This document shows, in pieces, positions 1 through 64,000 of a stretch of 64,000 bases of DNA. A model generated the notes under the pieces. That model made no database searches. It was not told the origin of the DNA and worked only from the letters and a program-made list of their open reading frames with translations. The position numbers and the translations under genes are program-made. This DNA comes from Planctomycetota bacterium (GTDB lineage: Bacteria; Planctomycetota; GCA-002687715; DRQF01). Position 1 is the first letter of the stretch; every line of letters starts with the position of its first letter. Where the stretch lies: assembly GCA_036479435.1 (NCBI GenBank), contig JAZGFI010000113.1, positions 1-64,000 of the forward strand. The letters run 5' to 3'.

Positions 1-789
1 CGCGAACAGTTGGAAAGTGCCATCGTAAGCTGGGAGCGCGCGGCGAAGATCGATCCCGCGTTGAAGGCAAGCATCGCCGGCTGGCTGACGAAGGCCAAGC
101 GCGAGTTGAAGGTCGAGTCCAAGATGCAGAGCCGGGTAAGCTCGCATTTTGTGTGCAAGTACCGCCCGGACAGCGATCGCCACATCGTTCAGTCCGTACT
201 GGATTGGCTGGAGACGATGTACGTCGAGTTGGGCCAGCGCTTCGACACCTATCCCACGAACGCTCTCACCGTGGTGCTCTACGGCGACCGTGAGTTCTCG
301 GTGGTCACCGGCTCCCACGGTTGGGTCGGGGGACTGTTCGACGGCAAAGTCCGAGTGCCGGTCAAGAACTTCAAGCGAACCCAAAAAGCGCTTCGTGAGA
401 CGCTTCGCCACGAGTACACCCACTTTTTGCTGCGGAGGATCTCCCGACGCTGCCCCGCGTGGATCAACGAAGGGCTCGCTCAAATGAGTGAGGGCCGTGC
501 TGCGGACAAGCAGCGGTCAATGTTGCGCGAGGCGGCGAAAGCTAAGAAGCTGCTGCCGCTGTCTTCGCTACAAAAGAGCTTTTCCTCCATGGGCGACGCA
601 CGCGCGGTTCGGATTGCGTACCGGCAATCATTGTCGATGACCGACCGGCTCGTGAAGCGCTTTTCGGTGATCGACATTGTTCGTTGTCTTCGATTGATGG
701 CGAAAGGTGCGAAGTTTGATGCCGCTTTTGAACGTACCTTCCGGCAAAAACTCGACGTCTTCTACGCCGACTGGAAAGCGAACCTTTGA
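1..789 (+). CDS. Peptidase MA-like (gluzincin) protein, probably with N-terminal TPRs; 5' end lies outside the window
   Basis: HEYTH zinc motif followed by WINEGLA; frame is open from the window start. Confidence 0.75.
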   Translation, partial: REQLESAIVSWERAAKIDPALKASIAGWLTKAKRELKVESKMQSRVSSHFVCKYRPDSDRHIVQSVLDWLETMYVELGQRFDTYPTNALTVVLYGDREFSVVTGSHGWVGGLFDGKVRVPVKNFKRTQKALRETLRHEYTHFLLRRISRRCPAWINEGLAQMSEGRAADKQRSMLREAAKAKKLLPLSSLQKSFSSMGDARAVRIAYRQSLSMTDRLVKRFSVIDIVRCLRLMAKGAKFDAAFERTFRQKLDVFYADWKANL

Positions 790-798
790 ATTGACGCC

Positions 799-3108
799 CT
801 ATCTGCGGATCGTCAAGTTTCCGACGTCGCTACGGCCTTGAACGTGAGCGTGACGTTCGGGATCGACTTGCCCCCTGAGTCCTTCTACCCACCAATCCAA
901 GCTAATCTCTGAGATTCCCAGTCTCCCCAGCAGGTCGTTGCCATCTCCTCTGTTGAGGTCATCCCAATAGATGGGGTCTTCGCGTCGTGATGGCGGTTTG
1001 CGGATGAACCCGGGTTGCGAAGCGCGAAAGACAAGGTCTTTTCCCTGCACCTCGAGCTCCGATCGGCGCAAAGTCCAGGTCCGGACACTGCCGTGAAGAA
1101 AAAGACACACTCTGAACCAGGGGAAGTCATGACGATCGCGAATGACATACGCCGGTTCGGCGCCAGTGATGGCATACACTTGGCCGCGCGGCGAGACGAT
1201 CTCGATCACCGGCAAGCGCGCCCCGAAATCGATGGCCTTGAGGTTGACGTCGCCGCTAGATCGCTCGATTCGAAAGGAGCGCAGTCCACCTTGGTACAGC
1301 CAGCGCGGCTCACGCTCTAAGGGAACATAGGCGCGCGTTGAGCTGCCGTATTCCTTGGGGCTCCAATCCAAAGTCGCACGGAATGCAGCTGACCCATACT
1401 CGTCTTCGAACACTAAGCTGATGCTAAAGGGCTCCGCCGGGGCCGGGTCGAACTCGAAGGCGATGCATCGAACGTCGCGGGGGCTGAGCTGACGATCAAA
1501 CTTCACTTCGTTTTGGTCGGCGCTCAGGTCGATCCGAGGGCGCCAACCGTTTGGCGCCGGAAGGACGGGCGTCGCCGGAACCAAGCGACCGTTCGCCAGG
1601 TCGTCGTCATCGGCGGTCCAACGCAGGATGCGCACCGGCCAGGGTGAGTTCATCAGGTGCTCATTGCCGAGGAAAATCTGCTCGTTGATGACGCTCTTGG
1701 CGAGGATGGTGGGCTCTTGGAACGGAGCACCGAATGCGTAGGTCAAAAAAGTGCCGTAACAGGGCGCGCTGCCATAGCGGATGGGCAGATCCAACACCGC
1801 GAAGGCAGTGTCGTTGTGGGGCGAGCTCAAAGCGAAGGTTTCAAGGTCTTGCTGTGTGCGCCGCAAGATCTCCGCCGCGCCGCGCTGGTTGAGATAGTGT
1901 TGCCAGGCCGAAAACGACGACACCAAGACCAAGAACAAGACGAACACCAGGGTGGCGCGGCGCAGAATCCGAAGCCGAGCGTAAAAACCCTGAGCGGCGA
2001 GAGCTAAGGCCACGCAAATGAGCAAGTTTGGCAAGTAAAACAAGCGCGAGGCGTCGAAGCCGTTCGCTTCGCGGTAAAAGCGGAGCGGCGGCAAGATGGC
2101 GACGCCGTACAAAACGGCCAATAGCGTCAGCATGAAAGACCGTCGCCACGGCCGGCGTGTCGCCCAAAGCCCTAACGCCAGCACGAATAGAATTCCCAAG
2201 ATGGCCCCCAACCACTCGAGGACTCCGGTGGACGTCTGATAAAACCAGCCCGTTAGGAGTTTTTGCGAAACTGGGAAAAAATCGGAGGCCATGCGCTCGG
2301 CGATCGGCCAGGTCATGACCCGGGGCTGGCCAGCATAAAGGTTCGCCATCGAACCGAATCGCCAGTGGCGATACAAAAGGTAAATCGGCGTGATGACGAG
2401 CAGCGGTGAAAGCTCTAAGAGGGCACGCGAGAAGTTGCGGGCCTGACCGCGCTTTCGCAGGTATGCCAAGTCCAATATGCCGAGGAGAATCGGGCCGACG
2501 AGCCCGCCTTCTTTACTACCGAGCGCCAAAAGGAGCATGAGCAGGGTTAACCCATAGTCCCGCAGCCGCCGCTCGAGGCGGAATCGATGCCATGCCAAGA
2601 TGCCGGCGAGGAGGAACACGACCATCAACAAGTCGCCGCGCGCGGCAATCCACGAGATGGCACTCCATTTTCCGGGGTGCAAGGCGAAGATGACCGCTGC
2701 GAACAGAGCCGTCCGACGGTTGTCGGGCCCGGGCAATATTCGGCAAGCCACCAAGAAAAGCAAAAAGCATGCGACGAAATGCCAGAACACAGAGGCGGCA
2801 TGGATCGCGGCCGGATTGGGGCCGAACAAGGCCATGTCCGCCAAGAAAGAAGCGTGGAGGACGGGGCGAAAAAACTGGACAAAAGAAGGCCGTGCCCGGA
2901 TATTCTTCTTTTCCGACTGATCGCTCCCCATCAGCACCGACGAGCGTCCCCACTCCGCGGCGTCGTAGAGCTGTTCAAAGTCGTCGAGCTGAAACTCAAG
3001 ACTCATCATCCAGCCTTGCCCCAACAGCACCGCGACCCCGATCACCATGAGGGCGCCCGGCCAGCGGAGCCAGCGGGAAACCTCGGCGGATTGTTCGTGC
3101 TTGCTCAT
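799..3108 (-). CDS. Multi-pass membrane protein, GT-C (ArnT/PMT/TMTC-like) glycosyltransferase family, with a large C-terminal soluble domain
   Basis: DD motif after the first TM helix (LDDF), FFRPV, ALHP, ARGDLL and SKE motifs, many TM segments. Confidence 0.65.
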   Translation of the reverse strand: MSKHEQSAEVSRWLRWPGALMVIGVAVLLGQGWMMSLEFQLDDFEQLYDAAEWGRSSVLMGSDQSEKKNIRARPSFVQFFRPVLHASFLADMALFGPNPAAIHAASVFWHFVACFLLFLVACRILPGPDNRRTALFAAVIFALHPGKWSAISWIAARGDLLMVVFLLAGILAWHRFRLERRLRDYGLTLLMLLLALGSKEGGLVGPILLGILDLAYLRKRGQARNFSRALLELSPLLVITPIYLLYRHWRFGSMANLYAGQPRVMTWPIAERMASDFFPVSQKLLTGWFYQTSTGVLEWLGAILGILFVLALGLWATRRPWRRSFMLTLLAVLYGVAILPPLRFYREANGFDASRLFYLPNLLICVALALAAQGFYARLRILRRATLVFVLFLVLVSSFSAWQHYLNQRGAAEILRRTQQDLETFALSSPHNDTAFAVLDLPIRYGSAPCYGTFLTYAFGAPFQEPTILAKSVINEQIFLGNEHLMNSPWPVRILRWTADDDDLANGRLVPATPVLPAPNGWRPRIDLSADQNEVKFDRQLSPRDVRCIAFEFDPAPAEPFSISLVFEDEYGSAAFRATLDWSPKEYGSSTRAYVPLEREPRWLYQGGLRSFRIERSSGDVNLKAIDFGARLPVIEIVSPRGQVYAITGAEPAYVIRDRHDFPWFRVCLFLHGSVRTWTLRRSELEVQGKDLVFRASQPGFIRKPPSRREDPIYWDDLNRGDGNDLLGRLGISEISLDWWVEGLRGQVDPERHAHVQGRSDVGNLTIRR

Positions 3109-3229
3109 GTCGATGTCAGGCTCGTGTTGTCGGAGTCCTAGGTGCTCAGTAAGCTATCAGATGACACCGAGGTCGAAAGAGTCTCGATGATCTCAATTTG
3201 AGGAGAGAAGCCGAGTATCGGCCGATAAG

Positions 3230-4561
3230 ATGCGGGTAACGGTTCTGGGGGCGGGCGAAGTCGGGATGCAATTGGGCCGAGCCCTGATTGGGGACGGGCA
3301 CGAGGTCAGTCTGATCGATTCTGATCATGAGGCGGTGACCCAAGCTCGAGACGAGCTCGACATTGAGGTCATCGAAGGACATGGCGGCAATGTCGATGTT
3401 CTTGAGCAAGCACAGGTCTCCGAGTGCGAACTTTTTTGTGCGGTGACGCAAAATGAGGAGTTGAACATCCTCGCCTCTTTGGTCGCGAAGAAACTTGGCG
3501 CCCAGCAGACCGCCGTGCGCATTCGTGGGCTTTCTCACATCGCAAGACGGCGAACTTTCTATCGCCGCACCCTTGGTTTTGACCTCACCATCAGCCCTGA
3601 GGAAATGACGGCGGCAGCCATCTCGAGGTTCATCCGGGGGCAAGACCTTATTGCCGTCGAAGGCGTGGCCGATGGCCGGATTCAGATCGAGAGATTTCGG
3701 CTGACGGAACGCATGGACGCGGTCGGCAAGAAAATTCGCGACATCAAGATGCCCCGGCAGAGTTTGGTGGTCGCCGTGTTGCGCGGAACCTCCATCATCA
3801 TTCCGAGCGGCGACGACGAAGTCCATGAAGGCGACGAGCTGATGCTCGTGGGCACGACCGAGACGATCGAGCGCCTCGACAAGATCTTCGGCAAGCGGAT
3901 CAAGCTTCCGAAACGCGTCATGATTGTCGGTGGGGGGCGGGCTGGCGTGGCGGCGGCCAAGACTCTCGAGCGGCTCAAGATCAAGGTGACGCTCCTCGAC
4001 AGTCGCTTAGAGCGCGCCGAGAAGCTGTCGCAGACTTTGAAGCACACGCACATCGAGCACGCGGACGGCACCAACATGCGCGATCTCCAAGAAGAGAGCG
4101 TCCACAAGGTCGATCTTTTTTTGAGCATGACGTCGGACGACGAACGCAATCTGTTGAGTTGCCAACTGGCCAAGATCGCCGGAGCTCAACAAGCCATTGC
4201 CTTGGTGAAGCGCAACGACTACCGCGACCTGCACACTAAGCTGAATATCGACGGTTTGATCTCGCCGCGTCACCTCATCGCGCAGCGAATCTTGCGCTAC
4301 GTTTCCACCGGCGGTACCCGACGCATCACGCCGATCGAAAAAGGTCGGGCGGAAATCATCGAACTCGATTTGACGCCGGAGTCTCCGCTCATTGGGATCC
4401 CGCTCAAAGAAGTGGACTTTCCGCGAGGTGCCATCGTCGGTGCGGTCGTGCGCAAAGAAACAGCATTTGTGCCGCGGGGCGAAGATGCCCTCGAAGAGGG
4501 AGATCTCGTGATCGTCTTCGCTTTGACGCAAGCTCGTAAGAGTGTCGAGGCGCTGGCCTGA
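3230..4561 (+). CDS. trkA: Trk potassium uptake system NAD-binding subunit
   Basis: Two RCK-N/RCK-C repeats with GAGEVG and GGGRAG Rossmann motifs; adjacent to trkH. Confidence 0.93.
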   Translation: MRVTVLGAGEVGMQLGRALIGDGHEVSLIDSDHEAVTQARDELDIEVIEGHGGNVDVLEQAQVSECELFCAVTQNEELNILASLVAKKLGAQQTAVRIRGLSHIARRRTFYRRTLGFDLTISPEEMTAAAISRFIRGQDLIAVEGVADGRIQIERFRLTERMDAVGKKIRDIKMPRQSLVVAVLRGTSIIIPSGDDEVHEGDELMLVGTTETIERLDKIFGKRIKLPKRVMIVGGGRAGVAAAKTLERLKIKVTLLDSRLERAEKLSQTLKHTHIEHADGTNMRDLQEESVHKVDLFLSMTSDDERNLLSCQLAKIAGAQQAIALVKRNDYRDLHTKLNIDGLISPRHLIAQRILRYVSTGGTRRITPIEKGRAEIIELDLTPESPLIGIPLKEVDFPRGAIVGAVVRKETAFVPRGEDALEEGDLVIVFALTQARKSVEALA

Positions 4562-4571
4562 GTCGCCGACA

Positions 4572-6041
4572 ATGAATTACTTCCGCGTTTTACGCACGGT
4601 CGGAACACTGGTCGTCTTGGTGTCCCTGACGATGCTGGTGCCCTTAGTCATGGCTTGGGGCTACGGCGAAACCGCAGCGCTGACGGCTTTTGGGATCGCC
4701 ACGACGGTGGGTGTCGTGGTCGGCGGTCTGGCGTTCTTGGCCGGGCGCAGGGGCTTGCAACAAGAAGCACGTTACCGCGATGCCCTGGCCGTGGTGGGGC
4801 TGGCCTGGGTGTTTTGCGCGGCCGTTGGATGCCTCCCCTATATCCTCACCGATACCATTCCTGGGTTCATTTCCGCCTATTTCGAAACGATGTCGGGCTT
4901 CACCACGACCGGTGCTTCGGTCATGGAGCGAGTTGAGTACAAGCCCAACGGAGACCTCGTACCGCATTCGATCCTGTTTTGGCGTTGCCTCACGCAATGG
5001 CTCGGCGGCATCGGAATCGTGGTTTTGTTCGTGGCCGTCCTGCCGGCAATGGGCCCATCTCGGCTCTTGTTTCACATGGAAGTTCCAGGTGTAGGGGAGA
5101 AGAGCTTTTTCGGCAAGATTCGCGACACGGCTGCGATCTTGTGGTTGATCTACCTGTCCTTGACCGTGCTTGCGGCCCTGTCCTTGAAAGTGGCGGGAAT
5201 GACCTGGTTTGACTCGGTTTGTCATTCTTTGACCACGACGTCGACGGGCGGGTTTTCGACTCATACCGAGAGTTTGGCGTATTTCGAATCGTCGGCGATT
5301 CGGATCGTCACGACAGTTTTCATGCTCTTGGCTGGCGTGAACTTCATGTTGTATTTCATGGCCGCGCGAGGTGCCTTGAGGCGAGTTCACAAAAATCCAG
5401 AGCTGCGTCTGTACGTGGTTGTCATCTTTGTGGTGACCGCGATCGTCACGAGCGACTTGCTGTGGCGAGGCGCTTTTTCAGAGTTCCCGGCCGCTCTTGA
5501 GGCCGCGACATTTCAAGTCGCTACTCTCGGGACCTCGACCGGTTTTGCCTCCGAAAATTTCGATCTTTGGCCGGCGACATCCAAGATGCTGCTGTTGTTC
5601 TTGATGTTTTCTGGCGCCTGCGCGGGCTCGACATCAGGGGGCTTGAAGCTCTACCGAATACTCGTTGTTTTCAAGTACAGCTTGCGTGCTGTCCACCAAC
5701 ACATCCGCCCCAAGGGGGTGGAGACGGTAAGAATGGGCGACGGCGTGCTGTCACCCGAGACCCTGCGTTCGGTCACGGCGATGGTCATGATCTTCATGTT
5801 GATGTTCTTCGGCGGGGCCTTTGTGCTGTCCCTGATGGGGATGCAATTGACGGAGGCCTTTACCGCGTCGCTGTCGGCACTTGGGAACGTTGGGCCGGGC
5901 CTGGGCGAGATCGGACCCACTGGCAATTACGCCAATGTCCCCGACGGCGGCAAGCTGCTCTTGGCGTGGTTGATGTTGGTGGGGCGACTGGAGGTGTTTA
6001 CGGCCTTGAGTCTGCTCACCGTGACCTTGTGGCGAGATTAG
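4572..6041 (+). CDS. trkH: Trk potassium uptake membrane protein
   Basis: FETMSGFTTTG, TGGFS, GSTSGGLK, GNVGPG and GRLE motifs; ATG at 4572 chosen as start. Confidence 0.95.
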   Translation: MNYFRVLRTVGTLVVLVSLTMLVPLVMAWGYGETAALTAFGIATTVGVVVGGLAFLAGRRGLQQEARYRDALAVVGLAWVFCAAVGCLPYILTDTIPGFISAYFETMSGFTTTGASVMERVEYKPNGDLVPHSILFWRCLTQWLGGIGIVVLFVAVLPAMGPSRLLFHMEVPGVGEKSFFGKIRDTAAILWLIYLSLTVLAALSLKVAGMTWFDSVCHSLTTTSTGGFSTHTESLAYFESSAIRIVTTVFMLLAGVNFMLYFMAARGALRRVHKNPELRLYVVVIFVVTAIVTSDLLWRGAFSEFPAALEAATFQVATLGTSTGFASENFDLWPATSKMLLLFLMFSGACAGSTSGGLKLYRILVVFKYSLRAVHQHIRPKGVETVRMGDGVLSPETLRSVTAMVMIFMLMFFGGAFVLSLMGMQLTEAFTASLSALGNVGPGLGEIGPTGNYANVPDGGKLLLAWLMLVGRLEVFTALSLLTVTLWRD

Positions 6042-7111
6042 TGGCCGACTTCGAAGTTTGTTTGATATTGGTCGACCCGGTGATCGGCGAATTGGCTCGC
6101 AAGCGCTTGCTGGGCCTACGCGAAGGCCTGCAAGAGCGCGGTTACAAAGTCGAACTCATCGAGTCGCTAGAATCGGACCGCGAGGGTGCCTTTGGGGCCT
6201 GGGATCTTGTCCGGCGGATTCCAAAGCCACTCCGCGACAGCGCAACGATCTTGCATTTGGCCGGTCCTCGGGCCCGTCTCGCGGCCTTGTTGAGCTGTTC
6301 TCTTCGCAAAAAGCTGGTGATCGAGGAAGCTCGAGTTGAAGGGCCGACTCGAGGCTGGGGAGGAATCTTAGAGCGCAGCCTTGCAAGCCGAGCAAGTCGG
6401 CGATTGACCTTGTTGGCGGCACCGGAGAAAGAACGATCGAGCCGTCGAGTTCACCGAGAGCTCCGAGTGGGGCCGGGGCTGCTCGACTTGAATGATGAAT
6501 CGGAAACGGCAGGCGGCTCCGATCCATCTTCACCGGCTGCCAATGCGTCTTTTCGTATCGGCCTGTTCCTCGAACCGAGGTCCAGCGACCGACTCCGGCG
6601 GATGCTGGGAGCTTTTCGCGTCCTGGCGGCAAGTTCGGATTCCTTGCGAGTGGTCTTGCAAGGCGGCCCCTCAGATTGGAATTTGGCGCCATGGGTCGCT
6701 GACCTGGGATTGACGAAGAAACAGGAGTTCTCAGGTTTTTCGGAGCCGACCCCCGATTGTCTGGCCGCACTTCAGCTCGCTTGGATCCCAGGGATTCAAG
6801 AAACGGACGTTCGCACGACGGCTTCGTGTTTCGCGGCCGGATTGCCAGTTGTCTGTGATTTCCGGAGCCCCTGGGCAGAGGGGATCAAGACTATCGGCGG
6901 TGCTCTCATGCGCGATGCCGACTGGCCGATGCAATTTGCAGAAGCGGCCCGTGAATTGTTGAAGGACGATGCCTTGTTGTCCGCGATTCAAACCGCGGGG
7001 CCTATCTTGGCTCGGCGTGAAGCGGGTTTGGAACCTTATGTCGATCGAGTTGACGCGGCTTACCGTAGGCTCGCCCTTGAAGGACAGAGCCATACTGACG
7101 CCGCGTCTTAG
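6041..7111 (+). CDS. GT-B fold (GT4-like) glycosyltransferase, divergent
   Basis: GTG start overlaps the trkH stop (TAGTG); C-terminal AAGLPVV...FAEAARELL...YRRL pattern resembles GT4. Confidence 0.55.
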   Translation: MADFEVCLILVDPVIGELARKRLLGLREGLQERGYKVELIESLESDREGAFGAWDLVRRIPKPLRDSATILHLAGPRARLAALLSCSLRKKLVIEEARVEGPTRGWGGILERSLASRASRRLTLLAAPEKERSSRRVHRELRVGPGLLDLNDESETAGGSDPSSPAANASFRIGLFLEPRSSDRLRRMLGAFRVLAASSDSLRVVLQGGPSDWNLAPWVADLGLTKKQEFSGFSEPTPDCLAALQLAWIPGIQETDVRTTASCFAAGLPVVCDFRSPWAEGIKTIGGALMRDADWPMQFAEAARELLKDDALLSAIQTAGPILARREAGLEPYVDRVDAAYRRLALEGQSHTDAAS

Positions 7112-7289
7112 GGCTCGGTCAAGAACAAGTTCGCAGAGTTCGCACTCAGATTTGCGTCAAATTCGGTTCGGGTGATTGAGCGAGAACCGCCGCATACTTC
7201 CTGTATTCGAAGATTCTCGCGATTGAGCACGGACCGAAGATGGCGTGAAGCTGAGCGGCGAGAATGTGAAGTTATTCTTGACTGAGCCC

Positions 7290-8174
7290 TTAGCTCGTGG
7301 GACCTTCGCTGGCGGCGATGCTCGAAAGCAAGAAGCTCACTACGTCCAGCCCGGGGCCTTCGGGTGCGGTGTACTCGCCTTCTCGAAAATTGACGTCGGC
7401 GTTGTGGGCGACGAGGGCGCGCTGAAATAGTTGCTTTAGTTGATGTTGGAGCGCCGCGACGATGGCTTGATCGTCGGCGATCCCATCCTCGCGCAAGATC
7501 CGTCCGAGTTTTCGGTTTTTACCGCTCGAATCACTCAGGATTCGTTGGAGTTGACCGCGAGTCAAGACGCCATGGCGAACCAAGATACTGCCGAGGCGAT
7601 TGTCTTCGGGACCATCAACGCTTTGAGCGCTCATGAGTTGGCCGTCTGCGAAGTGGATTTGAATGGTCTCATTTTCGGCCACGACCTGAACGACACCGGT
7701 CTTTTCGTGGGCTGCGATCAGTTGGAGCAGGTCTGGAATCCGAAACATGCCTTTCGGGAACTCAACCTCTCGCTCCAAGGGCATCGGCTTTTCGGCCGGC
7801 TCTTCGACTGGCTCTTCAAGGGGCTCTTCGAGCCCAAGGTTTGGTTCTTTGGCTTCGTCGCCCTCATCGCGGTATCCCCGCAGCGCATCTTGGAAGGCAT
7901 CTTGAATGGCAATGACCCCGGTGACGCGGTTGCGACCGGTGCGAGAATGGGATTTCTTTTGAAGTTCCTGCTCAATTTCTTTGAATTGAAGCACCGTTTC
8001 GCGAAGCCTTAGTAGGTCCAAGGCGACGTTCTTGATGGCGGGGATTTCGCTAACGAAGTTTGAGAAGTTGCGGTCGGCGTTCTCCAGCATGCTGACCAAG
8101 GAATCCATCTGACGGAGGACACGTAGTCCCATCTTCCGCCGTTCGAATCCTTGCTTCTCGCCGGGAATGGCCAT
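7290..8174 (-). CDS. DUF4388-domain protein with tandem MshEN-like motifs
   Basis: IPDLLQLIAAHEKTG...IHFADGQL, then RLGSILVRHG and KLGRILREDG. Confidence 0.75.
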   Translation of the reverse strand: MAIPGEKQGFERRKMGLRVLRQMDSLVSMLENADRNFSNFVSEIPAIKNVALDLLRLRETVLQFKEIEQELQKKSHSRTGRNRVTGVIAIQDAFQDALRGYRDEGDEAKEPNLGLEEPLEEPVEEPAEKPMPLEREVEFPKGMFRIPDLLQLIAAHEKTGVVQVVAENETIQIHFADGQLMSAQSVDGPEDNRLGSILVRHGVLTRGQLQRILSDSSGKNRKLGRILREDGIADDQAIVAALQHQLKQLFQRALVAHNADVNFREGEYTAPEGPGLDVVSFLLSSIAASEGPTS

Positions 8175-8324
8175 TTTTCGGTTCCTAGTTCGTTTCTCTC
8201 AGCAAACATCGGAAATGTATGGCCGGGGACTTGAGTCGCGGTTATAGAGCGGGAAACAATCCAACTGAAGCATTGAAGTTAGGGTGCCAGGGGCGAGATC
8301 TAGGGTCCCAGTAAGGAGTCGAGG

Positions 8325-9068
8325 GTGCATAAACTCAGCTGTGGCGCCGTTTGGGGCGGAATCGACAATCGCGATGCCGATCTTGAGGCGGCGGGTATTC
8401 GTGCGAGTTTGTTTGCTCGCTCGGCCCAGGGTGGCCGGGGAGGTGACGCTCATTACGTCAGTGTTTGCGAGGGTGACTTGCTAACCCGCATGGTCGTAGC
8501 CGACGTCGTCGGACACGGAGAGACCGTCTCAGATGTTTCGAGCTGGCTCTACGATGTTCTTTGTGAGCGAATGAACGATCCTGACGGAGCCGCAATCTTG
8601 TCTGAACTCAACGGCCGGGCTTACGCCAAGGGCATGAGTGCCATGGCCACCGCCGTTATCGTCGGCTACTACCGCACAACTCACGAGCTGTCCTACGCTT
8701 CCGCCGGACATCCGGCGATTTACCTGTGGTCGGCTGGCGATGCCAGCTGGAAGGCCCTCAGCATGAATATCGAAGCCGACGGCCCTGCGGACCTTCCCTT
8801 TGCGGTGCTAAAAAATCCAGTTTTTCATCAGATCTCGGTGCCGATGAAGGCCGGAGACCGGGTCTGTCTTTACAGCGACGGAATCTTAGAAGGCCCGTCA
8901 CCGAGCGGTGAGCAATTCGGGGCCAAAAAACTAGAGAAAGTCCTGAACGCCAATACGGGCTCCAAACTGCCAGAAATCAAAAAAGAGATCGTTCGCGCCC
9001 TGGATGAGCACACCGCAGGCCGCTTTGACCACGACGACGTCACCTTGCTTCTCGCCGAAGTGATTTAG
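8325..9068 (+). CDS. Stand-alone PP2C/SpoIIE (RsbU-like) Ser/Thr phosphatase
   Basis: GGD, ADVVGHG, SAGHP, YSDGILE and DDVT motifs. Confidence 0.88.
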   Translation: MHKLSCGAVWGGIDNRDADLEAAGIRASLFARSAQGGRGGDAHYVSVCEGDLLTRMVVADVVGHGETVSDVSSWLYDVLCERMNDPDGAAILSELNGRAYAKGMSAMATAVIVGYYRTTHELSYASAGHPAIYLWSAGDASWKALSMNIEADGPADLPFAVLKNPVFHQISVPMKAGDRVCLYSDGILEGPSPSGEQFGAKKLEKVLNANTGSKLPEIKKEIVRALDEHTAGRFDHDDVTLLLAEVI

Positions 9069-9100
9069 GGGCTTGTGAAGAAAATCCGTGACCCATTTGG

Positions 9101-10645
9101 CTAAGGGGCGAGCATTAGCCGCAACATCGTCGTGCCTGCAGCATCGACGCGGATGATGAAGACGTCACCGTAGTCCTGCTCGCTCAGCACGATCTTCTCC
9201 TTGACTCCGAGCGCTTTGGCAATCGCTGGGACCGTGTTGGAGTGGCCGGCGACGACGACACATCCTCCCTCGTACTCGTCTTGGATCTTCTTGACAGTCA
9301 GGTCCGGGCGTTGTGCCTTGACCACCTGGACTTCGAGCCGATGGGACTGGGCGCAAGGTTGCACGGTTTGCTGAGTGCGCTTGAACTGTGAAGCCAAGAC
9401 CGCGTTGATCTCAGCGGTCGCGAGTAGGGCGGTGAGGTTGGCGGCGCGTTTTTTGCCCAGCTCGCTGAGGTCGGGATTGCGCTCTCCCTTTTCGATGATC
9501 TTCTCGGCGTGGCGCAGCAAGATAACGGTCGTGGTCTTGGTGTTGACGGCCGGGGCTGGCCCGGTGCCCGCGATGATTTGCCGGGCGACACCCCCGATAA
9601 TCTCATTCGGTACCGGAAACGACAGGTTGTACTGCAAGAGCAGCCACTTCCCCTCGCGCTTGATAAGAGTGCCGCTACCGCGGCAAATACCGAGTTTACG
9701 GTGCCCCAGGATCTCATCGAAAGTGACGAGTTTGCCGGCCTGCGCGGTCGCGACGTTTCGTTCGAGCGGCACGTAGATCCAAGCACTCGTGCCTTTGAAG
9801 TGGGGTTTGCAAAAACTCAGGAAGGCCTCTTTGGTCCAGCGCTCACCAGCATCGGTGCCCAAGAAAACGGCTTCGGCGGCAAAGTGAGCGAAGTATCGCT
9901 CGGTATCGCCTTTGGCCGCTGCATCGTGGAAGTCATCGAGGACATCATCGATGTCGCTACGCGGACTTCTCTGAATACTCGAAATGGAGTTGGCAAAGGC
10001 TGCCGCGACGTTTGCCTTTGCATCGCTCGCATTCACCTTTGAAGCGAGGAGGTCGATGCGGATCTTGAGGGGATTTAGAGCGTTGAGAGCCTTCAGCGCC
10101 GTCTGAATTTTGTCGTCACGGGTGCCGATCACCGTGATCTTTCCGCGGCGCCAGCGCGATTCCACACTGGGTGCGGCATCGCCAAACTCAGCCCGCCAAA
10201 ACGTGAGCTGTCCGATTTCGTGGGGAGCCTCGGTCGTCAAACGAAGAGCGCAAATAGCGGCTTTTCCCGTCGCGAAAATGTGAATTCTCGATGCATGGAT
10301 GCGGTGCTTGAGTCGAAGTGACTTTAGGAATGCGAGCCGCGTTTTTGGCGTCGACATCTCGGGGCCGTCGACGGGGATCGTCACCGCCACCTGGCCTTTG
10401 GCCGCGAGGGCTTGGCCGAAGGTGGAGAAGTCGAGCGCATCGAAGGCGTCCTTTTTTGCGGTTGGCTTTAGGATCAACAGCAAAGGGTAGACGTCAGCGA
10501 CGCGGTGCCCTTCGGGCCTAAAGGTCTTTTGAGTCGAACGTTTAGTCGAGGGCGCCTTGTCGGCGGATACGGTGCCTTGCTGCGCCGCCAGAACCGGCGT
10601 TAGGACTGCCAACATCAGGATCAAAGAACTCAAATAACGGCGCAT
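9101..10645 (-). CDS. Secreted fusion: N-terminal alpha/beta domain + SnoaL/NTF2-like domain + histidine phosphatase domain
   Basis: Signal peptide; LDDFHDAAA...FLGTDAGERW...QYNLSFP (SnoaL-like); LLRHAE, SQFKRTQQT and VAGHSNT (His-phosphatase). Confidence 0.75.
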   Translation of the reverse strand: MRRYLSSLILMLAVLTPVLAAQQGTVSADKAPSTKRSTQKTFRPEGHRVADVYPLLLILKPTAKKDAFDALDFSTFGQALAAKGQVAVTIPVDGPEMSTPKTRLAFLKSLRLKHRIHASRIHIFATGKAAICALRLTTEAPHEIGQLTFWRAEFGDAAPSVESRWRRGKITVIGTRDDKIQTALKALNALNPLKIRIDLLASKVNASDAKANVAAAFANSISSIQRSPRSDIDDVLDDFHDAAAKGDTERYFAHFAAEAVFLGTDAGERWTKEAFLSFCKPHFKGTSAWIYVPLERNVATAQAGKLVTFDEILGHRKLGICRGSGTLIKREGKWLLLQYNLSFPVPNEIIGGVARQIIAGTGPAPAVNTKTTTVILLRHAEKIIEKGERNPDLSELGKKRAANLTALLATAEINAVLASQFKRTQQTVQPCAQSHRLEVQVVKAQRPDLTVKKIQDEYEGGCVVVAGHSNTVPAIAKALGVKEKIVLSEQDYGDVFIIRVDAAGTTMLRLMLAP

Positions 10646-10656
10646 GCTGCACCTCC

Positions 10657-11064
10657 TTAATCGTTGTTGTCTTCAATCGGCAAAGGTCTGCGTCCACTGT
10701 CGACGTTGACATAAGTCACTACGGCCTCGGTGACCCAGACTGACTTCCGACGGTTTGCAAAACGTTCGGCCCACACCTCCACCTTGACGGTAACGGAAGT
10801 ACGGCCAACGCGCTGGGTTTGACAGATAAAGCTCACGACGTCTCCGACGTAGACCGGCTCTTTGAAGATGACCTCTTTCATGGCAATCGTGACGACGCGG
10901 TCACAACCTGCTTGCGTGCGGCTGTGCACCGAGCCTGCGAGGTCAATGTAGGACAAAAGGACGCCACCGAAGATGGTGTTATGCACGTTCGTATCGCGCG
11001 GCATCATCGAAACCTTGATGGCTGGTTCTTGCTCGGGCTTTCGGTGATTCTTGTCTTCGGTCAT
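10657..11064 (-). CDS. Acyl-CoA thioesterase (hotdog fold, YciA-like)
   Basis: MPRDTN...IFGGVLLSYIDLAG, VVT, F.EPVYVGD and VGRTS motifs; ATG at 11064 chosen as start. Confidence 0.9.
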   Translation of the reverse strand: MTEDKNHRKPEQEPAIKVSMMPRDTNVHNTIFGGVLLSYIDLAGSVHSRTQAGCDRVVTIAMKEVIFKEPVYVGDVVSFICQTQRVGRTSVTVKVEVWAERFANRRKSVWVTEAVVTYVNVDSGRRPLPIEDNND

Positions 11065-11179
11065 CGCTTGTCCTTTTGCGTTGCAGTGGGAATGGAATAG
11101 CAAACATAGGTTTTCATCGCTACTCATGCGGGTCAAGTTCGTCTTTTAATGTGTGAGTAGATCAGATGAAGCACTGTCA

Positions 11180-11926
11180 ATGGGCTCCTCGGAGCCGAAT
11201 GCCGTGGATAAGGGTGGTGTTGGCGGCGAGGATGCTGGCTGGCGATCGCTGTTTCGCGAGACATCAAGGGATCGTCTCGGGCGATCCGGGGCCAGCGCCC
11301 TGGACTCACAGGAACTTATTGGGGTCATCTTGGGCCTGGAAACGGGAGCCCAAAGCCGCCATGACTGCCTGGGAGAACTGTGTTCGCGTTACGATTCTTT
11401 GCGGTCTTTGGCCGCAGCCGATTTCGAGGAATTTTCCGCGATCCCGGGGATGACGCCAAAAAGGGCCGCCGTCTTGGCCGCGAGCTTCGAGCTTGGCCTC
11501 CGAGTCCGGCGTGACCCCGCAAAAAAAAGACCGCGCCTCAGCAGCGCCCAAGCGGTCTTTGAGTGCGTGCGCGAAGAGCTGCAATCACTCGAGGTCGAAG
11601 TCCTTGAGGTTTTATCTCTCGACGCGAAGAACGGCCTCCGTCGCCGCGATCGTGTTTCTTGTGGTACTTTGACCGGAAGCCTTGTCCACCCCCGTGAGGT
11701 GTTCAAGTCGGCGATCAACGCCCGCGCGGCATCGGTGGTCGTGGTACACAACCATCCCAGCGGCGATCCCGAACCAAGCCCCGAGGATGTCGCCATCACC
11801 GACCGTTTGTTCGCCGCGGGCGAGATCATCGGGATTCGACTTGTCGATCACGTCATCGTCGGAGACGGTCGTTACGTTTCTTTGGCGGAAAAGGGGTTCT
11901 TCAAGACTCTGGTGGCTTGCCGATGA
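11180..11926 (+). CDS. radC: RadC family JAB-domain protein
   Basis: N-terminal HhH region, VHPREVF, HNHPSGDPEPSPED and DHVIVG motifs. Confidence 0.92.
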   Translation: MGSSEPNAVDKGGVGGEDAGWRSLFRETSRDRLGRSGASALDSQELIGVILGLETGAQSRHDCLGELCSRYDSLRSLAAADFEEFSAIPGMTPKRAAVLAASFELGLRVRRDPAKKRPRLSSAQAVFECVREELQSLEVEVLEVLSLDAKNGLRRRDRVSCGTLTGSLVHPREVFKSAINARAASVVVVHNHPSGDPEPSPEDVAITDRLFAAGEIIGIRLVDHVIVGDGRYVSLAEKGFFKTLVACR

Positions 11927-12004
11927 GTTTTGCTGCAGTGGCCGATCCACCGAGATGTTTGTGCTCACGCGAACCTAGACCCCGCAGTTATTGGAGGAGA
12001 GCAC

Positions 12005-12514
12005 ATGTCTAAGCCTTTTCAATTTCGCCTCGTAGCCACCAAGGACGGACCCGCCGCCTTCGTTGTGGGTGATAAGGGGCTGTCGCGCTCTTATCTGCCT
12101 GGGCCCAAAGAGTCGGACCTTCGCCACCGCATCCAGGATGAATTTCCCGATGCGGCCGAGAAAAAGAGCCTCTGGCCCGCTTTTGCCGCGGACCTCAAGA
12201 GGTTCTTTCGCGGTCAAGACGTCTCCTTTGATGTCGACTTGGATATGGCCGGGGTCACGGAATTCCAAGCCAAGACCTACCGCGCCTTGAGAAGGGTCCG
12301 AGCGGGCAAAACCCTGAGTTACGGCCAATTGGCGGCTAGAGCCGGGCGCGACGGAGCGGCGCGGGCCGTCGGTACGGCGATGTCCCGAAACCCCTTTCCG
12401 CCCGTGGTACCCTGACATCGCGTCTTGGGAGCCCAGGGTGGGCTCTGCGGATTCACGGCAGAAGGTGGTCTAGAACTCAAGCGCCGCATGCTAGAGCGCG
12501 AAGGTGTGGTCTAA
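12005..12514 (+). CDS. ogt: Methylated-DNA--protein-cysteine methyltransferase with in-frame TGA (12413-12415) at the catalytic Cys; probable selenoprotein
   Basis: SYGQLA...ARAVGTAM..NPFPPVVP-[TGA]-HRVLGAQGGLCGFTAEGGLELKRRMLEREGVV-TAA; GGAGGAG RBS before ATG 12005. Confidence 0.88.
12416..12452 (+). promoter_or_regulatory. Putative bacterial SECIS element
   Basis: Perfect stem GAGCCCA/TGGGCTC (12429-12445) with a G-rich apical loop 20 nt after the UGA; possible lower stem CGCG/TGCG. Confidence 0.7.
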
Positions 12515-12581
12515 GCCGATTGTCGCGCTCGAAATCGTCGCATAGACTCTGAGCTGAGAAGAGTTTTGCCGGAGGAAGTTG

Positions 12582-12788
12582 ATGACGGACGAAAAGGCCA
12601 TTCCTGACGAGTTTTTGGCCATGCTGCGTTGCCCGGCGTGTCGCTCGGAATTGAATCTCAAAGAATCTGGCGACGCTTGGTGGTTGACCTGCCGCAACGA
12701 AGCCAAAGAATGTGGCTTGTCGTTTCCGGTGGAAGACGGCATCCCTCACTTGGTCGTGGAATCGGCGCGCAAGCCCGAGACTCCCTGA
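12582..12788 (+). CDS. Trm112/YcaR family protein
   Basis: LAMLRCPACR...L.C...C..SFPVEDGIPHL; GGAGG RBS. Confidence 0.88.
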   Translation: MTDEKAIPDEFLAMLRCPACRSELNLKESGDAWWLTCRNEAKECGLSFPVEDGIPHLVVESARKPETP

Positions 12789-12843
12789 CATTGACGCGCA
12801 GGACGCTTTGCTTCGGACGCCATCCCAATGAAAGGGGTCATCT

Positions 12844-13593
12844 TTGTACGCTCTCATCTCCGATCTCCACAGCAACATCGAAGCTTTGGACGCCGTCATG
12901 GAAGATATGCAGGCGTTTCCTGTGCAGCAGATCAGGTGTCTCGGAGATGCTATTGGATACGGCCCGAATCCGCGGGAGGTCCTGAAGCGGGTTGCCGACT
13001 GTGAGTTCACCCTCATGGGGAATCACGAAGAGGGGCTGCTGTTCTACGCCGAGGATTTCAATCCCCGAGCTCGCGCCGCACTCGATTGGACTCGGGATCA
13101 GCTCAATGACCCCAGTTGTGACAAAGACGACAACTACTCCTTTTGGTCTCTCATCGACTCTCTGCCGAAAGTCGAGCGCCGGGACGACGCGCTCTTTGTC
13201 CATGGCTCCCTTCGCAATGAGACCAAGGACTACGTGATGCCCGAGGACATCGACAACCTCGACAAAATGGCGGAGATTTTCTCCCTCATGGACCGCAATC
13301 GTTGTTTTTTCGGCCACACCCATATTCCGGGGGTTTGGACGGAAGGAGGCGTCTTTAAACGCCCAGCAGAGCTGGACTACGAGTACGTTGTTCCCTCAGA
13401 GAAGGTTGTTATCAATGTCGGTTCGGTGGGGCAGCCGAGAGACGGTGATAACCGTGCTTGCTATGTGCTCGTCGATGAGGATCGCATTATCTTTCGGAGA
13501 GTCGAATATGACTACCGCAAGACGATCAAGAAGATCCTCAATATCGACGAACTCGGAGATGCTCTCGCGGCTCGTCTGAAGGTAGGACGCTGA
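12844..13593 (+). CDS. Calcineurin-like metallophosphoesterase
   Basis: SDLHSN, LGD, GNHE, HGS, GHTH and NVGSVGQPRD motifs. Confidence 0.92.
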   Translation: MYALISDLHSNIEALDAVMEDMQAFPVQQIRCLGDAIGYGPNPREVLKRVADCEFTLMGNHEEGLLFYAEDFNPRARAALDWTRDQLNDPSCDKDDNYSFWSLIDSLPKVERRDDALFVHGSLRNETKDYVMPEDIDNLDKMAEIFSLMDRNRCFFGHTHIPGVWTEGGVFKRPAELDYEYVVPSEKVVINVGSVGQPRDGDNRACYVLVDEDRIIFRRVEYDYRKTIKKILNIDELGDALAARLKVGR

Positions 13594-13708
13594 CGCCAAG
13601 ACCCTCGGGTCGGTGACAGCAAAATAGCCTCTGCGGCTCGTTAGCTCGCAAAGGCACCTTCGCTCGATACCACGCCCTCCGTTCGACCTGATATCGGAAG
13701 GGGCCGAC

Positions 13709-15694
13709 TTGGAAAAGCGAATCATCGTGGCCGGCGTGCTTTCGCTGGCGATCATCCTCATCTGGGAGAGCCTCCAACCGAAGGCTCCCGCACCAGAAAA
13801 GAACGAGAAATCGGGCACGCCGTCGTCGGTCGATGGACTATCTGAGCCGGGCGCGAGCGCCAATGGCAAGCCGGAGTCCGTTCTGAACTCGAATGGCAAG
13901 CCGGTCTCAGGTTCGGTGGTCCCTACGACGCCGGATGGTTTCAAAGGTCCGCAACGCTTGGGCGATGCGGTCTTAAGAGACCAAAACGCCCCCGCCCTCG
14001 TTCTCGCCGACGAAGAACTCCGTCTTGAGTTCGATCAAAAGGGTGCCGCGGTCAAGACCGCTTGGCTCCTCGATCACCTGCAAGAAGTTGACTCCGACCC
14101 CGAGGGTTGGGAGGGCCGGCTCAAGATCATTCGCAGCGATACCCGCGCCGAGCGCGGCGCGCTCTTGCTTCGTGACGAATCGCGTATGGAGGGTTGGCTC
14201 GATCGCGTGGTTTGGGATACCGCGGGACCCTCCGCGGACGGCACATCCATCGTTTTCAGTTTGCCCGTGGCCGAGTCAGTCGTGGTCTACGATGATCAAG
14301 GACGTGAGCGCTTCGAAGCGGTTCAGTATCGCCTTGAGAAAACGATCTCGCTGACCGGTGACCCCAATCGGATCGCGGTCCGCATTGACATGGTCCATCT
14401 CGCGGGCCGAGGAGCCGTTTCCAAGACTCTGTTTTTGAGTTCCAGTGGCGGTGTCTTTCCCGATCGCATTCGAGGCGTAAGTTCGTCACGGGCGCACAGC
14501 GTCGCCGGCACCCGCGACGGCGATGAAGTTGAAATCGCGAGTTTTTCGGCTGCCGACATCCTGGAAGAGTTCGGCGATGCGGGCAAGACCGTGGACCGCG
14601 CCTATTACGTCTGCGACATGGGAGTTTACTTCGGGGCCTACCTGCGTCGCCTCGATGGTGAATTGCAGATTGCCCACATCTTTGCGGTCGAAGGCGTTTC
14701 AGAGGGTGGCGCCGTTCCCGCATTCGAGAACACTTGGTCCGAGTTGGGGTTGGACCTAAGGACGGACGCCTCGAATCCGAAAAGCACCGTCAATTTTGAT
14801 TGGTACTTGGGGGCGAAAGACCACCGGCGCATCAAATCGAGCTACGAAAGCGACGATAAGCTCCGCCGTGACTACCTTGAAGTTGCGGACTTTGAGTTGA
14901 CCTCTCAGGGCTTTTGCTGCATCGGTCAGGCGGGGCCCTTGGGCTGGATCATTGAAGTGATCTCCAAGTTTGTCGTTTCGATGCTCAGCTTGTTCAACGG
15001 CATGATTGGCAACATGGGCGTCTCCATCATCATCTTGACCTTGCTGATCCGAACGCTCTTGTTCCCGATCACGCGTAAGTCACAAGTCGCCATGCAGACG
15101 CACGCGGCGAAGATGGCGAAACTGAAACCCAAGCTCGATAAACTCAAGGAAAAGCACGCGGACGATCGTCAGGCCTTTGCGGCCAAGCAGATGGAACTCT
15201 TCAAAAAGGAGAAGGTCCAACTGGTGCCGCTCGGCGGATGCCTGCCGATGTTTCTCCAAATTCCGGTGTTCTTCGGGCTGTTTTCGGCGCTCCGCTTCGA
15301 CTACGACTTGCGCCATGCGAGCTTTTTGTGGTGCAAAGACCTGGCCGCCCCCGATAGCGTCATGAGTTTCGATCCGATCGGCTTGCCTTGCTGTATTGGG
15401 CCCGGCGTTCAGATCGACGGACTCAACGTCTTTCCCCTGTTGATGATCGCGGCCATGTTCTTCCATCAGTTGGGCATGCCACGGTCGCCGGACCCGCAAA
15501 TGCAGCAGCAACAAAAAATCATGATGCTGATGCCTTTGGTATTCGGCGTGATGATGTATGGCTATGCCGCTGGACTCTCCGTCTATTGGTTGTCGAGCAG
15601 CCTGTTCGGGATCTTTGAGCAGCGCGTTATCAAGAAGTTCTTCCCGCTAGAAAAGGCGGACAAGGACGATAAGGAGTCCGGAGTTACGACTTGA
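13709..15694 (+). CDS. yidC: Membrane protein insertase YidC
   Basis: N-terminal TM, large periplasmic domain, LLFPIT, GGCLPMFLQIPVF, LWCKDLAAPD and GLSVYW motifs. Confidence 0.95.
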   Translation: MEKRIIVAGVLSLAIILIWESLQPKAPAPEKNEKSGTPSSVDGLSEPGASANGKPESVLNSNGKPVSGSVVPTTPDGFKGPQRLGDAVLRDQNAPALVLADEELRLEFDQKGAAVKTAWLLDHLQEVDSDPEGWEGRLKIIRSDTRAERGALLLRDESRMEGWLDRVVWDTAGPSADGTSIVFSLPVAESVVVYDDQGRERFEAVQYRLEKTISLTGDPNRIAVRIDMVHLAGRGAVSKTLFLSSSGGVFPDRIRGVSSSRAHSVAGTRDGDEVEIASFSAADILEEFGDAGKTVDRAYYVCDMGVYFGAYLRRLDGELQIAHIFAVEGVSEGGAVPAFENTWSELGLDLRTDASNPKSTVNFDWYLGAKDHRRIKSSYESDDKLRRDYLEVADFELTSQGFCCIGQAGPLGWIIEVISKFVVSMLSLFNGMIGNMGVSIIILTLLIRTLLFPITRKSQVAMQTHAAKMAKLKPKLDKLKEKHADDRQAFAAKQMELFKKEKVQLVPLGGCLPMFLQIPVFFGLFSALRFDYDLRHASFLWCKDLAAPDSVMSFDPIGLPCCIGPGVQIDGLNVFPLLMIAAMFFHQLGMPRSPDPQMQQQQKIMMLMPLVFGVMMYGYAAGLSVYWLSSSLFGIFEQRVIKKFFPLEKADKDDKESGVTT

Positions 15695-15698
15695 GACC

Positions 15699-17114
15699 GT
15701 GAACGACAGTACTCAACTCGCGCGCGGGCTCGGCGACACAATCGTCGCCGTTTCTTCACCCCCGGGCGCAGCGGCCCGGGGGGTGATTCGCCTCTCCGGC
15801 GATCGAGCGGCGGATATTGTCGATCACTTATTTTTGGCTGATGGTCAGCAGCCAACACCAGTACATATTGAGCGCGGCGTTAGCCGAGGTCGACTTTGGC
15901 TGGGCCGAACGGGAGTTCACGTCAGGGCCTTCGTCTTGGTCATGCGGGGACCGAAGTCCTTTACGGCAGAGGACGTCGTAGAAATCCATCTCAGCGGCGC
16001 GCCCGCCTTGCTGAGGATGGTGGTTGACCTTTGCATCCGCGAGGGAGCCCGTCCCGCTGAGCCCGGCGAATTCACCCGGCGGGCCTTTCTCAACGGCCGC
16101 ATCGATTTGACGCAAGCGGAGGCCGTCGCGGCGCTCATTCACGCACAATCCGAAGCCGAACGGCGGGCCGCCTTGACCGTCTTAGACGGTGTTGTCTGTC
16201 GCCGCAACGCCGAACTAAGCGCTCAGCTGGTCGCCGTCTTGGCGACTTTGGAGCTGTCTCTCGACTTCTCCGATCAAGATATTGAGATCGTCGTCGCGAA
16301 GGATCTGGACGCCAACTTGGCGGGGGTCGTGGAGGGCATCGACGACTTGATCGCGCAGGGGCAATCCCGGCGCCAGCGCGCGGATCGCCTCCGGGTCTTG
16401 TTGTCCGGGCCAGCAAATGCCGGCAAGAGCTCCCTTTTCAACGCGCTCTTGGGGCGCTCCCAGGCCATTGTTTCCGAGCAAAAAGGCACGACGAGGGACT
16501 ATTTGGAGGGAGAGCTCGATCTTGAGGGGCGGCGTTTTTTAATAATCGACAGTGCGGGGGTCGATTTCGTTGGCGGGGCGGTTGACCAAAAAGCCCACCT
16601 GCTCCGCGAACGCGAACGCGAGCGGGCTGACCTCGTGGTCGAAGTACGAGACGGTCGCCTTGCCAGCCAATCACCAAAGGAATCGCCCGCACTCTCGCGG
16701 CAACCCGCAGAGCCGAAATTTCGGACGGCCGTGCTTCGGGTATGGACTCGTAGCGATCTGGTGCCGCTCGTCGACCGTTCGCGGCCAAATGGACACTGGG
16801 TCGACTTGGGCAAGGCTGGAAGTGGGGCGGGTGGCCTCGTCGAATTCACTGCGGCTCTTCGCCAGTCGGCCACTCCTTTTCAAGATTCAGTTAGAAGCTC
16901 GCTCTTGGCTCTGAGCGAGCGTCAAGCTCGCCTTTTGGCCAAGTCAAAAGAGGCCATTGAGCGCGCGAGAGAAGGCTTATCTCGGGGGCTGGGCGAAGAA
17001 CTGCTGGCGGCCGATCTTCACGAGGCCTTGGCCTATTTTCGGGAGCTTAGCGGCGAGGACTACGACGACCAGGTCTTAGACCGAATCATGAGCGATTTTT
17101 GCATCGGAAAGTAA
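15699..17114 (+). CDS. mnmE: tRNA modification GTPase MnmE (TrmE)
   Basis: DTIVAVSSP, SFTAEDVVE, PGEFTRRAFLNGRIDLTQAE, GxxNAGKSS, GTTRD and C-terminal FCIGK; follows yidC. Confidence 0.93.
   Translation: MNDSTQLARGLGDTIVAVSSPPGAAARGVIRLSGDRAADIVDHLFLADGQQPTPVHIERGVSRGRLWLGRTGVHVRAFVLVMRGPKSFTAEDVVEIHLSGAPALLRMVVDLCIREGARPAEPGEFTRRAFLNGRIDLTQAEAVAALIHAQSEAERRAALTVLDGVVCRRNAELSAQLVAVLATLELSLDFSDQDIEIVVAKDLDANLAGVVEGIDDLIAQGQSRRQRADRLRVLLSGPANAGKSSLFNALLGRSQAIVSEQKGTTRDYLEGELDLEGRRFLIIDSAGVDFVGGAVDQKAHLLRERERERADLVVEVRDGRLASQSPKESPALSRQPAEPKFRTAVLRVWTRSDLVPLVDRSRPNGHWVDLGKAGSGAGGLVEFTAALRQSATPFQDSVRSSLLALSERQARLLAKSKEAIERAREGLSRGLGEELLAADLHEALAYFRELSGEDYDDQVLDRIMSDFCIGK
17096..17113 (+). repeat. 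attL-like direct repeat copy 1 (within the last mnmE codons)
   Basis: TTTTTGCATCGGAAAGTA, identical to 18806-18823. Confidence 0.9.
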
Positions 17115-17133
17115 CTCGTGACGCATCTTGCTA

Positions 17134-17592
17134 ATGACGTTAAAGCAGTTCGAAGGATCTCAAGCTCTGGACGAATTTCGAGCACGAAAAAGGGCGACGG
17201 CGAATTTAGCGTTCGCCACACAACTGTGCGTCAAACAAGCCGAAGGGACCGAGTTCGCGTGCGCGAATCGACTTTACTACGCCGTCTTCCAGCAAGCAGT
17301 ATTTGCGTGCTACCGGCAATTGGGGTTTGAAAAAGCTCGCACCGAGATCGCCGACACAAACGGACAAATGGGAGACAGCCCTTTTTATCGTCAAGCAAGA
17401 GTGCCGAAAGTGCTGGCTGGTTGCAGGGTGATTTCTCGCTCCGACCGCGACGACTTTGCGTCCATCAAAGACTTGCGCGTGAAGGCAGACTATTCCAATT
17501 TTGATGTCGAGTGGGACGAAATTGAAGAACACCTTGCGTTGGCCAACAGCATCTACGACATGTTGAACAAGAAATTTGGAGAGACGAAGTGA
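17134..17592 (+). CDS. HEPN-domain protein (UPF0332-like), putative toxin
   Basis: ANRLYYAVF and LRVKADY motifs, typical of the R.YYA.F / R..ADY HEPN subgroup. Confidence 0.78.
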   Translation: MTLKQFEGSQALDEFRARKRATANLAFATQLCVKQAEGTEFACANRLYYAVFQQAVFACYRQLGFEKARTEIADTNGQMGDSPFYRQARVPKVLAGCRVISRSDRDDFASIKDLRVKADYSNFDVEWDEIEEHLALANSIYDMLNKKFGETK

Positions 17593-17825
17593 ATAGGGAA
17601 AAACTAATTTCCGATGTCAAAGCCGCGCTCGCCAAATCTATCCCGAATGGGCGTGATTTCACGGTGGGCGTCACAGTGGATCCAGATGATCCCAATCACA
17701 AGGTGATCGTCGTCCACGGTGAGATTTTCGGCGATTCCGTCTTGAGAAATAGTCAGATGGTGCGACGGGAACTGCGTGATTTGATTGAGCCAGAGGACCA
17801 AATTGTTCTGCTTCGCAAAGCGTAG
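17589..17825 (+). CDS. Small protein coupled to the HEPN gene; putative antitoxin core (degenerate MNT/BolA-like)
   Basis: GTGA overlap with the HEPN stop; KVIVVHGEIFG...RRELRDL pattern; probably continues in another frame to 18031. Confidence 0.55.
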   Translation: MNREKLISDVKAALAKSIPNGRDFTVGVTVDPDDPNHKVIVVHGEIFGDSVLRNSQMVRRELRDLIEPEDQIVLLRKA

Positions 17826-18031
17826 AGAAGCAGCCTTCGGAAGTGTTCATCACAATGCACTCAATTCGAACTGCTGTGCAATTGAGCTGGGACTTAGAGT
17901 CCGTGGCGGTGTCGAGTCCAACATTTGTTGCTCACGCTGATTCAGGATCGAGCTTTTCGAATTTTGTGCCTCCAACGCGCACGCGAAGATTTAGGACGAG
18001 TAGAGTTTTCGATCTCGTAACTGCGGCATGA
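17819..18031 (+). pseudogene. Probable frameshifted C-terminal extension of the 17589 ORF (Ser/Thr-rich tail ending LVTAA)
   Basis: One extra A at CGC AAA GCG would join the two frames; its TGA overlaps the next ATG (ATGA). Confidence 0.45.
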
Positions 18032-18294
18032 CAAACGAGACCAAAAGTCCGCATGAGTCGCCATTTCAGATCTCTGAGGTTCAAGTGAGCGAAATGCAAG
18101 AAAGCGAGCCCACGCTCAAGGTCTTCGCGAGTTTTCACGCCCCTGCAATTCTATACGGATTCGGCCGGGAGCTGATCGCGGACTTGGGGCGGCGGTCAAA
18201 GATGGACGCTGCATTGTTGCCGGTTCTTGACTTCACAAAACTTGATGCGGTCAACGTCGAAGTGAGCGACTCCACTTCTGATCAAGAGCAATGA
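18028..18294 (+). CDS. SecB-like chaperone, short (88 aa), possibly internally deleted
   Basis: APAILYGFGRELIADLGRRS...LLPVLDF matches the SecB helix/C-terminal pattern; SPFQISEVQV resembles the first strand. Confidence 0.65.
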   Translation: MTNETKSPHESPFQISEVQVSEMQESEPTLKVFASFHAPAILYGFGRELIADLGRRSKMDAALLPVLDFTKLDAVNVEVSDSTSDQEQ

Positions 18295-18315
18295 AGCCAA
18301 AGAGTTAGACTTTGC

Positions 18316-18345
18316 AGCCCGCCTCACTCGAGGGGGCTTTCTTTT
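18316..18345 (+). terminator. Intrinsic terminator of the island operon
   Basis: AGCCC-G-CCTC/GAGG-GGGCT hairpin followed by TTCTTTT. Confidence 0.65.
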
Positions 18346-18805
18346 GCCCACGAAAAGGCACCGTCTACCAAAGAGGGTAGCAGCCGGGGAACACCACACC
18401 GTTCGCTCTAAAGACCACCGATTCCCATCATGGTGCCCACGAGCCTCGAATTTTGGGAACTTAGGCCCATATTTCGATCGCTCATCAGGAAAAGGAGGGC
18501 GACCGTGCAACACCACTTAGTCAAGGCTTCCTGCTAACGGGAAGCGCCAATTTACTTGCCCGGCACGCGAAAACCATTGTGATGATGACGCTCTTCCCTT
18601 CGTGTCGCGAACTCAGTGCTCGAGGGGTCAGCTCGTACCGTGCATTGAGAAGAAAAAGTACTCGCTCGGCGATCGAAGTCGCCCGGCTAATTGACAACAG
18701 CCAAGGTTGCGACATCCACACATCTTGGCGTGCTGTGGTAGTGCTCCGATTCAATCTCTTCCACTAAACTCTACTCCCAACAACTTTGTGGTCATTTGGG
18801 TTCGG

Positions 18806-18823
18806 TTTTTGCATCGGAAAGTA
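18806..18823 (+). repeat. attR-like direct repeat copy 2 (duplicated mnmE 3' end, F-C-I-G-K-stop)
   Basis: TTTTTGCATCGGAAAGTA; reads TTT TGC ATC GGA AAG TAG. Confidence 0.9.
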
Positions 18824-19068
18824 GGATTCGAGGTGTTCTGTGGGGCTGGGTTGTCGTCTGGATGCTGTGGTAAGCTCCGGGTTCCGGGCGGGGGGGCCGG
18901 CCGGTGCTTATCTTCCGCCATGTTTGTCAATAGCCGCGAGCCCTCGCTAAGCGATTCAGGATCGCCTTAGCGGTTCGAAATCGCCGATGGCGATGCAAGA
19001 TCGTCGCGCCAAACAGAGGCGTCGGTTGATGAAGCCTGGGGCTGCCCGCAACGGATCTGCCGTACGCC

Positions 19069-19539
19069 ATGAAATGTCCATTTTGCAAGGCCTCAAAAGA
19101 CAAGGTCATCGACAGCCGCACGGCGGGTGACGGTTCGGTCATCCGCAGGCGGCGTGAGTGCCTCGGATGTGGGCGGCGGTACACAACCTACGAGAAGGTC
19201 GAAGACATCCTCTTTCGGGTTATCAAAAAAGACGGCGTGCGCGTGCCTTTTGTGCGCGATCGCATCATGTCGGGAATGCTGAAAGCTTGCGAGAAGCGCC
19301 CGGTATCGACCGAGCAGCTCGAAGGTGTCGTTGATGACATCGAGACGCGCATCAACGAGATGTTCGACAAGGAAGTCGCCTCCAAATTCATCGGCAACAT
19401 GGTGATGGATGCGCTCCGTAGTTTGGACCAAGTGGCCTACGTGCGGTTCGCGTCGGTTTATCGCGAATTCAAAGACGTGAACGAGTTCATGAGCGAGCTG
19501 AAGGAGATGCTCGAGAAAACGAGTGATGGCGAGGCTTAG
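19069..19539 (+). CDS. nrdR: Transcriptional repressor NrdR
   Basis: MKCPFC...VIDSR...IRRRREC..C..RYTTYE, ATP cone and [10 protein letters not shown] motifs. Confidence 0.97.
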
Positions 19540-21664
19540 GAAAGTACGAAACCGCGGGGGCGAGCTTGTCCCCTTTCGCCAGTCTCGAGTGGCTGAGTCC
19601 ATTCGGGAAGCAGTGTGCTTGTGTGGTCTCGAAGACGACATTTTGGCGAGTGAACTGGCTGGCGTCGTCACGCTCTTTTTAGAAAAGCACTACGACGACG
19701 AGAACCCTCCAGCGCTTGACGACATTCGAGACATGATTAGCCGCGTGCTTGTCGAGACCGGCCACCGACGCATTTCGCAGGCTTATCTGCGCCTTACGCA
19801 ACGGGGGGCCGAACTGCCGTCGCCGGCCAGCGTCGGGCCTGAGTGGGCCTTTTCCGAGGGCCCCGGCTCGGGTGATGAGCCGCCCAGAGTCGCCAACGTC
19901 GACCCCGTTGAGATCATCGATAGCGATGACCAACTGGCGCGACCTTTCGATTCGTCGCGGCTCATGAGTTCACTCGAAAGAGAACTCGGGCTCGCCGAGA
20001 CGGAAGCGCGTGAAATCGCGATTGAAGTCGAATCGAAGTTGATGCGAAGCGGCCTCGGGCGGGCGCCGGCGACTTTGGTCCGCGAGTTTGTCGATTCGGA
20101 GTTGGCGGTTCGGGGGCAAGAAACGCTCCTTAAGCGCCATCGTCTCTTCGGTGTTTCGGGTAGCGTGATCGACGGATGGTTGTTTCCCGCTCAGGTGGAA
20201 AGGCGGGATCCAGAGGAGGCTGCGGGCACTCGCGTCTTGGCCGCCTACGCCCTTGACGAAATCTACAGCCGCCCCGTTGCTCGCGCTCACGCGGATGGCC
20301 GCCTTCATCTCAACGGTCTTGGGCACCCCCAGCGGGTCGATGAGATCGTCCTCGATGCCACGGGTCCCTTGTTTCCGGCGAGCGGGCGCAGCAGCGACTT
20401 CTTGCTGGAGCTGGTCACCTTGCTGCAGTCCGTGCGCCCCCTCGTAGGGCGGCGGATCACGCTCTCTCGGTTTGCAGAAGCTTATGCCAGGTTTGCCCCC
20501 GCTACGGTAACGCGCCGCGGCGTCCAGGCTTTTGCGCGGCGGCTCCTTGAGCACCTGCTCAAGGTCGATGTTTTTGGCCGGCCCATCTTGCCGCCGCTCA
20601 ACCTGGAGCTGCACCTCACCGGCGATCACCTCTCAGCCCCCGGTGCGGGTTCCAACTTGGAGGCGGCCCGTGTCGTCCGTCTGTTGTCCGAAACTTTGCT
20701 TTCAGAGCTCGAGAATCGCCCAAAGCTCGCCGGTCGGCTGGGCTTGAGCTTTCTGTTGTCCGCCACGCCGCCCTACGTCTGGCCCGAGTCCCCGGTGCTC
20801 GATCAGCTGCTAACGGCGGCTCGCAAGCATCGCGGCGTGTCTTTGAGACTGTTGCGTCACGAAGACGAGGTCGGTCAAGGGGGCGGTTTGCGGGCTCGAG
20901 AGGCGGTGCGTCTCGAAGTCGGTTCGGTGGCGATCAATCTGCCCGTCGCTTTGGCGCTCCAAGTTTCCGAGACTTTTGATGATGTTACCAGCGCTCTCGG
21001 CGGCGCCGTCGGGCTCGCGGTGGACGCTCTTTTTGAGAAGTACTGGTTCTTGCGCCGGTCGGCACCGGAGACTCTTAGGGGTCTCTTAGCGCACCTGCCG
21101 GGCGGGAAGGGCCTCCGCATCGAAGGGGCTGAACAGGGGGCGCGCCTAGAGTTGTGGGGACTTCCCCACGCGGTTGCCATGCTTCAGGCTCAAGGATTGA
21201 TCAAGCCCGAGGAAGCGCCACAGGCTTTGGCGCGCATCCTGAGTTGTGCGGACTATCACGCCGGCGAAGAGCGCGAGAACATTCAACTGGACATCTCTAT
21301 TGGTGGGGTCGTGGACCGAGATGCGAAGCGGCGTCTCGCGACCGCGGCCCAGTCCCATGCCTTGAGGCTGGGCCATATGGAGTTGGCCTCCGTCTTGGTG
21401 AGAGAAGACGTCGGCGCCGCCTCCCTCCCGCTGCTGTCGCCCCTTTCGAGCCCCGAGAACCAGGTGTTTTTCCAGTCGTCGGCTTTGGCGCGCATGGGAG
21501 CCGGTCTCCCGCTGCCCGCCCGCGGGGACGACGCCATTGCAAATTCAGGGTGGCTTCGGAGGCTCTTTGAAGGCACGGCGCTGCGGTACCTTGAGTTGGA
21601 AGAACGTCCCGATTCTGAAGAGTTCCAAGGATCGCTCTTCGAAGGCAGTGCGGGGCGCCCCTGA
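19526..21664 (+). CDS. Double ATP-cone protein with a degenerate class III ribonucleotide reductase (NrdD)-like body
   Basis: Two ATP cones; [22 protein letters not shown] and AINLP resemble NrdD; no C-terminal glycyl-radical motif. Confidence 0.7.
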
Positions 21665-21800
21665 CATGGTTTCAAGCCGCACGGCCGGGACCGAAGAAAC
21701 TCCATCGCAATATAAATGTCATGCGCATCGAATGCCTTTAGCAGGTGCCACGGTTGTGGTCCAAGGTTGCCGCTCGGGTACCAGAAACTGCTTTCATTCG

Positions 21801-23165
21801 ATGCTGGCCGTCGTCTTGTTGTCATGTGTTGCGGCGACCGGTTTGGCCCAGGCGACACGCCCTTCGGGAAAAACCCCTGTCAAAACGGGTCGGGTCGAAG
21901 GCCGCCTCGTTTGGGAGGGAGCCCCTTGGCCGCGGCGCGAAGTCTTGTGGCCACCAGAACAGCGTGGACATGACCTCAAACTTGAGCGTTTTCTCGTCGA
22001 AAACACCATCTACGAAGAGGATCTTGTCATTGACGCCAAGACACGAGGCGTCGCTGCGGGCCTCGTGATCTTGCCCGGCTTGCGTCTTCCGCCGGCCCCG
22101 CCCAAGCGCATGACAATTGCGATTAGGGGTTTGCGCTTTTCGAGCCGTCAAATCGTGTTGCCGCGGGACTGGAATTTAGGGCTTCACAACGCCGACGCTT
22201 GGCCCTATGAGATTCAACTGATCGCGGGGCAAAAGGTCATGAAGACTATCTCGTTGCCGGCGGAGACCGACATCGATCTCGGACCGCTGACGGGCTCGGG
22301 CTTGTCGCTACGAAGTCGGCGCTTTCCCTTCATGACCGCCGCGATTCATCCGCGTGATCTGAAACCGACCGTGATCACCGACCTCCAGGGGCGCTTTACT
22401 CTCAATGGCGTTCCTGCAGGCAAACTCGAACTCATCCTGCATCATCCCTTATTCGGCGAGATTCGGAAATCGCTGACTGTCGTTGCGGAAGAGACGGTGC
22501 GGCTCAAGGTGCCTCTTCGATCTCTGTCGTTTTCGGGAACCACGACCTTGGAGCCTTTGGGCACGGCTGCCAGCGCCGTTTTTCGGGTCGACGGGGTGCC
22601 CGTGAGTGCCTCCAGTTTGAGGTCGGTCGTGGAATTCTACCGCGCGCGGCACGCTCCTTTTGAAATGGGCGGCGCTTGGCTCGAAACCCAAGCGGTGCGC
22701 GCGGCCGTGCTCCCGGTCGCCGCGATGTTTGCCGGTCATCGATCCTCCGCCGCGGCCCTGGGTGCTAAGATGCGTGCCATCCAGGCTCGTCTTGCCTCTG
22801 GCGCTGACTTCGTTGCTCTCGCCAAGCAGTTCTCTTCAGAGCCTTTTGAGGCTCGCGGCGCGCTGTTGAAGAACCGTCGGCGCCGCGACCTCGATCCTTG
22901 GCTGGGAGCGGCGGTTTTCGAAACCGCGATGGGCAACCTGACCTCCGCCATCTGGACCTCGCGCGGCCTCCATTTGGCACGGGTTGAGGGAAAAGGGGCT
23001 GCGGGCGGCGTCGAACATCGACACTTTCGACATATTGTTCTGGCCTGGAACGAGAAGCCCTCCTGGGGCCGCCTGGACGCGGAAGCACGCGAAAGGGCGT
23101 CCAGGGCGAAAGTTACGGAGATTGGCGAGCGTTGGCGAAAGCGGATTCCCGAGGGGAACCAGTGA
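21801..23165 (+). CDS. Secreted protein: carboxypeptidase-regulatory/cupredoxin-like beta domain + parvulin (PpiC) PPIase-like domain
   Basis: Signal-like N-terminus; TDLQGRFTLNGVPAG; DFVALAKQFS and TSRGLHL; start position uncertain. Confidence 0.6.
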   Translation: MLAVVLLSCVAATGLAQATRPSGKTPVKTGRVEGRLVWEGAPWPRREVLWPPEQRGHDLKLERFLVENTIYEEDLVIDAKTRGVAAGLVILPGLRLPPAPPKRMTIAIRGLRFSSRQIVLPRDWNLGLHNADAWPYEIQLIAGQKVMKTISLPAETDIDLGPLTGSGLSLRSRRFPFMTAAIHPRDLKPTVITDLQGRFTLNGVPAGKLELILHHPLFGEIRKSLTVVAEETVRLKVPLRSLSFSGTTTLEPLGTAASAVFRVDGVPVSASSLRSVVEFYRARHAPFEMGGAWLETQAVRAAVLPVAAMFAGHRSSAAALGAKMRAIQARLASGADFVALAKQFSSEPFEARGALLKNRRRRDLDPWLGAAVFETAMGNLTSAIWTSRGLHLARVEGKGAAGGVEHRHFRHIVLAWNEKPSWGRLDAEARERASRAKVTEIGERWRKRIPEGNQ

Positions 23166-23333
23166 TGCTGCCGGTACTGCTCCTGTCGCTGTTTTCGCCT
23201 ATAACCGGGTTCGGCCGTTTGGGGGCCATGTCCGATGGGCATGGGGCCCGGTGGCGGCGACTCACACACAAGTCTTGCTGGCAGGGCGCCCTCATGATGG
23301 CGGCCTCGAAACGCGAGTTCGGGATGCGAACGC

Positions 23334-26300
23334 ATGAAGCTTAATTCCCTCGAAGTACACGGCTTTAAATCCTTCGCCGAAAAGACAGTAATTGAGTTCA
23401 CGAGCGGCGTCACGGCTATCGTTGGGCCTAACGGTTGCGGCAAGAGCAATGTGGTCGACGCGGTGAAGTGGGTCTTGGGCGAACAGAGCATCAAGTCGCT
23501 GCGCGGTCGTGAAATGACGGACGTGATTTTCAATGGTTCGGAACGCCGTCCCGCCATGAACATGGCTGAAGCGACCCTGACTTTTGACAACGAAGACCGC
23601 ACATTGGACTTGGACGAGTCCGAAGTCGCGATCACTCGCCGCCTTTACCGCTCGGGTGAAAGCGACTATCTCATTAACCATAAGAGCTGTCGTTTGCGCG
23701 ACGTTCGAGAATTGTTGATGGGAACGGGGCTGGGGCCCGGCGGTTACTCCTTCATGGAGCAGGGCAAGATCGACAGCGTGTTGGCGAGCAACCCCGTCGA
23801 CCGTCGCAAAGTTTTCGAGGAAGCCGCTGGCATTTCGAGGTTTCGTGCCCGCCGGCACGAGGCGGAACTCAAACTGGAAAAGGTCGACGCCAACCTTTTG
23901 CGCTTGGCGGACATCATCGACGAGCTCGAACGTCGCGAGCGATCTCTCAAAATTCAGGCGGGCAAGGCCGAGCGTTACCGCGAGGCGAGTCAGCGCGCCC
24001 GCGAGTTGCAGGCCAAGGTCGCGGTTCACCGCTTCCGCGAGAATCGACGGGCACAGATCGAAATCGAAAAGCTGCTCGACGAGCGGCGCGGTCGTCGCGA
24101 CGAGCTCGGAACGGCGCGGGACGAAAAGCGCGGCGCCTACGATGAGATCAACGAGCAACTAGCCGAAGTCAATGAGGCCTTGAGTCTCGAGCGCGAAACT
24201 GCCGCCGACATTCGTGCCCGCGAAAAGGGCGCACGAGAGATGGCGGAATTTCACCGCCGCCATCTCGAGGATCTCGTGACGCGCGCTGAAGGTCGGGAAC
24301 ATGAGATTCATGAACTCGAAAAAGACCTTGAGCTAAGCGCGGGAGAAAGCGAGCAGCAGAGTGCCGATCAGGCATCGCTCGACGTTGCCGTCAAACAAAA
24401 GCGAGAGCGCGTCGCCGAGATGGCCCAGGAGGTCGGTGAGCTGCGCAAGTCGGCCCACGCGAGCGAATCCCAGATTCGAGCCGCGGGCGAACAGTTTGAT
24501 GCATTGGTGCGTCGCCGCACCGAGGTCGAACGTGAGACCGCCCGCCGCGAGGCCGACGAGACGCGGTGGCGTGATGAGACGGCTCGCGCCGATGAGCGTT
24601 TGGAAGAACTCGAACGAGAAGTCGAGCGGCTACAAGCCGACATCCTTTCCGCCAAGAAGAGCTCAGAAGCATCTCACGATAGCCTTAGAGGTAAACGCGA
24701 GAAACTGGCGCAATCGGAAAGCGAAGTTGAATCACAGCGCGACACCATGCGCGAAGCGGAGGAAGCCCAGCGATTGGCCGTCGCTGAGCGCTCGCGGGTT
24801 GAGAGCCGTCGCGAAGTTCTGCAAGGCCACATCTTGCGCCACGAAGGTCTGGAAGAAGGCGTAAGAAAGCTGCTCGCGGCCCGGAAGGCGAAGTCTGATT
24901 TTTTGCCTGGGTGCAAGGGGCTCTTGCTCGATCTCATCGCGGTGGAACGCAGTCAGGCCAATGCTATCGAGGCCGCGCTTGGCGACGCCGCTCAGGCCCT
25001 CGTGGTCGAAACCGTGGCCGAGGCGATGGATGGCGCGCGCGTGTTGCAAAAAAACGGCAAGGGCCGCGCCGCATTCTTGCCCTTGGAGTGTTTCGAGGGC
25101 GCGAACGACGCGCAAGTTTCGCTTCCAGCCGGAGTGTCCATTCGTGAGGGGCTTTCGGCTGCCGATACCAAACGCCTCGAAGGCCTGCTCAAGGCGCTGA
25201 TCGGCGGCGTGATGGTTTGCGAGTTTGACGAACTAGAGAACGAACTGTCGCGCGGTGCCAAGTCAGCGAAGCTGATCGCCACGCGACGTGGGGACCTTGT
25301 TCGCGAAGGGCGCCTGTTTCGCTGGGGAGGGGCAAGCAACGCTCAGGGCTTGTTGGCCGTTCGATCCGAACTCGAAGAGCTGGAGGAGGCCGCCGTTCGC
25401 TCGCAGCGAGAGGTCGCCCGCATCAAATCCTCCTTGGCCGACCTGGAAGACGCGCGTGAGCGGGCCGACGGCGCCCTCAAATCGCTGCGACAAGAAGCGC
25501 GTGAGGAAGAAGGGCGTGTTCACGCTCTAAATCACGAGTGGAAGGGGCTCGAGGCCAGTCGGGAACGATTGGAGGCGGAGCGCGCGCGACTCACATCGCA
25601 ACGTCAAAACAGCGAGAGCAAGTTGGCGACTTTGGCGCAGGCGCGCGAGCTGGCGATGGTCGGACTGGCCGAGTTAGAGGCTCGGCTCAAAGGGGCTGAA
25701 GAATCCCGCGCGGCGACCTTGCAGGACCGCGACAGCTCGCGTGAGAGCTTGGACTCATCGGCCGGCCAACTCGAGATTCACCGCGTTGAACTGGCTTCGG
25801 ACGAGCAGCGCTTGCAAGGGCTCAATAGCTCGCTCAGTCACTTGACGGAGAGGCACTCCCGCGCCAGCCGAGGAATAACTAGGTATCGGGATGAACTGAC
25901 GGCTTTTGCAGCGGATCGGGATCGCTCGGCAAAACTAGCCCAAGAGGAAAAGGCCAAGTCCAGCGAACTCCAGACTGAAGGCGAGGCCATCGTTGAGCGC
26001 ACGAAGGCCAAAGAAAATGACGTCGCCGAAGTCCGCTCGCGACACGAGATCGTGGGCAAAGAGATCCGCGACGTCGAACGCGCTTTTGAAGAGGCCGCCG
26101 AGGCTTTTCATGCCGCCGATGTACAGGCCAACGAGATCCGCGTCAATCAGGAAAATCTGGTCTCTCATGTTCGCGCCGAGCTTGAAGTTGATTTGGCTGA
26201 GCTCGAGAGTCGCCAGGAAGCAGAAGCGGCTGACGCCGCCGCCGCCGAAGGCGGCTCTCCTGGCGAAAGCGGCGATGAACTCGACGGACGTGAAACTGAA

Positions 26301-27353
26301 GCTGAAACTGAGCCTGAGGTTGATTGGGCCGCCGTCGAAGCAGAACTCAACGAACTCAAGGATCGGCTGCGCCGGCTGGGTAATGTCAACCTTGCGGCGA
26401 TTGATGACCTCGACGAAGTCCAAGAGCGCCTGGAGTTCTTGGTCGCCCAAAGAAATGACCTCGTTCATTCCAAGCAACAGCTTGGGCGAGTGCTGGGCAA
26501 CATTGAGGAAGAGTCAACCCGGCTCTTTCGTGAGACCTTTGACAACGTTCGCCGTGAATTCCAACTCACGTTCCGGAAGCTCTTTGGTGGTGGAAAGGCG
26601 GACATCGTTCTTACCGATCCGGATAACATCCTGGAATCGGGAATTGAAATCACCGCCCGCCCGCCCGGCAAAGAGATGCGCAGCATCGAATTGTTGTCGG
26701 GGGGCGAGCGGACGTTGACCGCGGTCTCTTTGCTGTTTTCGATCATTCGCTCGCATCCATGTCCTTGTTGTCTCATGGATGAAGTCGACGCCGCCCTCGA
26801 CGAAGACAACACCGAACGATTCGGGCAGTTGCTCGATGAGTTTTACGAACGTACCCAGTTCATTCTCATTACTCACAGTCGCCGTACGATGGCCCGCGCC
26901 GATGTGTTGTTTGGGGTTACGATGGGCGAGCGTGGCGTTTCACGTCCAGTGGCCGTGCGATTCGAGGATGTCGATGACCACGGAAATATCGCTGGAGAGA
27001 ATTCGCGCCGAAAAAGGCCGCCTGCGAAGCCCTCAAGCCCGCGTCCGGACCAAGACGGGGGAGCCGCGAATTCGGCAGGGAAGTCGACTTCGCCCGGGCC
27101 GGGAGAAAACCCAGGTTTCACGGATTCGGGCCGCAATGGGCATGCGAATGGAAGTGGAAGCTCTGACGAGCCCCAGTCCCAAGGCGGGCTCGAAGCACCT
27201 GGCAGTGAGGTCATTGTCGAGGTCAGCGAAGCGGCGGCTCCGGATGATGAAGGCGGCCAGGTCTTCCCGGCTTCCGATCCCCGTTCCCTCGACCGTGAGC
27301 GCCATCTTCAGGGGAATACAGAGCCGGAACAAAGCGCTGAAGAGGGCGCCTGA
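23334..27353 (+). CDS. smc: Chromosome segregation protein SMC
   Basis: GFKSF, GPNGCGKSN, coiled coils, hinge, LSGGE and DEVDAALD motifs. Confidence 0.97.
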   Translation: MKLNSLEVHGFKSFAEKTVIEFTSGVTAIVGPNGCGKSNVVDAVKWVLGEQSIKSLRGREMTDVIFNGSERRPAMNMAEATLTFDNEDRTLDLDESEVAITRRLYRSGESDYLINHKSCRLRDVRELLMGTGLGPGGYSFMEQGKIDSVLASNPVDRRKVFEEAAGISRFRARRHEAELKLEKVDANLLRLADIIDELERRERSLKIQAGKAERYREASQRARELQAKVAVHRFRENRRAQIEIEKLLDERRGRRDELGTARDEKRGAYDEINEQLAEVNEALSLERETAADIRAREKGAREMAEFHRRHLEDLVTRAEGREHEIHELEKDLELSAGESEQQSADQASLDVAVKQKRERVAEMAQEVGELRKSAHASESQIRAAGEQFDALVRRRTEVERETARREADETRWRDETARADERLEELEREVERLQADILSAKKSSEASHDSLRGKREKLAQSESEVESQRDTMREAEEAQRLAVAERSRVESRREVLQGHILRHEGLEEGVRKLLAARKAKSDFLPGCKGLLLDLIAVERSQANAIEAALGDAAQALVVETVAEAMDGARVLQKNGKGRAAFLPLECFEGANDAQVSLPAGVSIREGLSAADTKRLEGLLKALIGGVMVCEFDELENELSRGAKSAKLIATRRGDLVREGRLFRWGGASNAQGLLAVRSELEELEEAAVRSQREVARIKSSLADLEDARERADGALKSLRQEAREEEGRVHALNHEWKGLEASRERLEAERARLTSQRQNSESKLATLAQARELAMVGLAELEARLKGAEESRAATLQDRDSSRESLDSSAGQLEIHRVELASDEQRLQGLNSSLSHLTERHSRASRGITRYRDELTAFAADRDRSAKLAQEEKAKSSELQTEGEAIVERTKAKENDVAEVRSRHEIVGKEIRDVERAFEEAAEAFHAADVQANEIRVNQENLVSHVRAELEVDLAELESRQEAEAADAAAAEGGSPGESGDELDGRETEAETEPEVDWAAVEAELNELKDRLRRLGNVNLAAIDDLDEVQERLEFLVAQRNDLVHSKQQLGRVLGNIEEESTRLFRETFDNVRREFQLTFRKLFGGGKADIVLTDPDNILESGIEITARPPGKEMRSIELLSGGERTLTAVSLLFSIIRSHPCPCCLMDEVDAALDEDNTERFGQLLDEFYERTQFILITHSRRTMARADVLFGVTMGERGVSRPVAVRFEDVDDHGNIAGENSRRKRPPAKPSSPRPDQDGGAANSAGKSTSPGPGENPGFTDSGRNGHANGSGSSDEPQSQGGLEAPGSEVIVEVSEAAAPDDEGGQVFPASDPRSLDRERHLQGNTEPEQSAEEGA

Positions 27354-27457
27354 GCCCTTCGCCTTCGAGAAAAGATGTTGTCGTGGCAAGTCGCTGAAGC
27401 TGTGAGCCTCCTCTGGTCGATAGGAGGGGAGCAACCCAAGCGAGACGGCCGCGATAC

Positions 27458-28543
27458 ATGCGACACTACAAAATGCTCTTTTTGCTGGCCGGCGTCGGGG
27501 GCGCTTTGATTTTCCTCGCCGGGATCTTGGTTTCTACCGAGCTCAGCTTGCGGAAGCCCATAGACGAGGACAACGCGGTGGAGCACGCGTTTTCCGACCG
27601 GAAGACCGACCGGGTACCGGTGGCCTTGCACCACGGGGGAACGCTTAAAGAAGGCCGTGATCGTCGCAAGCTTTTTGAGCGCGAATTGAACGAAATTCGA
27701 ACCCTGCTTGAGAGTGCCAAGAAAGTAGGTCCCGCGGCAATCCGAAAAGCCCAAACCATCCAGAGCGGTGCCCTAGAGCGAGTGGCGTCCGAAGACTGGG
27801 AGTTTCTCAAAAAGGAATTTACTCGTGGTGACGAACCGCGAGGCTATCGCGGCCTCCTGATCGTCCTCATCGGGCAATCGGGTTCGGATCAGGGTGCCGC
27901 CGCCATTGCACCTCTTTACGACTTGCATCCCATCAAAGTGGTAGAGGGGCTCAAACGTCACGGAGGGGAAGCGGGTCTTAGTGCCATTCAAGGCATCTAC
28001 TCAGAACTCGAATCGAATCGTCCCAAATACGGACTCATCAAGGCGACGTCCGGTTTCCCTGGCGAGCTTTCCAGGCCTTGGCTCGTCGAACTCATGGAGA
28101 CCGAGACGGAAGATTTCATCTTGCGCACCGTCGTCACTCAGTTGCGACAGTTTCCGAGCCGGCACAGTCTCAATGCCCTTGAGAACTTTGCGAGGTCGCG
28201 CCACGAAGACCCCAAGCAGCGTTCCTTAGTGGCCCGCGCCTTCAATTCGATGGCGGCCATTCCCGGGGGTGCCGCCCACTTACTTTCGATCGGCATCGTC
28301 GAAAACGAACCGGTCAGTGTGAGTGATCCAGCTTTGAGAGCCCTGGCGTTCTCCAGAGACTCCGGGGCTATCACCCCCGCTTTGGAGGCTCTTATCGGTG
28401 GCCGCGGGGATGCTCAGGCCTTGGAACAGTACCTCTCCCGCAATCTTGGACCCGAGCACGCCGGTATCGTCTCGGTCTTTTTAGAAATGACCCAAGATTC
28501 AGGCCTCAAGTCCAGGCTGAAAGCCCTCACCGCCACGGACTAA
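27458..28543 (+). CDS. Membrane-anchored helical (HEAT-repeat-like) hypothetical protein
   Basis: N-terminal TM followed by amphipathic helical repeats; fits between smc and the next gene. Confidence 0.55.
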   Translation: MRHYKMLFLLAGVGGALIFLAGILVSTELSLRKPIDEDNAVEHAFSDRKTDRVPVALHHGGTLKEGRDRRKLFERELNEIRTLLESAKKVGPAAIRKAQTIQSGALERVASEDWEFLKKEFTRGDEPRGYRGLLIVLIGQSGSDQGAAAIAPLYDLHPIKVVEGLKRHGGEAGLSAIQGIYSELESNRPKYGLIKATSGFPGELSRPWLVELMETETEDFILRTVVTQLRQFPSRHSLNALENFARSRHEDPKQRSLVARAFNSMAAIPGGAAHLLSIGIVENEPVSVSDPALRALAFSRDSGAITPALEALIGGRGDAQALEQYLSRNLGPEHAGIVSVFLEMTQDSGLKSRLKALTATD

Positions 28544-28573
28544 GCTCGACCGGCCCGCTTGTTATCCTGCGGG

Positions 28574-29440
28574 ATGAACCAAGACCACGACGGGGCGATT
28601 GACCCCACGCGTCCGCTCGACTTTCTGGGGTGTCCGGCCCATGAGATTCAAGATTGGGACGGCGCCCGACGAGAGCTCCTGGCTGCGGCTGGCGATCGCA
28701 ATCTGGCTGGTGCGTACCTTGCTGGCGCCGATCTGAGCGGAATCGACTTCAGCAGTTTCGACTTGCAACGCGCCGATCTCAGAAGAGCCCGGCTTAGTGG
28801 TGCGCGCTTGCAAGAAACCCGCCTTTTGCTGGCTGATCTTAGGCATTGCGATCTCAGTCGAACGGAAGGTGAATCGCTGGACCTGAAAGGTGCGAAACTA
28901 GCTGGAGCCAATCTTGAGTTGGCAGTGCTACCTGCGGCCGAGTTGGCCGAGGCCCAGGCGAATGGGGCCGTCTTTCGCTACGCACTCCTCGAGGGGCTGC
29001 ATGCGATGAACGCTAACTTGGAGGGAGCGACTTTTGAGGGAGCGAGCCTGCAGCGGTCTGACTTCAGTGGCGCTCAGCTTGAGGGAGCAAGCTTTCGTAA
29101 TGCTGATCTCAACTTCGTCGTCGCGGCAGAGACGTCTTGCCAAAAAGTTGACTTCCAAGATGCCTTCATGGCGCACGGTGATTTTAGCGATTGCGCCATG
29201 ATCGAAGTCAATTTTGGCGGCACAGACCTGAAGGAGACTCTTTTTTGTGGCTGTGATTTTCGCAAAAGCAGGTTCTACGCTGCCCTGGTACACGAGGCCT
29301 CGTTTGATCGCTGCGAATTCGAAGGAGCTGACTTCAAAGGCACCGAAGTCAACACGAAACGATTCAAGGCTTGCGACCTTTCTAAAGCAATCCTCCCCAA
29401 AGCAGATGCTGATCCAGGAAAATTTGATCTGAACGCATGA
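28574..29440 (+). CDS. Pentapeptide repeat protein
   Basis: Extensive A(D/N)LxG-type five-residue repeats. Confidence 0.92.
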   Translation: MNQDHDGAIDPTRPLDFLGCPAHEIQDWDGARRELLAAAGDRNLAGAYLAGADLSGIDFSSFDLQRADLRRARLSGARLQETRLLLADLRHCDLSRTEGESLDLKGAKLAGANLELAVLPAAELAEAQANGAVFRYALLEGLHAMNANLEGATFEGASLQRSDFSGAQLEGASFRNADLNFVVAAETSCQKVDFQDAFMAHGDFSDCAMIEVNFGGTDLKETLFCGCDFRKSRFYAALVHEASFDRCEFEGADFKGTEVNTKRFKACDLSKAILPKADADPGKFDLNA

Positions 29441-30222
29441 TGAAGCCCGCAGCCGAGGTTCTTCGACAAAAAGCGCCGCGCAACCTCAAGATCGTTCTCG
29501 AGTACGACGGCCGCGCGTATGTCGGATGGGAACGCCAAAAGAACGGGCCGGGAATTCAGACTCTGATAGAGGATGCCATTCAGAATATCACCCGTGAACG
29601 GACGACCGTCAATGGTTCCGGCCGCACCGACGCGGGGGTTCATGCACTCGGCCAGGTCGCGAGTTTTACCCTACAGAACAGAATCGGCAGCGCCGACCTC
29701 CATCGCGCACTCAATGCAGTGTTGCCAGATGATGTCGTCATCAAGACGCTTGAAGAAGTGAGCTTATTTTTTCATGCGCGATTTTCGGCGAAAAGTAAAA
29801 GCTACCGCTATCGCATCCTGAATTCGAGAATTGCTCGCCCGCTTGACCGTCATCTTTACTGGCAAGTGTTTCCCCCTCTGGATATTCCAAAAATGCAGGA
29901 GGCTGCGACGCTCATCGAAGGTCGTCGTGACTTCGCTGCTTTTTGCAAAGAACCTGGGCGCTACGATACTTGCGTTCGGGATCTCATGAAGCTGTCCGTC
30001 ACAAAAATTGATGACGACATCCTTGTTGAGGCTCGCGCCGATGGCTTTCTCTACAACATGGTGAGAATCCTAGTGGGGACGCTGGTTTACGTCGGCCTCG
30101 GAAAAATCGAGGCTTCTGGTATTGCCGAGATTTTCGAAAGTGGTGATCGAAATTTAACGGGTCCGACAGTTCCTGCATGCGGGTTGGCGCTTCACAGGGT
30201 ATTCTATGAGGTCGAGCGTTAG
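29437..30222 (+). CDS. truA: tRNA pseudouridine(38-40) synthase
   Basis: EYDG, GRTDAGVHA, FHARFSA and FLYNMVR motifs. Confidence 0.96.
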   Translation: MMKPAAEVLRQKAPRNLKIVLEYDGRAYVGWERQKNGPGIQTLIEDAIQNITRERTTVNGSGRTDAGVHALGQVASFTLQNRIGSADLHRALNAVLPDDVVIKTLEEVSLFFHARFSAKSKSYRYRILNSRIARPLDRHLYWQVFPPLDIPKMQEAATLIEGRRDFAAFCKEPGRYDTCVRDLMKLSVTKIDDDILVEARADGFLYNMVRILVGTLVYVGLGKIEASGIAEIFESGDRNLTGPTVPACGLALHRVFYEVER

Positions 30223-30368
30223 CCACATGCCGACGTCGAAGTTTGAACGGCCAATGGTTGTTGTCCTTCGACGCCAGTGTGGGCCGACACATTGTCAACC
30301 CGGTTGCCGGCGTCCCCTTTGATCACCGCCCATCGCGAATCCCAGGGGCTTCGGAGTTAGGAGTGCTC

Positions 30369-30674
30369 GTGGACCTTGTCATTAGCCGTCTTCACACCAA
30401 GTCAACTTTGCCCCATCTCAAAGCGCATATTGAGGAGAAACTCGAACGTCTTTCGAGGTGGATGGACCACCTGCACAAAGCCACGGTCATCCTCGATGAC
30501 GGTGGCCATCAACACAGCGTCGAGATCTGCGTTTCGGTTGACGGGGGACCACGGCTAGTGGGGCACGCCGAATCCGATGATTGGCTTGAAGCCGTCAACC
30601 AGGCGGAGTCGAAACTTGAAACTCAAATCAGGAGGTTTCAAGATCGCAGGCGTACCAAGTCGCGCGTTCACTGA
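30369..30674 (+). CDS. hpf: Ribosome hibernation promoting factor (HPF/RaiA), short form
   Basis: LKAHIEEKLERL...AVNQAESKLETQIRR; AGGAG RBS before GTG 30369. Confidence 0.85.
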   Translation: MDLVISRLHTKSTLPHLKAHIEEKLERLSRWMDHLHKATVILDDGGHQHSVEICVSVDGGPRLVGHAESDDWLEAVNQAESKLETQIRRFQDRRRTKSRVH

Positions 30675-30806
30675 GCTTCACCTCCTTGTGGCCAACGATG
30701 AGTTGGATCAGAGCGACGGCAGGGATGGGTCCTCGCCGTCGTTTTGCGCTCCGCGGCAATCCGTGGTCGAATTGCCGATTTGGCGCTGATTAACTACGCT
30801 ACGCAC

Positions 30807-31787
30807 ATGAGCAATCCGACCGCCAACAAGAAAGTGATAGCCATTGGCGGTGGCGCTGGCCTCCATGGCCTGCTTCAAGGCTTGATGGCCTACGATCTCG
30901 ACTTGACCGCCATCATCACGGTGGCAGACGATGGAGGTAGTTCGGGCCGAATCCGCAAGGACTTCAACATTCCACCTCCAGGCGACATTCGCCGTTGCCT
31001 CGTTGCGCTCTCAAAGGCAGATCCTCTTATTGCTGATCTCTTCGAGTATCGATTCAAAAAGGGATCATTAAAGGGACATAGTTTCGGCAACTTGTTCATT
31101 GCGGTATTGGCCGAGTTGTCGGGCGATTTTCGGCAAGCGCTCGAGCGCGCCCGTACTTTGCTGAGTGTCGATGGCGCCGTTATTCCCGCCACAGATGTCA
31201 AAGTCGTTCTCGTGGCGGATCACCCCGATGGCAGCAAGAGTACCGGTGAGCAGGCTATTTCGCGCTCCAGCAAGCCCATCCAGTCTTTGAGCCTCGTTCC
31301 TCGTCCTCCTAAAGTGTCGGCAGAGATCTGCGAAGCGATTGCTGCGGCCGATCTCATTTGCTTGGGCCCCGGCTCTCTTTATACGAGCATCATGCCCAAC
31401 CTCTTAGTCCCAGGTCTCGTTGCCGCGATCAACCGGGCTGACGCCAAGGTCTTGTTTGTGGCAAACCTCCTCACCCAACCCGGTGAAACGGATGATTTTG
31501 ATCTCGAGAGTCATCTGCGAGCCTTCGATAGACTTGAGCAACCTCTCCAGCTCGACGAAGTCATGATCCACGATGATGACATTGACTTGGCCACCAAGGA
31601 CACCGGTTACGGTGACTTGGCAAAAGTCGTGTTGCCGAGAATGTCGGCGACCAGGAAGGGCCCGCAACTCATACGGCGCCCCTTGGTTGCGTCGGGTCGC
31701 AAGGTTCGGCATGATCCCGCCAAGCTTGCTCGAGCTATCCGGGCGAGGCTGGTGGACGAGGAAACCGGGCGCGAGGCCACTCTTTGA
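30807..31787 (+). CDS. yvcK: YvcK/UPF0052 (GlmR-like) family protein
   Basis: GGGxGL, VADDGGSSG, PPGDIR, GHSFGNL and GPGSLYTSI motifs. Confidence 0.9.
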   Translation: MSNPTANKKVIAIGGGAGLHGLLQGLMAYDLDLTAIITVADDGGSSGRIRKDFNIPPPGDIRRCLVALSKADPLIADLFEYRFKKGSLKGHSFGNLFIAVLAELSGDFRQALERARTLLSVDGAVIPATDVKVVLVADHPDGSKSTGEQAISRSSKPIQSLSLVPRPPKVSAEICEAIAAADLICLGPGSLYTSIMPNLLVPGLVAAINRADAKVLFVANLLTQPGETDDFDLESHLRAFDRLEQPLQLDEVMIHDDDIDLATKDTGYGDLAKVVLPRMSATRKGPQLIRRPLVASGRKVRHDPAKLARAIRARLVDEETGREATL

Positions 31788-32074
31788 GCGCTAAGACCGC
31801 GGTTAAGATCGTCATGATCTGCAACGAGCAGGGTCTGCACGCGCGCCCTTCGTCGGCATTGATCAAGGTCGCGCAGGAATTCGAGTCGGCCATACTGATT
31901 CGAAACCTTAGCGCCGGAACTGAGGCCGATGGGAAATTTCTCCTTGAGGTGATGACGCTGGCCGCGGCCAAGGGCACCGAACTCGAAATCTCCGCAGAAG
32001 GCTGCGACGCCGACGATGCGGTCCTGGCCTTGGCCCAGCTCATTTCCGGTGGATTCGGAGAATTCGGATCCTAG
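31784..32074 (+). CDS. ptsH: HPr phosphocarrier protein
   Basis: GLHARP (His15); upstream of EI; Phe at the Ser46 position. Confidence 0.92.
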   Translation: MSAKTAVKIVMICNEQGLHARPSSALIKVAQEFESAILIRNLSAGTEADGKFLLEVMTLAAAKGTELEISAEGCDADDAVLALAQLISGGFGEFGS

Positions 32075-32138
32075 GGAGCAGGGCCGTAGTGGAAGACTCG
32101 GCAAGACAGGACCCTCGGCCCCGGAGCCCATAGCTCGC

Positions 32139-33851
32139 ATGCAAATCCTACACGGACAAAAAGTCTCGGACGGCATCGTGATTGGACGTGCGACCATCAT
32201 GACTTCTCACGAGGTCAAGGTGAAAGAGGCACGGGTTCAACCGAGCAAGATCAACACTGAGATCCGCAAGTTTCGCCGGGCCGTTGCGCGCACCGAGGGC
32301 GACATTCGCCAACTTCTTGAGGCCCACGATGAGAGCTTGGTCGATGTTCGTCAGATCATCGAAACCTCACTTCATTTTTTGAACGACGTGTTTTTGACGG
32401 GCGCTATCGAAGACAAGATTAAGAACGAGCAGTTCACGGCGGCATACGCTGTCAGTTGCACCATCGCGGAAATGGCAGAACGTCTGCAAGCGATCGACAA
32501 CCCGATATTCTCTAGCAAAGTCTCAGACATGATCGACTTAGAGCACCGCCTGTTGAATCACCTCGTTGGCGGGGGACTCGGTCAAATCCCGAAGCTGGAT
32601 AGACAATCCATCATCATTGCCGATGACATGACTCCCACGCAGGCCGCGTCCTTGGACCGAGAGAAGGTCCTGGCTTTTGCGACCGAAAGGGGGAGCTGGG
32701 CTTCCCACACGGCGATCTTGGCGCGAGCTCTCGGCATTCCGGCCGTCGTTGGCGTCCCCGGTGTTTCGACGGCGGCGACTTTGGGTTCAACGATCATTAT
32801 CGACGGCTTCGAGGGTATCGTGATCGTCGACCCCGACGCCAAAGAGATTGAGAAGTATCGAAGCCTCCGGCGCCGGATGCGACGTCGTTCTATTACGTCA
32901 ACTCAAACGCGAAACCTCAAGGCCGTCACCCTCGATGGTGAGCACTGCCGTTTGCTCGGCAACATCGAGACCAAAGCTGATGTGCCCCGTGTTCTTGAAT
33001 TCGGCGGCGACGGCGTCGGGTTGTTTCGAACGGAGTTCTTGTTTTTGGGCAAGTCGGCCAGCCTTAGCGAGGAACAGCAATTCGAGGTCTATCGAGAGGC
33101 TGCCATTGGCATGGAGGGGAAGCCTTTCACGATTCGCTCGATTGATTTCGGTGGCGACAAGTTTCACGGCCACAGCCAGCAAGACCGCGAGCCGAACCCG
33201 TTTATGGGAGAGCGCGCGATTCGCATCTCGCTTAGACAGCCGGAGTTCTTTCGAACTCAGCTTCGGGCCGTCCTGCGAGCGGCGCTCCACGGAGACGTCA
33301 AACTGATGTTTCCGATGATCATGGATGTTGGAGAGTTTCGCCGCGCCAAAAAGGAACTCGAAAAAGCCAAAGAAGAACTCGACGAACGCGGCGTCGAATA
33401 CCGTCGTGATATGCCGGTGGGCGTCATGATCGAGCTGCCATCGGCTGCCTTGTGTGCAGAGGATTTTGCGAAAGAAGTCGACTTCTTCAGCATTGGAACC
33501 AACGACTTGACGCAATACACCTTGGGCGTCGACCGCACGAACCACCGAGTTGCTTCGCTCTACGCTTCGCACCATCCTGCAGTCTTGAGGTTGATTCGCC
33601 TTATCGCCAAAGCTGCCGCGAATCGGAATCTCTCGGTCGGAGTTTGCGGCGAGATGGCCGGGGACCCCCTTTGTGTGCCCTTGCTCTTGGGTATGGGTAT
33701 CAATCGCTTCAGTGTTTCTGCGCCACAGATTCCCATCGTCAAAAAGAAACTGCGTTCACTCTACCTTTCGCACTGCATTCGACTGGCGAAGCAGGCGCAA
33801 CGCGCGAGTGATGCCGACGAAGTACTGAGGCTCATTGAGCGCGGCGTCTGA
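32139..33851 (+). CDS. ptsI: PTS enzyme I (PEP-protein phosphotransferase)
   Basis: SHTAILAR, GLFRTEF, EPNPFMG, SIGTNDLTQY and CGEMAG motifs. Confidence 0.96.
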   Translation: MQILHGQKVSDGIVIGRATIMTSHEVKVKEARVQPSKINTEIRKFRRAVARTEGDIRQLLEAHDESLVDVRQIIETSLHFLNDVFLTGAIEDKIKNEQFTAAYAVSCTIAEMAERLQAIDNPIFSSKVSDMIDLEHRLLNHLVGGGLGQIPKLDRQSIIIADDMTPTQAASLDREKVLAFATERGSWASHTAILARALGIPAVVGVPGVSTAATLGSTIIIDGFEGIVIVDPDAKEIEKYRSLRRRMRRRSITSTQTRNLKAVTLDGEHCRLLGNIETKADVPRVLEFGGDGVGLFRTEFLFLGKSASLSEEQQFEVYREAAIGMEGKPFTIRSIDFGGDKFHGHSQQDREPNPFMGERAIRISLRQPEFFRTQLRAVLRAALHGDVKLMFPMIMDVGEFRRAKKELEKAKEELDERGVEYRRDMPVGVMIELPSAALCAEDFAKEVDFFSIGTNDLTQYTLGVDRTNHRVASLYASHHPAVLRLIRLIAKAAANRNLSVGVCGEMAGDPLCVPLLLGMGINRFSVSAPQIPIVKKKLRSLYLSHCIRLAKQAQRASDADEVLRLIERGV

Positions 33852-34145
33852 TTTTTTTTTGATCTGACCTCGAGCCTCTGTACCCAGCTTGGGATCCGGC
33901 CTGGGTTTTTACCCAATCGTCGCAAGTAGCGCGCTTCACTCTCTTTTGTCTGCCCGCCTTCTGTCGTCACTCCGGCGGTTCCGCATTTTCATGCGGTCAT
34001 TCGACTTCGTCCCCGCCCTTTAACGCTGAAGATAGTCCCAGTGGGTTCATCCAGGTTAAAGCCGGTCGACAGTCCCTGACGATTGTCGTGTATCGCCGTG
34101 TACGGATTCTGTATGGGCCGGTCCGAGCCGGCAGGGGAGAGATTC

Positions 34146-35174
34146 ATGTTTCAAGGGAAGAGTGTTGTCGGTCTCGACATCGGCAACAGCGCTGTGAAAG
34201 CCATCGAGCTGACCAAGTCCGGCCAAAGTTATCGGGTCACTGGATACGCCCAGATTGACTTTCCCTCCGGTGAAATGGAGGCCAAAATCTCCGCTGTTTC
34301 GCAGTTGATGAAAGAGGCCGGATTCAGGTCAAAAAAGGTCTCCACGAACATCTCGGGGAAGACGGTCATCATTCGTTACCTCAACATGGTGGCGATGGAT
34401 GACGGCGAGTTGCGAAACGCCATCCGTTTTGAGGCGGAGAAGTTTGTCCCCGTTAGCCTGGACGAGTGCGTGCTAGATTGCCAGCGCCTCGAGGGGATCG
34501 ACGGCGATTCTCCCTCGGAATCCAACGTGGTGTTGGTCGCCGCCGAGAAGTCACTTCTGAACCAGCAGATTGCGATCGTTCAGAAAGCCGGCTACACACC
34601 CGAAGTGATCGACGTCGATGCGTTCGCGATTGGCAACGCCTACAAGCTCTTCGTCGAGCAGGCCGGCGATATCGACGGATCGTCACTGGGAGCCATGGCC
34701 TTTGTGGATGTTGGCGCGACCAAGACCACCGTCAACATCATGGTCTCAAGCTGCCCGGTCTTCACCCGCGAGATCTACCTTGGTGGTGCGGATATGACGG
34801 CATCGATTGCCCGTCAGCTTGGCCTCGATGAACCTCACGCCGAAGCGCTCAAACGCTGCCCTGGCGACAAGTTCGAGGAGGTCCAGAACGCGGTCTTCCC
34901 GACGCTGGACGACCTCGGCAATGAGCTTCAACTCTCATTCGACTACTTCGAGGGCCAAAATAACGCGAGCATCGAACGCGTGTTCGTTTCCGGCGGTGCG
35001 TCGCGAATGAGCTTCTTTTGCGAGTCGTTGTCGAAGATCTGTGAGAAGCCGGTCGAAGTGTTCAATCCCTTCACCGGAATTCAGGTCGATGATGACATCG
35101 ACCAAGAGCTGCTGGTCAGCGCCGGAACTCAGTTTGTCGTTGCCGTGGGACTCGCGGCTCGCATGGGACAATAA
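34146..35174 (+). CDS. pilM: Type IV pilus assembly protein PilM
   Basis: GLDIG actin-like fold, VDVGA and SGGASR; first gene of a pilMNOQ cluster. Confidence 0.93.
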   Translation: MFQGKSVVGLDIGNSAVKAIELTKSGQSYRVTGYAQIDFPSGEMEAKISAVSQLMKEAGFRSKKVSTNISGKTVIIRYLNMVAMDDGELRNAIRFEAEKFVPVSLDECVLDCQRLEGIDGDSPSESNVVLVAAEKSLLNQQIAIVQKAGYTPEVIDVDAFAIGNAYKLFVEQAGDIDGSSLGAMAFVDVGATKTTVNIMVSSCPVFTREIYLGGADMTASIARQLGLDEPHAEALKRCPGDKFEEVQNAVFPTLDDLGNELQLSFDYFEGQNNASIERVFVSGGASRMSFFCESLSKICEKPVEVFNPFTGIQVDDDIDQELLVSAGTQFVVAVGLAARMGQ

Positions 35175-35178
35175 GGCC

Positions 35179-35898
35179 ATGATGAAGATCAACCTACTTC
35201 CGAGTGAATACCGAAAGGCCGAACGGACGCCTTTCATTATTCTTCTGCCGATACTGGCGGGGCTCATCTGTGTGCTCTCAGCTGGTGCCGTCGCGGGCTA
35301 TGTCAAGTTTTCTTGGCGAGCTGAGGTGGAGGCCGAACGGGTCCAGCTACAAGGTCAGATGCGTCAGAAACAACCGCGCCTGAACTACAACGCTAGCCTC
35401 TTGAAAGAGGAAGCCGAGTACAAAAAACAGGCCGAGACCATCTCCAAGATCGCCTCCAGTCGCATCCTCATGACCAAAAAGCTCGATGAGCTTTGCAACT
35501 TGATTGCGGAAGGCGATGCCGGACAGCACGGGGGCTACATGGTTTGGGTCGAGCAGCTGAAGACCAAGCCGGCGAAGAGGAAGCGCGGCAGGAAGAAGAA
35601 GGGCCCTCAGCCCGCCGGTGAACTCAGCTTTAGCGGATATGTGTTGGCGAACAACGCACCGCTTCAGGACTTCAACCGCTTTCACCGTGCCATCAAAGAT
35701 AGTGAGATGTACCGCGAACAGTTTATGGGGATCAACGATCCGAAGGGTTCCGTAACGGAATTCACCGATGACAAGGTCCCCACTAAGGGCTGGAGTTTCG
35801 CGCTTAGCGCGGACATGACAGACCCTGCGGAAATCATGAAAACAAGAGCGAAAAAGCGACTCGAGGCGAAGAAGGAGGCCCGTCGCAAGCGCAAGTAA
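35179..35898 (+). CDS. pilN: Type IV pilus assembly protein PilN-like
   Basis: INLLP motif, TM helix and coiled coil; follows pilM. Confidence 0.85.
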   Translation: MMKINLLPSEYRKAERTPFIILLPILAGLICVLSAGAVAGYVKFSWRAEVEAERVQLQGQMRQKQPRLNYNASLLKEEAEYKKQAETISKIASSRILMTKKLDELCNLIAEGDAGQHGGYMVWVEQLKTKPAKRKRGRKKKGPQPAGELSFSGYVLANNAPLQDFNRFHRAIKDSEMYREQFMGINDPKGSVTEFTDDKVPTKGWSFALSADMTDPAEIMKTRAKKRLEAKKEARRKRK

Positions 35899-35921
35899 GC
35901 GCGGCGAAGGGGAGATTAGAC

Positions 35922-37358
35922 GTGATCAAGCTGAATCTAAATCGCAAGAAGAAGGCCTGGCTCATTGCCGGTGTGTCCTTTGTCATGGTCCTGGGTTGTG
36001 CGGGCGTCGTTTGGACGGACCACGGCGCAATCGAGGAAGAACAATCAAGAATCGGGAAGCTCAAGAGTGAGATTTTGAGTGCTGACGCGACGATCGCCAA
36101 GATCAAGACCGTCGAAGACCGAGTCTTGTCCGAGCGCGTTCGAGTCAAGGAGTACACCAAGATTCTCCCGCTCGACAAAGACATCAACAACTTCGTTGAT
36201 CGAATCACCGAGTTCGAAGCTGCGGCCAAGGTCGAGATTAGCACTCTTGACGACAAGAGCGCCCGCAACCGCAACAAGAAGAAGTCGAAGGATGCCTTCA
36301 TCCGCATCGGCTACAAGATGAACGTGACGGCGACCATCGGCCAGCTTCTCGAGTTCATGCACTTGTTCGAATCCTACGACCGTTTCGTCACGGTGAAGGA
36401 GTTCAACATCAAGGGTGCAAACCCCGTCGAACTCGCGGACGGCACGCTCATTCCCGCGCGACATGGCGTCGGACTGACGCTCGAGACCTACGTTTACAAA
36501 CCGACGAATGCGATGAAACAACCGGTCAAGATCGTCAATGCCGACGAGCGCATGTTGGGCATATCGGAATCGCTCGGACTCGCGAAGGGCCTGGAGTTGG
36601 ATGCTTACGCCTATGAGGAGCGCCCGAATCGCAGAGACCCCTTCTCGAATCCGCGCCATCTGATCGAAGAACAGACGGGTAGTGGCGAAGGTGCCGAGAT
36701 TGCCGAGCAAGAGGAAGTCCTCGACGAGCTCGTAACCGAATTCAACGCGATCCGGGAACAGCTCAAATCGGAAACGAAAGAGGAAGATCTCGTCGTCAAG
36801 TACGAGCTGTCGCGTCGACTGGATGCGCGCCTTGGAGAACTCCGAGATCGCGTCACCGCTTTGGACATTGACAAGTTCTTTAGCTCGCCCGAAGCCCGCC
36901 AACGCTACCGACGAGAAGTCGGCGATCCTTTGTCCGAATTGCTCAAAGAGCGACTCGGTGCCGACTTGGAGTTGATGCCTCTCGACGAAGTAAAGTCCCA
37001 GTATACTCGGATGCAAGACAGCTTCGACAAGGAGCAGTTCACCGATACGATCGCTTTGGGCCAGACACTCATGAAGTCTCGAGTCGAAGGTATGCCCGAC
37101 GAACTCAACGAGGCATTCGAAGAGGTCTTGGCGCTGATTGAGCGAGCTCAAATCCGAATCGACTTCGACCAGATCGAAATGGTGTTCAACGGCCTGGTCG
37201 TCCCCGGTGGTGACGAATCGAAGTCCATCGTGATTATCAACGGCCGTGCCTACAGTCCCGGTGATGAATATGCCGAAGGTTTGACTGTGAAGGAAGTTCG
37301 GTCGTCGGGCATTCGATTCCTCTATCGAGGGGAGAGGATCACCCGAACTCTCGACTGA
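35922..37358 (+). CDS. pilO: PilO with fused PilP-like C-terminal region
   Basis: TM, coiled coil, ILP and PilO ferredoxin-like core, then RRDPF and a C-terminal beta domain (IINGRAYSPGD). Confidence 0.78.
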   Translation: MIKLNLNRKKKAWLIAGVSFVMVLGCAGVVWTDHGAIEEEQSRIGKLKSEILSADATIAKIKTVEDRVLSERVRVKEYTKILPLDKDINNFVDRITEFEAAAKVEISTLDDKSARNRNKKKSKDAFIRIGYKMNVTATIGQLLEFMHLFESYDRFVTVKEFNIKGANPVELADGTLIPARHGVGLTLETYVYKPTNAMKQPVKIVNADERMLGISESLGLAKGLELDAYAYEERPNRRDPFSNPRHLIEEQTGSGEGAEIAEQEEVLDELVTEFNAIREQLKSETKEEDLVVKYELSRRLDARLGELRDRVTALDIDKFFSSPEARQRYRREVGDPLSELLKERLGADLELMPLDEVKSQYTRMQDSFDKEQFTDTIALGQTLMKSRVEGMPDELNEAFEEVLALIERAQIRIDFDQIEMVFNGLVVPGGDESKSIVIINGRAYSPGDEYAEGLTVKEVRSSGIRFLYRGERITRTLD

Positions 37359-37470
37359 TACGAGGCTGAGCTTCCTGGTCGATTCGCCGAATGCGGCGGT
37401 TCTCGTCGAATTTTGACGAAGCCGCCGTGTCGGCGTTTTGAAAGAAGAGGGAAACAGGAGGCTTCAAGCC

Positions 37471-39339
37471 ATGTTCGCAAGTCAGTTCCGGGTCACGAAC
37501 CTGGACTTCATCGGGCGTCTGCTCGTCGTGATTTTGGTCGCGTGGCTCGCGGCCCCGTCGATCTCAGCTCAGCAGCGCGAAGGCGTTTCGTTGGGCGGTA
37601 GTCCTCGGCAAGAATTTACCGACACGCGCATCACCTTAAACGTCAAGAACCACCCCCTGTCGGAAGTGATCGACTACATCAAAAAGCGCGCCCGGGTGAA
37701 CATCATCCTCGCGAAGGATGTCGACATCTCGACGCAAGTGACGGTGGAGTTCGACAAGATCGCATTCGAAGAGGCGATTCGCATCGTTGGCGAGGACGCT
37801 CAGTGCGTCGTCGTCAAGCGGGCGGCCAATCTCTTCATTCTCGAACAACCCGTTCGCATCAGCTGGAAGTTCGAAAGCGCTCCCATCACTGCGGTTATCG
37901 AGGCGATTGGAAAGCTGTCCGGGGCCTCGATTGTGGCCTCGGGCGATGTCACCGGCAACGTCAATCTCACTTTGAACGATGTGCCTTGGCGCGTCGCTCT
38001 CGACACCGCGGCGAAGTCTTTGGGCTACGTCGTCGTCGAAGAGGATTGGGGCGTGCTTCAGATCGTTCACCCCTCGAAGCTGAGGGAACAGCTCGAAAGC
38101 CGCATGTTCCAGCTTAAGTACGTGAGACCGCCCGCGGTCTATCGTCCCAAGATCGACACCGAATACGCCGTTGGCAAGCCCACGGCTCCGAACCAAGACC
38201 CCGAGCAGAGCTTTTCACTGCTAAAGGCTCTTCGTTCTACCCTTAGCGAGAACGGCTCACTAGAATACGTCTCCGAGCACAACGTGGTGATTGTCAAAGA
38301 CGTCGCCCCCGTGATTGATCAGATCGGTCGCCTCATCAGCGAGATCGACCAGGAGCCGGCCCAGGTTTTCGTCGACGTCAAATTTGTGACGACGACGAAT
38401 ACTGACGCTCTCTCCTACGGTGTCGACATCGGTAGTGACGGTTTCGCCGCCGGCCTGACCGGCTCGGCTATCGCCTCGCGTTTGCCCTTTAGCGTCGGCA
38501 GCGAAGGCTTCGGCGTGTTGCCGAGCGCCAATGGTGCGCAAGGTGGCAGCAACGGTATTCCGGGGTTCAACGATGGCGACCTCGCCGCGACGACGACTTT
38601 CGGCCGGCTCGACTTTACCCAGGCCAGCTTTACTTTGAAGCTCCTGGAGCAAGATGCGCATTCCCGCATCTTCCAGGCGCCGAAGTTGATTGCCTTGGAC
38701 AACCAGGAAGCGACGATCTTTGTCGGCCGCACGATTCGTTTCGCGCAGACCGAAGCTGAACAGGGTCAGGCCGGCGGCTTGACTTTCAGCATCAAAGAAG
38801 CAGCGAACTCTCCGGTGCAGACTGGTTTTCAGCTCTTCCTCGTGCCGCACGTTGTGCCGGGTACGAACAAGATCATGATGACCGTCATTCCCGAAGCGGA
38901 ACAACTTGTCGGTACCAGCACCAACCCCAATGTGCCCGTCGGCTTCGACGAGTTCGTCAGTGGCGAAGGTACTGCGAATGAAGTTCGCATCGCCTTGCCG
39001 CAGGTGGCGAGTAGCACCCTGGTCACCACCATGATGCTCGAAAGCGGTGAAACCGCCGTCATCGGTGGCCTCATCACCGAAAGCGAAACGAGTCGGGTCA
39101 ACAAGCTCCCCATTTTGGGTGACATCCCGATCCTCAACTTCTTTTTCCGTCATGAAGAACGCACCCGGACCCGCGAGAGCCTGATCATCTTCATCACGCC
39201 GCGTATCATTCGCGATTCGACGGCCGTCGAACAGCTCATCCGCGAGGAAGACCTGCGTCGCCGCAAGTTGATCGAGAGTGAAGTGGAACGGATCTTCGGC
39301 GAAAACGAAGGCATCGAGCCGGCGATGGACACCAACTAA
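37471..39339 (+). CDS. pilQ: Secretin (PilQ/GspD family)
   Basis: N0-type domains, PAQVFVDVKF, APKLIALDNQEA, GETAVIGGL, KLPILGDIPIL and IFITPRII motifs. Confidence 0.9.
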   Translation: MFASQFRVTNLDFIGRLLVVILVAWLAAPSISAQQREGVSLGGSPRQEFTDTRITLNVKNHPLSEVIDYIKKRARVNIILAKDVDISTQVTVEFDKIAFEEAIRIVGEDAQCVVVKRAANLFILEQPVRISWKFESAPITAVIEAIGKLSGASIVASGDVTGNVNLTLNDVPWRVALDTAAKSLGYVVVEEDWGVLQIVHPSKLREQLESRMFQLKYVRPPAVYRPKIDTEYAVGKPTAPNQDPEQSFSLLKALRSTLSENGSLEYVSEHNVVIVKDVAPVIDQIGRLISEIDQEPAQVFVDVKFVTTTNTDALSYGVDIGSDGFAAGLTGSAIASRLPFSVGSEGFGVLPSANGAQGGSNGIPGFNDGDLAATTTFGRLDFTQASFTLKLLEQDAHSRIFQAPKLIALDNQEATIFVGRTIRFAQTEAEQGQAGGLTFSIKEAANSPVQTGFQLFLVPHVVPGTNKIMMTVIPEAEQLVGTSTNPNVPVGFDEFVSGEGTANEVRIALPQVASSTLVTTMMLESGETAVIGGLITESETSRVNKLPILGDIPILNFFFRHEERTRTRESLIIFITPRIIRDSTAVEQLIREEDLRRRKLIESEVERIFGENEGIEPAMDTN

Positions 39340-39365
39340 TTCCAAACCCTGGAATTGTGAACTCT

Positions 39366-39408
39366 GCGCGCTTGAGTATCAATACGGTACTCAAGCGCGC
39401 TGTTTTTT
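39366..39408 (+). terminator. Intrinsic terminator after pilQ
   Basis: 15-bp stem GCGCGCTTGAGTATC/GGTACTCAAGCGCGC followed by TGTTTTTT. Confidence 0.85.
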
Positions 39409-39948
39409 GGTGCAAGTGTCAGGCGAGCGCTGGGGGGTCCGGCTTGGATCGCAACGATGAGTCGTAGTGGCTGCCGAGAGTGTCGACGATCAAGATGATG
39501 CGATCTTCATCGCTCGGATTGAGGGCGGCGTGTTGGTGGATCGTGTTGAAGAAACTGATGTCGTCTCTTTGCTTTGCAGGCTGCCCGTTACGACTCGGGC
39601 CGGGGCGTCGTCGCCAAGCCCTCCCCATAGAGCCCCTGAAAGCGTAGATTCTTGCTATTGAGCCGCCGCCCGGCCTCTCCCGCGAAGATCCAGCCTCTAT
39701 ATCTGGCGCTCGGCGGCGAATTTTCGTAAGAACTTGCCAGGGGAGGCCTTGCTGGCGTTTAGGCGCCGTGAGCTTAACCCCACCAGACAAACCGCTTTCG
39801 CTCGTTGGGGCGGCGAGTTGGCAGCAGCCAATTCTCCCTCGGGGCGAGACGGCCCGCGCCGGTCCGCAACAAAAGCGAATCGGACTGAGACAAACAAACA
39901 ATCAAGGCGCGCCATGGCGACCTGCGGTCGCGGCGCGAACGTGCCACG

Positions 39949-41442
39949 ATGGAGCAACGAATCTTCATCAACGCTCAGGATCCAGAAGAGATCCGGATCG
40001 CCCTCACCGAAGACGGCGTACTCCAGGAATTCTTCATCGACCGGGCGGCGAATGAATCTTATCTCGGAAACATCTACAAGGGCGTCGTCACTAACGTCGA
40101 GCCCTCGATCGGAGCGGCCTTCGTCGACTTCGGCGGAGATCGCAATGGCTTTCTCCATGTGTCAGATGTTCTTCCCATTTATCGTCAGAACAACCGGACG
40201 GTTCCGGATACTCCCGTCAACCGACGCGAGCATCTGAACATTCAAGAGTACCTGGCCAAGGGTCAAGAAGTCTTGGTGCAGATCACCAAAGACGGCATTG
40301 GCAAAAAGGGCCCGACGCTCACGACCTACTTGTCGATACCAGGTCGCTACTTGGTGTTGATGCCGAGTTTGAGTCGCTCGGGTGTTTCCAAGAAAATCGA
40401 AGACCGTGAAGAACGGTCTCGGCTCAAAAAGGTCCTCGCCAAGATCGACCCGCCGCCCGGAATGGGCTACATCATCCGCACCGCGGGCGTCGGGCAAGAC
40501 ATCGGCGACATCATTCGCGACCTCGAATACCTGTTGAAGTTGTGGAACACCATCGTGAAGCGCGTTCGTAGTGAGCGAGCGCCGGCGCCGATTTACCAGG
40601 AATCAGACGCCGTTATTCGCACGATTCGCGACACTTTTTCGCCGCGCGTCAAAGAGGTGTTGGTCGACCACGATCTCACCTGCAAAAAAGCTCAGGACTT
40701 TGTGCGCGCCGTCATGCCGACCTGTGTTGATCGCATCAAACTCTACGAGGGCAAGCAGCCCTTGTTTCACAAGTTCAAACTTGAAGACGAAATCGAGCGT
40801 CTCTTTCACCGCAAAGTCAACCTGAAGAGCGGGGGGTCGATTGTGATCGACCCGACGGAAGCTCTCGTGGCGATCGACGTCAACTCGGGCAAGAACCGCG
40901 GCGAAGATGACCTTGAAGAAACGGCTTTTCGGACAAACCTTGAGGCCGCCGAGGAGATTGCTCGGCAACTGCGCCTACGGGACCTTGGCGGCGTCATCAT
41001 TAACGACTTCATCGATATGCAAGACGACAATCACAAACGCGAGCTTGAGAGGTCGTTTAAGCGTGCCTTTGAGCGCGACAAGGTCCGGCTGAAGATCGCC
41101 CGTATCTCTCACTTTGGAATGGTCGAGATGACGCGGCAGCGGGTAGGGCAGAGCCTTCATCGCAACAACGCGTCGATTTGCCCTCACTGCCGGGGCGGTG
41201 GCATCATTCGCAACGTCGACAGCGTCGGGCTGAAGATCATGCGCGAAGTCGCCAACGTCTTCGCCAACAACAAAGCGAAGCGAATCGTGGTGCGGGCCAA
41301 CAATCGGGTCGCTGACTTCATGAAGCGCAACAAAAGAGATCGGCTCGAGATCATCGAGCGTACCTACAAGCGCCCGATATCGATCAACGGAGATGCCAGT
41401 TTCGGGGTGGAGGAGTACGAGCTGAAACGGCTCGACTCCTAG
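39949..41442 (+). CDS. rng: Ribonuclease E/G family (RNase G-sized, no long C-terminal scaffold)
   Basis: GNIYKG, AAFVDFG, DVNSG, LRDLGGVIINDFIDM and CPHCRG motifs. Confidence 0.92.
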   Translation: MEQRIFINAQDPEEIRIALTEDGVLQEFFIDRAANESYLGNIYKGVVTNVEPSIGAAFVDFGGDRNGFLHVSDVLPIYRQNNRTVPDTPVNRREHLNIQEYLAKGQEVLVQITKDGIGKKGPTLTTYLSIPGRYLVLMPSLSRSGVSKKIEDREERSRLKKVLAKIDPPPGMGYIIRTAGVGQDIGDIIRDLEYLLKLWNTIVKRVRSERAPAPIYQESDAVIRTIRDTFSPRVKEVLVDHDLTCKKAQDFVRAVMPTCVDRIKLYEGKQPLFHKFKLEDEIERLFHRKVNLKSGGSIVIDPTEALVAIDVNSGKNRGEDDLEETAFRTNLEAAEEIARQLRLRDLGGVIINDFIDMQDDNHKRELERSFKRAFERDKVRLKIARISHFGMVEMTRQRVGQSLHRNNASICPHCRGGGIIRNVDSVGLKIMREVANVFANNKAKRIVVRANNRVADFMKRNKRDRLEIIERTYKRPISINGDASFGVEEYELKRLDS

Positions 41443-41499
41443 GCGCGCCCCCTTCGGCCTAAACCCCGATAGGGCTAGGGTTCGTGGCGCGTCGTTACC

Positions 41500-41536
41500 T
41501 TGAAGGCGAGGGCCTTCGCGCTATTATGCGCCTCCC
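41500..41536 (+). promoter_or_regulatory. Putative sigma70 promoter of rplU-rpmA-obgE with a GC-rich discriminator
   Basis: TTGAAG-N16-TATTAT followed by GCGCCTCCC. Confidence 0.5.
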
Positions 41537-41651
41537 ATGATGGGGCTCTGGGCTGACCTGATGGTTCAGCTGGCCTCAATACGACACACAAAAGAGGCTT
41601 AAGCCTCAACAAGCAAGAGGCTTAGGCCTCGATCAGCGAGGAGTTAGGGTC

Positions 41652-41960
41652 ATGTACGCGATTGTCCACGACGGCGGCCACCAGTATCGGGTGGAGCCCG
41701 GCCAGGTCTGCGAAGTTCAGTTGAAGGACACCCCGGTCGGTGAATCCCTGACTTTTAGCCAAGTTTCCTTCATCGGCGGTGACAACCCGCAAATCGGCCA
41801 GCCCTACGTGAGTGGGGCGAGCGTCAGTGCGACAGTCTTGGCGGAAACGCGAGGCAAAAAGCTGGTCGTCCGTCACTTTAGACGCCGCAAGGATTCGCGC
41901 ACCAAGGCGGGACACCGCCAAAAGTACACCCAAATCAGAATTGACTCCATCGACGCTTAA
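41652..41960 (+). CDS. rplU: 50S ribosomal protein L21
   Basis: MYAIV..GGHQYRV...GHRQKYT. Confidence 0.97.
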   Translation: MYAIVHDGGHQYRVEPGQVCEVQLKDTPVGESLTFSQVSFIGGDNPQIGQPYVSGASVSATVLAETRGKKLVVRHFRRRKDSRTKAGHRQKYTQIRIDSIDA

Positions 41961-42002
41961 GGCGTCGATTCAGAAACGATGCGTAAGGCGTCGATTCAGA
42001 AG
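41951..42002 (+). repeat. Tandem 26-bp imperfect duplication; each unit is a hairpin
   Basis: CGACGCTTAAGGCGTCGATTCAGAAA / CGATGCGTAAGGCGTCGATTCAGAAG. Confidence 0.85.
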
Positions 42003-42083
42003 CAAAACAAGACACAAGAACGCCCCAGTTCCTCGCGACTGCGAGACCTCGGGCCTTTGATTGAAACAGGGAGAGCCTAAGGC

Positions 42084-42329
42084 ATGGCACATAAAAAGGG
42101 ACAGGGTGCGTCGCGCAACAACCGCGACAGTAATCCTCAGTATCGCGGCGTCAAAAAGTACGGCGGCGAAAAAGTAAGTCCTGGCCACATCATCATCCGC
42201 CAATGCGGAACGAAATTTCACCCCGGTAAGAACGTCGGTCTCGGCCGCGACTTCACGATTTTCGCCCTGATTGAGGGAACAGTGAAGTTCGAAACGCGGC
42301 GCCGCGTCAGCGTCATCGCCGCCAACTAA
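42084..42329 (+). CDS. rpmA: 50S ribosomal protein L27
   Basis: [14 protein letters not shown]...[11 protein letters not shown]. Confidence 0.97.
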
Positions 42330-42431
42330 TTCGCAAGACTCTCCGGCCTAAGCCGGCGAGATTTGGAGAGCGATTGGGCCGGAGTGTCGTCCCGTGTTTT
42401 TCGGTGACGCCCCGGATTCCCCGTTCCATTC

Positions 42432-43430
42432 ATGTTCAAAGATCACGCCGTTATTTATGTAAGCGCTGGCAAGGGCGGCAATGGTGCTATTTCGTTTCGA
42501 CGCGAAAAGTACGTACCCGCCGGCGGCCCTGATGGTGGCAACGGTGGCCATGGTGGCAGCGTCTATCTCGTCGCAGACGGCCAGGAATCCACCCTCATCT
42601 CGCAAGTGCGCAATCCCCATGTTCGCGCCGAAAACGGCGTTCACGGTCAGGGTCGAGATTGCCACGGTCGCCGGGGTGAAGATAGCGTCATCAAAGTTCC
42701 TATCGGTACTCTCGTTTTTGACAAGAATGACGAGACGATGCTCCGCGACCTGAAGAATGAGGGCGATCGCGTCTGTGTCGCCAAAGGTGGCCGCGGCGGG
42801 TTTGGCAACGAGCACTTCAAGTCGTCCTCCAACCAGACACCGCGGCAGGCGAATCCTGGCTCGTCCGGTGAGAGCCGCACCTTGCGTTTGGAGCTCAAGC
42901 TCATCGCGGACGTCGGTTTGGTGGGTCTCCCCAACGCCGGCAAGTCGACCTTTATCTCCAAGGTGTCGGCCGCCCACCCCAAGGTTGCAGATTACCCGTT
43001 CACGACCCTCGATCCTCACCCTGGCATCGTCGAGATGTCGGGCTTCCGGCGATTCGTGATGATGGACATCCCCGGTCTTATCGAGGGCGCGGCCGTCGGC
43101 CAGGGACTCGGGCACCGCTTTTTGAAACATGTCGAGCGTACGCGGGCGTTGGTTCACCTCGTCGACATGGCGCCCATGGACGAGTCCGATCCCGTTGAGG
43201 CCTTTCGCACGATCGTTGCGGAACTTGAGCGTTACTCGCCCGCCTTGGCAAAAAAGCCGCGCCTTACGGTCTTCAGCAAGGCCGACCTTGTTGCTGATCC
43301 CGTGGCTCGAGCCGCTGAACTCGCCGCCGAAATGGGCGTCGAAGCCTACGCGGTGTCATCGGCCACAGGTTTCAACGTCGAACGACTTCTCGAAGACATC
43401 TGGGTCATGATCAAGCCCGAGTCAGAATAG
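42432..43430 (+). CDS. obgE: GTPase ObgE/CgtA
   Basis: Gly-rich Obg domain, GLPNAGKST, YPFTT and DIPG motifs. Confidence 0.97.
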   Translation: MFKDHAVIYVSAGKGGNGAISFRREKYVPAGGPDGGNGGHGGSVYLVADGQESTLISQVRNPHVRAENGVHGQGRDCHGRRGEDSVIKVPIGTLVFDKNDETMLRDLKNEGDRVCVAKGGRGGFGNEHFKSSSNQTPRQANPGSSGESRTLRLELKLIADVGLVGLPNAGKSTFISKVSAAHPKVADYPFTTLDPHPGIVEMSGFRRFVMMDIPGLIEGAAVGQGLGHRFLKHVERTRALVHLVDMAPMDESDPVEAFRTIVAELERYSPALAKKPRLTVFSKADLVADPVARAAELAAEMGVEAYAVSSATGFNVERLLEDIWVMIKPESE

Positions 43431-43487
43431 GCGAACCAGTCAAGTTGACGAGCTCTCACGGTCGATAAGCGCCGGGAGAACCATATC

Positions 43488-44588
43488 GTGCTCGATTTCG
43501 AAAAGATCTTGAAGATGGCCGTGGCGGCGAACGCTTCGGATGTCATTTTGCGCACCGGCAGCCAACCTGCGATGAAAGTTTCAGGCAAGGTACTGTTCCT
43601 TGACGAGGACACGATCGAGGGCGGCGAGGCCTACACGGTTGCCCAAAAAATCGTCGGCAGCAACCTCATGGAAAAGTATGAGGAAATCGGCGAGATCGAC
43701 TGTGCTTATCACTCCGGGCTAAACGGTCGCTTTCGCGTCAACCTCTTTCGCCAAGGGGGTGAGGTGGGGATGGTCTTGCGTCAGATTCAAGCCAACATCC
43801 CGAGCTTTGCGTCCTTGCACTTGCCCGCAGATCAATTCAACCATCTCGCATCTATCGACCGTGGCATCGTTTTTGTCACGGGCGTCACCGGATCGGGTAA
43901 GTCGACGTCGTTGGCGGCCATCGTCAATGCCATCAACAACACGCGCAACAAGCACATTATTACGCTCGAAGACCCCGTCGAGTTCGCGTTCACCGACAAC
44001 CTTTCGATCATCAATCAACGCGAAGTCGGGACGGATACTCGTACTTTTGCCTCTGGCTTGCGCGCCGCGATGCGCGAGGCGCCCGACGTCATCATGGTGG
44101 GAGAAATTCGCGATTCGGAAACGATGTCCGCCGCGATCTCCGCCGCGGAAACCGGGCACCTGGTGCTGACGACCTTGCACACGGTCAACGCCATTCAAAC
44201 TGTCGAACGCATCCATACTTTCTTTGAGCCGCACCAACACGACTTGATCCGTTTGCAGCTGGCGTCGGTCTTGGTTGGTGTGGCCTCTCAGCGGCTTCTT
44301 CCCAACCAAAAAGACTCAGGGATGGTGCCGGCCGTCGAGCTTTTGTTGGCTACCCCTCGGGTCAAAGAGCTGATTTTTGAGGGTAAGACCCTGGAACTCG
44401 AGCGCGCCTTGACCGACGGTCAGGACTACTATGGCACCCAAACCTTCAACATGAGTCTCGTCAAACTCTACAACGATGGTCTGGTGAGCCTCGAGGATGC
44501 CCTCAATGCCTCCGACAAGCCGGACGACCTCAAATTGAGCCTTCGAGGCGTTCAAACCGGCGTCAGCGGAAGTCGCCTAACAATTTGA
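43488..44588 (+). CDS. PilT/PilU family retraction ATPase (paralogue, PilU-like)
   Basis: GVTGSGKST, EDPVE, GEIRD and TGHLVLTTLH; AIRNLIRE motif degenerate (RVKELIFE). Confidence 0.9.
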   Translation: MLDFEKILKMAVAANASDVILRTGSQPAMKVSGKVLFLDEDTIEGGEAYTVAQKIVGSNLMEKYEEIGEIDCAYHSGLNGRFRVNLFRQGGEVGMVLRQIQANIPSFASLHLPADQFNHLASIDRGIVFVTGVTGSGKSTSLAAIVNAINNTRNKHIITLEDPVEFAFTDNLSIINQREVGTDTRTFASGLRAAMREAPDVIMVGEIRDSETMSAAISAAETGHLVLTTLHTVNAIQTVERIHTFFEPHQHDLIRLQLASVLVGVASQRLLPNQKDSGMVPAVELLLATPRVKELIFEGKTLELERALTDGQDYYGTQTFNMSLVKLYNDGLVSLEDALNASDKPDDLKLSLRGVQTGVSGSRLTI

Positions 44589-44776
44589 AAGACGAACGCT
44601 GGTTCGTCGTCTCACTGCTGTTCGGGCCCGAAAAGCTGTTTTTCCGGGCCTGAGGGGATAGGATGTCCTCGAAGGGGTCGTAGACTTCGGCTGAGACGAA
44701 AGTCGGCCGCTACGAAAGACGGACCGATCGGGTCCTGGTCCCAAGCCAGCCCTGAGGCCCGAAGGAGAGCGACAAG

Positions 44777-45904
44777 ATGAAGATCACAACCCAGCGTACG
44801 CTGCTTTGGCTCGGCAACTTTATGGTCGCTGCGAGCCTTATCTTATTGGTCGTCCTCTTCGCGAAGAGTGCTAGTCGCAAGGCCATCGCCAAGTCCCGCA
44901 GAGCTACGCTCGTTGAGGTCAACGAAGGACTCGACGCGATCGAGAGCTTAGGCGACCAGGATGGCGGCCCCGGTAAGACGGGGGCTCGGCTGAAGGTCGT
45001 CAAGAAGGCCGACTTTTACTACATGGGCTACGTGGCCCCTGAGATTGTCGATACCACCAAAGGCAAACCTAAGCCGCCGGCCAAAGCTCCAGCCCTCGAC
45101 ACCCTCATCTCCCTGACCTATCTCGTGGCTCCGATCCGCGACAACTCGGGGCCCTTTGAGATCATCGATCTCGGCAAGGCCGCGGTAAAGATCAAGAACA
45201 TCGCGGGCAATGTTCACACCTTCCCTTACCAAGAGGGCGACATCATCGGGACGGGCGAGGGCGATTTCAGCGATGAAGATGCGGCCTTGAAGGAGCATGG
45301 CGGAGCCAAGATCTTGAAGATCGATGGCGACGGCATCGTGTGTCTGTGGGCCAAAGAAGAAGTGCGCGTCGACATCTTGCGGCGCGACGATCCCCAGGGC
45401 CTCAATATCCAAGGCACCGACGGCAAGTTTGTGGTCGGCGGCAAAGATAGCGGCAAGGGGGGCAAGTCCGGCTCCAAGCCAGAAGGCGCGATCGCTTCGA
45501 ATGTGAAACTGTTCGAGCTCAAGAAGTCGCGCGGCGTTCAAGATGTGGTGGCGCTCACGAAAGATGGTTGGGATACGCTCAACAAAGACGGCGATCGCAT
45601 CCTCGACGGCGTCACTTTTGAGAAAGCCAAGGACAACAAGGGCAAAAATGCCCTGAAAGTCTCGAAGATTCCGAGCCAACTCAAAGGTTACGGCCTGCAA
45701 GATGGCGACATCATCACGCGGATCGACGGCAAGGCCGTCACTTCGAAAGAGACCATCGCGCGTCACGTTCGAAAGACCTACAAGAACAAGAGCAGCTACC
45801 GCGTCACGATTCTTCGGAATGGCCGGCAGCGTTACATCAACGTCAGCGTTCCCCGTACCCTTAGAGGCAAAGCCAACCTCAGGAAACGATTTGGGAACCG
45901 ATAG
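44777..45904 (+). CDS. Membrane-anchored Lys-rich PDZ-domain protein (GspC-like architecture)
   Basis: N-terminal TM; C-terminal GLQDGDIITRIDG...VTILRNG PDZ motif. Confidence 0.7.
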   Translation: MKITTQRTLLWLGNFMVAASLILLVVLFAKSASRKAIAKSRRATLVEVNEGLDAIESLGDQDGGPGKTGARLKVVKKADFYYMGYVAPEIVDTTKGKPKPPAKAPALDTLISLTYLVAPIRDNSGPFEIIDLGKAAVKIKNIAGNVHTFPYQEGDIIGTGEGDFSDEDAALKEHGGAKILKIDGDGIVCLWAKEEVRVDILRRDDPQGLNIQGTDGKFVVGGKDSGKGGKSGSKPEGAIASNVKLFELKKSRGVQDVVALTKDGWDTLNKDGDRILDGVTFEKAKDNKGKNALKVSKIPSQLKGYGLQDGDIITRIDGKAVTSKETIARHVRKTYKNKSSYRVTILRNGRQRYINVSVPRTLRGKANLRKRFGNR

Positions 45905-45926
45905 CCTTTAGGCCTGAGGTCTCAAG

Positions 45927-46751
45927 GTGGCGGAGCCTACTGCGGTCACGGTCTACGGAGTGGACGTTGGGAATTCCCGCGTCAAGCTAGTTGAGATCCT
46001 AGCCTCAAAGGGCTCGAAGCCGTCACCACAAAGCCTTGGCTTGGGCAAGCATCGAACTTTTCTACGCGCCCCCACCGGATCTTGCCCCGGCGACGGCGAG
46101 CTTGATCAGCAACTCGTTCAGCAACTCGTTGCCAGTCTGTCTTTCCCGGCTCGCCTCCATCTGGTGAGTGTTGATCCCAAGCTCAACGAGCACATCCGTG
46201 AAGCGTTCCAAGATCAACCCGCTGAGTTGCTGTTTTGGGATAGCTACAATTTACCGCTCGAACACCCCTACGCCGATGCGTCTGAGCTAGGTGCCGACCG
46301 TCTGCTCGCGGCTTGGGCGTCCCACAAGCTCGTGGGGGGGCCCGTCATCGTCGTCGACGCTGGCACGGCTTTGACCGTCGACCTAGTCGACAAAGATGGG
46401 AGATTTGCCGGCGGTGCGATCGCACCTGGGCTCAGTTTGGCGGCAAGGTCTTTGGCGAGCGCGGGCGCGATGCTCGTCGACGTGGTTCCGGTTCCGCCGC
46501 TTGTGTATCCCGGTCAGTCTCGACGCGGCAGCTTGGAGGCGGGCTTGCTCGCGAGTTTTCTCGGCGGCGCGGAGCGCTTGGTTGATGAGGGAAGGCGTTG
46601 TGCCCCCGAAGCGAAACTCATGATCACCGGAGGCGACGGCGGGATCCTGGCCCAAGAATGGGCGGCGAGATTTCCCCAACTTCATCATGAACCGAAACTA
46701 CTCGAAATCGGTCTGGCCGAGCTCGAATGGCGGCAGCATGGCCAGGACTGA
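45927..46751 (+). CDS. coaX: Type III pantothenate kinase
   Basis: DVGNSRVK, LGADR, VDAGTALTVD, GGAIAPG and TGGD motifs. Confidence 0.92.
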   Translation: MAEPTAVTVYGVDVGNSRVKLVEILASKGSKPSPQSLGLGKHRTFLRAPTGSCPGDGELDQQLVQQLVASLSFPARLHLVSVDPKLNEHIREAFQDQPAELLFWDSYNLPLEHPYADASELGADRLLAAWASHKLVGGPVIVVDAGTALTVDLVDKDGRFAGGAIAPGLSLAARSLASAGAMLVDVVPVPPLVYPGQSRRGSLEAGLLASFLGGAERLVDEGRRCAPEAKLMITGGDGGILAQEWAARFPQLHHEPKLLEIGLAELEWRQHGQD

Positions 46752-48009
46752 AACCCAGGCATCAGGTTCAACCCCGGCCAACCGAGCCTCGCCGCTGACG
46801 GCGCCGGGCATCGGCGGCGTACACCTCATTCAGATCTCGGGACCGGGCGTTGAGCCCTTCCTCAAGGTCCATTTTCGCCGGCGAGGACTGCGGGGTCGCG
46901 AGCCTTTTTTCGGAGACCTGGTCGCTGGCGACGAACTCATCGACGAGGTTCTCGTGCAGGAGCACGAGGTCGGCGTTGCTGCGGTCGTCGACTTAGGTCT
47001 TCACGGCAGCGAGGCGGTCCGGAGGCGGGTGAAGCTCCTCTTGCAGGATGCGGGTTTTGAGTGGGCGACCGATCTTCATGATGCCGCAATGGGTTTGTCT
47101 TCGGCATCGGCCGCGAACGCCATCGAGATTGAGGCAGACGTCGGCATGCAGGCCAGTTGGGCTGAGCAAAGCACCCTGTTCTTCGCTGCGGTGATGGCGG
47201 GAGGATTGCGTCGCGAGTGCGAGGGTCTTCTTTGTGATATCGGCTCACTAGTTTCAGCCAATGAGTCCCAGCCATCGGCCTTAGTCCATGAAGTTCGCGA
47301 GGGAGTGGCGACGAGGCTGCAAAGCCTTTGTGACCGTGCCCCGTTTGGGTTGGCGATGACGCGGGCTCCGGTCTTGGCGGTCATCGGGCCGGTCAACGCC
47401 GGCAAGAGCACTCTGGTCAATCGACTCTGTGGTCAAGAGCGAGTCATTGCCGGTGAAGAGCCCGGGATGACCCGTGATCTCGTCGAAGCTCCGATCGCAA
47501 TCCGAGGCTACCCCTTTCGGCTCGTCGACACCGCGGGCCTGCGAGAAACTCAGGATGCCATGGAACGGGCCGGAATCGCGCGCGCCGTTACGTTGGCCAA
47601 AAAGGCGGAGATCAAGTTGGAATTGGCTGATGCTCGCGACTTTTTTCGCGAGGATCGCCTTCGAAGCGAGAGCCTCCGCCCGCACGCGGACAGGGAGGTT
47701 TTCGGTCGCCAGCTTCGGGTCTTCAACAAGATCGATCTCTTGGAACCGAAGGAGATTCGTGCGTTACGCAAAGACCAGGCCGACGCGGTCCTTGTTTCGG
47801 CCAAGACCGGGGAGGGCTTTTCGAAGCTTGAGCAGTGGATCCTTTTTGCCTCAGCCTTCCGTGGCCCCGCGGTGCGGGAGTTTCCGACGCCCTTTACCTC
47901 ACGGCAGCTAAGAGAACTCGAATTTGCCCGGCGAAAATGGCCACAAGATCCGGCGGCAACGTTGGCTGCCTTGGCGCGGCTGGTACAAGGCGATCCCAAC
48001 GACCAATGA
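46738..48009 (+). CDS. Second MnmE/TrmE-like GTPase lacking the C-terminal FCxGK motif
   Basis: TrmE-like N-terminus (LTAPGIGGV, IDEVLV, LHGS), GPVNAGKST, TRD, DTAG, NKID and SAKTG. Confidence 0.8.
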   Translation: MARTETQASGSTPANRASPLTAPGIGGVHLIQISGPGVEPFLKVHFRRRGLRGREPFFGDLVAGDELIDEVLVQEHEVGVAAVVDLGLHGSEAVRRRVKLLLQDAGFEWATDLHDAAMGLSSASAANAIEIEADVGMQASWAEQSTLFFAAVMAGGLRRECEGLLCDIGSLVSANESQPSALVHEVREGVATRLQSLCDRAPFGLAMTRAPVLAVIGPVNAGKSTLVNRLCGQERVIAGEEPGMTRDLVEAPIAIRGYPFRLVDTAGLRETQDAMERAGIARAVTLAKKAEIKLELADARDFFREDRLRSESLRPHADREVFGRQLRVFNKIDLLEPKEIRALRKDQADAVLVSAKTGEGFSKLEQWILFASAFRGPAVREFPTPFTSRQLRELEFARRKWPQDPAATLAALARLVQGDPNDQ

Positions 48010-48060
48010 GGTCGTGAAGACCCTTGCATTGGCTCTCCCGGCGGCAACAATAGAAATGTC

Positions 48061-49248
48061 ATGAGCGAAAAGCGCGACTTCATATCGATTCAAGATCTTT
48101 CGAATGCCGAGATCGAGTCTTTGTTTTGCATCGCGGACAAGATGCGACGCTTGATTCGTGAGTCACACGGTCAGCTTGCGGGCCACATCCTCGGCAGCTT
48201 GTTCTTGGAGCCGAGCACGCGCACGCGGCTATCGTTCGAAGCCGCCATGAATCGACTTGGTGGCCGAGTTCTCACTATCACGGACGCGAACGCCTCGTCT
48301 TTTTCCAAGGGCGAATCGCTTGCGGACAGTGTTCGGATGGTGAGTTCCTACACCGATATCATCGTGCTTCGTCACCCCTTGGCGGGCGCGGCACGCGTTG
48401 CCGCCGAGCATTCTGATTCTCCGGTGATCAATGCCGGAGACGGTGGGCACGAACACCCGACCCAAACTCTTTGCGACCTCTACGCTTTGAAGCGACTAAA
48501 AGGAGACCTCGCTAAACTAAAAGTCGTTCTCTATGGCGATCTTAAGTACGGACGTACAACTCACTCTCTTGCCCTGGCCCTGGTGCGGTTTGGAGCCGAT
48601 GTCTTGGCTATCGCGGAGAAAGGTCTGGAGCTGCCGAGTTACGTTCGCGAGGACTGCGCTGCCCTTACCCAAGGGGTTGATCGCGACGTTGTCATTCGCG
48701 GGGCCCGGACCATCTTTCAAGGTGGCGAAGGCAAGGGCCTGTTGTTTTCAAAGCGGCCGGAATCCTGGGGCCTTGAGGGCGAGGTGCTTGACCTGCGTCG
48801 CCTCGAACTCGACGCGATTTACGTGACGCGCTTGCAGCGCGAGCGCGCCGCGGGCGGCGAAGCTTCCAACTACAGTTTGCCGAATGTCGACACCGCGTTT
48901 TTGTCCGCGGGTGCCTTTGAGAAGGCCGTCGTTCTGCATCCATTGCCCCGTCTGGATGAGATTCACCCCGATGTGGACCGCGACCCTCGCGGGGCCTACT
49001 TTCAGCAGGCCGCGTGGGGCGTGCCGATCCGAATGGCGCTGCTCTCGTTTTTGCTGGGGAAAGAGGTTTTTGAGGTCGCTCCTCGTCCGCGGCGAACGCT
49101 ATTGCCTTTGCCGACCGGGGTGTCGTGCGCGAACGTGGGTTGCATCCTCAACGACGCCTCGGGGCCAAAAACCGGTTCCGCGTGGTGCGGGAGCGAGGGT
49201 CGCTTGCGCTGTGCTTATTGTGACCAACCTTTGCCCGGGCAACCTTAG
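48061..49248 (+). CDS. pyrB: Aspartate carbamoyltransferase catalytic subunit with C-terminal PyrI-like zinc domain
   Basis: FLEPSTRTR, HPTQ and HPLPR; tail CANVGCI...LRCAYCD. Confidence 0.93.
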   Translation: MSEKRDFISIQDLSNAEIESLFCIADKMRRLIRESHGQLAGHILGSLFLEPSTRTRLSFEAAMNRLGGRVLTITDANASSFSKGESLADSVRMVSSYTDIIVLRHPLAGAARVAAEHSDSPVINAGDGGHEHPTQTLCDLYALKRLKGDLAKLKVVLYGDLKYGRTTHSLALALVRFGADVLAIAEKGLELPSYVREDCAALTQGVDRDVVIRGARTIFQGGEGKGLLFSKRPESWGLEGEVLDLRRLELDAIYVTRLQRERAAGGEASNYSLPNVDTAFLSAGAFEKAVVLHPLPRLDEIHPDVDRDPRGAYFQQAAWGVPIRMALLSFLLGKEVFEVAPRPRRTLLPLPTGVSCANVGCILNDASGPKTGSAWCGSEGRLRCAYCDQPLPGQP

Positions 49249-49371
49249 CCCAGAGTTCTCGACGTTCGGAATGGCACAGTTATGGGCTGGCCTCATTCGG
49301 GGTTTCCGGGCGGGCATTCATAAACATAGTCTCATCAGCATGTTAAGTCCAAAAAAGAACTCCCATTGTTT

Positions 49372-49388
49372 TTGGCACGGTTTTGGCT
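49372..49388 (+). promoter_or_regulatory. Putative sigma54 (-24/-12) promoter upstream of the large lipoprotein gene
   Basis: TTGGCACGGTTTTGGCT: TGGCACG with GG-N10-GC spacing. Confidence 0.5.
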
Positions 49389-49693
49389 GTTTCCTCATGG
49401 ACCCGCAGGCCGGCACTTCGCCTTGTCCCTTAGCCCTTAAGCGGCTGGACAGATTTCGAAGGCTCGTTTGGACGCCCCTTCCTGTCACAAGATGGGGGCG
49501 CTAAGATGCCGCCGCGTCCAGCTTAAGGCCAAGTCTGCGAGCGATCTTTTGCCTCGGGTCTGGTCGATAGGAAAACGGATGTTGCGGCCGAGTGTGGCCG
49601 TGGAAAAAGAACAACCAGTGACGGTTCGTGAAAAGTACGCAACCTGCGATTGATTCGGTTGCGACGCGCAAGTTAGCGGAAGGGGTTTTGTTT

Positions 49694-52183
<2,490 letters not shown>

Positions 52184-52253
52184 TCAGGGCTCGTTCGCGC
52201 TCCCGGACCTTCCGGTCTTACACTGGAGCCTGAGCTAATCGCGAAAACTTTAG

Positions 52254-52299
52254 AGACCGTCCCGCCTTCCCTTAAGGAAAGCAGGGCGGTCTTTTTCTT
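52254..52299 (+). terminator. Intrinsic terminator after the lipoprotein gene
   Basis: AGACCGTCC...GGGCGGTCT stem followed by a T-rich tract. Confidence 0.75.
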
Positions 52300-52485
52300 C
52301 GCTCTTTACAGCGCGCTCGAGGGCGACTAAGCTGCCCGAGGTTGGGAATTTTCGAAGCCTTTTTTGACCCCCCCTCTTATCCGACTTGGGTATGAGGTCG
52401 TTCTTTGTGCTGTAACGACAAGTTCTCTTGTTGGCGCAAAGAAGGGGACCAGGGCTTCACACCACGACATCGGAGAATGCGCGGC

Positions 52486-53364
52486 ATGAGCGCGCCGGAG
52501 ATTGGCCTCTTCGCCTTTGCTGGCGTTCTTGGGCTTCTCGTCGGGAGCTTCTTGAACGTCGTCATCTATCGAGTGCCACGCATGTGTCTCTCGATTTGGC
52601 GTCAAACTCGTTCTCGCTGTCCCCACTGCGGGGTACAAATCCGATGGTTTGACAATATTCCAGTGCTGAGCTGGCTCGGCCTGAGGGGGCGTTGTTTCAA
52701 ATGCCGGGCGAGGATTTCCCTTCGCTATCCCCTGGTCGAACTCTTAACAGCTGGCCTCTTTGTTCTCTTTGCTTGGGCTGATGCCGAACGCTTTGGCGGC
52801 GCGCGTCTGGCCCTGGCTGATGAGACGTTCTGGGCTTTATGGGGCGTCCACGCGCTCCTGGGTTCGGCGCTTTTGGCTTTGGCCGTGATCGACATTGACT
52901 TTCGGATTCTGCCGGATGTCATCACGCTGCCGGGAATCCTCATGGCGCCAATCTTGGTGCTCGCCGTGCCGGCCGTGATGCCGGACTTAGTGTGGAGACC
53001 CTTTGAGGCCGGAGGGATGGGCATTCGGCTCAACGCTCTCGTGAACTCCCTGGCGGGCGTTATCGGCGGCGGTGGGTTGCTCTGGGGCTTGGGTTGGCTT
53101 GCTTCAAAGGCTTTTCGCAAGCCGGCGATGGGGCTTGGAGATGTCAAACTCTTCGCGGCGATGGGGGGCTTTCTCGGCGCGTGGCTGATCTTGGCCCTCG
53201 TGCTCGCTTCTTTCATCGGAAGCGTCATCGGAATCGGAATCTTAGTGATCAAAAAAGATCGCTACGTCCCATTTGGGCCATTTTTGGCCGCGGGGATGGT
53301 TCTGTGCCTGCTGTGGGGTCCAGACATCCTCCAAGCGATCGAAATGCGTCTCGCACCGGCTTAG
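52486..53364 (+). CDS. pilD: Prepilin peptidase (A24)
   Basis: GSFLNVVIYRVP, CPHC, DNIPVLSWL..RGRC..C, MGLGDVKL and PFGPFL motifs. Confidence 0.95.
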   Translation: MSAPEIGLFAFAGVLGLLVGSFLNVVIYRVPRMCLSIWRQTRSRCPHCGVQIRWFDNIPVLSWLGLRGRCFKCRARISLRYPLVELLTAGLFVLFAWADAERFGGARLALADETFWALWGVHALLGSALLALAVIDIDFRILPDVITLPGILMAPILVLAVPAVMPDLVWRPFEAGGMGIRLNALVNSLAGVIGGGGLLWGLGWLASKAFRKPAMGLGDVKLFAAMGGFLGAWLILALVLASFIGSVIGIGILVIKKDRYVPFGPFLAAGMVLCLLWGPDILQAIEMRLAPA

Positions 53365-53448
53365 TTCGGTGCGCGGCCGCAAAGACGCCGCAATTTTTTC
53401 ATTAGGCACGGGTCTCTGGGGAGGGACCGCCGCATCAGGAGGTAGACC

Positions 53449-54288
53449 ATGTCGCATGCGACACAAAGATTTTTGACCTTGGCAGTATTGGCGAGTTTGG
53501 CCGCGGCTCTGTTGACGAGCTGCGCATCGACGAACCAAGACGAGTATCAAGATGATGCCAGGTTGGTATCGGTGCGGGAAGACAACGAGACTCTAAAGCG
53601 CCGCTTGGTGGACATGGGTTCGGTCGAGACCGCGCTCGAGCGCGAGTTGAACGCCAAAAAAGGCGAGACTCGTTCGGCCACGGCAGAAAGCCAGCGGCTG
53701 CGCAGCGAAAATCGCCGCCTGCTGGCCGAGCTTGACCGCTTGAAGCGCCAGCCCAAGCCAGCGGCGAATACGCTTCGCCCGAATTCGCGTCGCGGTGAAC
53801 GAAGCGTTTCGGTGGTAACACCGTTGCGGAATCGCGGTGGCCTGACGGCGCCCAAAATCAACTTTTCGTCGCTTGTTGGCAAAGACATCGAAGTCGTCGA
53901 TAACGGTGACGGAAAACTGCGGGTTCGCTTGGCGGGTGCGACAATGTTTCGCACTGCGTCTTCTGACCTCAGCAAAGGTGGTAGGAAGATTCTCGACAAG
54001 GTCGGCGACATCCTACGGGAGAATCGGGGCGTTTTCGTCAGTGTTGAGGGCCATACCGATGCCACGCCGCTCGGAAAAAGCCGCACACAGTGGGGTACCA
54101 ACATGGCGCTGTCGATGGCGCGCGCTCTCGTTGTACAGGACTACCTGAAGAACTCGGAGAAGATCTCTGAAAAGCGTATGCGCGTCGTGGGATATGGTGA
54201 ACACCGCCCGGCGCAATCGGGTCGTAGCGCCTCGGCCCTTGCCAAAAACCGTCGCGTCGAACTCGTGCTGACGAATCGAGCGCCCTAA
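53449..54288 (+). CDS. OmpA/MotB-family peptidoglycan-binding lipoprotein
   Basis: Lipobox LTSC, coiled coil, VEGHTD, LS..RA, GYGE.RP and NRRVE motifs. Confidence 0.88.
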   Translation: MSHATQRFLTLAVLASLAAALLTSCASTNQDEYQDDARLVSVREDNETLKRRLVDMGSVETALERELNAKKGETRSATAESQRLRSENRRLLAELDRLKRQPKPAANTLRPNSRRGERSVSVVTPLRNRGGLTAPKINFSSLVGKDIEVVDNGDGKLRVRLAGATMFRTASSDLSKGGRKILDKVGDILRENRGVFVSVEGHTDATPLGKSRTQWGTNMALSMARALVVQDYLKNSEKISEKRMRVVGYGEHRPAQSGRSASALAKNRRVELVLTNRAP

Positions 54289-54351
54289 TTCGCAAAGGAA
54301 GCCTTGCGCATTCCGGTGCTAGGGTCCGCCTAAGCGGATCTCGTTGACGAG

Positions 54352-54392
54352 GAAGCCCGAAGAGACTCAGTCTCTTCGGGCTTCTTGTCTTG
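54352..54392 (+). terminator. Terminator-like hairpin
   Basis: Perfect 15-bp stem GAAGCCCGAAGAGAC/GTCTCTTCGGGCTTC followed by TTGTCTTG. Confidence 0.75.
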
Positions 54393-54468
54393 TCAAAAAT
54401 GCGAGGTCAATTTAGTCTCTTAATTCGAATCCTAGCGTACTAGTCGAAAGTCTCAGGGAGAACGCACC

Positions 54469-56511
54469 ATGGGAAGACCTGCCCCCTCCAGCATTCGAAA
54501 CGTCTGTATTGTTGGTCACAGTGATGCTGGAAAGACATCTTTGGCCGATGCGCTCTTGTTCAAGGCCGGTGCCGTTACTCGACAGGGCAATGTCAAAGAC
54601 AAGTCTTCCGTTTTCGATCACGACGATCAGGAACACGAAAAGCAACACAGCCTCGAGAGCGCTTTGGCACACTGCGAGTGGGATGGCCTTCGATTCAACA
54701 TCATCGACACTCCTGGGTATCCGGATTTCATCGGTGATGCGGTGGGGGCTATTTCTGCGAGCGACGGCGTCATTATTTGCGTCAACGCATCCCAAGGCGT
54801 TCAGGTGAACACCCGCCGCGTGTTCGATGTGGCGGAGAAACTTCGCAAGGCGCGCATCATCGTCTTGACCAAGGGTGATATGCCTGACCTTGACTTCGAG
54901 AAGTCCGTTGCGGAGGTTCAGACTTGGTTCGGAAAGCGTTGTGTCCCCATTGCCTTGCCGAACAGCTTCGGGCCGGGTTTTAGCGAGACTGAGAAATTCT
55001 TGAGGAACAAGGGCGGCACGAGCGACCTTGCGAAAGCCTGGTATCAATCTTTCGTTGAGGGTGCCGTTGAGTTCGACGATGACGTCACGATGAAGTACAT
55101 CGAGGGCGAAGAGATCGGAACGGAAGATCTGAAGCGTTGTTTCTGCGGCGCGGTCGGCACCGGGATGGTGACGCCCATCATCAGCACGAGTGTCGAAAAA
55201 GACGTTGGACTGCGTGACGTTCTGGATTCAATCAAAGTGTTCGTGCCCGATGCCGATGTCGCGGCGGGGCGCCGAGGGCTCTATCCTGATCTGAAGGCCG
55301 CGGGCGAGCGCGTCCAAGTGTCAGACCTTGGCAACGACGAGTTTTACGGCCAGGTCTTCAAGGTGGTCATCGACAAACACGTCGGGAAGGTCGCTTTTTT
55401 GAAGGTTCACAACGGTGTTGTCAAGCACGGTGACATCATCCACAACTCGAGGGGAGGCCGAAAGGAGAAAGTTGGCCACCTCGTGGAACCCATGGGCAAA
55501 GAACTCGAGGCGACAGCGTCTGCGGTCGTCGGCGACACCGTGGCCCTGACGAAAATCGACAGCATCGACCTCGGGGACACCATTTCATCGGCTACAGATC
55601 CGATGTCGTTCGCGCCCATCCCCTTTCCACGCCCCATGGCTCAGCTGGCGGTCCGGCCCGCGACCCGGGGCGATGAGACCAAAATCTCCGAGGCGTTTTC
55701 CAAACTCAGCAACGAAATCCCGACCTTCGAGGTCGATCGCGACCCGATTACCAATGAACTGATCGCCCACGCCATGAGCAATCTTCAGCTTGAGATGGCG
55801 TTTCAGCGGCTAAAGGACCGCTACGGGATCGAAGTTACGACTTCTCCGGCGCGGATTCCCTACCGCGAAACCGTGCAGGTCACGGCCGAAGGACACTATC
55901 GCCACAAAAAACAAAGCGGGGGACGCGGTCAATTCGGAGAGGTATTCCTGAAGATCATGCCCTGCGAACCAGGGTCGGGCCTACAGCTGGACTGGGATAT
56001 CGTGGGTGGCTCGATCCCGTCGAACTTCGCGCCGGCGATCGAAAAGGGGATTCGCGAGAAGATGGCGGGGGGGGTTATTGCGGGTTATCCAATCCTTGAC
56101 GCCCACGTTAGCGTTCATGACGGCAAATTTCACGACGTCGATTCGTCCGAAGCAGCCTTCAAGATCGCGGGGGGGAGGGCCTTCGCCGAGGCGATCAAGG
56201 CCGCTCGACCGATCTTGTTGGAGCCCATTTTGGACGTTGAAATTGTCATTCCAGGGGCAGCGATGGGAGATGTGTCGGGTGATCTCAATACTCGACGCGG
56301 ACGGATCCAGGGTATGGACGCAAAGGGTCAGTTTCAGATCATCAAGGCTCATGTGCCGAAGGCTGAAATGGGAGAGTACCCGAGAGTTTTGACTTCGCTA
56401 ACATCCGGCGAGGGCTCCTTTAGTTACGAGGAGTGCGGTTACGAAGCCGTGCCAGGCAACGTTCAACAACAAATCATCGCTGACTATAAACCGCACGAAG
56501 AAGAAGAATAG
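54469..56511 (+). CDS. Elongation factor G-like protein (EF-G2 paralogue)
   Basis: GHSDAGKT, DTPGYPDF, KKQSGGRGQFG and HDVDSSE; canonical ERGIT switch I replaced; not in the str operon. Confidence 0.9.
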   Translation: MGRPAPSSIRNVCIVGHSDAGKTSLADALLFKAGAVTRQGNVKDKSSVFDHDDQEHEKQHSLESALAHCEWDGLRFNIIDTPGYPDFIGDAVGAISASDGVIICVNASQGVQVNTRRVFDVAEKLRKARIIVLTKGDMPDLDFEKSVAEVQTWFGKRCVPIALPNSFGPGFSETEKFLRNKGGTSDLAKAWYQSFVEGAVEFDDDVTMKYIEGEEIGTEDLKRCFCGAVGTGMVTPIISTSVEKDVGLRDVLDSIKVFVPDADVAAGRRGLYPDLKAAGERVQVSDLGNDEFYGQVFKVVIDKHVGKVAFLKVHNGVVKHGDIIHNSRGGRKEKVGHLVEPMGKELEATASAVVGDTVALTKIDSIDLGDTISSATDPMSFAPIPFPRPMAQLAVRPATRGDETKISEAFSKLSNEIPTFEVDRDPITNELIAHAMSNLQLEMAFQRLKDRYGIEVTTSPARIPYRETVQVTAEGHYRHKKQSGGRGQFGEVFLKIMPCEPGSGLQLDWDIVGGSIPSNFAPAIEKGIREKMAGGVIAGYPILDAHVSVHDGKFHDVDSSEAAFKIAGGRAFAEAIKAARPILLEPILDVEIVIPGAAMGDVSGDLNTRRGRIQGMDAKGQFQIIKAHVPKAEMGEYPRVLTSLTSGEGSFSYEECGYEAVPGNVQQQIIADYKPHEEEE

Positions 56512-56555
56512 ATCGACTTTTCGCAACTCAGCGTCTAAAAATCCGACACTTATGC

Positions 56556-56596
56556 GAGGCCGCAGCATGCCCTCTTGGCGCTGCGGTCTTTTTTTT
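56556..56596 (+). terminator. Intrinsic terminator after EF-G2
   Basis: GAGGCCGCAGC...GCTGCGGTCTT stem followed by a T run. Confidence 0.8.
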
Positions 56597-56699
56597 GTCG
56601 ATGAAATGTCACCCAATCGCCAACTTTTTGCTCGATATGCGCCGATAGAGCTTTCGCGGGAAGCGCTTGCGGTCCCGTTACAGCTCGGAGAAGACAGCG

Positions 56700-57776
56700 A
56701 TGATCGTGTTGGAAGATCTGTTGACATCACTAGTGGAACGCGGGGGATCGGATCTCCATATTTCCGCCGGGAGTCCACCGAAGTTCAGGTTGGACGGTGA
56801 ACTCATTGATGCCGCGCACGAACCACTGAAATCCGAAGAGACGAAAAGGCTCGTCTACAGCATCCTGAACGCCGAGCAGATCGCGCGTTTCGAAAAGGAC
56901 CTGGAACTCGACCTCAGTTTCGGCATCACGGGATTGGGACGCTTTAGGACCAATGTCTTCCAGCAGCGCGGCGCCGTCAGCGGCGTTTTTCGCGTCATCC
57001 CCTACGAGATTCAGGGCTTCAAGGAGCTGGGCCTTCCGGTCGAAATTTGCAAGAACATCTGTTCGATCCCGAAGGGCCTCGTACTCGTTACGGGGGCGAC
57101 GGGCAGCGGCAAATCGACGTCGTTGGCTTCGATGATTGACGAAATCAACCAGCACCGCCGGCAACACATTGTCACGATCGAGGACCCCATCGAGTTCTTG
57201 CATGTGAACAAGAAGTCACTGTTCAATCAGCGAGAGGTCGGTGCGGATACTTTCGCTTTTGAGCGGGCGCTCAAGAGCGTTCTCCGCCAGGACCCGGATG
57301 TCGTTCTTATCGGCGAGTTACGTACCCTTGAGACTATCGAGGCTGCGTTGACTTTGGCGGAGACCGGGCACCTGACCTTTGCCACGCTTCACACTTCTGA
57401 CTGTGTTCAGACCATCAACCGCATCGTCGATGTGTTTCCTGCCAATCAACAACAACAAGTGCGCACGCAGCTTTCCTTCACTCTCCAAGCCGTCTTTTGC
57501 CAACAGCTCATTCCGACGGCAGACGGTCGAGGTCGGACGCTTGCTTGCGAAATCATGATCGCGAACTCTGCGGTCAAAGCTCTGATTCGTGAGAACAAAG
57601 CCCACCAAATTTACTCTCAGATTCAGACCGGGGGGTCGCTGGGAATGCAAACGATGAACATGGCACTGAATGAGCTCTACCAAACCAGGAAGATCTCCTT
57701 GGACGAGGCGCTGACGCGCTCGACGGACAAAGAGGATCTCAAGCGCTTGGTTTCGAAACAGCCGGCGTTGCGATAG
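56700..57776 (+). CDS. pilT: Type IV pilus retraction ATPase PilT
   Basis: GSDLH, GATGSGKST, EDPIE, TGHL and AVKALIRE (AIRNLIRE-like) motifs. Confidence 0.94.
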   Translation: MIVLEDLLTSLVERGGSDLHISAGSPPKFRLDGELIDAAHEPLKSEETKRLVYSILNAEQIARFEKDLELDLSFGITGLGRFRTNVFQQRGAVSGVFRVIPYEIQGFKELGLPVEICKNICSIPKGLVLVTGATGSGKSTSLASMIDEINQHRRQHIVTIEDPIEFLHVNKKSLFNQREVGADTFAFERALKSVLRQDPDVVLIGELRTLETIEAALTLAETGHLTFATLHTSDCVQTINRIVDVFPANQQQQVRTQLSFTLQAVFCQQLIPTADGRGRTLACEIMIANSAVKALIRENKAHQIYSQIQTGGSLGMQTMNMALNELYQTRKISLDEALTRSTDKEDLKRLVSKQPALR

Positions 57777-57787
57777 AGGGGAATTAG

Positions 57788-59017
57788 ATGCCATCATTTA
57801 GATACAAAGCCAAAAACCAAAAAGGTGAATTGGTCTCGGGAAAGATCACGGGCGGGAATCAAGAAGAAGCCGCCCAGAAGCTCGAACGTCAACATCTCGT
57901 CGTCGTCAAAATCAAAGCGCTAGAAAACAAAGGGCGCAGCAAGATCGAAAAACGCGCGAAGCGGGCCAGGCCTAGTGTTCAAAAGGGCGAGCTTGAACTG
58001 TTCACTCGTCAGCTCTCGACGATGATCTCGGCTGGTATTCCCCTATTGGAATGCTTAGAGATCCAGCGAGAACAGGCTGAGTCGCCGGGTTTCGCGAAGT
58101 GTTTGATGCTCGTCATCGAGGATATTCGCGGCGGTTCTGACCTCTCAGTTTCGATGGGAAGGCACCCCAGGGTTTTCACTGAGATCTACGTCAGCATGAT
58201 CCGCGCCGGCGAGGAATCTGGCCAACTAGACGACATCTTGACGCGACTCGCCGAGTACCTTGAGGCGGCGGCGGCGCTGAAAAGCGAGATCAAAGCGGCC
58301 ATGACCTATCCGGTCGTGTCCCTGGTTTTGGTCACGGCTATCACCGCGTTCTTGATGATCGTGATCGTGCCGAAGTTCAAGGCGATTTTCGACGGCTTGA
58401 GGGTGGAGCTGCCGGCTTTCACCGTTGCCGTCCTGAAAGTCAGTCTGTTCATGAAGAACCACGCGATCATGACTGCCCTAGGTCTCGGTTTCGGTTTCTT
58501 TGCTCTTCATATGTGGCGCAAGACGGAGACGGGAACCAAAGTTTGTGACCAGATCCTCATGCGATCGCCGGTCTTTGGGCCCTTGTTTCGAAAAGTAGCC
58601 TTATCCAGGTTCTCGCGAACTTTTTCAACGCTCATCAAAAGTGGAGTTCCGATTCTCGGCTCACTGGAGATTGTGGCCGACACCGCCGGCAACTACTTGG
58701 TTCGGCGCGCGGTCCTCGAAGCGCTAGAGGAAGTGCGCCGCGGCGAACCTCTCGCGGAGCCGCTCGCTCAACATTGGATCTTTCCACCGATGGTGACGCG
58801 GATGGTCGGCATCGGCGAAAAATCTGGCGCTCTCGAAACCTTGCTATCCAAGATCGCCGATTTCTACGACCAACAAGTAGAGACTGATGTGAAGTCCCTA
58901 ACCAGTTTGATCGAGCCCTTAATGATCGGATTGATGGGGATCATGGTGGGCGGGATCGTCCTCGCCGTCTTCATGCCGATCATGAAACTTCAGCAATCGC
59001 TCACTCCAGGCGCCTAA
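57788..59017 (+). CDS. pilC: Type IV pilus inner-membrane platform protein (T2SS F family)
   Basis: FTRQLSTMISAG, GEESGQL, AMTYP, GEKSG and LIEP motifs. Confidence 0.94.
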   Translation: MPSFRYKAKNQKGELVSGKITGGNQEEAAQKLERQHLVVVKIKALENKGRSKIEKRAKRARPSVQKGELELFTRQLSTMISAGIPLLECLEIQREQAESPGFAKCLMLVIEDIRGGSDLSVSMGRHPRVFTEIYVSMIRAGEESGQLDDILTRLAEYLEAAAALKSEIKAAMTYPVVSLVLVTAITAFLMIVIVPKFKAIFDGLRVELPAFTVAVLKVSLFMKNHAIMTALGLGFGFFALHMWRKTETGTKVCDQILMRSPVFGPLFRKVALSRFSRTFSTLIKSGVPILGSLEIVADTAGNYLVRRAVLEALEEVRRGEPLAEPLAQHWIFPPMVTRMVGIGEKSGALETLLSKIADFYDQQVETDVKSLTSLIEPLMIGLMGIMVGGIVLAVFMPIMKLQQSLTPGA

Positions 59018-59048
59018 GCGACCAGGAGAAATCTGCTCAATGAATGTT

Positions 59049-59081
59049 GCATGCCTTGAGACCTCGAGTCTCAAGGCATGC
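59049..59081. repeat. Perfect 14-bp inverted repeat downstream of pilC
   Basis: GCATGCCTTGAGAC-N5-GTCTCAAGGCATGC; no U tract. Confidence 0.85.
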
Positions 59082-59255
59082 GCCACTCCAGGCTTTGGAG
59101 GCCATTGATGCTGCATTTGCTGAGCGTTCACACCAAGGTTTTCTCTCAATACCCATTCATACCCAGCACTGAATTTTCATTAGCTCAAAAGTCTGGGCAG
59201 GGAGTTCCGATAAGTCCGGTGCCGCCGACACGGGCGGTTAGTCAAAGAAAGAACC

Positions 59256-60071
59256 ATGCGCAAAGTCCTCACCAAAAGCAGATTCAAAAACGGCCGCCGC
59301 CTTCTGTATCCAGTTGGCGCGCTTTTGGTCGCAGCTTTGGTCTACGCCGGTTTCTTTCACGTCGCAGAGCCCGACCCTGAGGTCTTGCTGGCATCAGCAG
59401 AGGTGTACGCACACTCAGGTCTTTACGAAGAGGCGAAAGAGATCGCTTTTCAAGTCCTCAAGGAGAAACCGGATAGCGTTGATGCCCGTCTCATCTTGGG
59501 ACTTGTGGCCGAACGAACTGGTGACCTCGACGCTGCTCTTGGGATTTACGAAAAACTGAAACGAGAAGTTGACGGCGCCACGAAACGCCGGCGATTGGAG
59601 CTGAGTTGCATTGACCTTGAGCGAAGGCTGCAGCGCTTCGAAAGCGCCAAGGCTCGTGTCGCGGCGAGCCGCGAAGCCGGTGACAAAAATCCCCAGCTTG
59701 AGCGAATCCTGGGCGTGATTGCTTTCGATGAAGGCCACACGACGGTCGCGATTCGACACTTCGAATCCTACCTAACGATGGTGCCCGAAAGCGAAGAAGC
59801 TAAGAGCCTGTTGATCCAGGCGCAGCTATCGAATGGACAAACCTCAAAGGCTCGTGACTTGTTGTCACGAGTTGATGAAAAGTCGCAAACCTGTTGGCCC
59901 TTGTGGCCGAGGTTGGCGCGCACCTGCCTTGAGGCAGGTGATGAGGAGGGCGCACTCGCGGCGCTTTCCCGTTACGCCGAACTTGATGCCCACGCACAAA
60001 ACCGTCTTCGCCAAAACGAATACTGGCGGTCGCGTGTGGAAAGCGGGGAGTTCAGCGAAATCTTCAATTGA
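59256..60071 (+). CDS. Membrane-anchored TPR protein
   Basis: N-terminal TM followed by TPR-like helices (e.g. PDSVDARLILG). Confidence 0.75.
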   Translation: MRKVLTKSRFKNGRRLLYPVGALLVAALVYAGFFHVAEPDPEVLLASAEVYAHSGLYEEAKEIAFQVLKEKPDSVDARLILGLVAERTGDLDAALGIYEKLKREVDGATKRRRLELSCIDLERRLQRFESAKARVAASREAGDKNPQLERILGVIAFDEGHTTVAIRHFESYLTMVPESEEAKSLLIQAQLSNGQTSKARDLLSRVDEKSQTCWPLWPRLARTCLEAGDEEGALAALSRYAELDAHAQNRLRQNEYWRSRVESGEFSEIFN

Positions 60072-60252
60072 AGACGGGAGGCGTCCCTTGGGATTCGAGG
60101 CGAAGAAGTCGAGAGATCGGCTCACCGCATCGAGTCGCGAAGGCGCCACTCCGATCAAATGGCGACGACGGGGCTTTTGCTCTGCACCGCAACGCGATCG
60201 GATCAATGCAGTGTGGAACGTATAAATACGAACCAAAGGAGAGTCCACAACG

Positions 60253-60972
60253 GTGAAGAACTTTAAGAACCAGGGTTTTACCCTTATCGAATTGATGATC
60301 GTCGTCGCTATTATCGCGATCATCGCCGCTATCGCGGTACCGAACTTGCTTAGCGCGCGTCTTGCCGCTAACGAGTCCAACGCGATTGCGACCTTGCGTA
60401 ACCTCGTGTCCGCGCAGGCCCAGCTTCAGCAGATGGGTCTCATGGACGCCGATACCGATGGTACCGGCGAGTACGGGTACTTCGGAGACCTCTCGGGTCT
60501 CTACAACCTCGGTCAGCACGCTGGCGCCGCCGCGTCTGTCAACCTCGTTGACCCGCCGCTGCTCGGCGCGTCTTTCCGTAACGTCAACGGCGATGGCCGT
60601 ATCGTTCGCGGTGGCTACATCTTCCAGATCTTCCTTCCGGATGACGCTGGTGATGGTGTGGTCGAAGATGGTGGCGCGACGGTCTTCGCTGTCGACGCCG
60701 ACAACTGCGAAGTGGCTTGGTGCTGCTACGCCTGGCCCATCGACTTCGCCAACACCGGTCGTCGTGCGTTCTTCGTGAACCAGTCGGGAGAAATCCTTGC
60801 GACCGGTAACGCGTCGGACCTCTACTCCGGCGACGGCGCTGGCTTGTTCCCGACCGCTGGCGATGCTTTCGCCGGTACGGTTGACGAAGCTGCCACTGAT
60901 GTTGCGATCATGGTCCCGCTTAGCCCGGGTACTGCGACCACCGACGGCGTGGTTTGGAACGGCGTTCAGTAA
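60253..60972 (+). CDS. Type IV pilin (probable major pilin)
   Basis: G/FTLIELMIVVAIIAIIAAIAVP class III signal; strong AAGGAG RBS; own terminator. Confidence 0.9.
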   Translation: MKNFKNQGFTLIELMIVVAIIAIIAAIAVPNLLSARLAANESNAIATLRNLVSAQAQLQQMGLMDADTDGTGEYGYFGDLSGLYNLGQHAGAAASVNLVDPPLLGASFRNVNGDGRIVRGGYIFQIFLPDDAGDGVVEDGGATVFAVDADNCEVAWCCYAWPIDFANTGRRAFFVNQSGEILATGNASDLYSGDGAGLFPTAGDAFAGTVDEAATDVAIMVPLSPGTATTDGVVWNGVQ

Positions 60973-60996
60973 GCTGAACCTCGTTTGAAGTAGATC

Positions 60997-61033
60997 AAAG
61001 GGGCGTGATTCCTTCGGGGATCGCGCCCCTTTT
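60997..61033. terminator. Bidirectional terminator between the pilin gene and tatD
   Basis: AAAGGGGCGTGATTCC-TTCG-GGGATCGCGCCCCTTTT. Confidence 0.85.
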
Positions 61034-61056
61034 CTCATCACGCTCTTTGGTGGCGT

Positions 61057-61815
61057 CTAAATGCCAAAGAGCCTTCGCGTGTTGCTGGTGGTTGCGGCGT
61101 CGGCCTCGGCCAAGCTCAGGCCGCGAACTTCGGCGAGTTTCTGCAGGGTGGCCGACAAGTAGGCCGGTTCGTTTCTTTTGCCGCGCCAAGCTTGGGGTGG
61201 CAGAAAAGGGCAATCAGTCTCGACGTGAATGCGGTCCGCGGGCGCTAAGCGGCAACACTCTCTTAGACCTTCGTTCTTTTTGTAGGTCAGCGGCCCTGCA
61301 AAGCTGATGTCGAATCCTAGGGCTAGGCTGCGCTCCATTGCCGCCAAGTCTCCAGAGAAGCAATGCATGACGCCCGCGGGGATTTCGGAATGTGCCTCAA
61401 GGATTTCCAAGAGCGCATCCCATGCGTCCCGACAATGGACAACAAGTGGAAGGTCATGGCGCAGCGCAAGATCAATTTGCCTCAGCAAGGCTGCGCGTTG
61501 ATCTTTGGGAGTCGTCCGGTCCCAGTAGTAATCAAGACCCGTCTCGCCTACGGCGACGCACTCGCCCTCGGCCAGGAGTGCCTCAAGAGCATCCCAGTCT
61601 TGCTCTTGGAGATCGCCGATGTCAGTGGGATGAAAGCCTGCCGTTGGGTAGACATCCGCCCTTAGGCTGGCGAGTTTGATAGCGGCACGGCTGGATGCCA
61701 AATCGCAGCCGACGACCACAAAGGCCTCGACGCCTTCGGCGCATGCGCGATCGAAAACGGCATTGCGGTCGTCATCAAAGCGGTCGAAGTATAGATGGGC
61801 GTGGGAGTCAATCAT
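61057..61815 (-). CDS. tatD: TatD family hydrolase
   Basis: DSHAH, GFHP, GETGLD, HCR, HCF and ETDCP motifs. Confidence 0.93.
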   Translation of the reverse strand: MIDSHAHLYFDRFDDDRNAVFDRACAEGVEAFVVVGCDLASSRAAIKLASLRADVYPTAGFHPTDIGDLQEQDWDALEALLAEGECVAVGETGLDYYWDRTTPKDQRAALLRQIDLALRHDLPLVVHCRDAWDALLEILEAHSEIPAGVMHCFSGDLAAMERSLALGFDISFAGPLTYKKNEGLRECCRLAPADRIHVETDCPFLPPQAWRGKRNEPAYLSATLQKLAEVRGLSLAEADAATTSNTRRLFGI

Positions 61816-61896
61816 GTCGGAATGCTATTCGATGATGGAATTCGTGGCGAGGGTCGCATAGTTTATCGCCTTCTAACACCTAAGGATCTAGTTCCG

Positions 61897-62907
61897 ATGA
61901 ATGACAACGACCGGCAAAGCAATCGCAGCACCATGTTTGAAGAGGTCCTTACGGTCTTGAACGCCGGGCAGAGGTTCGTGGTAACCGGCCACGAGATGGT
62001 CGACGGCGACTCCACGGGCTGCGAGTTGGCTTTGCACTACGGCCTGAAGAGCCTCGGTAAGACCGTTGAGATCGTCAACAACGAGACGATCATGGATCGT
62101 TACCAGTTTCTCGACCCTGAAGGGCATTGTGGAGTTTTCGACGCCGCGGCCTTTTCGCGCCAGCTCGAGGCTGCGGACGCGATGATCGTCGTCGACAACA
62201 ATTCTTGGTCAAGGCTGCGGGATCTTGAGCCAGCGGCAAGGGCCTTTGAGAAACCGGTGATCTGCATCGATCATCACCGGGTCTCGGAGCCGTTTTCGGC
62301 CTGGCATCTTTACGACACCGCTGCCGCGGCAACCGGCGAGCTCGTCTTTGATCTCTTGAAGGCGCTCGGGGCGACCATTGACGCTGCTGCCGCCGAGGCA
62401 CTCTTTGTGGCGCTGACGGCTGATACTGGCTGGTTTCGTTACTCAAATACCACGCGCCGGAGTTTTGACATCGCGCGAGAATTAGTCGACTGCGGTGCCG
62501 ATCCCGACCGTGTCAATCGCGAGACCAACTACCAAGAGACCCTCGAGCTGCGCCGGCTGATGGGCCGATTATGGAACGGCGTTCAGACTGCATGCAACGG
62601 CAAGGTCGCCTGGGGCGTCTTGAGTCAGGAAATGGTGCGAGCAGAAGGTGTGCGGATGAAGGACACCGACGGCTTCATCGACGAGCTGCGAACCCTGAAG
62701 GGCGTCGGAATCGTCGCTCTGATCAAAGAGCTAGCAAACGGTGAAATCAAGTTGTCCCTACGTTCGTCACCGCCGTACTCAGCGCACGCTGTCGCCACGC
62801 AATTGGGCGGGGGAGGGCATCGTCACGCCTCCGGCGCGACCCTAAAAGGTCCGCTCGCAGAAGCGGTGGAGCGAGTTGCAGGCTTGATGATGGCCGCTTC
62901 GAACTAG
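61897..62907 (+). CDS. nrnA: DHH/DHHA1 phosphoesterase (NrnA-like oligoribonuclease/pAp phosphatase)
   Basis: H..VDGD, IDHH, DTGWF, SLRS and GGGHRHASG motifs. Confidence 0.88.
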   Translation: MNDNDRQSNRSTMFEEVLTVLNAGQRFVVTGHEMVDGDSTGCELALHYGLKSLGKTVEIVNNETIMDRYQFLDPEGHCGVFDAAAFSRQLEAADAMIVVDNNSWSRLRDLEPAARAFEKPVICIDHHRVSEPFSAWHLYDTAAAATGELVFDLLKALGATIDAAAAEALFVALTADTGWFRYSNTTRRSFDIARELVDCGADPDRVNRETNYQETLELRRLMGRLWNGVQTACNGKVAWGVLSQEMVRAEGVRMKDTDGFIDELRTLKGVGIVALIKELANGEIKLSLRSSPPYSAHAVATQLGGGGHRHASGATLKGPLAEAVERVAGLMMAASN

Positions 62908-62974
62908 TGGTCCGCAATGCAAATTCGTGACGCGAATCTACTTTGCGAACCGCTTCAATTGAGGCGGCTGCGGT

Positions 62975-64000
62975 CTACATCCCTTGGTATTTCGGCCCGC
63001 CAGCGTCACTTGGCACGGACCAAGTAATGACTTGGTAGGGGTCCATGATGTCGCAAGTCTTGCAGTGGACGCAATTCGAGAAGTTGATCTGCATTTGCTT
63101 TTTGTCTTGGCCCGGCACCTCGACCATTTCGTAGACCTCAGCCGGGCAGAATTTCTCGCAGGGATTGCCGTACTCTTCGGCGCATTTCGTTGCACACAGG
63201 TTGGTGTCGGCAATTTTTAGGTGGCTCGGCTGGTGCTCGTTGTGAATCGCCCCCGCGTTGAACACCCCGGTGGACTTGTCGAAAGTCAAAGTCCCATCGG
63301 CGGCGGTCATGGCGCCTTCGTTGGGTCCTTGAGTCCACTCCGATTGTTTTTTCATCGACTCGTGGTCGGCGTGGAGCGGCGCCGGATCGCGAAGCAGACG
63401 GCCGCCGACCATGGAAGCCAAGTTGGAAAGCAATCCGCCGACCCAAAACCCGTAGCGGAACGCGCTGCGATAGTTGCGGGTCTTTTTGAGTTCAGTGGCT
63501 AGCCAGGACGATTGGAATCGATCTTCGTAGCTTTTGAGCGCGGCGTTCGCAAAATCACTTTTTTCCAGACATTCTGCGAGCGTTTCCGCGCAAAGCTGCC
63601 CCGACTTCATTGCCGTGTGAATGCCCTTCAAGCGAGCGATGTTTAGAAGGCTCCCGGAGTCCCCAAGAATCAGAAAGCCGTCGCCGTAGCTTTTGGGTCG
63701 TGACCAATAACCGCCCTCGGGTACGGTCTTGGCGCCTGATTTTACCAAGCTGCCCCCATCGAGAAGTCCCTTCACCAGTGGATGCGTCTTCCACTGCTGC
63801 ATGGTGACGTAGGGGTCAAAGTTGGGGTCGCCCCCATCCAGTGCGGCGACAAAGCCAATGGAGACTCGGGTGTCGGAAAGGGCGTAGATCCAAGAACCAC
63901 CGTAGTGGTTCGAAGCGAGAGGCCAGCCGGCGGTGTGCCAGATTTCTCCGGCCTTGATAAGCCCTTCGGAGACATCCCAAATCTCTTTGATGCCGGTCCC
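62975..64000 (-). CDS. Electron-transfer-flavoprotein:quinone oxidoreductase (ETF-QO/FixCX-like); 5' end lies outside the window
   Basis: GIKEIW, KGIHTAMKSG, HLK, CPAEVYE and NCVHCKTCDI ferredoxin motif; frame open to the window end. Confidence 0.92.
   Translation of the reverse strand, partial: GTGIKEIWDVSEGLIKAGEIWHTAGWPLASNHYGGSWIYALSDTRVSIGFVAALDGGDPNFDPYVTMQQWKTHPLVKGLLDGGSLVKSGAKTVPEGGYWSRPKSYGDGFLILGDSGSLLNIARLKGIHTAMKSGQLCAETLAECLEKSDFANAALKSYEDRFQSSWLATELKKTRNYRSAFRYGFWVGGLLSNLASMVGGRLLRDPAPLHADHESMKKQSEWTQGPNEGAMTAADGTLTFDKSTGVFNAGAIHNEHQPSHLKIADTNLCATKCAEEYGNPCEKFCPAEVYEMVEVPGQDKKQMQINFSNCVHCKTCDIMDPYQVITWSVPSDAGGPKYQGM

Follow-up and report, generated by a model that had tools for sequence, protein, structure and literature searches.

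The stretch of DNA analysed here (the window, 64,000 nt from a contig of a Planctomycetota bacterium) carries an ogt gene whose reading frame is interrupted by a TGA at the codon of the alkyl-accepting residue, and the question is whether this codon ends the protein or is read as selenocysteine (Sec). Judged from the sequence, its relatives and the host genome, ogt is very probably a genuine selenocysteine O6-alkylguanine-DNA alkyltransferase (Ogt/MGMT). The features on which the argument draws are as follows.

11153..11926, forward strand: radC-like JAB-domain gene upstream of ogt (profile match)
11993..11999, forward strand: Shine-Dalgarno-like GGAGGAG in the sequence, 5 nt upstream of the ATG at 12005
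12005..12514, forward strand: ogt gene, 169 aa with the UGA read through, N-terminal domain plus C-terminal HTH/active-site domain
12413..12415, forward strand: in-frame TGA, predicted selenocysteine U137 at the alkyl-accepting position, in place of the Cys codon of PCHRV
12422..12452, forward strand: predicted bacterial SECIS, with lower stem 12422-12425/12449-12452, upper stem 12428-12435/12439-12446 and loop GGG 12436-12438
12452..12454, forward strand: Phe150 codon, at the human Tyr158 position in the alignment of Sec forms
12512-12514, forward strand: ogt stop codon TAA, 32 codons beyond the TGA
12579..12788, forward strand: small 69-aa ORF, conserved beside ogt in the family
12844..13593, forward strand: calcineurin-like metallophosphoesterase gene downstream of ogt (profile match)

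The 69-aa ORF encodes what we take, from its motif, to be a Trm112-like protein. Farther upstream, on the reverse strand, positions 9101-10645 encode a 514-aa protein in which a SnoaL-like domain is fused to a histidine-phosphatase domain, the N-terminal part being without a match.

The earlier note, made from the letters alone, had placed the TGA exactly on the catalytic Cys of the PCHRV motif and had seen the frame continue to a normal Ogt C-terminus, and both readings hold. The TGA aligns with a column in which Cys is invariant among 53 Cys-type homologues, and if UGA is read as Sec the product would carry a P-U-H-R-V motif. Downstream of the TGA, the reading frame and the conserved residues are intact. 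The read-through protein scores 88 bits against TIGR00589 (ogt; cut-off 46.4) and 104.2 bits against PF01035 (cut-off 27), and both matches cross the TGA; the profile search gave no match to PF02870 at 1e-4. The residues Y106, R120, N129, K159 and E166 are invariant in the 54 alignment rows, and together with H138 they presumably correspond to human Y114, R128, N137, K165, E172 and, for H138, H146. The structure model built from the 54-row alignment has a pLDDT of 96.7 and a complete two-domain fold (a single-sequence prediction reached only 36.6), and Foldseek superposes it over its whole length on solved Ogt/Ada structures with TM values of 0.77-0.80. A profile scan found none of the Ada-type N-terminal Zn-binding/AraC domains in the product, which is therefore not a bifunctional Ada. 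Identity as an ATL protein was also rejected, since ATL proteins consist of the C-terminal domain only and have Trp or Ala at the active position, whereas the ogt product has two domains; the three Trp forms of the order make up a separate clade. The active-site loop contains an extra cysteine, Cys148 (12446-12448), 11 residues past the Sec position, whose equivalent occurs in 1 of 108 Sec forms among the matches listed. A Se-S contact between U137 and Cys148 is conceivable.

The loop of the candidate SECIS hairpin lies 20 nt past the UGA. The upper stem has 8 bp with its terminal G-U pair and 7 bp without it, the latter being the 7-bp stem reported earlier at this spacing, and the lower stem has 4 bp. 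Under a hand-written rule, the hairpin agrees with all four published bacterial SECIS criteria (loop of 3-9 nt, stem of 4-16 bp, G in the first two loop positions, spacing of 16-37 nt, MFE <= -7.5). It likewise resembles the bacterial consensus model as summarised in the Fig. 2 legend of PMC13188914 in its 3-nt loop, 8-bp upper stem, leading loop G with a GG pattern, 20-nt spacing and energy below -7.5 kcal/mol. It differs from most other selenoprotein candidates of the same genome in that its loop has no G-U: by eye, the loop is GGG (or AGGGU with the closing pair open) versus GGU, GUU or CGUG in most of the others. With this atypical loop, Sec insertion at the ogt UGA may be less efficient.

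Taken alone, the folding energy of the hairpin exceeds chance only modestly. As many as 66 of 200 shuffles of a 60-mer fold as stably as the hairpin region (z -0.45), compared with 20/200 for a 45-mer and 3/200 for a hand-picked 23-mer, and the folding z-score was dropped as proof of a SECIS, the 60-mer being not significant. Among 5000 synonymous recodings, 1.3% equal the hairpin and 30% give some hairpin at <=-4; of 4000 randomly drawn TGA codons of the same genome that are followed by an open frame, 0.65% carry a hairpin about as strong.

The weightier evidence comes from comparison with other genomes. Of 401 Planctomycetota genomes searched for the P-U-H-R pattern, 8 have it, in nine genes, with no match for the reversed-pattern controls; in metagenomes, it occurs at no fewer than 120 loci. 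The resulting 129 genes and loci, their metagenome part being the matches listed, comprise 116 distinct sequences; five were left out (three not Ogt, two cut by contig ends), leaving 111 sequences in 34 clusters at 70% identity among the matches listed. One cluster (L097) holds 45 of these 111 listed Sec-Ogt sequences and has a near-invariant hairpin with an AGGU-like loop at +21; we read it as probably one lineage with a fixed Sec-Ogt. In an interval fixed beforehand (+14 to +36, <=-8 kcal/mol), a hairpin occurs in 77/114 TGA forms among the matches listed, versus 10/42 Cys forms. In a narrower interval chosen after inspection of the data (+18 to +25, <=-4), the figures are 93/111 TGA forms and 25/34 cluster representatives, again among the matches listed, versus 3/42 Cys forms. 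When the comparison is confined to the phylum (narrower interval, <=-8), hairpins follow 8/9 TGA codons but only 2/28 Cys codons, the Cys set being 30 of 78 Cys-Phe matches less two left out for want of an ORF. In terms of clusters among the matches listed, 27 of 34 combine the change to Sec with a hairpin, and the equivalents of human Y114 and R128 are retained in 107/110 and 109/110 listed Sec forms, respectively. The work on engineered AGT (PMC4150793) suggests that Sec forms might dispense with the Asn hinge. The main Sec patterns required this Asn and were thus blind to its loss; the sole pattern free of that constraint yielded one true match, in which the Asn is kept. Outside Planctomycetota, a looser pattern matched 2 of 201 genomes of the phylum to which a Syntrophaceae MAG belongs, one match being true (hairpin and Phe) and the other due to chance.

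All eight Sec-Ogt genomes have selA or selB above cut-off; as proof, this co-occurrence is weak, because 75 of 101 Planctomycetota genomes have selA above cut-off. The Sec form is the sole PF01035 match not only in the host but also in 3 of 5 other Sec-Ogt genomes checked. A survey of 2006 lists Planctomycetes among the phyla whose genomes were then too few for a judgement.

The genomic neighbourhood bears on how the TGA arose. The radC gene stands beside ogt in 14/14 order-level loci and in 0/6 Sec loci from other families, and the metallophosphoesterase gene in 13/14 order-level loci. This radC-ogt-phosphoesterase locus is common to ogt and its Cys-type orthologues, which implies that the switch from Cys to Sec happened in place. 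On synteny, ogt is thus a vertical orthologue of the Cys-type gene at the same locus, apparently switched there; horizontal acquisition of a Sec ogt is not supported, the gene sitting at the syntenic locus of its Cys orthologues. The order contains 30 PF01035 matches, namely 23 Cys, 3 Trp and 3 TGA forms and one weak fragment that was left out. The three TGA forms are the host ogt and both paralogues of one further genome (G002), one syntenic with ogt and the other in an ada/alkA-ogt pair. In G002, TGA occupies the catalytic codon of both of these unrelated paralogues, with separate hairpin registers (L085, C243:500-4000; L016/L086, C41), and an Ada-Zn/AraC/AlkA gene precedes one of them. Each of the 23 genomes of the order has selA, yet Cys is kept in 7 of 8 same-family genomes, which implies that Sec is not required for function.

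On a tree of 58 rows and 109 columns with the catalytic column masked, the nine Planctomycetota Sec genes need seven changes, of which strongly supported branches force only two. A single origin of all nine is rejected (p-AU 0.00125); a single origin of the host ogt (G000) and its G002 orthologue is not (p-AU 0.226). Nine hairpin registers occur among the Sec-Ogt genes listed, and the ogt hairpin is alone in its own (1 of 100 hairpin-bearing Sec genes among the matches listed), a pattern that fits independent invention of the SECIS within coding constraint. The earlier note had looked to homologues that carry the TGA at this codon together with a covarying hairpin. Such TGA homologues with hairpins exist; covariation with the nearest Sec homologue does not, the hairpin of the G002 orthologue lying 2 nt nearer the UGA and showing none with that of ogt. 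Varied pair types occur within another register, whose rows had been chosen by pairing. In addition, a Cys-type Ogt (L076/L027, G011:C248) has a strong 10-bp hairpin right after its Cys codon and groups with the G294 Sec gene (93/85 support); it may be a reverted Sec gene.

These data also bear on the possibility that the TGA is a nonsense mutation, ogt being a recent pseudogene with an incidental hairpin, as the earlier note would have concluded from close homologues that were all Cys-type and had no conserved hairpin. The close homologues do not present that picture, yet the closest relatives are mostly Cys, the hairpin register is unique among the 100 listed, and a small class of TGA forms with Tyr and no hairpin (6/111 among the matches listed) probably consists of errors or nonsense changes. 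On the other hand, the stop coincides precisely with the catalytic codon, and the host genome is rich in selenoprotein candidates and has no second Ogt; the frame and the conserved residues behind it have not decayed; the hairpin agrees with the consensus and belongs to the top 1.3% of synonymous recodings; and the same change has come with hairpins in most of the clusters listed (27/34). A nonsense mutation is thus highly improbable.

If ogt is a selenoprotein gene, then, as the machinery, hairpin and homologues suggest, SelB on the hairpin 20 nt downstream would bring Sec-tRNA(Sec) to the UGA and the 169-aa protein would be made. In this protein, the Arg finger R120 would flip the alkylated guanine out, and the selenolate of U137, ionised at neutral pH, would take over the alkyl group by a single SN2 displacement. 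The spent protein would presumably be the Se-alkyl-selenocysteine form, and one selenium would be lost per repair. Such single-turnover alkyl-transfer chemistry follows from the family and from the engineered human AGT-U145. No second Ogt-family gene was found, so the cell would be able to reverse O6-alkylguanine directly only when supplied with selenium. If the UGA is not read through, the product would be a 136-aa protein lacking the active-site loop. It might be proposed that this truncation is the main product, an ATL-like lesion binder gated by selenium, with Sec read-through as a minor route. The atypical loop, the position of the HTH and Arg finger ahead of the UGA, and the failure of the profile search to find a separate ATL gene in the host genome (92% complete) would suit such a dual product. 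However, the ATL-type homologues of the order retain these parts and have Trp at the site, and we consider the dual product very improbable.

Full-length synthesis of a Sec-Ogt requires a host that decodes UGA as Sec, and the components that the earlier note proposed to look for, selA, selB, selD and tRNA-Sec, are all present above cut-off, selA, selD and tRNA-Sec on contig C117 and selB on contig C237. The host selD itself holds one TGA. At the same 92% completeness, ogt is the only PF01035 match of the genome, and the profile search did not find the Ada Zn domain PF02805 in it. The UGA might instead be read as Cys or Trp, through a suppressor or genome-wide recoding, and UGA-decoding Cys tRNAs do occur in some bacteria. 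Nevertheless, the tRNA-Sec is the only UCA-anticodon tRNA among the 44 found, and a separate UGA suppressor tRNA was accordingly rejected; genome-wide recoding was rejected as well, TGA being the commonest stop codon (626 of 1423 long ORFs). A tRNA may have been missed in the part of the genome outside the assembly, and a Cys or Trp reading has about the same very low probability as the dual product.

A scan of the host genome by coding potential and hairpin yielded 427 read-through candidates, 54 of them with a hairpin at <=-5 kcal/mol, and the motifs of about 30 suggest true selenoproteins. Apart from ogt, 21 hand-picked candidates (two in one gene) were scanned; 12 match thioredoxin-fold, AhpD, peroxiredoxin, HMA, deiodinase or Fdh families at E<=1e-5, these NCBIfam matches lying mostly below the family cut-offs, and nine have no NCBIfam match, one of the nine being DUF3179 in Pfam. 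Six candidates whose TGA is followed by a good hairpin but which have no NCBIfam match, L218 (C295:7575), L221 (C126:2863), L224 (C97:31014), L227 (C294:2479), L231 (C209:1614) and L232 (C46:7967), comprise two FG-GAP repeat proteins, two U-x-x-C proteins and two C-U proteins without a Pfam match, and possibly represent uncatalogued selenoprotein families. Another host locus, L220 (C124:11000-11900), encodes HMA-like repeats in which at least two TGA codons stand in frame, a CGUG-loop hairpin following each of them.

A sequencing or assembly error for TGC or TGT has a negligible probability and was rejected as the origin of the TGA, for although the support consists of assembled contigs rather than raw reads, identical contigs stand at the codon in 4/4 runs covering it, from three studies among them. 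Single contigs of runs X1, X2 and X4 (the three studies) match all 1201 bases compared with zero differences, X1 and X2 possibly being the source of the sequenced DNA itself, and a contig piece of X6, from another sample, matches 12303-12453, including the TGA codon, also with zero differences. The choice between TGA and TGC/TGT, raised in the earlier note, thus falls to TGA at the level of contigs, and its expectation that standard annotation would truncate the gene is borne out by the public protein collection, whose entry is the 136-aa form. A look-up blind to records bearing U did not find the 169-aa form there. This truncated record illustrates a practical annotation gap.

Another feature of the Sec forms concerns the residue at +13, the human Tyr158 position. 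It is Phe in 100/100 TGA forms bearing a hairpin (<=-2) among the matches listed; the 11 listed forms without a hairpin have Tyr in six cases and Phe in five. By cluster, again among the matches listed, Phe is found in 27/27 with hairpins versus 1/7 without, and the combination of Sec, hairpin and Tyr was never seen among the Sec forms listed. Cys patterns in 151 genomes of the phylum give 78 Phe and 60 Tyr (about 57% Phe, a few chance matches included), and Phe is universal in the syntenic family orthologues of the order. In these Phe counts kin are not independent, the Cys baseline covers a single phylum, and in 14/27 clusters at least two of the three bases of the Phe codon pair in the lower SECIS stem; consequently, the cause may lie at the protein level or elsewhere. 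In M. tuberculosis OGT, the Y139F change is described as lowering the affinity for alkylated DNA, with catalysis expected to be little affected (PMC5751216). The literature searched, namely the main texts of openly available papers, contained no mention of the Phe link. That Sec-Ogt is repeatedly re-invented, widespread and mostly mis-annotated, and arises only on a Phe background at this position, is a tentative proposal that we think somewhat unlikely as a whole. If it is true, the loop hydroxyl would be incompatible with, or made needless by, an active-site selenolate; natural Sec alkyltransferases would have an active-site chemistry of their own, with alkyl groups transferred faster or over a broader range, or with the selenium recovered; and in genomes such as the host's, where the Sec form is the sole Ogt, the avoidance of mutations would hinge on the supply of selenium.

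Selenoproteins whose function is known are mostly redox enzymes with repeated turnover. An alkyl acceptor that works once and uses up an expensive Sec for every lesion would be an odd case among them, and it bears on why Sec is used over Cys. The locus also offers a clean test set: within one family, Sec and Cys forms of the syntenic orthologue share about 50% identity, and a selection already exists in E. coli (MNNG on an ada/ogt deletion background).

Based on the results presented above, ogt belongs to the known, predicted Sec-Ogt family and is not a new kind of protein; what is added here is the several origins, the metagenome loci (at least 120), the 8/401 genomes of the phylum and the Phe link. 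The family was first reported as a selenoprotein in 2005 with CHY0809 (PMC1287953), described as the sole case known at that time. Later reports cover Olavius symbionts (two sequences), GOS (one Sec versus 2,879 Cys forms) and algae, and Sec-Ogt is tabulated in reviews of 2022 and 2026 and stands on standard prokaryotic selenoprotein lists. The earlier note was therefore right that Sec forms had been predicted computationally; as to their rarity, Sec forms are commoner than the early tallies had implied. No biochemical study of a natural Sec-Ogt was found in the literature searched, which had the same scope as above. Compared by description, ogt resembles CHY0809 in family, in the UGA at the active-site Cys codon, in the stem-loop just downstream, in the full Sec machinery and in being known by prediction only; unlike CHY0809, it comes from a different phylum, Planctomycetota, and Sec forms now fall into 34 clusters among the matches listed, with several origins. 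Engineered human AGT U145 has Sec at the same alkyl-accepting site, repairs O6-methylguanine damage in vivo, protects an E. coli strain without ada and ogt from MNNG, and still works with N137A, a change that the C145 protein does not tolerate (PMC4150793). It differs from ogt in its artificial, UAG-based and SECIS-free Sec insertion, its human scaffold and its evidence, a survival assay only (PMC4150793). Finally, the ogt model superposes on M. tuberculosis OGT (4bhb), E. coli Ada-C (1sfe) and human AGT (1eh6) with TM values of 0.77, 0.80 and 0.70. It shares with the Cys-type Ogt/Ada-C/MGMT proteins the two-domain fold, HTH, Arg finger, Asn hinge, HR motif and C-terminal Lys/Glu, and differs from their structures in the predicted Sec for Cys and in the extra Cys148 of the active-site loop; its Phe at the Tyr158/Tyr139 position is that of the laboratory mutant OGT-Y139F (4wxc), its top sequence match.

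Follow-up and report, generated by a model that had tools for sequence, protein, structure and literature searches.

A probable remnant of a HEPN toxin-antitoxin-chaperone cassette at the 3' end of mnmE in a Planctomycetota genome, and its intact relatives in other bacteria

Background

The toxins of the toxin-antitoxin-chaperone (TAC) systems in the literature consulted here are HigB, MqsR, HicA or CmdT. In HigBA1-SecB(TA) of M. tuberculosis (Rv1955-57), MqsRAC, HicAB-SecB and HigBAC of E. coli, the genes for the toxin, the antitoxin and a SecB-like chaperone follow each other in that order, which is also the order kept at the locus described here, although lesions affect two genes out of the three there. 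In published work on such antitoxins, the C-terminal chaperone-addiction (ChAD) region contains both the site for the chaperone and the degron recognised by ClpX, for which Ala-Ala is typical (PMC8165232). Deletion of the ChAD tail is reported to render HigA1 chaperone-independent (PMC5105189).

The window analysed for the current report is a stretch of 64,000 nucleotides at the start of contig JAZGFI010000113.1 from a Planctomycetota bacterium. A first-pass annotation, made from the sequence alone, had noted within it four closely packed ORFs and had read them as an intact operon for a HEPN toxin, an antitoxin with a ChAD-like tail and a SecB-like chaperone. The comparisons reported below lead us to a modified reading, to which we assign a probability of roughly 0.7, that the cassette is the eroded remnant of a HEPN-toxin TAC, of which intact copies reside in other bacteria. 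The operon itself did not hold up as an intact unit of four ORFs, since ORF2 and ORF3 appear to be halves of one gene and ORF4 is short of 60-76 residues.

The cassette and its setting

The frames and translations of the window place ORF1, ORF2, the ORF3 frame and ORF4 on the forward strand, with all of the overlaps and motifs that had been listed for them at their expected positions, including the GTGA overlap, the Ser/Thr-rich frame ending in LVTAA and the ATGA overlap of the coupled layout. This arrangement is more than a chance assembly of ORFs: its gene order and motifs are shared by 12 intact loci from other sources. Between positions 17000 and 18500 the window exhibits 0 differences and 0 gaps relative to contigs from sequencing runs X1, X2 and X3, which belong to three studies, although two of the runs might be the source of the window DNA and assembled contigs drop rare variants. 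Because the contigs from the three studies are identical, the lesions described below are no artefact of a single assembly.

The cassette lies between two copies of a 21-bp direct repeat that are identical at 20 of 21 positions and spaced 1710 apart. The left copy (17093..17113, + strand) now serves as the 3' end of mnmE (..DFCIGK, stop 17112-17114), a gene whose identity was confirmed by Pfam, and the right copy (18803..18823, + strand) represents the displaced ancestral end of the same gene (..GFCIGK, stop TAG 18822-18824). Alignment with the relatives G004 and G007 places the ancestral mnmE-nrdR spacer after the right copy; this spacer measures 233 and 182 bp in these two relatives versus about 1990 bp in the window, and ~1.75 kb is missing at the same site in the relatives compared. 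The GC content of the intervening DNA is 0.48-0.54 versus about 0.60 in the flanks. We consider it probable that window positions 17114-18823 are foreign DNA of 1.7 kb, inserted at the 3' terminus of mnmE, and that this insert carries the eroded HEPN TAC cassette. None of the other ORFs of the insert (18196-18970) matches a Pfam family, no integrase was found there, and no second SecB-like gene or HEPN-family copy was detected in the same genome, which is 92% complete.

A terminator had been proposed behind the last ORF. A hairpin with a 5-bp stem (18321-18337) followed by a T-run does occur at 18321..18345 (+ strand), but it is weak, and sites of this kind number 5 in 2.2 kb, which is not above the 3.1 +/- 2.0 obtained from shuffled sequences. 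A scan of positions 16900-19200 against Rfam yielded zero matches.

The HEPN-type toxin homologue

ORF1 (17128..17592, + strand) is an intact ORF that specifies 154 aa from a TTG codon or 152 aa from the ATG at 17134, and it carries the motifs ANRLYYAVF and LRVKADY. Taken alone, it matches the Pfam HEPN family PF05168 at E=0.021 and 15.4 bits, under the cut-off of 22; this family is matched at E<=0.01 by 87 of its 122 aligned relatives (best 2.8e-13), and a profile built from 8 toxins recovers 3137 representatives. An AlphaFold2 model of the protein (pLDDT 89.7) has as its top Foldseek match the HEPN structure 2hsb (E 4e-4; TM 0.82 on target), followed by the HepT toxins 7bxo and 5yep, with 4nqf and the sacsin HEPN domain also among the matches; by sequence, the nearest solved structures are 9xbd, 9xbc and 2hsb. 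From its predicted structure, ORF1 is an all-alpha protein of the HEPN fold, as the first-pass annotation had proposed. A BLASTP comparison with the toxin of one relative (G017) detected no similarity.

The catalytic motif of HEPN domains is Rx4-6H. This canonical motif is not present in ORF1 or in the whole subfamily to which it belongs, where R117-x3-D121-Y122 is found instead, with Tyr at the His position. A separate, near-invariant His of the subfamily, present at the same column in 119 of the 122 aligned relatives, is replaced in ORF1 by Gln89, and ORF1 is the sole member with Gln there; Tyr87 likewise stands where 107 of the 122 have Trp. R48, R117, D121 and Y122 are retained. The Gln89 substitution may leave the protein active, since the closest solved relatives, 9xbd and 2hsb, align no His at position 89. 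In its most likely history, the toxin of the window would have been weakened or inactivated.

Intact triads in other bacteria

Conservation of the triplet in other genomes had been named beforehand as a test of the TAC assignment. The searches yielded 12 intact triads of HEPN, antitoxin and SecB-like genes, 7 from genomes of the phylum to which the window belongs and 5 from distinct metagenome contigs. Among 401 genomes of the phylum, SecB-like genes are present in 10, 9 of them above the Pfam cut-off (the chaperone of G017 scores 30.3 bits). Seven of these 10 exhibit the HEPN-antitoxin-SecB order, contig ends cut the locus in 2 and a different toxin occupies it in 1, so that in the sampled phylum SecB-like genes are almost confined to HEPN triads. 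The metagenome triads came from a search with a toxin alignment that yielded 80 loci, with 5 distinct triads among these. Metagenome contigs searched with a chaperone alignment yielded nothing, word-based homologue searches with ORF1, ORF4 and the antitoxin alignment recovered essentially the clusters of the query alone, and a search of genome contigs for related loci by one alignment (A1) returned G017 itself and nothing more. A family toxin had no tblastn match in a phage collection, and a family chaperone had 2 among plasmids, both in CmdT-like triads and none in a HEPN triad.

The intact triads are predicted to encode HEPN toxins of 117-179 aa in which an R and the motifs W-x-H and R-x3-D-Y are conserved, antitoxins of 139-191 aa with variable tails of 60-100 aa, and SecB-like chaperones of 138-180 aa, and their three genes are translationally coupled. 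The antitoxin is an uninterrupted single gene in all 12, ends in Ala-Ala in 11 and is tail-less in none. The metagenome set allows the chaperone-linked partners to be compared with the rest: distinct partners end in AA in 5 of 5 chaperone-linked cases versus 0 of 39 unlinked ones, and 17 of these 39 are 80-89 aa long. The commonest unlinked partners (87-90 aa) stop where the N-domain stops. As judged from these comparisons, the C-terminal extension and the terminal AA accompany the chaperone gene across the family. The extension is thus absent from the chaperone-free homologues of the family; in the window, the corresponding extension (ORF3) and ORF2 lie in different frames. A predicted complex of four chaperones with antitoxin residues 80-143, both from the triad at locus L015, scored 0.00 when folded without alignments, a value that speaks neither for nor against binding. 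The first-pass annotation had known of no characterised TAC with a HEPN toxin, and we found none described in the literature searched; the HEPN-antitoxin-SecB family is a TAC variant not previously described.

A probably truncated chaperone gene

ORF4 (18028..18294, + strand; 88 aa) carries the pattern APAILYGFGRELIADL...LLPVLDF and had been taken for a SecB-like chaperone. Its homology to these chaperones is borne out by sequence comparisons of several kinds. It matches Pfam SecB PF02556 at E=0.0025 and 18.2 bits (cut-off 26), over profile positions 88-133 of 141 only, and the PADLOC model PD-T4-9_C at E=8.7e-4; BLASTP aligns it with the chaperone of G017 at E=6e-12, and hhalign aligns its residues 26-72 with SecB-like chaperones at a probability of 97.6%. 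For residues 1-24, hhalign finds a match to the chaperone N-terminus and first strand (E=0.005), an alignment that is colinear also in MAFFT, and we therefore regard the start of ORF4 as native. ORF4 would thus represent a remnant in which the native start and first strand are joined across an internal deletion to the long helix and C-terminus. The 60-76 residues (about 64) that are missing form most of the SecB beta-sheet and are present in 13 of 13 full-length chaperones, so that the third gene of the window, as it stands, does not specify a full SecB-family protein.

An antitoxin gene probably split by a frameshift

ORF2 (17589..17825, + strand; 78 aa) begins at a GTG that overlaps the ORF1 stop as GTGA and is predicted to form the antitoxin's N-terminal domain, the one on the toxin side. 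Its model (pLDDT 84.9) is that of a complete domain with an alpha-beta-beta-alpha-beta topology, and its length class is that of the 87-90-aa partners in two-gene HEPN relatives. The similarity to TAC antitoxins is weak but colinear (E=0.15 and E=0.033). Fold searches returned generic alpha/beta matches alone (BolA/YrbA, OsmC, RimP-N and CDF C-terminal domains), with a best Foldseek E of 4.9e-3 and a best VIA Z of 8.3, a level common for models without a clear match; the BolA-like character ascribed to the antitoxin thus amounts to a weak and generic resemblance of fold and nothing beyond it. A putative nucleotidyltransferase (NTase), 1ylq, was among these generic matches at Z 6.4. No match to an NTase Pfam family was obtained for ORF2 or in a scan of 19 partner and third-gene ORFs, and neither this result nor the alpha-beta-beta-alpha-beta fold supports the proposed degenerate MNT antitoxin.

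The ORF3 frame (17789..18031, + strand) is open from 17789 and specifies 62 aa from a GTG at 17843, 29% of them Ser or Thr, with a Trp motif inside. It ends in LVTAA, a ClpX-type degron at the level of sequence, the degron function of such ends being taken from the literature cited above (PMC8165232), and its TGA stop and the ATG start of ORF4 share the letters of an ATGA. Because of its position, its terminal Ala-Ala and the ATGA overlap, we regard ORF3 as the displaced ChAD-like tail of the antitoxin. Comparisons with other antitoxin tails by hhalign and hmmsearch gave nothing significant (E=0.41 and 1.9 bits). Most likely, as far as the sequences can be compared, ORF2 and ORF3 are two pieces of one antitoxin gene with a -1 frameshift (one base lost) between them, just behind the N-domain, in the zone at 17789..17825 (+ strand) where the translations of both frames are open. 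Both this frameshift and the deletion in ORF4 are deduced by comparison with relatives that are distant (18-35% identity), since the searches revealed no intact orthologue close to the window cassette.

A different assignment of ORF3, as the N-terminal half of the SecB-like chaperone with a frameshift near 18005-18031 before ORF4, would leave ORF2 as a tail-less antitoxin. The 57 aa that follow an internal ATG and the 88 aa of ORF4 would add up to about 145 aa, a SecB-like size, and the alternating hydrophobic pattern AVQLSWDLESVAV resembles, by eye only, a first beta-strand. However, hhalign aligned ORF3 with the chaperone profile over 2 columns only (E=0.53), below all three N-halves of true chaperones used as controls, although the scores of the latter (E = 0.0013, 0.012 and 0.06) give the test little power. 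The chaperone-like N-terminus of ORF4 itself, the Ala-Ala end and ATGA overlap, which are the signature of chaperone-linked antitoxins, and the lack of a tail-less antitoxin in any intact triad likewise make this assignment quite improbable.

It might also be supposed that the locus is a functional TAC, in which the tail arises by programmed -1 frameshifting or is translated as a small protein of its own, and the chaperone is a miniature of the SecB type. The four ORFs are tightly packed with 4-nt overlaps, the sequence is identical in the runs of three studies, and the shift from ORF2 to ORF3 is in the -1 direction. Against this, no canonical X_XXY_YYZ slippery heptamer was read by eye in 17789-17825, ORF4 lacks most of the beta-sheet residues that 13 of 13 relatives have, and the antitoxin gene is uninterrupted in 12 of 12 intact triads. 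Programmed frameshifting was set aside on account of the absent heptamer and the truncated chaperone, and we regard a working TAC at this locus as very improbable indeed.

Proposed mechanism and decay

As for the TAC module proposed in the first-pass annotation, the gene order, the Ala-Ala tail before the chaperone gene and the occurrence of the triad elsewhere speak for it at the level of the family, whereas the window copy has a split between ORF2 and ORF3, a deletion in ORF4 and an ORF1 without the conserved His. In the intact triads, the HEPN toxin is expected to act as an RNase, and the antitoxin N-domain would bind and neutralise it. By analogy to HigBAC, MqsRAC and CmdTAC, the tail would make the antitoxin dependent on the chaperone and would bear a ClpX-type degron, so that an event that draws the chaperone away might lead to degradation of the antitoxin and release of the toxin. 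The most likely history of the window copy would begin with the severing of the tail, whereby the antitoxin would have become chaperone-independent in the manner of the deltaC42 form of M. tuberculosis HigA1, and would continue with decay of the chaperone gene through the loss of ~64 internal codons for the beta-sheet. At present the locus is probably inactive; at most, it would be a two-gene pair without a chaperone.

The latter state corresponds to a reading in which ORF1 and ORF2 are a working HEPN toxin-antitoxin pair and ORF3 and ORF4 alone are relics, which would amount to a natural return of a TAC to a TA. Neither ORF1 nor ORF2 is interrupted, the GTGA overlap couples them, ORF2 is a complete domain in the length class of the 87-90-aa partners at two-gene HEPN loci, and the four residues R48, R117, D121 and Y122 are kept in ORF1; HigA1 without its ChAD tail is reported to be chaperone-independent (PMC5105189). 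The Gln in place of His89 and the Tyr in place of Trp in ORF1 count against a working toxin, and we regard this reading as doubtful. It overlaps largely with that of an eroded TAC remnant, the sole difference being whether the toxin is still active.

Returning to the eroded remnant, we can extend that reading by analogy with the known TACs: the triads would represent a functional class of chaperone-gated HEPN RNases, probably triggered by stress or phage and controlled through a new, non-MNT antitoxin domain, and the window copy would be a natural 'deltaChAD' revertant, in which one frameshift had released the antitoxin from its chaperone before the chaperone gene decayed. The chances of this fuller account seem to us evenly balanced. 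The broken window copy fits the published logic of addiction, in which loss of the tail removes the need for the chaperone, and, if the account is true, it would provide a natural snapshot of a TAC-to-TA transition so far shown by engineered deletions only. HEPN would be added to the toxin classes of the TACs, and there would be further support for the view that the ChAD tail and SecB-like chaperone act as a control module that can be transferred. The account would also mean that HEPN toxins can be restrained otherwise than by MNT-type AMPylation, via a new non-enzymatic antitoxin domain. Candidate intact relatives for work on toxicity, rescue and phage are those at locus L015 of genome G301 and locus L004 of genome G017.

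Comparison with known systems

The HEPN triads share with HigBA1-SecB(TA), MqsRAC, HicAB-SecB and HigBAC an antitoxin with a variable C-terminal extension that is not found in chaperone-free homologues and that ends in small hydrophobic residues (Ala-Ala in the HEPN triads, the Val-Ala ClpX degron in HigA1), as well as a sporadic distribution that suggests horizontal transfer. They differ in the toxin, which has a HEPN fold rather than being a HigB, MqsR or HicA RNase, and in the antitoxin N-domain, which is a small alpha-beta-beta-alpha-beta domain without a Pfam family rather than an HTH, MqsA or HicB domain. The window copy departs from all of these systems in that its antitoxin and chaperone are broken.

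With CmdTAC (PD-T4-9) the shared features are the SecB-like third gene, ORF4 being a match to PD-T4-9_C, and a disordered antitoxin. CmdT, unlike the HEPN toxin described here, is an ADP-ribosyltransferase, and phage defence, shown for CmdTAC, is a conjecture for the HEPN triads. The antitoxins of the CmdT-like triads L008, L105 and L106 end in IIAA, LAAS and LLAA, respectively.

The type VII HEPN/MNT (HepT/MntA) systems and the UPF0332 HEPN proteins (AF_0298, PDB 2hsb; 9xbd) have the same toxin fold, with PF05168 at the family level, and share the conserved Arg of the N-helix and the R-x3-D-Y region, although the His of the canonical Rx4-6H is replaced here by Tyr. The partner in HEPN/MNT is a nucleotidyltransferase, whereas the scan of 19 partner and third-gene ORFs recognized none here; in the family described in this report, the partner gene lies downstream of that for the toxin, and the partner comes with a tail of the chaperone-addiction type and a SecB-like gene.

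The cassette at the 3' end of mnmE

All of the genes of this locus lie on the plus strand. The cassette is preceded by yidC (13709-15694) and mnmE (15699-17114; Pfam TrmE_N and MnmE_helical) and followed by nrdR (19069-19539, from the Pfam scan). It consists of ORF1 (17128-17592; motifs ANRLYYAVF and LRVKADY), a homologue of HEPN-type toxins; ORF2 (17589-17825), the N-domain of an antitoxin, whose GTG start overlaps the ORF1 stop as GTGA; ORF3, a Ser/Thr-rich tail frame that is open from 17789, has a GTG at 17843 and ends in LVTAA; and ORF4 (18028-18294, containing APAILYGFGRELIADL...LLPVLDF), the remnant of a SecB-like chaperone, whose ATG overlaps the ORF3 TGA as ATGA. These ORFs, overlaps and motifs had been described in the first-pass annotation and were all found in the window sequence where it had placed them. 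The terminator that it added exists as a hairpin at 18321-18337, but a weak one, being 1 of 5 such sites where shuffled sequences give 3.1 +/- 2.0.

Intact triads in other genomes and in metagenomes

SecB-like genes are sporadic in the phylum of the window, since a Pfam SecB search of 401 genomes gave matches in just 10 (9 of them above the cut-off). Seven of the ten (G017, G287, G209, G122, G299, G301 and G084) have the same three-gene layout, in which a protein of 123-179 aa with the motifs AA[SN]R.YY and LR.[KR][AS]DY is followed by one of 143-191 aa and then by the SecB-like protein, with genes that overlap or abut. The SecB-like loci of G116 and G127 end at contig edges; at that of G218 the toxin is of another kind, its motifs resembling those of a CmdT-type ADP-ribosyltransferase. 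The visible context of SecB-family genes in this sample (10 of 401 genomes) is the toxin-antitoxin triad and not the stand-alone export chaperone.

A scan of metagenome contigs with the toxin alignment yielded 80 loci, of which six (L029, L048, L090, L091, L096 and L092) are matched by the chaperone HMM; L091 is identical to L090, and L092 is cut by a contig end. There are at least 5 distinct triads among the 80 loci, a lower bound because many of the contigs are short. The conservation of the triplet beyond the window, on which the first-pass annotation had staked its proposal, is thus seen in 12 intact triads (7 in genomes and 5 in metagenomes) among the neighbourhoods examined. At most of the other metagenome loci a small ORF, tightly linked and mostly of 87-90 aa with the C-terminus ...I[VI]LS.., comes after the HEPN gene, and there is no chaperone gene.

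Variants of these arrangements were also encountered. TAC-like triads (toxin, antitoxin and chaperone) with a non-HEPN toxin of ~175-208 aa occur at L008:295-1875 (G218), L105:1407-2749 (NZ_CP020371.1) and L106:1423-2791 (NZ_CP094259.1); the toxins have HGT...G.GVYF[FW] motifs that by eye are CmdT/ADP-ribosyltransferase-like, and the antitoxins end in IIAA, LAAS and LLAA, respectively. On the L105 and L106 plasmids the toxin and antitoxin genes are annotated as hypothetical proteins only, next to a 'protein-export chaperone SecB'. In another three-gene variant, from metagenome loci (L025:2477-4040, L026, L027, L028 and L052:2501-3963), a HEPN toxin is followed by a partner of 163-181 aa, whose N-domain matches the antitoxin profile and whose C-terminus is other than AA, and then by a DUF6941 protein of 192-205 aa (Pfam E about 2.5e-6, barely above the cut-off), which takes the place of the SecB-like gene and could serve as a different accessory or chaperone.

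The toxin

ORF1 alone gives a sub-threshold match to Pfam HEPN (E=0.021). A profile built from eight toxins retrieved 3137 cluster representatives at E<=0.001 from 1.84 billion proteins, and an alignment of 122 sequences was assembled from ORF1, 7 locus toxins and 114 of the 150 representatives listed, excluding the window's own cluster as well as 35 sequences that were fragments, fusions or only partly matched. PF05168 HEPN is matched by 87 of the 122 at E<=0.01. With this alignment as input, the AlphaFold model of ORF1 is all-helical (pLDDT 89.7), and in a Foldseek search of the PDB, a check named in the first-pass annotation, its top match is the HEPN protein AF_0298 (2hsb; E 4e-4, TM 0.82 on target), followed by HepT toxins of HepT/MntA systems, other HEPN proteins and the sacsin HEPN domain. 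The solved structures nearest to the toxin profile by sequence are 9xbd and 9xbc ('HEPN domain-containing protein') and 2hsb ('UPF0332 protein AF0298'). These relatives identify ORF1 as a protein with the HEPN fold, as the annotation had it, and place it in a UPF0332-like branch.

The canonical HEPN motif is Rx4-6H, and this toxin subfamily carries Tyr where the His of that motif would stand. ORF1 retains R48, R117, D121 and Y122. Its position 87 is Tyr, which is Trp in 107 of the 122 sequences, and it is the sole member with Gln at position 89, which is His in 119 of the 122; no His is aligned at this position in the closest solved relatives of the toxin profile. Gln89 suggests that the toxin of the window is decaying too, the catalytic role of the family His being only putative. 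In one of the recently deposited entries 9xbd and 9xbc, the R-x3-D-Y motif has Phe for Tyr, a hint that this Tyr is under study by others.

The antitoxin and its tail

The partners, as we call the ORFs tightly linked to HEPN genes, all have a common N-terminal domain of ~80 residues. Those with a SecB-like gene in the same locus extend 60-100 residues beyond it, in widely variable sequence, and 11 of these 12 linked antitoxins end in Ala-Ala (the remaining one in Ala-Gly); in the metagenome set, this end is found in 5/5 distinct linked and 0/39 distinct unlinked partners. PMC5105189 describes the chaperone-addiction (ChAD) region as a variable C-terminal extension of TAC antitoxins that is absent from chaperone-independent ones, and PMC8165232 places a C-terminal ClpX degron of HigA1 within the same region and terms Ala-Ala a typical ClpX degron. 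At the level of sequence, the chaperone-linked tail with its terminal Ala-Ala is the architecture known from TAC systems. The MNT-like antitoxin that had been suggested was not sustained: 17 partners matched nothing in Pfam above the cut-off, two third-gene products matched DUF6941, and no nucleotidyltransferase family appeared among these 19 ORFs.

ORF2 (78 aa) spans the entire antitoxin N-domain, and its C-terminus coincides in the partner alignment with the end of the short two-gene partners. Its similarity to the antitoxins is weak and colinear (BLASTP E=0.15, hhalign E=0.033), and neither ORF2 nor ORF3 has a match in profile databases including Pfam. The ORF2 model (pLDDT 84.9) has a helix at 3-15, strands at 24-30 and 38-44, a helix at 51-62 and a strand at 71-77; its fold matches are generic alpha/beta ones (BolA/YrbA, OsmC and RimP-N), and the earlier term 'BolA-like' denotes a resemblance, no more. 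The ORF3 frame, shifted by -1, overlaps that of ORF2 at 17789-17825, and we read the two as one ancestral gene of ~146 codons that probably lost one base between these positions. Of the claimed antitoxin with a ChAD-like tail, the terminal Ala-Ala and the overlapping ATGA hold, but the tail is split from the N-domain. ORF3 has no detectable similarity to the tails of other antitoxins (1.9 bits), as is expected because these tails are unconserved among themselves.

ORF3 could also be read as the N-terminal half of a chaperone broken by a frameshift, a reading that we consider very improbable. ORF4 possesses a chaperone-type N-terminus of its own, and the terminal Ala-Ala and ATGA overlap of ORF3 are typical of linked antitoxins. 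Its match to the chaperone profile (E=0.53) is also worse than those of three true N-terminal halves (E=0.0013, 0.012 and 0.06), a control that shows the test to be weak.

The chaperone remnant

In addition to ORF3 as a probable antitoxin tail, the cassette retains part of a chaperone. ORF4 gives a sub-threshold match to Pfam SecB (E=0.0025) that is confined to positions 88-133 of the 141 in the profile, and it also matches NCBIfam SecB models and the PADLOC model of the CmdTAC chaperone, PD-T4-9_C (E=8.7e-4). Against the chaperone profile, its residues 26-72 fall on columns 91-137 (probability 97.6%). ORF4 is 59% identical to the G017 chaperone over 32 residues, and its first 24 residues match the chaperones colinearly over their N-terminus and first strand (E=0.005; MAFFT). 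Between residues 23 and 24, however, it lacks 60-76 residues, most of the beta-sheet, that are present in 13/13 full-length chaperones. The SecB-like identity proposed for ORF4 thus stands for the helix region and N-terminus of a protein whose middle is gone. The rest of the genome (92% complete) has no second credible SecB-like gene and no other member of the window's HEPN family.

Insertion of the cassette

Logan contigs of X1, X2 and X3, sequencing runs from three studies, each carry the whole of window 17000-18500 on one contig, without a single difference or gap. None of the runs listed as carrying this sequence was an RNA dataset. The lesions are therefore not an error of a single assembly, with the proviso that two of the three runs may be the DNA source and that contigs hide rare variants.

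The cassette is an insertion, on the basis of repeats, the shorter spacer of relatives and a drop in GC. A 21-bp direct repeat (20/21 identical) occupies 17093-17113 and 18803-18823, at a spacing of 1710 bp; its left copy now closes mnmE (..DFCIGK, stop), and its right copy reads ..GFCIGK, stop. In two genomes of the same family, G004 and G007, the mnmE end and the aligned part of nrdR are 233 and 182 bp apart, vs 1992 and 1984 bp for the same points in the window, and the downstream repeat copy with its following sequence aligns with their mnmE end and spacer. GC is 0.48-0.54 within the insert vs ~0.60 in the flanks. The 3' end of mnmE is the insertion site; the insert provides a new FCIGK-stop, and the old end persists 1.7 kb downstream. 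In the rest of the insert (0.5 kb), Pfam and Rfam scans recognised no gene or RNA, and Pfam no integrase gene. The ~460 bp past the chaperone remnant (18345-18802), in which no gene, repeat or RNA family is recognisable, could be additional cargo that has decayed.

Proposed mechanism and relation to known TAC systems

By analogy with TAC systems and the HEPN literature, the HEPN protein of the intact relatives would be an RNase toxin. The antitoxin N-domain would neutralise it by binding, because nothing about this domain points to enzymatic activity, and the tail would tie the antitoxin to the SecB-like chaperone; with the chaperone engaged elsewhere, the Ala-Ala degron would become exposed and the toxin released. 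In the window the frameshift would have severed the tail from the antitoxin. PMC5105189 reports that M. tuberculosis HigA1 deltaC42, an engineered deletion, is active as an antitoxin without the chaperone; a tail-severing frameshift would therefore be tolerated and the chaperone gene become dispensable. Decay of the chaperone would fit such dispensability after loss of the tail, in this presumed sequence of events. To judge by its sequence, the window copy is a relic and not a working system, with an active, chaperone-free ORF1-ORF2 pair conceivable, and it represents a natural equivalent of the engineered ChAD deletion. The HEPN-type TAC of the first-pass annotation was observed correctly and largely typed correctly, but it is no working operon.

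The TAC families named in PMC5105189 and PMC3581621 are HigBA, MqsRA and HicAB, to which PMC11618068 and bioRxiv 10.1101/2024.02.24.581848 add CmdTA; PMC3581621 refers as well to TAC toxins whose family is unknown. The word HEPN is absent from PMC5105189, PMC11618068 and the bioRxiv report, and searches of full-text literature, which excluded supplements (e.g. the TAC toxin communities of PMC3581621) and most subscription journals, yielded no account of a TAC with a HEPN toxin. The HEPN family with its antitoxin and SecB-like gene is best called a novel version of TAC, with a toxin class absent from the TACs described in that literature, an earlier mention being possible. The interest lies in the family, with 12 intact triads and a new toxin-antitoxin pairing under SecB-like control, and also in the relic as a natural tail deletion. 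The toxins of these triads have their fold in common with those of the HEPN/MNT systems, but their partner is not an MNT.
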